Source: Pseudomonas aeruginosa
GTDB lineage: Bacteria > Pseudomonadota > Gammaproteobacteria > Pseudomonadales > Pseudomonadaceae
Assembly: GCF_001457615.1 (NCBI RefSeq)
Contig: NZ_LN831024.1
Coordinates: 5,820,001-5,852,000 of the forward strand
Length of the DNA stretch: 32,000 nucleotides
Direction: 5' to 3'
Shown here: one piece after another, positions 1-32,000 of the stretch
Layout of the letters: every line of letters starts with the position of its first letter
How positions within the stretch are numbered: position 1 is the stretch's first letter
The notes under the pieces: generated by a model
The model's input: only the letters and a program-made list of their open reading frames with translations
Databases searched by the model: none
Told to the model about the DNA's origin: nothing
Translations under genes and position numbers: made by a program

Positions 1-144
1 CGCCGCGGCGCCCGGCGGCGAGTAGAACAGAGCGGCGCAGAGGCACAGCAGCAGGGCCGCCAGGACGCGGGAGCGAAGGGTGAAGCGGGCGATGATCGGC
101 ACGAGAAAGGCAGTCCCCAAGGTGAGAAACCGAAACAGCCGCAT
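1..144 (-). CDS. 5' end of a hypothetical hydrophobic (membrane/secreted) protein, truncated by the left window edge
   Basis: Minus-strand ATG at 142-144 opens a stop-free frame to position 1: MRLFRFLTLGTAFLVPIIARFTLRSRVLAALLLCLCAALFYSPPGAAA. The N-terminus is hydrophobic and third codon positions are mostly G/C. Only 48 codons are visible, and it is absent from the ORF track because it has no stop. Confidence 0.35.
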   Translation of the reverse strand, partial: MRLFRFLTLGTAFLVPIIARFTLRSRVLAALLLCLCAALFYSPPGAAA

Positions 145-389
145 CATACAAGCCGGACACCCGCCGTTTCGAACGGGGCCGCCGGCCGGCGGCGCAAGCA
201 CAGACACTCTGGCGCAACGAGGGTTCGCCCCGCCAGTGCCGGCTGAGACGAACGCAGCCGCGCGGCGGGGCACAGCGACCGCCAACGTGCCCCAGCGCAC
301 ACCTTCGAATACCCGCATGCCGCACAATGCACGGCTTGCCAGCGCGCCGATGCGGTGCAACGCTTGGCAGGTTCACCCGGAGACCGTCC

Positions 390-911
390 ATGCGCCTGAT
401 CACCAGCTGCCTGCTCCTGGCCGCCGCCCTGCCGGCCATGGCGCAGATCTACCAATACACCGACGCCAACGGCAACAAGGTATTCACCAACCAGCCGCCA
501 GACGGGGTGCAGGCGCAGACCGTCGAACTGCAGCCGACCAATACCGTAGGAATCGACACGCCGGAAAAGTCCTCCGCGGGCAATGCCCCGGCCGCCGATA
601 GCGAGGCCGCCGCCTACGAGATCCTTGCCCTCAGCGACCTCCCCACGGAAGAGGCGCTGCGCGCCAACAACGGCACCTTCAACGTCAGCGTCAGCATCCG
701 CCCGGCCCTGCACAGCGGCCACCAGTTGCAACTGGTGCTGGACGGCAAACCCTACGGCACGCCCAGCAGCGGCACCCGCTTCACCCTGCACGAGATCGAC
801 CGCGGCGACCACAGCCTCGCGGTACAGGTACTCAACGGCGAACGGGTGCTGCAATCCAGCCCGCCGGTGACCTTCACCGTGCAGCGCGTGCACCTCGGGA
901 AGAAGCGATGA
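390..911 (+). CDS. DUF4124 domain periplasmic protein (paralog 1)
   Basis: ORF 327..911 trimmed to ATG 390, with GGAGA at 379-383. Signal peptide MRLITSCLLLAAALPAMA is followed by QIYQYTDANGNKVFTNQPP, the hallmark DUF4124 N-terminal motif. The stop overlaps the next gene's start (ATGA at 908-911). Confidence 0.8.
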   Translation: MRLITSCLLLAAALPAMAQIYQYTDANGNKVFTNQPPDGVQAQTVELQPTNTVGIDTPEKSSAGNAPAADSEAAAYEILALSDLPTEEALRANNGTFNVSVSIRPALHSGHQLQLVLDGKPYGTPSSGTRFTLHEIDRGDHSLAVQVLNGERVLQSSPPVTFTVQRVHLGKKR

Positions 912-1480
912 TCCCGCGCATTCTCGGCGCCCTCCTGCTGTGCCTGGCCTGCGCCGCGCAAGCGGGGGTCTACACCTACATCGACGCCGAGGGCAACCGC
1001 GTCTACACCGACCAGCCGCCCAGCGGGCGCAAGGCCCAACGCGTCGAACTGGCGCCGGGCAACAGCGTGGCGCCGCCGGGCATACGCTATCGTCCGCCCG
1101 CCGCGCCGCTGGAGGTGAAGCCGCCGGCCTACCAGCTACTGCGCATCCTCTTCCCCGAACCGGACGCAACCCTGCGCGCCAACAGCGGCGACGTCATCGT
1201 CACCGTCACCAGCGAGCCGGCGCTGCTGCCCGGCCATCGCTATCGCCTGCTGCTCGACGGCAAGCCTGCCGGAGTGCCGGGACGCAGCCCGGTGTTCCCG
1301 TTGAAGAACCTCGATCGCGGCACCCACCAGGTCGCAGTGGAAATCATCGATGGCGACGGCATGACCGTCGAAAGCACCCCGAGCCAGCCCTTCCACCTGC
1401 ATCGAGTGAGCATCGCCGGGCAACCCCTGCCGGAGGTCGATACGCCGCTGGTCAGCGCGATAGAGCCAAGCGAGCGCTAG
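908..1480 (+). CDS. DUF4124 domain periplasmic protein (paralog 2)
   Basis: Signal peptide MIPRILGALLLCLACAAQA is followed by GVYTYIDAEGNRVYTDQPP. The C-terminal half aligns by eye with the upstream paralog (LRAN.G...V.V...PAL..GH...L.LDGKP.G.....F.L...DRG.H...V). Confidence 0.8.
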   Translation: MIPRILGALLLCLACAAQAGVYTYIDAEGNRVYTDQPPSGRKAQRVELAPGNSVAPPGIRYRPPAAPLEVKPPAYQLLRILFPEPDATLRANSGDVIVTVTSEPALLPGHRYRLLLDGKPAGVPGRSPVFPLKNLDRGTHQVAVEIIDGDGMTVESTPSQPFHLHRVSIAGQPLPEVDTPLVSAIEPSER

Positions 1481-1569
1481 CCGAACTTCCCCTGCCCACT
1501 CCACGGTGGGCGGGATTTTCCGGTTTATTTCCCGATTCTCCTGGCGAAAACGCCGCCGGCCACGCCAAC

Positions 1570-1584
1570 GCACCAGATTGGTGC
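1570..1584. promoter_or_regulatory. NtrC-type enhancer palindrome GCACCA-N3-TGGTGC
   Basis: The perfect inverted repeat gcaccaGATtggtgc matches the core of the enteric NtrC consensus TGCACCA-N3-TGGTGCA. It lies about 125 bp upstream of a -24/-12 element. A second GCACCAC half-site at 1592-1598 is offset by about 22 bp. Confidence 0.55.
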
Positions 1585-1700
1585 GATTACCCGCACCACT
1601 TTCTATACTGTCCCCATTTCGGGTCACCGCTCGTCGCCGAAAACCTTCCCGGCGCACCTCTAGCCAGCGCCTCGGCAGAAAAAACGCGCCTTTTCGGCGC

Positions 1701-1717
1701 CTGGTTTGCTTTTTGCA
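1701..1717 (+). promoter_or_regulatory. Candidate sigma-54 (-24/-12) promoter upstream of ntrB
   Basis: cTGGtttgctttTTGCA has GG at 1703-1704 and GC at 1715-1716, with exactly 10 nt between them. The -12 TTGCA is perfect, but the -24 region has TTT where the consensus has CAC. It sits 34 nt upstream of the ntrB ATG. Confidence 0.45.
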
Positions 1718-1750
1718 TTTTCCTGCCCAACCTTGGAACAGCTGCCCGCC

Positions 1751-2827
1751 ATGCCGACCGATACCCTGCACCGACTGCTGCTCGACAACCTGACCACCGC
1801 GGTGATCCTGCTCAACGGCGAATTGCGCCTGGAGTACATGAACCCGGCGGCGGAGATGCTCCTGGCCGTGAGCGGCCAGCGCAGCCACGGGCAATTCATC
1901 AGCGAGCTGTTCACCGAATCGCCGGAAGCCTTGAACTCGCTGCGCCAGGCGGTGGAACAGGCGCATCCGTTCACCAAGCGCGAAGCGACCCTGACCTCGA
2001 TCACCGGCGTCAGCATCACGGTCGACTATGCGGTGACGCCCATCCTCAACCGCAACGAGACGCTGCTGCTGCTCGAGGTCCATCCGCGCGACCGGCTGAT
2101 GCGGATCACCCGCGAAGAAGCGCAGTTGTCCAAGCAGGAGACCACCAAGCTGCTGGTGCGCGGGCTCGCCCACGAGATCAAGAACCCGCTCGGCGGCATC
2201 CGCGGCGCAGCGCAACTGCTATCCCGCGAGCTGCCGGAAGAGTCGCTGAAGGACTACACCAACGTCATCATCGAAGAAGCCGACCGGTTGCGGAACCTGG
2301 TGGACCGCATGCTCGGCTCGAACAAACTGCCGAACCTGGCGCCGACCAACATCCATGAGGTGCTGGAGCGGGTCAGCAGCCTGGTGGAAGCGGAGAGCCA
2401 GGGCAGCATCACCCTGGTCCGCGACTACGACCCGAGCATCCCCGACCTGCTGCTCGACCGCGAGCAAATGATCCAGGCCGTGCTCAACATGGTACGCAAC
2501 GCCATGCAGGCGATCGCCGGGCAGAACGACCTGCGCCTCGGTCGCATCACCCTGCGCAGCCGTACCCTGCGCCAGTTCACCATCGGCCACACGCGTCACC
2601 GCCTGGTGTGCAAGGTGGAGATCATCGACAACGGCCCGGGCATCCCGGCCGAGCTCCAGGAAACCATCTTCTACCCCATGGTCAGCGGCCGTCCGGACGG
2701 TACCGGACTCGGCCTGGCCATCGCCCAGAACATCATCAGCCAGCACCAGGGGCTGATTGAATGCGAGAGCCACCCCGGCCATACCGTGTTCAGTCTGTTC
2801 CTGCCCCTGGAACAAGGAGTGCATTGA
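1751..2827 (+). CDS. ntrB: Nitrogen regulation sensor histidine kinase NtrB (GlnL)
   Basis: ORF 1706..2827 trimmed to MPTDTLHRLLLDNL. It has an N-terminal PAS region, the H-box LAHEIKNPLGGIRGAAQLL, and a C-terminal HATPase with G-boxes (IIDNGPGIP, GTGLGLAI). ntrC follows 3 nt later. Confidence 0.95.
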   Translation: MPTDTLHRLLLDNLTTAVILLNGELRLEYMNPAAEMLLAVSGQRSHGQFISELFTESPEALNSLRQAVEQAHPFTKREATLTSITGVSITVDYAVTPILNRNETLLLLEVHPRDRLMRITREEAQLSKQETTKLLVRGLAHEIKNPLGGIRGAAQLLSRELPEESLKDYTNVIIEEADRLRNLVDRMLGSNKLPNLAPTNIHEVLERVSSLVEAESQGSITLVRDYDPSIPDLLLDREQMIQAVLNMVRNAMQAIAGQNDLRLGRITLRSRTLRQFTIGHTRHRLVCKVEIIDNGPGIPAELQETIFYPMVSGRPDGTGLGLAIAQNIISQHQGLIECESHPGHTVFSLFLPLEQGVH

Positions 2828-2829
2828 CC

Positions 2830-4260
<1,431 letters not shown>

Positions 4261-4286
4261 AGCGCCACTGCTCCCATGAGCGACCC

Positions 4287-4312
4287 AACGGGGCCTTCGG
4301 GCCCCGTTTTTT
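4287..4312 (+). terminator. Rho-independent terminator of ntrBC
   Basis: Perfect 9-bp stem aacggggcc/ggccccgtt with a ttcg loop, followed by a T-run (4307-4312). Confidence 0.85.
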
Positions 4313-4403
4313 AATGGTCCGTCGCGCGCCCGTGCCAAGCGAGACGCCGCCCCGGCCTCGGCAGAGCGCCCGCTCGGCACCGTCGATCAAACCGTGGCGT
4401 AGG

Positions 4404-4431
4404 GCGAATAACCGCATCGCGGTTATCCGCC
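4404..4431. repeat. REP-type palindromic element (GGATAACCGC family)
   Basis: gcgaATAACCGCatcGCGGTTATccgcc is an imperfect palindrome. It belongs to the same sequence family as the elements at 9016-9044 and 9063-9087. Confidence 0.7.
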
Positions 4432-4676
4432 GGTTCGGCGGGGCAGCGGCCCTTGCCCGGATTTTGGGCAGCGTGCACCAGCAGGCGACAAATCGGCATC
4501 AATCGCTGGCGGAAAAGCCCGCTCCGTCATTTTTCCGCAATCGACTTCCCACAAACCCCTGGGATGCCGCCAAGCCCTTGATCCACGGGCCTCCAGAGGC
4601 ATTCATCACCAGCTCGCCCACAGACTTATCCACAACCTTTCAGGAAAGCGAGCGCGCCGCCAGCGTCTCATGAGAA

Positions 4677-4693
4677 TTGGCACAGCCCCTGCA
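4677..4693 (+). promoter_or_regulatory. Sigma-54 (RpoN) promoter of the downstream sRNA
   Basis: TTGGCACagcccCTGCA has GG at 4679-4680 and GC at 4691-4692 with 10-nt spacing. This is a near-consensus match to YTGGCACGR-N3-TTGCW. The predicted start is near 4704. Confidence 0.8.
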
Positions 4694-4704
4694 TTGGAGC
4701 AGAT

Positions 4705-4930
4705 AACGAAGATTTCGGGGGCCTCGGTACAGGCAGGCTGGGGAATCCCCTCTTTTACACCCGGCGGCAGACGCAGCATCCGCGCGCAACCGCCACACCC
4801 GTTTCGGGGACCTCGGTACAGGCAGGCTGAGAACTCCCCTCTTTTATGCCCGGCGGCAGCGCAGCGATCCGCGCCTCCGCCCTCCCGTTTGGGGACCTCG
4901 GTACAGGCAGGCTGAGAATTCCCCCTTTTA
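4705..4930 (+). ncRNA. nrsZ: Nitrogen-regulated small RNA with three repeated stem-loops (NrsZ-type)
   Basis: The region has no credible ORF and lies directly downstream of an RpoN promoter. It contains three homologous hairpin + U-run modules. Its position after ntrC and its approximately 226-nt span match my recollection of NrsZ in PAO1. The 5' and 3' ends are estimated from the promoter geometry and the last U-run. Confidence 0.7.
4713..4930 (+). repeat. Three tandem copies of a 43-45 nt stem-loop module (periods 89 and 86 bp)
   Basis: Copies lie at 4713-4757, 4802-4846 and 4888-4930: TTT(C)GGGG(G/A)CCTCGGTACAGGCAGGCTG(G/A)G(G/A)A(A/T)(T/C)CCCC(T/C)(C/T)TTTTA. The spacers are also homologous to each other (CCCGGCGGCAG..GCAGC(A/G)ATCCGCGC). 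Confidence 0.95.
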
Positions 4931-5407
4931 TTCCCGGCCGTCGCGCTCCTGCAGTTCGACGACCAGGCGCCAGCCCTCGCCGTCCTCCGACCACTGCCAG
5001 CGCCCCTGCAAGGGGCGGGTCGAGACCAGGCTCAACAGCAGCGCCTTTCCCTCCTCGCGGACGCGCCAGCGCAACGGTTGGCCCAGCCATCGTCCATCTC
5101 CCTGCTGCGCCGCGCCCCGGGCGACGATGCGCAACGTCAGGGCACCCTCCACCCGTGCCGCCGTAACCGCAGCCTGGCGATCGAAGCGCAGGACCAGGCC
5201 CTGCTCGCTCTCCCCGACCGCCAGCAGTTGCGGCGCAGACGTCGGCAGCGAAGCGGGACCGAACAACCTGCCGAGCATCAGCCCGAACAACAACCCGGCA
5301 AGCACCAGCGCACCCCAGACTTTCCAGCGCTGGCGCCGCAGATCGTCGATGGCGGAGGTAGAATGCCGCCCGTTATCTGCTCCGGAGCCCTGCATGTTCC
5401 ACGTCAT
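4928..5407 (-). CDS. Hypothetical single-pass membrane protein
   Basis: 159-aa ORF. An N-terminal cytoplasmic stretch is followed by a TM helix (WKVWGALVLAGLLFGLMLGRLF) and an approximately 100-aa periplasmic domain with no family I recognise. The start is ambiguous (5407 or 5395). Confidence 0.6.
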   Translation of the reverse strand: MTWNMQGSGADNGRHSTSAIDDLRRQRWKVWGALVLAGLLFGLMLGRLFGPASLPTSAPQLLAVGESEQGLVLRFDRQAAVTAARVEGALTLRIVARGAAQQGDGRWLGQPLRWRVREEGKALLLSLVSTRPLQGRWQWSEDGEGWRLVVELQERDGRE

Positions 5408-5855
5408 CCTGTTTCAACCGGAGATTCCTCCGAATACCGGCAACATTATCAGGCTCTGCGCCAACGCCGGATGCAGTCTGCACCTGATTGAGCCGCTCGG
5501 TTTCGAACTGGACGACAAGCGCTTGCGCCGTGCCGGCCTCGACTACCACGAATACGCCAGCGTACGCCGCTACCCGGATCTGCAGAGCTGCCTCGAGGCC
5601 CTCGGCCAGCCACGCCTGTTCGCCTTCACCACCAAGGGGTCGCGGGCCTTCCACGAAGTGGCCTACCAGCGCGGCGATGCCTTCCTCTTCGGCCCGGAAA
5701 GCCGCGGACTGCCGGAGGACGTGCGCAACGCCCTGCCAACCGATCGGCGCCTGCGCCTGCCGATGCGCGAAGGCTGCCGTAGCCTGAACCTGTCCAACAC
5801 GGTGGCGGTGACCGTCTACGAAGCCTGGCGCCAGCTCGGCTTCGCCATGGACTGA
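5394..5855 (+). CDS. trmL: tRNA (cytidine/uridine-2'-O)-methyltransferase TrmL (SPOUT family, YibK)
   Basis: ORF 5127..5855 trimmed to MFHVILFQPEIPPNTGNIIRLCANAG, the typical TrmL N-terminus. The product is 153 aa with a SpoU-type C-terminal knot region (LNLSNTVAVTVYEAWRQLGF). Confidence 0.9.
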   Translation: MFHVILFQPEIPPNTGNIIRLCANAGCSLHLIEPLGFELDDKRLRRAGLDYHEYASVRRYPDLQSCLEALGQPRLFAFTTKGSRAFHEVAYQRGDAFLFGPESRGLPEDVRNALPTDRRLRLPMREGCRSLNLSNTVAVTVYEAWRQLGFAMD

Positions 5856-5872
5856 GCCGGCCGGCAGGCATG

Positions 5873-5899
5873 AAAAAGCCCGCGCAAGGCGGGCTTTTT
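5873..5899. terminator. Bidirectional rho-independent terminator between convergent trmL and secB
   Basis: aaaaaGCCCGCgcaagGCGGGCttttt is a 6-bp GC stem flanked by an A5 run and a T5 run. Confidence 0.85.
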
Positions 5900-5913
5900 C
5901 GCAAGCGCTGGGC

Positions 5914-6405
5914 TTACTGGACCGACGGCGTCGGGATCTCGCCGGAGGCCTGCATGCGGGCGATTTCCTGGGCGTAGAGGGCGTCGAAGTTCACCGGCGA
6001 CAGCATCAGCGCCGGGAACGAACCGCGTACCACCAGGTTGTCCAGGGCTTCGCGAGCGTACGGGAAGAGGATGTTCGGGCAGAACGCGCCGAGGGTATGG
6101 CTCATGCTCGACGGATCGAGGTTCTTGATCAGGAAGATGCCGGCCTGCTGCACTTCGGCGATGAAGGCAGTGGTGTCCTCGCCGTTCTTCACGGTCACCG
6201 ATACGGTCAGGACCACTTCGTAGAAGTCGCCGTCCAGCTGCTTCTGGCGAGTGTTCAGGTCCAGGCTGATGGACGGGTTCCATTCCTGGCGGAAGATTTC
6301 CGGGGACTTCGGCGACTCGAACGACAGGTCGCGCAGGTAGATGCGCTGCAGGGAGAACTGGGGTTGCTGCTCGTCGGCAGCGCCGTTGGTAGCTTGCTCG
6401 GTCAT
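5914..6405 (-). CDS. secB: Protein-export chaperone SecB
   Basis: 163 aa. The motif [22 protein letters not shown] and the rest of the sequence are typical SecB, with an RBS-like GGGAAGG upstream. Order matches the E. coli yibN-grxC-secB arrangement. Confidence 0.95.
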
Positions 6406-6441
6406 TTTCGGGCCTTCCCTTGGGTCAATTCATGAATAGTT

Positions 6442-6696
6442 TCAGGCAGACAGCAGCGCGTCCAGCTTGCCGGCGCGCTCCAGTGCATGAAGGTCGTCGC
6501 AGCCGCCGACATGGGTCTCGCCGATCCAGATCTGCGGCACGGTGGTCGATCCCGCCTTGCGTGCCAGCTCGGCGCGCAGTTCGGGCTTGCCGTCGCAGGC
6601 GATCTCCTGGAAGTCCACGCCCTTGCGTTGCAGCAACTGCTTGGCGCGGATGCAGTACGGACACCAGGCGGTGGTGTAGATCACGACGGGCGGCAT
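6442..6696 (-). CDS. grxC: Glutaredoxin 3
   Basis: 84 aa with the CPYC active site (VVIYTTAWCPYCIRAK), TVPQIWI and GGCDDL motifs. Confidence 0.95.
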   Translation of the reverse strand: MPPVVIYTTAWCPYCIRAKQLLQRKGVDFQEIACDGKPELRAELARKAGSTTVPQIWIGETHVGGCDDLHALERAGKLDALLSA

Positions 6697-6697
6697 G

Positions 6698-7117
6698 TCA
6701 CTTCACCAGCGGCAGGTTGTCGCCGCGCCAGCTGCCGATCCCGCCGGACAGCTTGGCGGCGTTGAAGCCGGCCTTCTTCAGGACGCCGCCCCAGGTACCG
6801 GAGTGCTGGCCCATGGCGTCGACCAGGATGATGGTCTTGCCCTTGTACTTTTCCAGTTCGGTCATGCGGCTGTTCAGCTTGTCGGCCGGGATGTTCAGCG
6901 CGTCGACGATGTGCCCGCTGGCGAACTCCTTGGCCGGACGGATATCCAGGACCACCGCCTGGTCGGCATTGACCAGCGCGGTCAGCTCGCGGGTCGACAG
7001 GCTCTTGCCGCCCTTGCGCAGCTCGTGCAGCAACAGCAGGACCAGCAGGACCAGCAGCGCCGCGACCAGCAGGTAGTGGTTGGTGGCGAACTCGATCAGA
7101 CGGGAAACGAATTGCAT
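6698..7117 (-). CDS. Membrane-anchored rhodanese-domain protein (YibN-like)
   Basis: ORF 6698..7288 trimmed to MQFVSRLIEFATNHYLLVAALLVLLVLLLL (TM anchor), followed by a rhodanese fold (VVLDIRPAKEFASGHIVDALNIP). The product is 139 aa, similar in size to E. coli YibN. There is a 1-nt gap to grxC. Confidence 0.8.
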   Translation of the reverse strand: MQFVSRLIEFATNHYLLVAALLVLLVLLLLHELRKGGKSLSTRELTALVNADQAVVLDIRPAKEFASGHIVDALNIPADKLNSRMTELEKYKGKTIILVDAMGQHSGTWGGVLKKAGFNAAKLSGGIGSWRGDNLPLVK

Positions 7118-7441
7118 GGTGACGGATATCCAGGGCGTAAAAATGCCGGCCAGTATACAGACCGCGCCGGCCAGGGGGGAACCCGCCGGGCGGCGCCCCG
7201 CTCGGCTCCAGGAAATGGCGTCGCGGGAAACTTCACGGTTAGAATGCCGGTCCTTTTCTGTGAAGCTGGCCAGTTCCGGCCCGGGCACGGTTCGGGCGGG
7301 ACAGAGGGAGCGAGGATAGCGGCATTCGGTTGCGGATCGGCGTCATCGGTTTAATCAATCAGCCTCTTCCTACGTCTTGAACGACAATGTTCCCACTAAA
7401 TTTGGTCAGTTTCTGAACCCCGCGGAAATAGAGCCGGACAT

Positions 7442-8989
7442 ATGACTGCCACGCCCAAACCCCTGGTCCTGATCATCCTGGACGGCTTCGGCCACAGCGA
7501 AAGCCCTGACTACAATGCCATCTACGCCGCGAAGAAGCCGGTCTGGGATCGCCTCCTGGCAACCCAGCCGCACGGCCTGATCTCCGGCTCCGGCATGGAC
7601 GTCGGCCTGCCCGCCGGCCAGATGGGCAATTCCGAGGTCGGCCACATGAACCTCGGCGCAGGCCGCGTGGTGTACCAGGACTTCACCCGCGTCACCAAGG
7701 CCATCCGCGACGGCGAATTCTTCGAAAACCCGGTGATCGCCGGCGCGGTCGACAAGGCCGTCGCCGCCGACAAGGCGGTGCACATCCTCGGCCTGCTCTC
7801 CCCGGGCGGCGTACACAGCCATGAAGACCACCTGGTGGCGATGGCGCAGATGGCCGCCAGGCGCGGCGCCGGCAAGATCTACCTGCATGCCTTCCTGGAT
7901 GGCCGCGATACCCCGCCGAAAAGCGCGCAGCCGTCGCTGGAGCGTCTCGACGCCACCTTCGCCGGGCTCGGCAAGGGCCGCATCGCCTCGATCATCGGCC
8001 GCTATTTCGCGATGGACCGCGACAACCGCTGGGACCGCGTCCAGGCCGCCTATGAACTGATTGTCGACGGCAAGGCCGAGTTCACCGCCGACTCCTCGGT
8101 GGCAGCCCTCGAGGCCGCCTACGCCCGCGGCGAGAGCGACGAATTCGTCAAGGCCACCGCGGTGGTCCCGGCCGGCGCCGAAGCGGTGCGGGTCGAGGAT
8201 GGCGACGCGGTGATCTTCATGAACTTCCGCGCCGACCGCGCCCGCGAGCTGAGCCGCGCCTTCGTCGAGCCGGCATTCAATGAGTTCCCCCGCGAACGAG
8301 CCCCGCAGCTGGCAGGTTTCGTCATGCTGACCCAGTACGCGGCGAGCATCCCGGCGCCCTGCGCCTTCCCGCCGGAGCCGCTGACCAACGTCCTCGGCGA
8401 GTACCTGGCCAAGCATGGCAAGACCCAGCTGCGCATCGCCGAGACCGAGAAGTACGCCCATGTGACCTTCTTCTTCTCCGGCGGCCGCGAGGAACCCTAC
8501 GAGGGCGAGGAGCGCATCCTGATCCCCTCGCCGAAGGTCGCCACCTACGACCTGCAACCCGAGATGAGCGCGCCGGAAGTCACCGACCGTATCGTCGAGG
8601 CCATCGAGCAACAGCGCTACGACGTGATCGTGGTCAACTACGCCAACGGCGACATGGTCGGCCACACCGGGGTGTTCGAGGCCGCGGTCAAGGCCGTGGA
8701 GTGCCTGGACACCTGCATGGGCCGTATCGTCGAGGCGCTGGACAAGGTCGGCGGCGAAGCCCTGATCACCGCCGACCACGGCAATGTCGAGCAGATGGAA
8801 GACGAGTCCACCGGCCAGGCGCACACCGCGCACACCTGCGAACCGGTGCCCTTCGTCTACGTCGGCAAGCGCAAGCTGAGCATCCGCGAAGGCGGCGTGC
8901 TGGCCGACGTGGCGCCGACCATGCTGACCCTCATGGGGCTGGAGCAGCCGGCGGAAATGACCGGTCGCAGCATCGTCACCCTCGGCTGA
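7442..8989 (+). CDS. gpmI: 2,3-bisphosphoglycerate-independent phosphoglycerate mutase
   Basis: 515 aa. [38 protein letters not shown] and ITADHGN are diagnostic iPGM motifs. Confidence 0.95.
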
Positions 8990-9015
8990 TCCGCGAACGA
9001 CGAACTCCCGCGCAG

Positions 9016-9044
9016 GGCGGATAACCGCGTCGCGGTTATCCGCC
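9016..9044. repeat. REP-type palindromic element
   Basis: GGCGGATAACCGCgtcGCGGTTATCCGCC is a near-perfect 13-bp-arm palindrome located just after the gpmI stop. Confidence 0.8.
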
Positions 9045-9062
9045 GCTTCTGCAGGCCATCGA

Positions 9063-9087
9063 CGGATAACGCCTGCGACGTTATCCG
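9063..9087. repeat. REP-type palindromic element (second copy, variant core)
   Basis: CGGATAACGcctgcgaCGTTATCCG has 9-bp arms. It lies 18 bp from the previous element and forms a REP pair with it. Confidence 0.75.
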
Positions 9088-9303
9088 CCGTAGCGGGCCG
9101 GGCGCCGCGCCCTGTTTCCACGACGCCACCTTCCCCGCTTTAACGCTGCCGATCGGCCGACAGGCCTGGCCACGCGGCGTCGAGACGTGTGCCGCGGTTT
9201 TCATTTTCCGCGTCTCCCCCCCCTGCCTCCCGCTACGTCGCCGAGGCCCGTGCTAGCCTTGCCCGCGCTGTCTTTTCCATCTGCCCTACAAGGATTTCCG
9301 CCG

Positions 9304-10122
9304 ATGTGGTTCCTCCTCGCCACCTCGCTCCTCGCCCTGTCCTTCCAGCGCCTGCTGGCCCTCGTCTTGCTGCTCGCGACCTGCTGTCTCGCCTTCTACG
9401 ACGGGGTTCTCGCTCCGCCTGCGGTCGCCGCCCTGGCTGTACTGGGCGTCCTCGCCCTGTTGCGCCGGCGCCTGGCGGCACGCCGCGCCTGGGCCCTGGG
9501 CCTGGAGCTGCTGCTGGTCGCCGGCGCGGTGGGCCTGTTCCTGCACCTGCTACCCGGCTTCGCCAACCCCAGGATCCTGGACAAGGCGGTGGTCGGCCCG
9601 CAGAGCCTGCCGTTCACCATGTACTTCAACTTCGACAAGGCACTGGTGCCGTTCCTGCTACTGGCCTGCCTGCCGAGCCTGTTCCGCGACGAAGCCCGCG
9701 CTCCCGGCCGCCCCTGGTACTGGCTGCTGCTCGTGGCGGCGGTGCCGGCGCTGCTTCTGCTGGCTGTCGGCGTCGGCCTGCTGCGGCCGGAACTCCACGC
9801 GCCGGCCTGGCTCTGGCAGTTCGTCCTGGCCAACCTGTTCTTCGTTTCCCTTGCCGAGGAAGCGCTGTTCCGCGGCTACCTGCAGCAACGCCTGGGCCAA
9901 TGGCTGGGCCCCTGGCCCGCCCTGGCGCTGGCCTCGGCGCTGTTCGGCCTGGCGCACTTCGCCGGCGGCCCGCTGCTGATGCTGTTCGCCGGCCTCGCCG
10001 GGCTGATCTACGGGTTGGCCTGGCTGTGGAGCGGCCGCCTGTGGGTGGCGACGCTGTTCCACTTCGGGCTGAACCTGACGCATCTGCTGCTGTTCACCTA
10101 CCCGCTCTACAGACCCGCCTGA
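9304..10122 (+). CDS. CPBP family intramembrane glutamic endopeptidase (CAAX protease-like)
   Basis: ORF 9187..10122 trimmed to MWFLLATSLL, with AAGGA upstream. It is polytopic and carries the CPBP motifs EEALFRGY, FGLAHF and HFGLN. Confidence 0.8.
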   Translation: MWFLLATSLLALSFQRLLALVLLLATCCLAFYDGVLAPPAVAALAVLGVLALLRRRLAARRAWALGLELLLVAGAVGLFLHLLPGFANPRILDKAVVGPQSLPFTMYFNFDKALVPFLLLACLPSLFRDEARAPGRPWYWLLLVAAVPALLLLAVGVGLLRPELHAPAWLWQFVLANLFFVSLAEEALFRGYLQQRLGQWLGPWPALALASALFGLAHFAGGPLLMLFAGLAGLIYGLAWLWSGRLWVATLFHFGLNLTHLLLFTYPLYRPA

Positions 10123-10182
10123 TGCCCGTGGCCTTCGTCGTCGACGACATCCGCCGCTGCCATCCGGCTGAAATACGTGGAA

Positions 10183-10217
10183 GCGCCCCACAGCGCGCGG
10201 TGCGGGGCGTTTTTTTT
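10183..10217 (+). terminator. Rho-independent terminator after the CPBP gene
   Basis: GC-rich stem cgcccc...ggggcg followed by a T8 run (10210-10217). Confidence 0.7.
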
Positions 10218-10271
10218 AACGGCGGCCACGGGCATACTAGGCCGGTCCAATTCCCAGGTGCCCGCCACCCC

Positions 10272-11558
10272 ATGCTCCGCCTCCTTCCTCTCCTGCTATC
10301 CCTCGCCTGTCTCGCTCCGGCCTTCGCCGACGAGCGCGCCGACACCCAACGCCAGCTGGAACAGACGCAGAAGGACATCGGCGAGCTGAAGAAGCTGCTG
10401 GACGGCATCCAGCAGGAAAAGAGCGGCGTGCAGAAGCAGCTGAAGTCCACCGAGACCGAGATGGGCGACCTGGAAAAACAGATCAAGGCCCTGCAGGACG
10501 AGCTGGACAAGAGCGAAGCCGAGCTGAAACGGCTGGATGGGGAGAAAAAAAAACTCCAGGACGCGCGCATTGAGCAGCAGCGCCTCCTCGCCATCCAGGC
10601 CCGCGCGGCCTACCAGAGTGGACGCGAGGAATACCTGAAGCTGCTGCTGAACCAGGAACACCCGGAAAAATTCAGCCGCACCCTCACCTACTACGACTAC
10701 ATCAACAAAGCCCGTCTCGAACAGCTCGCCAGCTTCAACGAAACCCTCCGCCAGTTGGCCAACGTCGAGCAGGACATCTCTGCGCAGAAAGCCGAACAAC
10801 TGAGCAAGCAAGGCGAGCTGGACAGCCGCCGCGAGGCGCTGGCAGCGACCCGCAAGGAGCGCCAGCAAGCCCTGGCCAAGCTGAACAGCGACTACCGCGA
10901 ACGCGACCAGAAGCTCAAGTCCCGCCAACAGGACCAGGCCGAGCTGGCCAAGGTACTGCGGACCATCGAGGAAACCCTGGCCCGCCAGGCCCGCGAAGCC
11001 GCCGCCGCGGCGGAGCGCGAGCGCCAGCGCGCGCTGGCCGCCGAACGCGAGCGTGCGCGCCAGCAGCAGGCCGCCCCCGGACGAGTCACCAGCCCGCCGC
11101 GCGAACCTGCGCCGGGCCCGCTGGTCTCAAGCACTGGCGCGGTCTACGGCGGCGCGTTCGGCTCGGCCCGCGGCAAGCTGCCGTGGCCGGTGAATGGCCG
11201 CGTCGTGGCGCGCTTCGGCAGCCAGCGCGGCGACGATCCGCGGGCGAAATGGGACGGCGTACTGATTTCGGCGAGCGCCGGCAGCACCGTCCGCGCGGTG
11301 CACGGCGGACGCGTGGTATTCGCCGACTGGTTGCGCGGAGCCGGCCTGTTGGTCATCCTCGACCACGGTGGCGGCTACCTCAGCCTTTATGGCCATAATC
11401 AAAGCCTGCTGAAAGACGCCGGCGACACCGTGAAGGCCGGAGACCCGATCGCCACCGTTGGAACCAGCGGCGGCCAGAGTAGCCCGGCCGTGTACTTCGC
11501 CATTCGCCATCAGGGCCGCCCGGCGGACCCTACTACCTGGTGCCGCGCACAGGGATAG
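10272..11558 (+). CDS. envC: EnvC-like murein hydrolase activator (coiled-coil + degenerate LytM/M23 domain)
   Basis: This is in frame within ORF 9189..11558. The start was set at MLRLLPLLLSLACLAPAFA (signal peptide). A long Q/E/K/L/R coiled-coil region is followed by a C-terminal M23 fold (VLISASAGSTVRAVHGGRVVFADW...ILDHGGGYLSLYGHN). The HxxxD and HxH metal-ligand motifs are not intact, as in E. coli EnvC. The gpmI-envC-yibQ synteny is retained. Confidence 0.8.
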   Translation: MLRLLPLLLSLACLAPAFADERADTQRQLEQTQKDIGELKKLLDGIQQEKSGVQKQLKSTETEMGDLEKQIKALQDELDKSEAELKRLDGEKKKLQDARIEQQRLLAIQARAAYQSGREEYLKLLLNQEHPEKFSRTLTYYDYINKARLEQLASFNETLRQLANVEQDISAQKAEQLSKQGELDSRREALAATRKERQQALAKLNSDYRERDQKLKSRQQDQAELAKVLRTIEETLARQAREAAAAAERERQRALAAERERARQQQAAPGRVTSPPREPAPGPLVSSTGAVYGGAFGSARGKLPWPVNGRVVARFGSQRGDDPRAKWDGVLISASAGSTVRAVHGGRVVFADWLRGAGLLVILDHGGGYLSLYGHNQSLLKDAGDTVKAGDPIATVGTSGGQSSPAVYFAIRHQGRPADPTTWCRAQG

Positions 11559-11586
11559 GCGCCGAACTCGTGATTAGGAGCTGAAC

Positions 11587-12897
11587 ATGCTGCATTGCTT
11601 CCGTCCCACCACCCTGGCGCTGGCCCTGCTGCTCGGCGCGGGCGCGGCCCAGGCTGCCGACGCCCCGGCCGACGCCGCGCCACTGGCCAACGGTAGCAGT
11701 GCCCCGCTGCCCCTCGACGAGCTGCGTACCTTCGCCGAGGTTCTCGACCGGGTGAAGGCCGCCTATGTCGAGCCAGTGGACGACAAGACCCTGCTGGAGA
11801 ACGCCATCAAGGGCATGCTCAGCAACCTCGACCCGCACTCCGCCTACCTCGGCCCGGAGGACTTCGCCGAGCTGCAGGAAAGCACCAGCGGCGAGTTCGG
11901 CGGCCTGGGCATCGAGGTCGGCAGCGAAGACGGCTTCATCAAGGTGGTCTCGCCGATCGACGACACCCCCGCGGCCCGCGCCGGCATCCAGCCCGGCGAC
12001 CTGATCGTGCAGATCGACGGCAAGCCGACCAAGGGCCAGTCGATGACCGAAGCGGTCGACAGCATGCGCGGCAAGGCCGGCTCCCCGATCACCCTGACCA
12101 TCGTCCGAGATGGCGGCAGACCGTTCGACGTCGAACTCAAGCGCGCCATCATCAAGGTCAAGAGTGTCAAGAGCCAGGTCCTCGAACCCGGCTACGCCTA
12201 CCTGCGCATCACCCAGTTCCAGGTCAACACCGGCGAGGAAGTGGTCAAGGCGCTGAACCAGCTGCGCAAGGACAACAAGGGCCGTCTCAAGGGCCTGGTC
12301 CTGGACCTGCGCAACAACCCCGGCGGCGTGCTGCAGTCCGCCGTCGAGGTAGCCGACGCCTTCCTCACCAAGGGCCTGATCGTCTACACCAAGGGCCGCA
12401 TCGCCAACTCCGAGCTGCGCTTCAGCGCCGACCCGGCCGATCCCAGCGACAAGGTTCCGCTGGTGGTGCTGATCAACGGTGGCAGCGCCTCGGCGGCGGA
12501 AATCGTCGCCGGTGCCCTGCAGGACCAGAAGCGCGCGATCCTGATGGGCACCGACAGCTTCGGCAAGGGCTCGGTGCAGACCGTGCTGCCGCTGAACAAC
12601 GACCGCGCCCTGAAGCTCACCACCGCGCTCTACTACACCCCCAACGGGCGCTCCATCCAGGCCCAGGGCATCGTTCCGGACATCGAAGTCGGACGCGCCA
12701 AGGTGACCCAGGAGCGGAGCAGCTTCGAGGGCTTCAAGGAAGCCGACCTGCAGGGCCACCTGGCCAACGGCAACGGCGGTGCCGACCGCCCCACCGGCAA
12801 GCGTGCCGCGCCGAGCGAGCGCCCGCAGGATTCCGACTACCAGCTCAGCCAGGCCCTTAGCCTGCTGAAAGGCCTGAGCGTCACCCGCGGCAACTGA
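11587..12897 (+). CDS. ctpA: Carboxyl-terminal processing protease CtpA (S41 family, PDZ domain)
   Basis: 436 aa with a signal peptide, a PDZ segment (GGLGIEVG...GDLIVQIDG), and an S41 core (LDLRNNPGG, INGGSASAAEIVAGALQD, TDSFGKGSVQ). Confidence 0.9.
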   Translation: MLHCFRPTTLALALLLGAGAAQAADAPADAAPLANGSSAPLPLDELRTFAEVLDRVKAAYVEPVDDKTLLENAIKGMLSNLDPHSAYLGPEDFAELQESTSGEFGGLGIEVGSEDGFIKVVSPIDDTPAARAGIQPGDLIVQIDGKPTKGQSMTEAVDSMRGKAGSPITLTIVRDGGRPFDVELKRAIIKVKSVKSQVLEPGYAYLRITQFQVNTGEEVVKALNQLRKDNKGRLKGLVLDLRNNPGGVLQSAVEVADAFLTKGLIVYTKGRIANSELRFSADPADPSDKVPLVVLINGGSASAAEIVAGALQDQKRAILMGTDSFGKGSVQTVLPLNNDRALKLTTALYYTPNGRSIQAQGIVPDIEVGRAKVTQERSSFEGFKEADLQGHLANGNGGADRPTGKRAAPSERPQDSDYQLSQALSLLKGLSVTRGN

Positions 12898-13670
12898 TGT
12901 CGGCGTTTCGCGTTGCCCTGCTGGGCCTGTGCCTGCTGTTCAACCAGGCCCAGGCCCGCCAGGACCCCGCCCCCTACCAGCGCCCGCCGCTGCTGACCGT
13001 GGTCATCGATGACCTCGGGCAGAACCTGGCGCGCGACCGCCGGGTCCTCGACCTGCCCCCCGGCGTAACCCTGGCGATCATCCCGGAAACCCCGCATGCC
13101 GCCGAACTGGCCCGCGAGGCGCACCAGCGCGGGCGCACGGTGATCCTGCACATGCCGATGGACCCGGCCGGCGGTCCCTACGCCTGGCGGCCGGAGCTGA
13201 CCCAGGAAGAGCGTGCGCGGCGGCTGGACGCGGCGCTGGCCAAGGTGCCGTTCGTGCAAGGCCTGAACAACCACGAGGGCAGCCGCATGACCGCGGTGCG
13301 CCCGGCGATGGCCTGGCTCGCCGAGGAACTCCAGCGTCGCGGCCTGTACCTGGTCGACAGCCGCACCAGCGCCGCCACCGTGGCCGCCAGCGAGGCGCAG
13401 CGGATCGGCCTGGCGAGCGTCTCGCGCGATGTGTTCCTCGACAACGAAGCCACACCGGAAGCGGTCTCCGCACAACTGCAGGCCGGCGTCGCCCTGGCCC
13501 GCAAGCAGGGTTCGGCGTTGCTCATCGGCCACCCGCACAAGGCCACCCTCGACGTGCTGGCGCGGGAGCTGCCGAAGCTGCGCGCCCAGGGCATCGAGCT
13601 GGTACCGCCGCAGATGCTCATCGGCGAGCGCGGCAACCGCAACGTCAACCCACGCCAGGCGCCGCACTGA
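12897..13670 (+). CDS. Divergent polysaccharide deacetylase family protein (YibQ-like)
   Basis: 257 aa. A signal peptide is followed by VVIDDLG, LHMPMDP, NNHEGSRMT and LIGHPH motifs typical of the YibQ family. Its start overlaps the ctpA stop (TGATG). Confidence 0.8.
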   Translation: MSAFRVALLGLCLLFNQAQARQDPAPYQRPPLLTVVIDDLGQNLARDRRVLDLPPGVTLAIIPETPHAAELAREAHQRGRTVILHMPMDPAGGPYAWRPELTQEERARRLDAALAKVPFVQGLNNHEGSRMTAVRPAMAWLAEELQRRGLYLVDSRTSAATVAASEAQRIGLASVSRDVFLDNEATPEAVSAQLQAGVALARKQGSALLIGHPHKATLDVLARELPKLRAQGIELVPPQMLIGERGNRNVNPRQAPH

Positions 13671-13738
13671 AGCCGGGTTTACCGGCGTCGCGGCAGCGGT
13701 TAAGGTGACGTCCTCGTCATTCCTGCACGGACGCACCG

Positions 13739-15220
13739 ATGGCCCGCCCTTCCCCTCCCATGCCCCTGCTCGCCGCCGCCCTGCTGGTCGCAGGCGCGAT
13801 TCCCCTCGGTTTCATCTGGATCCTCACCAGCGCCAAGTTCGAGATAGGCGGCGCCAGCCCCGGCGAGAGCACCGTCGGCAAGGTCGAGAACATCGACCAG
13901 CGCGCCATGGAGCAATTCTGCACCGGCGTGCGGGCGACGCCCGCCGGCACCTGGCTGGTAGGCCGGCGCGAGGTCGGCCGCGACGAGCAGGCTCTGCCCG
14001 AGGGCGTCATCGACCTGGACCTGGTGGCGGCCGCCCAGCCCAGGGAAGAAGAGTCCGAACCCCACCTCTTCAACTTCCTCAACGGCATGCTGCTATCCGG
14101 CGGCGATCCGGAAACCACCTATGTCTCGCGCCTGGGCGCGGACGGCGTGTTCCACGAAGTGGCGCGGCTCGGCGAGACCGCCTGCCTGGAAGTCACGCCG
14201 GACGGTTCCAGCGTCTTCCTGCTCACCGGCCTGCGGCGCCCGGGCAAGGACAACGGTCAGCGCGAGCAGACAGTGGTGCTGCGCAGCGACGACCAGGGCA
14301 AGAGCTGGCGGCGGCTCGAGGAAGGCTTCATGGCCGAGGCGAATCGACTGGGCTGGGCTCTCGCACCGCGCTTCCACGGCAAGGACGAAGTCTGGGTCTG
14401 GGGTGATTTCGAATACGGCGGTGCCGATGGCGGCCGGGAACCCGGCCAGCCGAGCGGGCTGTTCTATTCGCCCGACCGCGGCGCCAGTGTCGAGTCGATC
14501 GCCACCTCCGCGCCGCTGCTGGTCGACCTCGCCTACGCCCGCGAGTTGGCGCCGAACGGCGTCAGCTGGGGCGACTACAACGGCAAGCACGGGCAGATCA
14601 AGGCACACGTCGCTCAACTGGACGCGGAGCGTGCCGCGATCTGGGTAAGCCAGACCTTCCGCTATGGCCCGCCCGAGGGGCGCTACCTGACCAGCTCGAT
14701 ATTGGTCACCACCCAGGCCGAACTGCGCCGCGAGGGCGGACGCTGGCGGATGGGCGCGATCCGGCGCACCGACGGCGTGGCCGTCGAGCGCCTGGAACAG
14801 AACACGGACGGTCGGGTTATCGCAGTGCTCGATCACCCGGACGAATCGCGCTCGCTGATCGCCGAGCTCGATCGCGACGCGCTCGAATGGAAGATCACCG
14901 GCAAGCTGCCCAGCCCGTTCTGGCCCCTGCCGTCCAGTTCCGGGCTGCGCGAGTTCTACATGGGCAGGAATGTGCTGCTGGCCAACACCATGAGCCACTA
15001 CGAAGTGCCGCTGTGGCTGTATCCCGACGAGGAGCCGGCGAGCGTCTCCGCCAACGCGGTGTACTACTCGGACGACTGGGGCTCATCCTGGCGCCGCCTG
15101 GACATCGCCGGCTACCTCGGCGTGCTCGGCTTCGACGAGGCGCACGACCGGGTGTTCTGGGCCCGCGGCAACTGGTACGACAGCCGCGACCTCGGCGTCC
15201 AGGCCTACGACCTGGACTGA
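13739..15220 (+). CDS. Membrane-anchored hypothetical protein with BNR/Asp-box repeats (probable beta-propeller)
   Basis: 493 aa. It has an N-terminal TM/signal anchor (LLAAALLVAGAIPLGFIWIL). Asp-box motifs S-x-D-x-G-x-x-W occur at SDDQGKSW and SDDWGSSW, with a weaker SPDRGASV. Third codon positions are G/C-rich. Confidence 0.65.
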   Translation: MARPSPPMPLLAAALLVAGAIPLGFIWILTSAKFEIGGASPGESTVGKVENIDQRAMEQFCTGVRATPAGTWLVGRREVGRDEQALPEGVIDLDLVAAAQPREEESEPHLFNFLNGMLLSGGDPETTYVSRLGADGVFHEVARLGETACLEVTPDGSSVFLLTGLRRPGKDNGQREQTVVLRSDDQGKSWRRLEEGFMAEANRLGWALAPRFHGKDEVWVWGDFEYGGADGGREPGQPSGLFYSPDRGASVESIATSAPLLVDLAYARELAPNGVSWGDYNGKHGQIKAHVAQLDAERAAIWVSQTFRYGPPEGRYLTSSILVTTQAELRREGGRWRMGAIRRTDGVAVERLEQNTDGRVIAVLDHPDESRSLIAELDRDALEWKITGKLPSPFWPLPSSSGLREFYMGRNVLLANTMSHYEVPLWLYPDEEPASVSANAVYYSDDWGSSWRRLDIAGYLGVLGFDEAHDRVFWARGNWYDSRDLGVQAYDLD

Positions 15221-15256
15221 GCCCCCTCGCCGCGCCGGCGGAGGGGCGCCCGCCAG

Positions 15257-16012
15257 TCAGAGGTAGTTGGCGACGGCTTCGTCGACGAAGCCTTCCTGGC
15301 GCATCTGCTCCAGGGCCTTTTGCAGGCGCTCCACCACCTCGTCCGGAGTGTCCTTGTTCAACGCCAGGTAGAGCTTGGCCTCGTTGAAACGCAGCACCGT
15401 CTGCAGGCCGGACACGCCTTCCTGCTTGGCCAGGTAGCGGCCGACCGGATCGGTGGTGGCCCACAGGTCGATCTGCCCGCCGGTAAGCTTCTTCACGTTT
15501 TCCTGGTCGCGCAGGGCGTTGATCACCGGGATGCCCTGGGCCTCCAGGTGCTGGCTGACCGCGTCGTTCTTGTAGGCGCCGAGCTTGTAGCGGGCGGCGT
15601 CCTTGAGATTCTTCACGGCGATCTTGCTGCCGGCCGGCGCCAGCAACACCCAACTGGTGTCGGCCAGCGGGCCGACCCACTTGAACTGCGGCACCCGCTC
15701 GGGGGTGTAGGTCATGGAGAACAGCCCGTAGCCGGGCTTGTCCAGGGTCAACCGGTACAGGCGGTCCCAGGGGAAGCGCAGGCTCAGGGAATAGCCGATG
15801 CCGGCGCGCCTGAACATCTCCCGGACGATGTCGGCACTGATGCCGTCGATGCCATCGTCGCGGGCGAAGTTCTTGTCGTCCACCGCCATGTTGAAGGGCG
15901 GGAAGTTCTCGGTCAGCAGCACCACCTTGTAGTCGGCGGGCAATTCGGCACGGGCCGCGGAGGCCCCCAGCAACACCCCCAGGATCAGGGTCTGGATCAG
16001 GACTTTCAGCAT
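15257..16012 (-). CDS. Periplasmic solute-binding protein, family 3 type (orphan paralog 1)
   Basis: ORF 15257..16585 trimmed to MLKVLIQTLILGVLLGASAARA (signal peptide). LLTENFPPFNM, RFPWDR, KFKWVGP and GQIDLWA are shared with the two neighbouring paralogs. Confidence 0.8.
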   Translation of the reverse strand: MLKVLIQTLILGVLLGASAARAELPADYKVVLLTENFPPFNMAVDDKNFARDDGIDGISADIVREMFRRAGIGYSLSLRFPWDRLYRLTLDKPGYGLFSMTYTPERVPQFKWVGPLADTSWVLLAPAGSKIAVKNLKDAARYKLGAYKNDAVSQHLEAQGIPVINALRDQENVKKLTGGQIDLWATTDPVGRYLAKQEGVSGLQTVLRFNEAKLYLALNKDTPDEVVERLQKALEQMRQEGFVDEAVANYL

Positions 16013-16161
16013 GGTCACACCGCTCGCTTGGTTATCGTTATTGGCTAGCGGCATCCCTGCGTCAGGACGAAATACCTGGCTCGTCGGCCTTCCATGGCAT
16101 TGCCGGCGGGGCCGGCAAAGGCGTTTCCCCGCCCGGCCCCCTGTTGGCCGGACGGAGCGAA

Positions 16162-16923
16162 TCAGAGATAGCTGTTGAGGATGTCCTCGACGAAACCTTC
16201 CTTGCGCATGCCGTCCAGGGCTGCCTGGAGCTTCTGCACCACTTCGTCGGGAGTCTCGCGGTTGAGCGCCAGGTACAGCTGGTCGCTGTTGAAGCGCAGC
16301 ACCGTCTTCAGGCCGGTCACGCCTTCCTGCTTGGCCAGGTAGCGCCCGGCGGGATCGCCGCTGGCCCAGAGGTCGATCTGGCCCTTGACCAGCTTCTGCG
16401 CGTTTTCCTGGTCGCGTAGCGCCAGGTCGGCCTCGAAACCGTTCTTGCCGAGGAACTCGGCGATGGCATCGCCCTTGTAGGCGCCGATCCGGTATTTCTT
16501 CGCCTCGTCCAGGCTGCCCAGGGTGATCGGGCTGTCGCCCTTGGCCAGCAGCACCCAGTCGTCCGGGCCGATCGGACCAACCCACTTGAACTTGTCCTCG
16601 CGCTCGGCCAGGCGGGCGGTGACGAACACCCCGTAGCCGGGCTTCTCCAGCGCCAGCTTGTAGATGCGGTCCCAGGGGAAACGCAGGGTCAGGCTGTACT
16701 TGATGCCGGCGCGCTTGAACATCTCGCGGACGATATCCACGGCGATGCCGTCGATGTTGTCTTCCTGGGCGAAGTTCTTGCCGTTGATCGCCATGTTGTA
16801 CGGCGGGAAGTTCTCCGTGAGCAGGACCATGCTGTAGTCGGGATCGGTTTCGGCGCGCGCGCCGCCGACCAGCAGCAGGGTTGCGAGCAGCGCGAAGAGC
16901 AGGCTTCTTTGCATTGTTGTCAT
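16162..16923 (-). CDS. Periplasmic solute-binding protein, family 3 type (orphan paralog 2)
   Basis: 253 aa with signal peptide MTTMQRSLLFALLATLLLVGGARA. It is collinear with paralogs 1 and 3 over its full length. An alternative start lies at 16914. Confidence 0.8.
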   Translation of the reverse strand: MTTMQRSLLFALLATLLLVGGARAETDPDYSMVLLTENFPPYNMAINGKNFAQEDNIDGIAVDIVREMFKRAGIKYSLTLRFPWDRIYKLALEKPGYGVFVTARLAEREDKFKWVGPIGPDDWVLLAKGDSPITLGSLDEAKKYRIGAYKGDAIAEFLGKNGFEADLALRDQENAQKLVKGQIDLWASGDPAGRYLAKQEGVTGLKTVLRFNSDQLYLALNRETPDEVVQKLQAALDGMRKEGFVEDILNSYL

Positions 16924-17004
16924 CCTGTCAGGGGCCTGGAGCGAGGCAGAATAACCAGCGCCGCGCCGCCAGGCCAGCCTTTTGCCAGCATCGCCGGCGA
17001 GGCG

Positions 17005-17751
17005 TCAGTAGCGCTCGCGGATCTGCTTCAACAAGCCTTCGCTGCGCAGCGCGTCGACCGCCGTTTGCAACTTCTGCACCAGCTCGTCCGGGGTGTCCTT
17101 GTTCAGCGCCAGGAACAGCTCGGCGGTATGGAAACGCTGGACCACCTTCACCTCCTTGAGGCCCTCGCGCTGGGCGACGTAGCGCCCGCTCGGATCGGCG
17201 GTGACCCAGAGATCGATCTGCCCACTGGCCAGCTTGTCGACGTTCTCGTTGTCGCGCAGCGCCAGTTGCACCTGCAGGCCGCGGTCGACCAGGTGCTGAC
17301 TGATGGCGTCGTTCTTGTAGCCGCCGATCCGGTAGCGCGCGGCGTCTTCCAGGCTGTTCAGGTGGATGCTGCTGTCGCCGCGAGCCATCAGTACCCAGTC
17401 GTTGACCGCCAGCGGGCCGACCCACTTGAACTTGTCCTCGCGCTCCGGCGTACGGGCGGTGGAAAACACGCCATAGCCGGGCTCGCTCAGCGCCTGCTGG
17501 TAGACCCGGTCCCAGGGGAAGCGCAGGATCAGCTGGCACTCGATCTGCGCGCGCTCGCAGGCGGCGCGCACGGTATCGGTGCTGATGCCGCTGATGCCAT
17601 CGTCCTTGGCGTAGTTGCCGCCGTTCACCGCCATGTTGAACGGCACCAGGTTCTCGGTCAGCAGGACCAGGGTTTCGGCGCGCGCCAGGGCGCTAGCGCA
17701 TAGCAGGGCCAGGCTGCCGACGCAGCCGAGAGCCAGACGGAAGATGGACAT
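17005..17751 (-). CDS. Periplasmic solute-binding protein, family 3 type (orphan paralog 3)
   Basis: ORF 17005..17814 trimmed to MSIFRLALGCVGSLALLCASALARA, with GGGAG RBS-like sequence upstream. It carries the same conserved blocks as paralogs 1 and 2. Confidence 0.8.
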   Translation of the reverse strand: MSIFRLALGCVGSLALLCASALARAETLVLLTENLVPFNMAVNGGNYAKDDGISGISTDTVRAACERAQIECQLILRFPWDRVYQQALSEPGYGVFSTARTPEREDKFKWVGPLAVNDWVLMARGDSSIHLNSLEDAARYRIGGYKNDAISQHLVDRGLQVQLALRDNENVDKLASGQIDLWVTADPSGRYVAQREGLKEVKVVQRFHTAELFLALNKDTPDELVQKLQTAVDALRSEGLLKQIRERY

Positions 17752-17840
17752 GGAGGACTCCCTGTCGGTCGCAATGTTTGTCGTTATGGCAGGGCATCGG
17801 CGCTCTAGCGGCACCTGATGCGGGGGGCGTGACTGTACCT

Positions 17841-17871
17841 GAAAGAAAGCCGCGCGAGTGTCGACTCGCGC
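17841..17871 (-). terminator. Rho-independent terminator downstream of hisF
   Basis: Perfect 8-bp stem gcgcgagt/actcgcgc (17852-17859 / 17864-17871), followed on the minus strand by GGCTTTCTTTC. Confidence 0.7.
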
Positions 17872-17922
17872 TCAGGAATGGCTAGCCGATCACCGGCCCT
17901 GTGCGCTGCGGCGCAACGCGCC

Positions 17923-18693
17923 TCAGCGCACCACGATACCGCGGCTGGCCAGGTAGGCCTTGGCTTCCGGCACGGTGTACTCGCCGAAGTGGAAGATGCT
18001 CGCCGCGAGCACCGCGTCGGCCTTGCCCTCGAGGATGCCGGCGGCCAGATGCTCCAGGTTGCCGACGCCGCCGGAAGCGATCACCGGCACGTTCACCGCC
18101 TCGCTGATGGCGCGGGTCACGCCCAGGTCGTAACCGCTCTTCACGCCGTCCTGGTCCATGCTGGTCAGGAGAATCTCGCCAGCGCCCAGGTCTTCCATCT
18201 TCTTCGCCCAGAGCACGGCATCCAGCCCGGTGGGCTTGCGCCCGCCATGGGTGAAGATTTCCCAGCGCGGCGCCTCGCCCGGGGCGGAAACCTTCTTCGC
18301 GTCGATGGCGACCACGATGCACTGCGAGCCGAAGCGGTCGGCGGCCTCGCCGACGAACTCGGGGTTGAACACCGCGGCGGTGTTGATCGAGACCTTGTCC
18401 GCGCCGGCATTCAACAGGTTGCGGATGTCCTGCACGCTGCGTACGCCGCCGCCCACGGTCAGCGGAATGAACACCTGGCTAGCCATGCGCTCGACGGTAT
18501 GCAGGGTGGTGTCGCGCCCGTCGACGCTGGCGGTGATATCGAGGAAGGTGATCTCGTCGGCACCCTGCTCATCGTAGCGGCGAGCGATCTCGACCGGGTC
18601 GCCGGCGTCGCGGATGTTCTCGAACTTGACGCCCTTGACCACTCGGCCGTTGTCCACGTCGAGGCAGGGGATGATGCGTTTTGCCAGTGCCAT
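17923..18693 (-). CDS. hisF: Imidazole glycerol phosphate synthase cyclase subunit HisF
   Basis: 256 aa. [24 protein letters not shown] is a canonical HisF N-terminus, and the sequence is consistent with HisF throughout. Confidence 0.95.
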
Positions 18694-18703
18694 GCGGTTC
18701 GCC

Positions 18704-19441
18704 TCAGGCCTTGAAGTTGTCGCACAGCGCCTGGGCTTCGGCCACGTCCAGGGTGCCTTCGTAGATCGCCCGGCCGGTGATGGCGCCGATGATCCCCGGG
18801 GTGCGGGCGTCCAGCAGCTTCTGGATGTCGCCGAGATTGTGGATACCGCCGGAGGCGATCACCGGGATCCGCGTGGCATTGGCCAGCGCGGCGGTAGCCT
18901 CGACGTTGCAGCCCTGCATCATGCCGTCCTTGGAGATATCCGTGTAGACGATGGCGGACACCCCGTCGGCCTCGAAGCGACGGGCCAGGTCGATCACCTG
19001 GACTTCGCTGACCTCGGCCCAGCCGTCGGTGGCGACGAAACCGTCCTTGGCATCCAGGCCGACGATGACCTTGCCCGGGAAGGCGCGGCAGGCCTCGCCG
19101 ACGAACTCAGGCTGCTTGACCGCCTTGGTGCCGATGATGACGTAGCTGACGCCGGCGCGAACGTAATGCTCGATGGTTTCCAGCGAGCGGATGCCGCCAC
19201 CGATCTGGATCGGCAGGTCCGGGTAGCGACGGGCGATGGCGGTGACCACCTCGCCGTTGACCGGCTTGCCTTCGAAAGCGCCGTTCAGGTCCACCAGGTG
19301 CAGGCGGCGGCAACCGCCATCGACCCATTTGGCGGCCATCGCCACCGGATCGTCGGAGAAGACCGTGGCGTCTTCCATCAGGCCCTGGCGCAGACGCACG
19401 CAGGCGCCGTCTTTCAAGTCGATCGCGGGAATGATCAGCAT
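18704..19441 (-). CDS. hisA: ProFAR isomerase HisA
   Basis: 245 aa. [20 protein letters not shown] and IQIGGGIRS are canonical HisA motifs. Confidence 0.95.
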
Positions 19442-19489
19442 CGGTGAACCCTGTTCAAGTCTGTATTCGGTGGGCAGGCGCGCGGAAAC

Positions 19490-19750
19490 TCAACTCTTTT
19501 CCAGCGCCCAGACATCGCTCTCGATGCTTTCGAACCGTTCCTTCAGGTACGACTGCACGTCGAGGATGGCCTTGTTGTAGAAGTACGGGGCGAACTCGCG
19601 GGCGAAGAAATCGAGCAGTTCCTCGGCTTCGAAGGAGCCCAGCTCCAGTTCGAAGCGGTCCTCCATGAAGCGCTTGATCGCCAGTGCCGCGTCCTGGGTC
19701 TGCGCGGCGTCCAGCTGGAGGATCGGCGTCTTGCTCTTCGCCCTGGCCAT
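19490..19750 (-). CDS. Small DUF2164-like protein embedded in the his cluster
   Basis: 86-aa acidic protein (MARAKSKTPILQLDAAQTQDAALAIKRFMEDRFELELGSFEAEELLDFF...). Its start is 3 nt after the hisH stop, and its codon bias matches its neighbours. The family assignment is from memory. Confidence 0.6.
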   Translation of the reverse strand: MARAKSKTPILQLDAAQTQDAALAIKRFMEDRFELELGSFEAEELLDFFAREFAPYFYNKAILDVQSYLKERFESIESDVWALEKS

Positions 19751-19753
19751 GGC

Positions 19754-20392
19754 CTACCAGCGCCCGTCCCAGGCCACGAAGTTCTGCAGCAGTTGCAGGC
19801 CGTGGGTATGGCTCTTTTCCGGGTGGAACTGCACGGCGAAACGCGAGCCTTCGGCCAGCGCGGCGGCGAAATCGACGCCGTAGTGCCCGTGCCCCACCAC
19901 CTGGCGCGGATTGCCGGCCTCGATGTAGTAGCTGTGCACGAAGTAGAAGCGCGCCTGGTCGGGAATCTCGTGCCACAGCGGGTGCTCCACCGCCTGGCTC
20001 ACCTGGTTCCAGCCCATGTGCGGCACCTTCAGGTGCTCGCCGGCTTCGTGCAGGTCCTTGCCGAAGAAGCGCACCTGGCCGGGGAACAGACCGATGCAGT
20101 CGACCCCGTCGTTCTCCTCGCTGCGCTCCAGCAATGCCTGCATGCCGACGCAGATGCCGAGGAACGGGCGGTCCTGGCTGACCTCGCGGACCAGGGCGTC
20201 GAAGCCCAGGCGGCGGATCTCGGCCATGCAGTCGCGGATCGCGCCGACCCCGGGGAACACCACCCGGTCGGCCTCGCGGATCACCGCCGCGTCGCTGCTA
20301 ACCAGCACCCGGCCGGCACCGACGTGCTCGAGGGCCTTGGCCACCGAGTGCAGGTTGCCCATGCCGTAGTCGATCACGGCTACCGTCTGCAT
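19754..20392 (-). CDS. hisH: Imidazole glycerol phosphate synthase glutaminase subunit HisH
   Basis: ORF 19754..20401 trimmed to [17 protein letters not shown]. It has the class-I amidotransferase Cys (LGICVGMQ). Its start overlaps the hisB stop (TGATG). Confidence 0.95.
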
Positions 20393-20985
20393 CACAGGCA
20401 CCCTTTGGTCGACGGCATCTGCCCGGCCATCCGCTCGTCCAGCTCGATGGCCATGCGCAACGCGCGGCCGAAGGCCTTGAACACGGTCTCGATCTGGTGG
20501 TGGGTGTTGTGCCCGCGCAGGTTGTCGATGTGCAGGGTCACCTGGGCGTGGTTGACGAAGCCCTGGAAGAACTCCATGAACAGGTCGACGTCGAAGCCGC
20601 CGACGCTGGCACGGGTAAAGGGTACGTGCATCTGCAGGCCGGGCCGCCCGGAGAAGTCGATGACCACCCGCGACAGCGCCTCATCGAGGGGCACGTAGGC
20701 GTGGCCGTAGCGGCGGATGCCCTTCTTGTCGCCGATGGCCTTGGCGAAGGCCTGGCCGAGGGTGATGCCGATGTCCTCGACGGTGTGGTGATCGTCGATA
20801 TGCAGGTCGCCCTTGCACTCGATGTCCAGGTCGATCAGGCCGTGGCGGGCGATCTGGTCCATCATGTGGTCAAGGAAGGGAACCCCGGTATCGAACCGGG
20901 CCTTGCCGGTCCCATCCAGGTCGATGGAGACCTTGATCTGGGTCTCCAGGGTGTCGCGCGCGACGGATGCCTTGCGTTCGGCCAT
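20392..20985 (-). CDS. hisB: Imidazoleglycerol-phosphate dehydratase HisB
   Basis: ORF 20392..21006 trimmed to [19 protein letters not shown], with GGAG 7 nt upstream. It carries the IGPD motifs [13 protein letters not shown] and GHNTHHQIE. The product is 197 aa. Confidence 0.95.
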
Positions 20986-21145
20986 CACCAGCTCCACAGC
21001 TAACACTGCACGTAATTATAAGAGGGCCAGCATTATAGGCAGGCCCGGGCTGGCGCTGCCAGCCGCGACCGTCGGCGCGAATCGCCCCACGGGCGGCGGG
21101 CCAGGCCTTACACTGCGCTCCTTTCATCCCGCCGCGGAGAGCCGC

Positions 21146-21544
21146 ATGCCCGTGATCGTCGAAACCCTCGCCCAACCCAGCGCCCAGGATCGCCTGGACC
21201 TGGCGAAGATCTACGCCGACGCGCCGGACTGGCTGTTCGCCCCGCATGCCGACGGCGCGGCGCTGGTCGCGGCCGGGCTGGCCGCCGGCGAGCTGATCGC
21301 CGGGCGCTTCAACGACCGCCTGCTGGGTGCCGCCCTGCTGCGGCGCGGCGACGACGCCTGGCAGCTGTCGCACCTTTGCGTGCGCGGCATCACCCGCGGC
21401 CGCGGGGTCGGCCGACGCCTCCTCGACGAGGCCCGGCGCCTGGCTGCCGAAGCCGGCAAGCCGCTGCGCCTGGTCGCCCCGGACGGGCACCTGGAGGCCC
21501 GTGCCCTCGCGGCACGCCACGGGCTGCCGCTGGACAGCCTCTGA
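21146..21544 (+). CDS. Small GNAT-family acetyltransferase-fold protein
   Basis: This is in frame within ORF 20813..21544. ATG 21146 is preceded by GGAGA (21136-21140). The product is 132 aa with the acetyl-CoA binding loop VRGITRGRGVGRRLL. A PanZ/PanM-like assignment is possible but was not verified. Confidence 0.65.
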   Translation: MPVIVETLAQPSAQDRLDLAKIYADAPDWLFAPHADGAALVAAGLAAGELIAGRFNDRLLGAALLRRGDDAWQLSHLCVRGITRGRGVGRRLLDEARRLAAEAGKPLRLVAPDGHLEARALAARHGLPLDSL

Positions 21545-21580
21545 TATGCTCGGTGGCGGTCCCCGCCACGGAGCTTCGCC

Positions 21581-21817
21581 ATGTCCTTTTCCTCCGCCGA
21601 ACGCGCCGCCCTGCTTGCCCTCAAGGGGGTCGGCCCGACCGTGCTGCAACGCCTGGAGCAGATGGGCCTTGACAGCTTCGTCCGGCTGCGCGACTGCGAC
21701 GCCGCGAGTATCCTCGCCCAGGGCGCGGCCCTGACCGGCTCCAGTTGCTGGAAGAACAGCCCGCAGGCGCGGGCAGCGATCGTCGCCGTGCTGCAGCGCG
21801 CAGCCAGCGACGTATGA
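21581..21817 (+). CDS. Small helix-hairpin-helix protein
   Basis: 78 aa with an HhH-like LKGVGPTVLQRLEQMGL segment. Its stop overlaps the start of the next gene (ATGA at 21814-21817). Confidence 0.55.
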   Translation: MSFSSAERAALLALKGVGPTVLQRLEQMGLDSFVRLRDCDAASILAQGAALTGSSCWKNSPQARAAIVAVLQRAASDV

Positions 21818-22920
21818 ACGACGTCGACGTACTGGTAGTCGGCGCCGGCGCCCTCGGCCTGGCCTGCGCCGCGCGCCTGGCCGAAGCCGGCCACGGCGTA
21901 CTGGTGGCGGAGCGCGAACGGCTGGTCGGTAGCCACACCTCCAGTCGCAATTCCGAAGTGATCCACGCCGGCCTCTACTACCCGTCCGGCTCGCTCAAGG
22001 CCGATCTCTGCCTGGAAGGCCGCGAACGCCTGTACGCCTGGTGCGCCCGCCACGGCGTCGGCCACCGGCGCATCGGCAAGCTGCTGGTGGCGGTGGAGGA
22101 AAACGAGCGCGAGAGGCTCCAGGCCCTGGCGGCCAACGCACGCGCCTGCGGGGTCGACGACCTGATGCCGCTGGACGGCACCACGCTGCGCGCGCTGGAG
22201 CCCCAGGTCCGCGGGGTCGCCGCCCTGCTCTCGCCGAGCACGGGAATCATCGACAGCCACGCCTACCTGCAATCGCTGCAGGCCGTCGCCGAACGCCACG
22301 GCGCACAACTGGCGCTGGACACCCGGGTCGACCGCCTGGAGCGCCACGCCGGCGGCTGGCGCGCCGAAGGACAGAGCGTCGGCGAAGCGTTCCGGTTGCG
22401 CGCGGGCTGGGTGGTCAATGCCGGCGGCCTGTTCGCCCAGGCGCTGGCGCAACGCACCGAAGGCCTCGATCCGCGCCTGGTGCCGGCGCTGCACCTGTGC
22501 CAGGGGCGCTATTTCTCCTACAGCGGCCGCTCGCCGTTCCGCCACCTGGTCTACCCGATGCCCGAGGCGCGCACCACCGGGCTCGGCATCCACGCCACCC
22601 TCGACCTCGGCGGCCAGTTGCGCTTCGGTCCCGACGTGAATTACGTGGACAACCTCGACTACCGCGTCGACGAATCCCTCGGCCCCGCCTTCGCCCAGGC
22701 CATCTCGCGCTACTTCCCCGGCATCGACCCTCGGCGCCTGGCCGCCGGCTACGCCGGCATCCGGCCCAAGCTCGGCGGGCCGGGGGAACCCGCCGCCGAC
22801 TTCATCATCCAAACCCCTGCCGAACACGGCCTGCCCGGCCTGGTCAACCTGTTCGGCATCGAGTCGCCCGGCCTCACCGCCAGCCTGGCGCTCGCCGAAC
22901 GGGTCGCCCGCGCACTCTGA
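21814..22920 (+). CDS. FAD-dependent oxidoreductase, L-2-hydroxyglutarate oxidase/dehydrogenase-like
   Basis: ORF 21745..22920 trimmed to MNDVDVLVVGAGALGLACA (a Rossmann GxGxxG dinucleotide-binding fold). SRNSEVIHAGLYY and GIESPGLTASLALAE resemble the LhgO/L2HGDH family. The substrate is not inferable from sequence. Confidence 0.7.
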   Translation: MNDVDVLVVGAGALGLACAARLAEAGHGVLVAERERLVGSHTSSRNSEVIHAGLYYPSGSLKADLCLEGRERLYAWCARHGVGHRRIGKLLVAVEENERERLQALAANARACGVDDLMPLDGTTLRALEPQVRGVAALLSPSTGIIDSHAYLQSLQAVAERHGAQLALDTRVDRLERHAGGWRAEGQSVGEAFRLRAGWVVNAGGLFAQALAQRTEGLDPRLVPALHLCQGRYFSYSGRSPFRHLVYPMPEARTTGLGIHATLDLGGQLRFGPDVNYVDNLDYRVDESLGPAFAQAISRYFPGIDPRRLAAGYAGIRPKLGGPGEPAADFIIQTPAEHGLPGLVNLFGIESPGLTASLALAERVARAL

Positions 22921-23013
22921 GACGAGGTTTCGCCGCGCGCAGGGTCGGCCTGGCAAAACGGCGTTGTTATACTCGCCCGCACATTCACCGCTGCCAGCAC
23001 AAAGGATTCGTCC

Positions 23014-25266
23014 ATGAAAGCATTCGGCAAGGTCCTGGGGCTGTTCTTCCTGGGACTCTTACTGCTCGTCGTGGCCCTGGGCTTCGCCCTGACCCACCTG
23101 TTCGATCCCAATGACTACAAGGACGAAATCCGCCAGATCGCCCGCGACAAGGCCAACCTGGAGCTGGACCTGAAGGGCGACATCGGCTGGAGCCTGTTCC
23201 CCTGGCTGGGCCTGGAGCTGCACGACACCAGCATCGCCAGCGCCGCCACGCCGACCAAGCCGTTCGCCGACCTGCAGATGCTCGGCCTGTCGGTGCGGGT
23301 CCTGCCGCTGCTGCGCAAGGACGTGCAGATGAGCGCGATCCGCGTCGAAGGCCTGAGCCTGGACCTGGTCCGCGACAAGCAGGGCAAGGGCAACTGGGAA
23401 AACATCGGCAAGCCGGCCCAGCCCCAGGCCCCGTCCGCTCCTTCCGCCACCCCGCCGGCAGCGGACGGCAAGGGCGCCCAGGCGCAGGCACCCGAGCAGG
23501 CGCCGCAGAACGACAGCCCGCGCACCCCGATCAAGCTCGACATCGACAGCCTCAACGTCAACAACGCCCGCGTCACCTACACCGACGAAGCCAGCGGCAA
23601 GCAGTACAACGTCGAGGGCATCGAGCTGAGTACCGGCGCCATTCGCGAAGGCAGCAGCATTCCGCTGAAGCTCAACGCCTACCTCGGCACCAACCAGCCG
23701 GTGGTGCGGGTCAAGACCGAGCTGACCGGCAACCTGCGCTTCGACACCGCGCTCAGACGCTACCAACTGGAAGACGCCAGGCTCTCCGGCGAGGCCTCGG
23801 GCGAGCCGCTGCAAGGCAAGACCGCCACCTTCTCCGCCCAGGGCCAGTTGCTGCTCGACCAGTCGGCGCAGATCGCCGAGTGGAACGGCCTGAAGCTGAG
23901 CGTCAACCAGTTGCGCGCCCTCGGCGAACTGAAGGCCCGCGAGCTGGACAAGGACGCCAAATTCAGCGGCGGCCTGTCGATCGCGCCGATGAACCTGCGC
24001 GAGTTCCTCGCCGGCATCGGTGTGACCCTGCCGGCCATGGCCGACGCCAACACCCTCGGCAAGTTCGAGCTGAACACCCGCCTGGCCGGCAGCCGCAACA
24101 GCCTGAATCTCGAAGACCTCAAGCTGGGCCTGGACGACACCGCCTTCAGCGGCCGCTTCGGCATCGCCGATTTCGCCAGGCAATCGCTGCGCGCCCAGCT
24201 CAAGGGCGACAAGCTCGACCTCGACCGCTACCTGCCGGCCAAGGCCAAGCAGGCCCAGGATGCCGCCAGCGCCACGCGCAAGGCGGAAGTCGACGCCACC
24301 GTGGCCAGTGCCGCCCAGGGCAACACGCCGCTACCGGAAAAACCGACCAGGCAGGCCTGGAGCGACGCGCCGCTGCTGCCCATCGCGACCCTGCGCAAGC
24401 TCGACCTGGACGTGGCGCTGAACTTCGGCCGGCTGACCGTCGAGAAGCTGCCGATCGACGACGCCAGCCTGAAGCTGCGCGGCCAGGGCGGCGTGATCAG
24501 CCTCGACGACATGCGCGGCGGGCTGTACAACGGCCGCTTCAACGCCAAGGCCAACCTCGATGTACGCCAGGACAGCGCCGTGCTGACCGCCACCAAGCAC
24601 ATCGCCAACGTACCGGTGGAGCGCCTGCTCGAAGCCCAGGGCAAGAAACCGCCGGTGAAGGGGCTGCTCGACCTCGATGCCGACATCCGCACCAGCGGCA
24701 ACAGCGAGAAATCCTGGATCGACCATCTCAACGGCAACGCACGCTTCAGCCTGATCAACGGCGTGCTGCCCGACGCCAACCTGGAGCAACAGCTCTGCCA
24801 GGGCATCGCTACCCTCAACCGCAAGGCCCTTGCCGGTACTCACGGCGGCAAGGACACGCCTTTCCGCGAGCTCAAGGGCAGCCTGAACTTCACCAACGGC
24901 GTGGCCAGCAACCCTGACCTGAAAGTGGCCATTCCCGGCCTGGCGGTCAGCGGCCACGGCGATATCGACCTGCGCGTGCTGGGCATGGACTATCGCATCG
25001 GCGTGGAGATCCAGGGCGACAAGAGCGACATGCCGGACCCGGCCTGCCAGGTCAACCAGCGCTACGCCGGCATCGAATGGCCGCTGCTCTGCCGCGGCCC
25101 GCTGGAACTCGGCGCCAAGGCCTGCCGCCTGGACAAGGAAGGCCTGGGCAAGGTCGCCGCGAAACTGGCCGGCAATCGCCTCAACGAAAAACTCGAAGAG
25201 AAGCTCGGCGACAAGGTCAGTCCGGAGCTGAAAGACGCACTCAAAGGGCTGTTCAACCGCAAATGA
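23014..25266 (+). CDS. AsmA-family outer-membrane biogenesis protein
   Basis: 750 aa. An N-terminal anchor ([26 protein letters not shown]) precedes a long beta-rich repetitive body. The conserved AsmA C-terminal region is present ([14 protein letters not shown]...[11 protein letters not shown]). Confidence 0.8.
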
Positions 25267-26330
25267 CACCTGAAGGCTTCAACGGCGCGGTCCTCGACTG
25301 GTACGACCGTCACGGTCGCAAGGATCTGCCCTGGCAGCAGGGCATCACCCCCTACCGGGTGTGGGTCTCGGAAATCATGCTGCAGCAGACCCAGGTCAGC
25401 ACCGTGCTCGGTTACTTCGACCGTTTCATGGCAGCGTTGCCCGACGTCGAGGCACTGGCCGCGGCGGCCGAGGACGAAGTCCTGCACCTGTGGACCGGGC
25501 TCGGCTACTACAGCCGTGCGCGCAACCTGCACAAGACCGCGCAGATCGTGGTCGAGCGGCATGCAGGGGAGTTCCCCCGCGACGTCGAGCAACTCGCCGA
25601 ACTGCCCGGCATCGGCCGCTCCACCGCTGGAGCCATCGCCAGCCTGTCGATGGGCCTGCGCGCACCGATCCTCGACGGCAACGTCAAGCGCGTACTGGCG
25701 CGCTACCTGGCGCAGGACGGCTATCCTGGCGAACCGAAGGTGGCCAGGGCGCTGTGGGAAGCCGCCGAACGCTTCACCCCGCACGCACGGGTCAACCACT
25801 ACACCCAGGCGATGATGGACCTCGGCGCCACCCTCTGCACGCGCAGCAAGCCCAGTTGCCTGCTTTGCCCGCTGGTCTCCGGCTGCCGCGCGCACCTGCT
25901 CGGCCGCGAAGCCGATTATCCGCAGCCCAAGCCGCGCAAGGCGTTGCCACAGAAGCGCACGCTGATGCCGATCCTGGCCAACCGCGACGGCGCCATACTG
26001 CTCTACCGGCGGCCTTCCAGCGGACTCTGGGGCGGGCTCTGGAGCCTCCCCGAACTGGACGACCTCGACGGCCTCGAACCGCTCGCCGCGCGCCATTCCC
26101 TGGCCCTCGGCGAGCGCCGCGAACTGAGCGGCCTGACCCATACCTTCAGTCATTTCCAGCTCGCCATCGAGCCCTGGCTGGTGGCGGTGGAAGGCGCTCC
26201 GCGCGCCGTGGCCGAGGGCGACTGGCTCTGGTATAACCTCGCCACCCCGCCGCGCCTGGGCCTCGCCGCTCCGGTGAAGAAGCTGCTCAAGCGCGCAGAA
26301 CAGGAACTCGGACGCGGCACGACCGCGTGA
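25263..26330 (+). CDS. mutY: A/G-specific adenine DNA glycosylase MutY
   Basis: This is in frame within ORF 25077..26330. The start [25 protein letters not shown] overlaps the asmA-family stop (ATGA). It has an HhH-GPD motif ([12 protein letters not shown]), a 4Fe-4S cluster loop ([17 protein letters not shown]) and a NUDIX-like C-terminal domain. The product is 355 aa. Confidence 0.95.
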
Positions 26331-26373
26331 ATGCCGGGCCCGCGGGCCCGGCGGCAACTGCAGGAGAACGACC

Positions 26374-26646
26374 ATGAGCCGCACCGTGATGTGCCGCAAG
26401 TACCACGAAGAGCTGCCCGGCCTCGACCGCCCGCCGTATCCTGGCGCGAAGGGCGAGGACATCTACAACAACGTGTCGCGCAAGGCCTGGGACGAGTGGC
26501 AGAAGCACCAGACCATGCTGATCAACGAGCGTCGCCTGAACATGATGAACGCCGAGGACCGCAAGTTCCTCCAGCAGGAGATGGACAAGTTCCTCTCCGG
26601 CGAGGACTACGCCAAGGCCGACGGCTACGTGCCGCCATCCGCCTGA
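26374..26646 (+). CDS. yggX: Fe(2+)-trafficking / oxidative damage protection protein YggX
   Basis: 90 aa. [24 protein letters not shown]...INERRLN is the canonical YggX sequence. It forms the conserved mutY-yggX pair. Confidence 0.9.
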
Positions 26647-26673
26647 CCCCCACCCCGCCCGACGGAGGCCGCC

Positions 26674-27756
26674 ATGACCCCATCCCTCTCTGGCCTGCCT
26701 CCGATCCGCACCGCGCTGATCGGCTACGGCTTCGCCGGCAAGACCTTCCACGCCCCGCTGATCCGCGCGGTACCGGCGTTGTGCCTGGAGCACGTGGTCT
26801 CCCGCGACCCTGGGCGGGTGCACGCCGACCTGCCCGAAGCCCGGGTCAGCGCCGATCCGGATGAGGCCATCGAGGCCGCCGACATCGACCTGGTGGTCAT
26901 CGCCTCGCCCAATGCCACCCACGCCAGCCTCGCCGAACGGGCCTTGCGCGCCGGCAAGCACGTGGTGGTGGACAAGCCGTTCACCGTCACCCTGGCCGAA
27001 GCCCGGCGCCTCGCCGACCTCGCCCGTGAACGGCCTGGGCAGGTCCTCTCGGTGTTCCAGAACCGGCGCTTCGACAGCGACTTCCTCGCCGTGGAGGCCG
27101 CCCTGCAGGCCGGCAGCATCGGCCCGGTGCGCTACTTCGAGTCGGCCATCGAGCGCTTCCGTCCGCAGGTCCGCGACCGCTGGCGCGAACACGACCTGCC
27201 CGGCTCCGGGCTGTGGTTCGACCTCGGCCCGCACCTGCTCGACCAGGCACTGTGCCTGTTCGGCGTACCGCAGCGTGTGCACGGACACCTGCGCCGGCTG
27301 CGCGAGGGCGCGCTGACCGACGACTGGTTCGAGGTCCTGCTCGATTATCCGCACTGCCAGGTAGCGCTGCGCGCCAGCATGCTCGCCGCCAATCCGGCGC
27401 CACGCTTCAATGTGCACGGCGACCACGGCAGCCTGCTCAAGGCCGGCGCCGACATCCAGGAAGCGCAACTGCTCCAGGGACTGCACCCCGGTTCCGCCGG
27501 CTGGGGCCGCGATCCCGACCTGCTGCAGCACATCGATGGCCAGGGCCTGCGCCAGTCGCTGGTCACCCCGGCCGGCGACCAGAGCCGCTACTACCAGGCG
27601 CTGGCCGCCGCCATCCGCGGCCAGTCGCGCAACCCGGTGTCGGCGCAACAGGCCTGCGCGCTGATGGCCCTGCTGGAGTTGGCACGACGCTCCGCCGAGG
27701 AAGGCCGGAGCCTGCCGGTGGAGCTGCGCGACGAGGAACGCCAGGCCTGGAACTGA
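26674..27756 (+). CDS. Gfo/Idh/MocA family oxidoreductase
   Basis: 360 aa. It has an N-terminal Rossmann fold (IRTALIGYGFAGKTFHAP) and VVVDKPF in place of the EKP motif. The C-terminal alpha/beta domain is typical of YdgJ/YhhX-like proteins. Confidence 0.8.
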   Translation: MTPSLSGLPPIRTALIGYGFAGKTFHAPLIRAVPALCLEHVVSRDPGRVHADLPEARVSADPDEAIEAADIDLVVIASPNATHASLAERALRAGKHVVVDKPFTVTLAEARRLADLARERPGQVLSVFQNRRFDSDFLAVEAALQAGSIGPVRYFESAIERFRPQVRDRWREHDLPGSGLWFDLGPHLLDQALCLFGVPQRVHGHLRRLREGALTDDWFEVLLDYPHCQVALRASMLAANPAPRFNVHGDHGSLLKAGADIQEAQLLQGLHPGSAGWGRDPDLLQHIDGQGLRQSLVTPAGDQSRYYQALAAAIRGQSRNPVSAQQACALMALLELARRSAEEGRSLPVELRDEERQAWN

Positions 27757-27798
27757 GGCCCGGCAGTCCGGCGGAAACCGCGAGGGGATCGTAAGGCG

Positions 27799-27858
27799 TT
27801 AAAAAACAAAAAAAATTTCTTCGCCGGTGTTGACACTGCCGCGCTAAACCCGTTTAAT
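27799..27858 (+). promoter_or_regulatory. Strong sigma-70 promoter with UP element for tRNA-Phe
   Basis: A consensus -35 TTGACA (27830-27835) is separated by 17 bp from -10 TTTAAT (27853-27858). An A/T-rich UP-like tract ttaaaaaacaaaaaaaattt lies at 27799-27818. A GC-rich discriminator tgcgcccc precedes the tRNA. Confidence 0.7.
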
Positions 27859-27869
27859 TGCGCCCCGTT

Positions 27870-27945
27870 GCCCAGGTAGCTCAGTTGGTAGAGCAGGGGA
27901 TTGAAAATCCCCGTGTCGGCGGTTCGATTCCGTCCCTGGGCACCA
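27870..27945 (+). tRNA. tRNA-Phe (anticodon GAA), CCA encoded
   Basis: The 76-nt cloverleaf was folded by hand. The acceptor stem is gcccagg/cctgggc, the D-arm gctc/gagc, and the anticodon stem gggga/tcccc with loop ttGAAaa. The T-arm is ggcgg-ttcgatt-ccgtc, and the molecule ends in a 3' CCA. Confidence 0.95.
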
Positions 27946-27956
27946 TGAATACGACG

Positions 27957-27985
27957 AAAAGGCTCACCTCCGGGTGGGCCTTTTT
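27957..27985. terminator. Bidirectional terminator between tRNA-Phe and the convergent SDR gene
   Basis: aaaaGGCTCACCtccgGGTGGGCCttttt is an 8-bp stem with one G.U pair, flanked by an A4 run and a T5 run. Confidence 0.8.
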
Positions 27986-28001
27986 GCTTTCCGCCGTTCG
28001 C

Positions 28002-28739
28002 CTAGACGTGCTGCCCGCCGTTGACGTGGATTTCCGCGCCATTCACGTAGGATGCGCCGCTGGTGCAGAGGAAGTAGATCAGCGAAGCGATCTCCTCCGG
28101 CCGGCCGAGGCGGTGCAGCGGGATGCTGCGCTCGACGATCTCCTCGGTGCCCGGCGACAGGATCGAGGTGTCGATCTCCCCCGGCGCGATGGCGTTCACC
28201 CGCACCCCATGCGGGCCGAAGTCGTGGGCCATCTCGCGGGTCAGCGCGGACAACGCCGCCTTGGAAGTGGCGTAGGCCACCCCGGCGAACGGATGCACCT
28301 TCGAGCCGGCGATGGAGGTCACGTTGATCACCGTTCCCTGCGCCGCCTTCAGCTCGGCGAACAGGCCGCGCGCCAGCAGCGCGGTGGAGAACAGGTTGAC
28401 GTTGAACACCCGCAGCCAGGTGGCGTAGTCGGTTTCCAGCACACCGAGGCGCTCGCCGCCTTCGCCCTTGGGCGAGATGCCGGCATTGTCCACCAGCGCG
28501 TGGAGCCGGCCGTCGCCAAGCTTCTCGCGGATCAGTTCCAGGCTGGCCTCGACGCCGGGAATGTCCTCCAGGTCCAGATGGATGTGGTTTTCCTCGCCGT
28601 CCGCCCAGGGACATTCGCTGGCCCAGCTCTGCCGCGACGCGGTGAACACCCGCCAACCCGCGGCATTGAAGTACTTCACCGTGGCATGCCCGATACCGCG
28701 GCTCGCCCCGGTCAGCAACAGGGTCTTTCTCTCCGCCAT
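28002..28739 (-). CDS. Short-chain dehydrogenase/reductase (classical SDR)
   Basis: ORF 28002..28781 trimmed to MAERKTLLLTGASRGIGHAT (TGxxxGIG), with GGAGGG upstream. It has DNAG and the catalytic YATSK. Confidence 0.85.
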   Translation of the reverse strand: MAERKTLLLTGASRGIGHATVKYFNAAGWRVFTASRQSWASECPWADGEENHIHLDLEDIPGVEASLELIREKLGDGRLHALVDNAGISPKGEGGERLGVLETDYATWLRVFNVNLFSTALLARGLFAELKAAQGTVINVTSIAGSKVHPFAGVAYATSKAALSALTREMAHDFGPHGVRVNAIAPGEIDTSILSPGTEEIVERSIPLHRLGRPEEIASLIYFLCTSGASYVNGAEIHVNGGQHV

Positions 28740-28897
28740 ACGCCCTCCGTGAAGGCCTGCTGGAATGAACGCGACTCGCACAGCCTACAAGGAATGACGA
28801 ATCGCCGCGGCGGATCTTTCGCCCATCCCGGCGAACGGCCGAGCGTGAGCCAGGCAGTGCCGATAGACTAGGCGGACCTTGTCCGGACCCCCGATCG

Positions 28898-29587
28898 ATG
28901 CTGAAGAAAAGCTTCAACTCCCTGCTCACCACCTGGCTCGCCGGCCTGCTGGTGATGCTGCCGCTGGTACTCACCCTAGCCTTGCTGGCCTGGGTGGTCA
29001 GCTTGCTGAACCGCTTCGTCGGGCCATCCAGCCTGATCGGTCGCGGCTTCGCCGCCATCGGCCAGCCGCTCGCCGGCGATTCGCCACTGGCCTACCTGCT
29101 CGGTACCGCGCTACTGCTGGTAGCCATCTACCTGCTTGGCCTCGGCGTACAGCTAGGCCTGAAGCGGCCGCTGGCCAACCTGTTCGACCTGACCCTGCGG
29201 CGCACCCCGCTGATCGGCAACCTGTACAACCTGGCCGACCGTTTCGTCGGCCTGCTGGACAAGAAGCAGGACGCCGACATCGCCGCGATGAGTCCGGTGT
29301 GGTGTTTCTTCGGCGGCGACGGCGCCGCCGTGCTGGCGCTGATGCCCAACCCCGAAGCGGTGGAACTGGACGGCCGCGCGCACTACGCGATCCTGGTGCC
29401 GACCGCGCCGATCCCGGTGGGCGGCGGCCTGCTCTACGTTCCGGTGGAATGGGTGAAACCGGCACAGATCGGCATGGACACCTTCACCAGCATCTATGTG
29501 TCGATGGGCATCACCCCACCGCCGCCGCTGGCCGCCGCCAAGGTGCTGGCGGAGCCGCGCGCGGAGCAGCCGCCGGCGGCTCCATAG
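28898..29587 (+). CDS. DUF502 domain membrane protein
   Basis: 229 aa with two N-terminal TM helices. The conserved block ILVPTAPIPVGGGLLYVPVEWV...YVSMG is typical of DUF502. Confidence 0.7.
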   Translation: MLKKSFNSLLTTWLAGLLVMLPLVLTLALLAWVVSLLNRFVGPSSLIGRGFAAIGQPLAGDSPLAYLLGTALLLVAIYLLGLGVQLGLKRPLANLFDLTLRRTPLIGNLYNLADRFVGLLDKKQDADIAAMSPVWCFFGGDGAAVLALMPNPEAVELDGRAHYAILVPTAPIPVGGGLLYVPVEWVKPAQIGMDTFTSIYVSMGITPPPPLAAAKVLAEPRAEQPPAAP

Positions 29588-29677
29588 GCGGTCCCGCATG
29601 CCCGGGAACGGGGCGCGCACCGACCTCCAGGCTCTGCTTCAGGTCAGGGTTCGCCAGGAGTTTTCTTCGAAAGCCGA

Positions 29678-29719
29678 CAGTTTTGTTCCTACGCGACAGC
29701 GCACTGCAGCGATGCGACA
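29678..29719 (-). promoter_or_regulatory. Candidate ArgR (AraC-type arginine regulator) operator: two direct 21-bp half-sites
   Basis: The minus strand reads TGTCGCatcgctgcAGtgcgc TGTCGCgtaggaacAAaactg. This is two tandem TGTCGC-N8-AA-N5 units with only one deviation (AG for AA). It lies in the intergenic region upstream of a basic-amino-acid-type ABC operon. Confidence 0.5.
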
Positions 29720-29835
29720 AGATGCCGCCAACCCCGCTCCAGAGGCACGCAGCCTGCTTGGCTCCGGTTGAAGCGCTGTGCTAGCTTGCCTTCGCCAGGA
29801 AGGCCCTTCCAATCCGAATAACAAGAGGAAAATCC

Positions 29836-30609
29836 ATGGCCGAGGCCACCCCCGCACTGGAAATCCGTAACCTGCACAAGCGCTACGGCGACCTCGAAGT
29901 GCTCAAGGGCATCTCCCTCACCGCCCGCGACGGCGACGTGATCTCCATCCTCGGATCGTCCGGCTCGGGCAAATCCACCTTCCTGCGCTGCATCAACCTG
30001 CTGGAGAACCCGCACCAGGGCCAGATCCTGGTCTCCGGCGAAGAGCTGCGCCTGAAGAAGAGCAAGAACGGCGACCTGGTCGCCGCCGACAGCCAGCAGA
30101 TCAACCGGCTGCGCAGCGAACTCGGTTTCGTCTTCCAGAATTTCAACCTGTGGCCGCACATGAGCATCCTCGACAACGTGATCGAGGCGCCACGTCGCGT
30201 ACTGGGCAAGAGCAAGGCCGAAGCGATCGAGATCGCCGAGGGCCTGCTGGCCAAGGTCGGCATCGCCGACAAGCGCCACAGCTATCCCGCGCAACTTTCC
30301 GGCGGCCAGCAGCAGCGCGCGGCCATCGCCCGGACCCTGGCCATGCAACCCAAGGTGATCCTGTTCGACGAGCCCACCTCGGCGCTCGACCCGGAAATGG
30401 TACAGGAAGTGCTTAACGTGATCCGTGCGCTCGCCGAAGAGGGCCGGACCATGCTGCTGGTCACTCACGAAATGAGCTTCGCCCGCCAGGTTTCCAGCGA
30501 GGTGGTATTCCTCCACCAGGGCCTGGTAGAAGAGCAGGGAACGCCGCAACAGGTTTTCGAAAACCCCCAGTCGGCGCGCTGCAAACAGTTCATGTCCAGC
30601 CACCGCTAA
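29836..30609 (+). CDS. Polar amino acid ABC transporter ATP-binding protein (HisP/ArtP-like)
   Basis: 257 aa with Walker [10 protein letters not shown], signature LSGGQQQR, Walker [12 protein letters not shown] and an H-loop VTHEM. AGAGGA lies upstream. Confidence 0.9.
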
Positions 30610-30623
30610 CGGAGCAACACCGC

Positions 30624-31376
30624 ATGAAGAACTATAAGAAGATCCTGCTGGCCGCCGCTGCAACCCTGGCCTTCGCCCTCGACGCCAGCGCCGCCGACAA
30701 GCTGCGCATCGGCACCGAAGGCGCCTACCCGCCCTTCAACGGCATCGATGCCAGCGGCCAGGCGGTCGGCTTCGACCTCGACATCGGCAAGGCGCTGTGC
30801 GCCAAGATGAAGACCGAGTGCGAGGTGGTGACCTCCGACTGGGACGGCATCATCCCGGCGTTGAACGCCAAGAAGTTCGACTTCATCGTCGCGTCCATGT
30901 CGATCACCGACGAGCGCAAGCAGGCAGTCGACTTCACCGATCCCTACTACACCAACAAGCTGCAGTTCGTCGCGCCGAAGAGCGTCGACTTCAAGACCGA
31001 CAAGGACTCCCTGAAGGGCAAGGTGATCGGCGCCCAGCGCGCCACCATCGCCGGCACCTGGCTGGAAGACAACATGGCCGACGTGGTCACCATCAAGCTC
31101 TACGACACCCAGGAGAACGCCTACCTCGACCTCTCCTCGGGGCGCCTGGACGGCGTGCTGGCCGACAAGTTCGTGCAGTACGACTGGCTGAAGAGCGACG
31201 CCGGCAAGGAGTTCGAGTTCAAGGGCGAACCGGTGTTCGACAACGACAAGATCGGTATCGCCGTGCGCAAGGGCGACCCGCTGCGCGAGAAGCTCAACGC
31301 CGCGCTGAAGGAAATCGTCGCCGACGGTACCTACAAGAAGATCAACGACAAGTACTTCCCCTTCAGCATCTATTGA
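30624..31376 (+). CDS. Periplasmic lysine/arginine/ornithine/histidine-type binding protein
   Basis: 250 aa. Signal peptide MKNYKKILLAAAATLAFALDASA is followed by LRIGTEGAYPPFN, WDGIIPALNAKKFDFIVASMSITDERK and DFTDPYY, typical of the HisJ/ArgT/LAO family. Confidence 0.9.
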   Translation: MKNYKKILLAAAATLAFALDASAADKLRIGTEGAYPPFNGIDASGQAVGFDLDIGKALCAKMKTECEVVTSDWDGIIPALNAKKFDFIVASMSITDERKQAVDFTDPYYTNKLQFVAPKSVDFKTDKDSLKGKVIGAQRATIAGTWLEDNMADVVTIKLYDTQENAYLDLSSGRLDGVLADKFVQYDWLKSDAGKEFEFKGEPVFDNDKIGIAVRKGDPLREKLNAALKEIVADGTYKKINDKYFPFSIY

Positions 31377-31386
31377 TGCCAAGCCA

Positions 31387-31417
31387 GGCCACCGCCGGGC
31401 GCGTCCCGGCGGTGGCC
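31387..31417 (+). other. Intercistronic perfect 13-bp stem-loop between the binding-protein and permease genes
   Basis: GGCCACCGCCGGGcgcgtCCCGGCGGTGGCC has no following T-run. It lies 10 nt after the binding-protein stop and 20 nt before the permease ATG. Confidence 0.8.
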
Positions 31418-31437
31418 GCCTTCAGGCCTGACTTCTC

Positions 31438-32000
31438 ATGATTCTCGACCTGCATGGGTTCGGCGAGCAACTGCTCGCCGGTACCTGGATGACCCTCAAG
31501 CTGTCGCTGGCGGCGGTCTGCGTGGGGCTGTTGCTCGGCCTCCTCGGCGCCATCGCGAAGACTTCGAAGTACGCGGCCCTGCGTTTCCTCGGCGGCACCT
31601 ACACCACCATCGTCCGTGGCGTGCCGGAAACGCTCTGGGTACTGATGATCTATTTCGGCACGGTGAGCGGCCTGAACGCCCTCGGCGACCTTTTCGGCAA
31701 GCCGGACCTGGCGCTCTCGCCGTTCGCCGCCGGCACCCTGGCCCTCGGCCTGTGCTTCGGCGCCTACGCCACCGAGGTGTTCCGCGGCGCGCTGTTGTCC
31801 ATTCCGCGCGGCCATCGCGAGGCCGGCCAGGCGCTCGGCCTGTCGCCCGGACGGATATTCTGGCGCATCGTCCTGCCGCAGATCTGGCGGGTCGCCCTGC
31901 CCGGCCTCGGCAACCTGTACCTGATCCTGCTGAAGGACACCGCGCTGGTGTCGCTGATCACCCTCGACGAGATCATGCGCAAGGCGCAGGTCGCCTCCAA
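31438..32000 (+). CDS. Amino acid ABC transporter permease (HisQ-like), truncated by the right window edge
   Basis: This was translated by hand from ATG 31438 and is not in the ORF track because it has no stop. The sequence is MILDLHGFGEQLLAGTWMTLKLSLAAVCVGLLLGLLGAIAK...TEVFRGALLSIPRGHREAGQALGLSPGRIFWRIVLPQ, which contains the EAA-type permease loop. The frame stays open to the window end. Confidence 0.85.
   Translation, partial: MILDLHGFGEQLLAGTWMTLKLSLAAVCVGLLLGLLGAIAKTSKYAALRFLGGTYTTIVRGVPETLWVLMIYFGTVSGLNALGDLFGKPDLALSPFAAGTLALGLCFGAYATEVFRGALLSIPRGHREAGQALGLSPGRIFWRIVLPQIWRVALPGLGNLYLILLKDTALVSLITLDEIMRKAQVAS

Follow-up and report, generated by a model that had tools for sequence, protein, structure and literature searches.

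A three-module repeat array downstream of ntrC is the known small RNA gene nrsZ in a Pseudomonas aeruginosa strain other than PAO1

What is the array of three tandem repeats that lies between ntrC and the next, convergent gene in a 32-kb stretch of Pseudomonas aeruginosa DNA (32,000 nt in full; hereafter, the window)? An earlier sequence-only reading proposed an RpoN-driven small RNA (sRNA) locus of the NrsZ type, ~226 nt long and probably already described, within a 667-bp gap that has no credible open reading frame (ORF). The gap is bordered by the following features.

2830–4260, + strand: ntrC, the PA5125 orthologue (476 aa), encoding the response regulator that would activate nrsZ; NCBIfam TIGR01818
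4287–4314, + strand: intrinsic terminator of ntrC, a 9-bp stem AACGGGGCCTTCGGGCCCCGTT with 7 G-C pairs, then TTTTTAATGG
4928–5395, − strand: PA5126 orthologue (155 aa, uncharacterised, convergent); its exact sequence is recorded as "hypothetical protein [Pseudomonas aeruginosa]"

The spacer extends from 4261 to 4927, between the ntrC stop at 4260 and the stop codon of the PA5126 orthologue, which begins at 4928, and its size of 667 bp was confirmed. The ORFs that cross it (4044–4673 and 4670–4915 on the + strand; 4755–5090, 4208–4417, and 4311–4502 on the − strand) had no Pfam match, in agreement with the view that none is credible. The ntrC gene is preceded by ntrB and has its real start at 2830, at MSRSETVWIVDD. 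Its 476-aa product scored 805.9 bits against TIGR01818 (cutoff, 558.6), and an identical entry in the protein collection carries the name NtrC [Pseudomonas]. NtrC and SecB of the window are both exact P. aeruginosa protein sequences. No family was assigned to the PA5126 orthologue by Pfam or NCBIfam.

An Rfam scan of the whole window, the comparison suggested by the sequence-only reading, matched NrsZ (RF02695) to positions 4705–4940 of the + strand with 278.6 bits (E = 1.2e-74). The match runs end to end (model positions 1–236 of 236) and lies above the gathering score of 76.9, which places the locus in the family. In PAO1, the predicted +1 of nrsZ is located 12 nt past the promoter box, the 3′ end is A226, and processed ~44-nt forms detected by RNA-seq and 3′-RACE comprise nt 9–52, 98–142, and 184–226 (PMC4253122). 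When placed in the window, the published +1 falls at 4705, which is also the start of the Rfam model match, and the published forms map to the three modules listed below. R1 stands for the single-module covariance model.

4705–4930, + strand: NrsZ primary transcript (at least 226 nt); Rfam RF02695 match together with the published +1 and 3′ end A226
4713–4756, + strand: module SL I, a functional ~44-nt hairpin with loop ACAGGCAG; published nt 9–52; −17.5 kcal/mol; 68.5 bits to R1
4757–4801, + strand: spacer hairpin 1; −16.1 kcal/mol, z = −2.5; paired in the Rfam consensus
4802–4846, + strand: module SL II; published nt 98–142; −16.3 kcal/mol; 66.9 bits to R1
4847–4887, + strand: spacer hairpin 2; −17.6 kcal/mol; paired in the Rfam consensus
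4888–4930, + strand: module SL III, with its 3′ end right at the PA5126 stop codon; published nt 184–226; −15.7 kcal/mol; 63.3 bits to R1

The sequences at the published processing ends are identical in the window, and the module coordinates proposed from the letters alone agree with the RNA-seq and 3′-RACE ends to within 1 nt. The order ntrC–nrsZ–PA5126 is the arrangement of P. aeruginosa. Thus, the full-length Rfam match, the published promoter, the module ends, and the neighbours all agree with the assignment to NrsZ, and we are highly confident that the region is the nrsZ gene of P. aeruginosa, which would act by the published NtrC/RpoN-hairpin route.

Compared to NrsZ of PAO1 (RF02695; Wenner et al. 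2014, PMC4253122), the locus has the same sigma-54 box, the same position, three modules with the ACAGGCAG loop, and two spacer hairpins. A single base, in spacer 2, sets the NrsZ RNA apart from a PAO1-type metagenome copy (L098). The PA5126 orthologue is identical to AAG08511.1 of PAO1 at 153 of 155 residues (2 aa differ), and the spacer between ntrC and nrsZ carries a 145-nt indel relative to PAO1; therefore, the strain is not PAO1. The feature is already known and nothing about it is new: it is the NrsZ sRNA gene in a non-PAO1 P. aeruginosa strain. NrsZ has been described since 2013/2014, is included in Rfam, and is covered in reviews, and the annotation value is small. The check shows that a known RNA gene can be recognised, with exact boundaries, from raw sequence.

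The promoter lies immediately upstream of the transcript.

4678–4693, + strand: sigma-54 (RpoN) promoter with −24 GG and −12 GC, TGGCACAGCCCCTGCA

As had been described from the sequence, the box is near consensus, with GG at 4679–4680 and GC at 4691–4692 separated by 10 nt. It is letter-identical to the published PAO1 box, whose GG→AA / GC→TT mutation abolishes both NrsZ transcripts (PMC4253122). Matches to TGGCAC-N5-TTGCW in the window numbered 21 versus 16 expected, which is not above chance; the TGGCACAGCCCCTGCA box is the sole 1-mismatch match that is both intergenic and located beside the repeats. Judged by its letters, 4678–4693 would be the RpoN promoter that an nrsZ gene requires. In PAO1, both NrsZ species are lost in the ΔrpoN, ΔntrC, and promoter-box mutants, as determined by Northern blot and lacZ fusions, and a fusion comprising positions −309 to +1 is induced by nitrate or nitrogen starvation (PMC4253122).

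The modular organisation was recovered by repeat searches. A direct-repeat search found three copies, at 4713, 4802, and 4887, with start-to-start spacings of 89 and 85, and TRF reported a period of 89 with 2.6 copies, 88% matches, and a score of 325. The 19-mer CCTCGGTACAGGCAGGCTG is invariant in all three modules, each of which continues with C(T)TTTTA, in line with the description of three tandem modules with an invariant core and a trailing U-run. The two inter-module spacers are 78% identical (36 of 46 aligned columns), a score that none of 1000 shuffles reached. The proposal that an 86- to 89-bp unit has been triplicated is therefore correct as far as the homology of the spacers is concerned; it does not hold as a clean triplication, since the array amounts to 2.6 units (three modules and two full spacers).

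Folded singly, each module forms the predicted GGGG/CCCC-closed hairpin, which is also the published one, with energies of −15.7 to −17.5 kcal/mol. In this hairpin, a bulge separates the outer GGGG/CCCC helix from a 6-bp inner helix that is capped by the 8-nt ACAGGCAG loop. All three modules thus present the ~44-nt ACAGGCAG-loop hairpin with a U-rich flank by which NrsZ is defined. Against shuffled sequence, the single-module energies showed no significant advantage (z = −1.2 to −1.6), and the lowest-energy fold of the whole 236-nt RNA was not modular (z = +0.24). Thermodynamics by itself thus gives weak support, and the structure is based instead on the comparison of homologues and on the Rfam covariance model.

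Homologues were collected by two routes. The first, NtrC homology with one genome per species, gave three Pseudomonadaceae loci among the matches listed; these matches came mainly from non-Pseudomonas genera, P. aeruginosa was not among them, and they were used as an outgroup. The second route relied on a promoter-plus-loop DNA pattern searched in metagenome contigs, and 80 of the 86 stretches were analysed. The 83 loci contained 170 modules, 90 of which were distinct, and 89 were included in an ungapped MAFFT alignment. Among these 89 distinct modules, 96.0% of cells in the hairpin columns pair, compared to 70 to 72% when the 3′ partner was slid by one column, and the inner helix is 99.1% paired. 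Two-sided changes, such as C-G becoming U-A or G-C becoming A-U, were found at 5 of the 11 pairs, and none of 500 column shuffles reached the observed covariation score.

The stems and flanks of the retrieved modules were free to vary. The loop core was fixed by the retrieval pattern, and loop invariance is therefore not independent evidence: among modules retrieved on a CAGGCAG core, loop changes are confined to the first two positions and occur in 3 of the 90 distinct modules. Two loci found via NtrC homology alone (L001 and L003) carry the same promoter and modules. The first loop follows the promoter at a nearly fixed distance: manual measurement in three loci gave 33 nt each time, and the offset of the loop from the promoter is 49 to 53 nt in all 83 loci. 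The comparative support for the hairpin is independent of the database match.

The same set of loci was informative about NtrC control, for which the window offers one best candidate.

4474–4490, + strand: best candidate NtrC site (upstream activating sequence), TGCACCAGCAGGCGACA, 9/12 to TGCACC-N5-GGTGCA, at −231 from +1

The match is weak, with only one good half-site, and when the window was scanned for relaxed palindromes (GCACC-N6-GGTGC with up to three mismatches), 258 sites were found versus 318 expected, that is, nothing above chance. A comparison of the 300 nt preceding the promoter across 74 distinct loci was more informative: the best NtrC-type site scored 9.28/12 on average, and shuffled sequence 7.87. 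With the half-sites set 4 or 6 nt apart, scores stayed at background (7.97 and 8.14), so the enrichment is limited to the 5-nt spacer. Paired NtrC-type sites 13 to 20 nt apart were seen in many loci. The enrichment is consistent with NtrC control across the nrsZ family, and the sequence at 4474–4490 may be such an NtrC site. That nitrogen limitation induces nrsZ via NtrB/C and RpoN is taken from the PAO1 literature, and the promoter and NtrC-type site enrichment described here agree with such induction in the present strain.

The distribution of the modules was assessed with R1, which gave exactly three matches in the 32-kb window and also found the two modules of L001 and the single one of L003. 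At E ≤ 1, it detected no module in the other 78 ntrC loci among the matches listed, 77 of which bear non-Pseudomonas names and one of which is a Pseudomonadaceae MAG. Within the sample of loci listed, nrsZ is, by this sequence criterion, confined to the Pseudomonas lineage. The full-length Rfam NrsZ model at its gathering score missed the single-module orthologue L003, the one case tested. Matches to the loop 15-mer were also found on viral contigs (>120); these are partial and score at most 24.5 bits, versus 63 to 75 for real modules, and are therefore attributed to chance.

The 83 loci, 80 of which come from the 86 metagenome stretches, carry 1 to 7 modules each, in units of 43 to 130 nt. 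The range reported earlier was 1 to 6 (PMC4253122), with six modules in P. protegens, three in P. putida, two in P. entomophila, and one in P. syringae. The orthologues of other pseudomonads have the promoter type, loop, hairpin, and U-rich flanks in common with P. aeruginosa NrsZ; they differ in that some units lack the spacer hairpin and some loci have no ntrC upstream or lie beside nap-like genes. In one P. aeruginosa-type contig (L106), there are two modules, exactly one 89-nt unit being gone. This form could be the product of real recombination or of assembly collapse, and module number possibly varies even within P. aeruginosa.

The neighbourhood of the array is also variable. NtrC is encoded within 2.3 kb upstream in 27 of the 44 distinct loci with enough flank. 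The most constant neighbour is a PA5126 homologue, located downstream of nrsZ in 47 of the 57 distinct loci with enough flank; a functional link between nrsZ and this most faithful neighbour may exist. One type of locus (L087) has a gene for an 817-aa protein upstream, with PA5126, trmL, and secB downstream, and in another (L089) the locus is inverted relative to secB. In four loci (L103, L134, L081, and L140), a single module lies downstream of napABC-like genes; this module has a canonical terminator of its own, beyond which comes a large convergent gene.

The route by which the array would act can be reconstructed as follows. Under nitrogen limitation, phosphorylated NtrC would bind upstream, likely at or near 4474–4490, and activate RpoN-RNA polymerase at the −24/−12 promoter (4678–4693). 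Transcription from ~4705 would yield an RNA of at least 226 nt with five local hairpins. Cutting by putative ribonucleases within the single-stranded, U-rich joints would then eliminate both spacer hairpins, leaving three ~44-nt hairpins (4713–4756, 4802–4846, and 4888–4930) that expose the same ACAGGCAG loop. One such hairpin would, as in PAO1, activate rhlA translation, leading to rhamnolipid production and swarming. The loop may do so by pairing directly with GUUUGCCUGU in the rhlA leader, opening a structure that hides the ribosome-binding site. Both the NtrC/RpoN dependence and the activation of rhlA come from the PAO1 literature and, carried over to the present strain, would be expected to apply here.

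Several published observations bear on this route. The spacer hairpins are degraded after processing (PMC4253122). The first 60 nt of NrsZ restore swarming, rhamnolipid production, and rhlA′-′lacZ translation in PAO1, effects that are lost when GG in the loop is changed to CC (PMC4253122). The NrsZ-rhlA gel shift was negative and the leader mutant was ambiguous, and the authors call the mechanism unknown (PMC4253122). A 2021 review repeats the NrsZ-rhlA pairing model and adds no new data. Hfq CLIP-seq places NrsZ among the Hfq-associated sRNAs (PMC6890931). When the 32-kb window, which does not include rhlA, was searched for target sites with CTGCCTGT, the complement of the loop, only the modules themselves matched.

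The negative gel shift also bears on an alternative in which the RNA is still NrsZ but its modules are decoys that titrate an RNA-binding protein, as RsmY/RsmZ/CsrB do with RsmA/CsrA and CrcZ does with Hfq, so that the effect on rhlA is indirect. We consider this explanation unlikely. The multi-copy build, with 1 to 7 identical-loop hairpins per locus, would suit a decoy, and the loop GUACAGGCAGGC agrees at 9/12 positions with the CsrA SELEX consensus, RUACARGGAUGU; however, the loop reads GGC and lacks the GGA core needed by RsmA/CsrA. The leader mutation removes control only partly, and the RNA is kept in pseudomonads in which no rhlA target is expected and whose nrsZ genes complement a PAO1 mutant (PMC4253122); recovery of NrsZ in the Hfq CLIP-seq (PMC6890931) points in the same direction. 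Against a decoy, the authors' transposon screen yielded no repressor protein, a single plasmid-borne module suffices, and the GG→CC change in the loop and the CC→GG change in the rhlA leader both alter regulation, as base-pairing predicts (PMC4253122).

Like the RsmY/RsmZ/CsrB and CrcZ sponges, NrsZ carries repeated hairpins or motifs that present the same exposed sequence, and CrcZ is also RpoN-dependent. In contrast to the sponges, the NrsZ loop contains neither GGA nor an A-rich Hfq motif, no protein partner has been found, and the units are freed as separate molecules. NrsZ shares with processed sRNAs that give a single 3′ fragment the need for cutting to produce the abundant active species; its array instead releases three equivalent copies of the regulator.

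Even if the NtrC/RpoN-hairpin route is correct for P. aeruginosa, rhlA need not be the original target. For some of the species and genomic settings that retain nrsZ, the presence of an rhlA target is doubtful, and direct binding of NrsZ to rhlA has never been demonstrated (PMC4253122). Stem, copy number (1 to 7), spacers, and neighbours all vary while the loop is nearly constant among modules retrieved on the CAGGCAG core, and some loci lie beside nap-type nitrate-reductase genes or have no ntrC nearby. These observations raise the possibility, which we put forward tentatively, that the activation of rhlA is a species-specific side role and that the ancestral job of the hairpin under nitrogen limitation is to pair with another mRNA, one shared by all pseudomonads, or to bind a protein.

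Readings in which the repeats are not an RNA gene at all fared much worse. The repeat-spacer layout is superficially CRISPR-like, as the original authors remarked (PMC4253122), and a genuine REP-like element is located in the same intergenic spacer, 180 nt upstream. Yet it is extremely improbable that the repeats are dispersed REP/MITE-like palindromes or a degenerate CRISPR-like array rather than a dedicated RNA gene: all three R1 matches of the 32-kb window are at nrsZ, and in each of the 83 loci the first module follows a sigma-54 promoter at a near-fixed distance. A CRISPR array would have unrelated spacers and cas genes or a leader. Here, unlike CRISPR spacers, the two spacers share 78% identity, a sigma-54 promoter precedes the array, and ntrC and PA5126 lie on either side of it. 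A small repetitive protein deserves next to no credence: the 81-aa ORF at 4670–4915 (+ strand) and the 111-aa ORF at 4755–5090 (− strand) do exist mechanically, but long spurious ORFs are expected at ~65% G+C, neither has a Pfam match, the 81-aa ORF starts inside the promoter, upstream of +1, the variation between modules keeps base pairs and not the reading frame, and the module spacings across loci (43, 61, 71, 85, 86, 89, 109, and 110) are not multiples of 3.

The sequence-only reading missed a second Rfam element within the same spacer.

4370–4529, + strand: Rfam P33 element (RF02404, 198.1 bits), a conserved block containing REP-like palindromes

The score exceeds the gathering score of 45. 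The block contains GTAGGGCGAATAACCGCATCGCGGTTATCCGCC, lies 180 nt upstream of the repeats, and includes the candidate NtrC site at 4474–4490. In PAO1, P33 was predicted at 5,775,061–5,775,220, with 254 nt separating it from ntrC and 398 nt from PA5126, and no transcript was detected (Livny et al. 2006, PMC1524904). The gap to PA5126 has the same length (398 nt) in the window, while ntrC is 109 nt away here. In the P. aeruginosa-type contigs L098 and L106, the extra 145 nt repeat the initial portion of P33 in tandem and add an inverted partner of the REP-like palindrome. The REP-like palindromes and the strain-variable 145-nt duplication suggest that P33 is a repeat element, and its fold is not unusual (z = −0.55). 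Judging from these sequence features, P33 is probably a REP-type repeat region that overlaps the nrsZ upstream region and not an sRNA. A related palindrome pair follows another gene of the window, at 9012–9100.

The spacer between ntrC and the convergent PA5126 orthologue contains a second Rfam match besides the NrsZ sRNA itself. Its position and those of the other features considered here are as follows.

Window 4370–4529, + strand: "Pseudomonas sRNA P33" (Rfam RF02404 match, 198 bits)
Window 4928–5395, − strand: PA5126 orthologue, 155 aa
Window 9012–9100: pair of REP-like palindromes, GGCGGATAACCGCGTCGCGGTTATCCGCC ... GACGGATAACGCCTGCGACGTTATCCGCC, directly past a gene end
Window 27870–27945, + strand: tRNA-Phe, anticodon GAA (Rfam tRNA, 71 bits)

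Despite its name, P33 probably represents a repeat or a regulatory region rather than an sRNA, since no P33 transcript was detected in the source paper (PMC1524904), the element holds a REP-like palindrome, and the best candidate NtrC-type site upstream of nrsZ falls inside it. The P33 palindrome and those at 9012–9100 belong to one repeat family. Between ntrC and P33, two other P. aeruginosa–type loci from metagenomes (L098 and L106) carry a 145-nt segment that is absent from the window (junction at about 4339–4340); going by published distances, PAO1 carries it as well (PMC1524904). The segment consists of a tandem duplicate of the P33 start and an inverted REP-like palindrome and is an indel that varies among strains.

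At the other end of nrsZ, the mapped 3′ end of NrsZ overlaps, by its final 3 nt, the stop codon of the PA5126 orthologue, a protein that matched no Pfam or NCBIfam family, and module III has no terminator of its own behind it. Therefore, nrsZ read-through would run antisense to PA5126. Across homologous loci, PA5126 is a steadier neighbor of nrsZ than ntrC (47 of 57 loci versus 27 of 44). A PA5126 homologue, together with trmL and secB, lies downstream of nrsZ in L087, L107, L108, L115, L142, and others, and also in L089, but ntrC was not found in the available upstream flank of these loci.

Single-module nrsZ genes with the same sigma-54 promoter also occur with neither ntrC nor PA5126 nearby (L081, L103, L134, and L140, as well as L084, L086, L095, L109, L132, and L157). 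In L103 and L134, napABC-like genes lie upstream of nrsZ; on its other side, nrsZ has a canonical terminator of its own and then a large convergent gene. In L002, a related MAG locus, ntrC faces this large gene directly, with no nrsZ between them.

Short nrsZ orthologues appear to be under-detected by the three-module Rfam NrsZ model. The single-module orthologue in L003 (4758–4806; record named P. putida GM4FR) scored 74.6 bits with our one-module covariance model R1 and was not reported by the Rfam NrsZ search at gathering score. The two-module L001 passed narrowly (83.8 versus a gathering score of 76.9).

Module number also varies. The P. aeruginosa–type contig OIFK01000001.1 (L106), whose NtrC is 100% identical over 370 aa, has only two modules, exactly one 89-nt unit having been lost; this may be either a true copy-number polymorphism or a collapse during short-read assembly. 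Other metagenome loci (L093, L110, L144, L159, and others) contain arrays of 4, 5, and 7 modules, with units ranging from 43 nt (without the spacer hairpin) to 130 nt. These arrays extend beyond the range of 1 to 6 copies given in the literature (PMC4253122).
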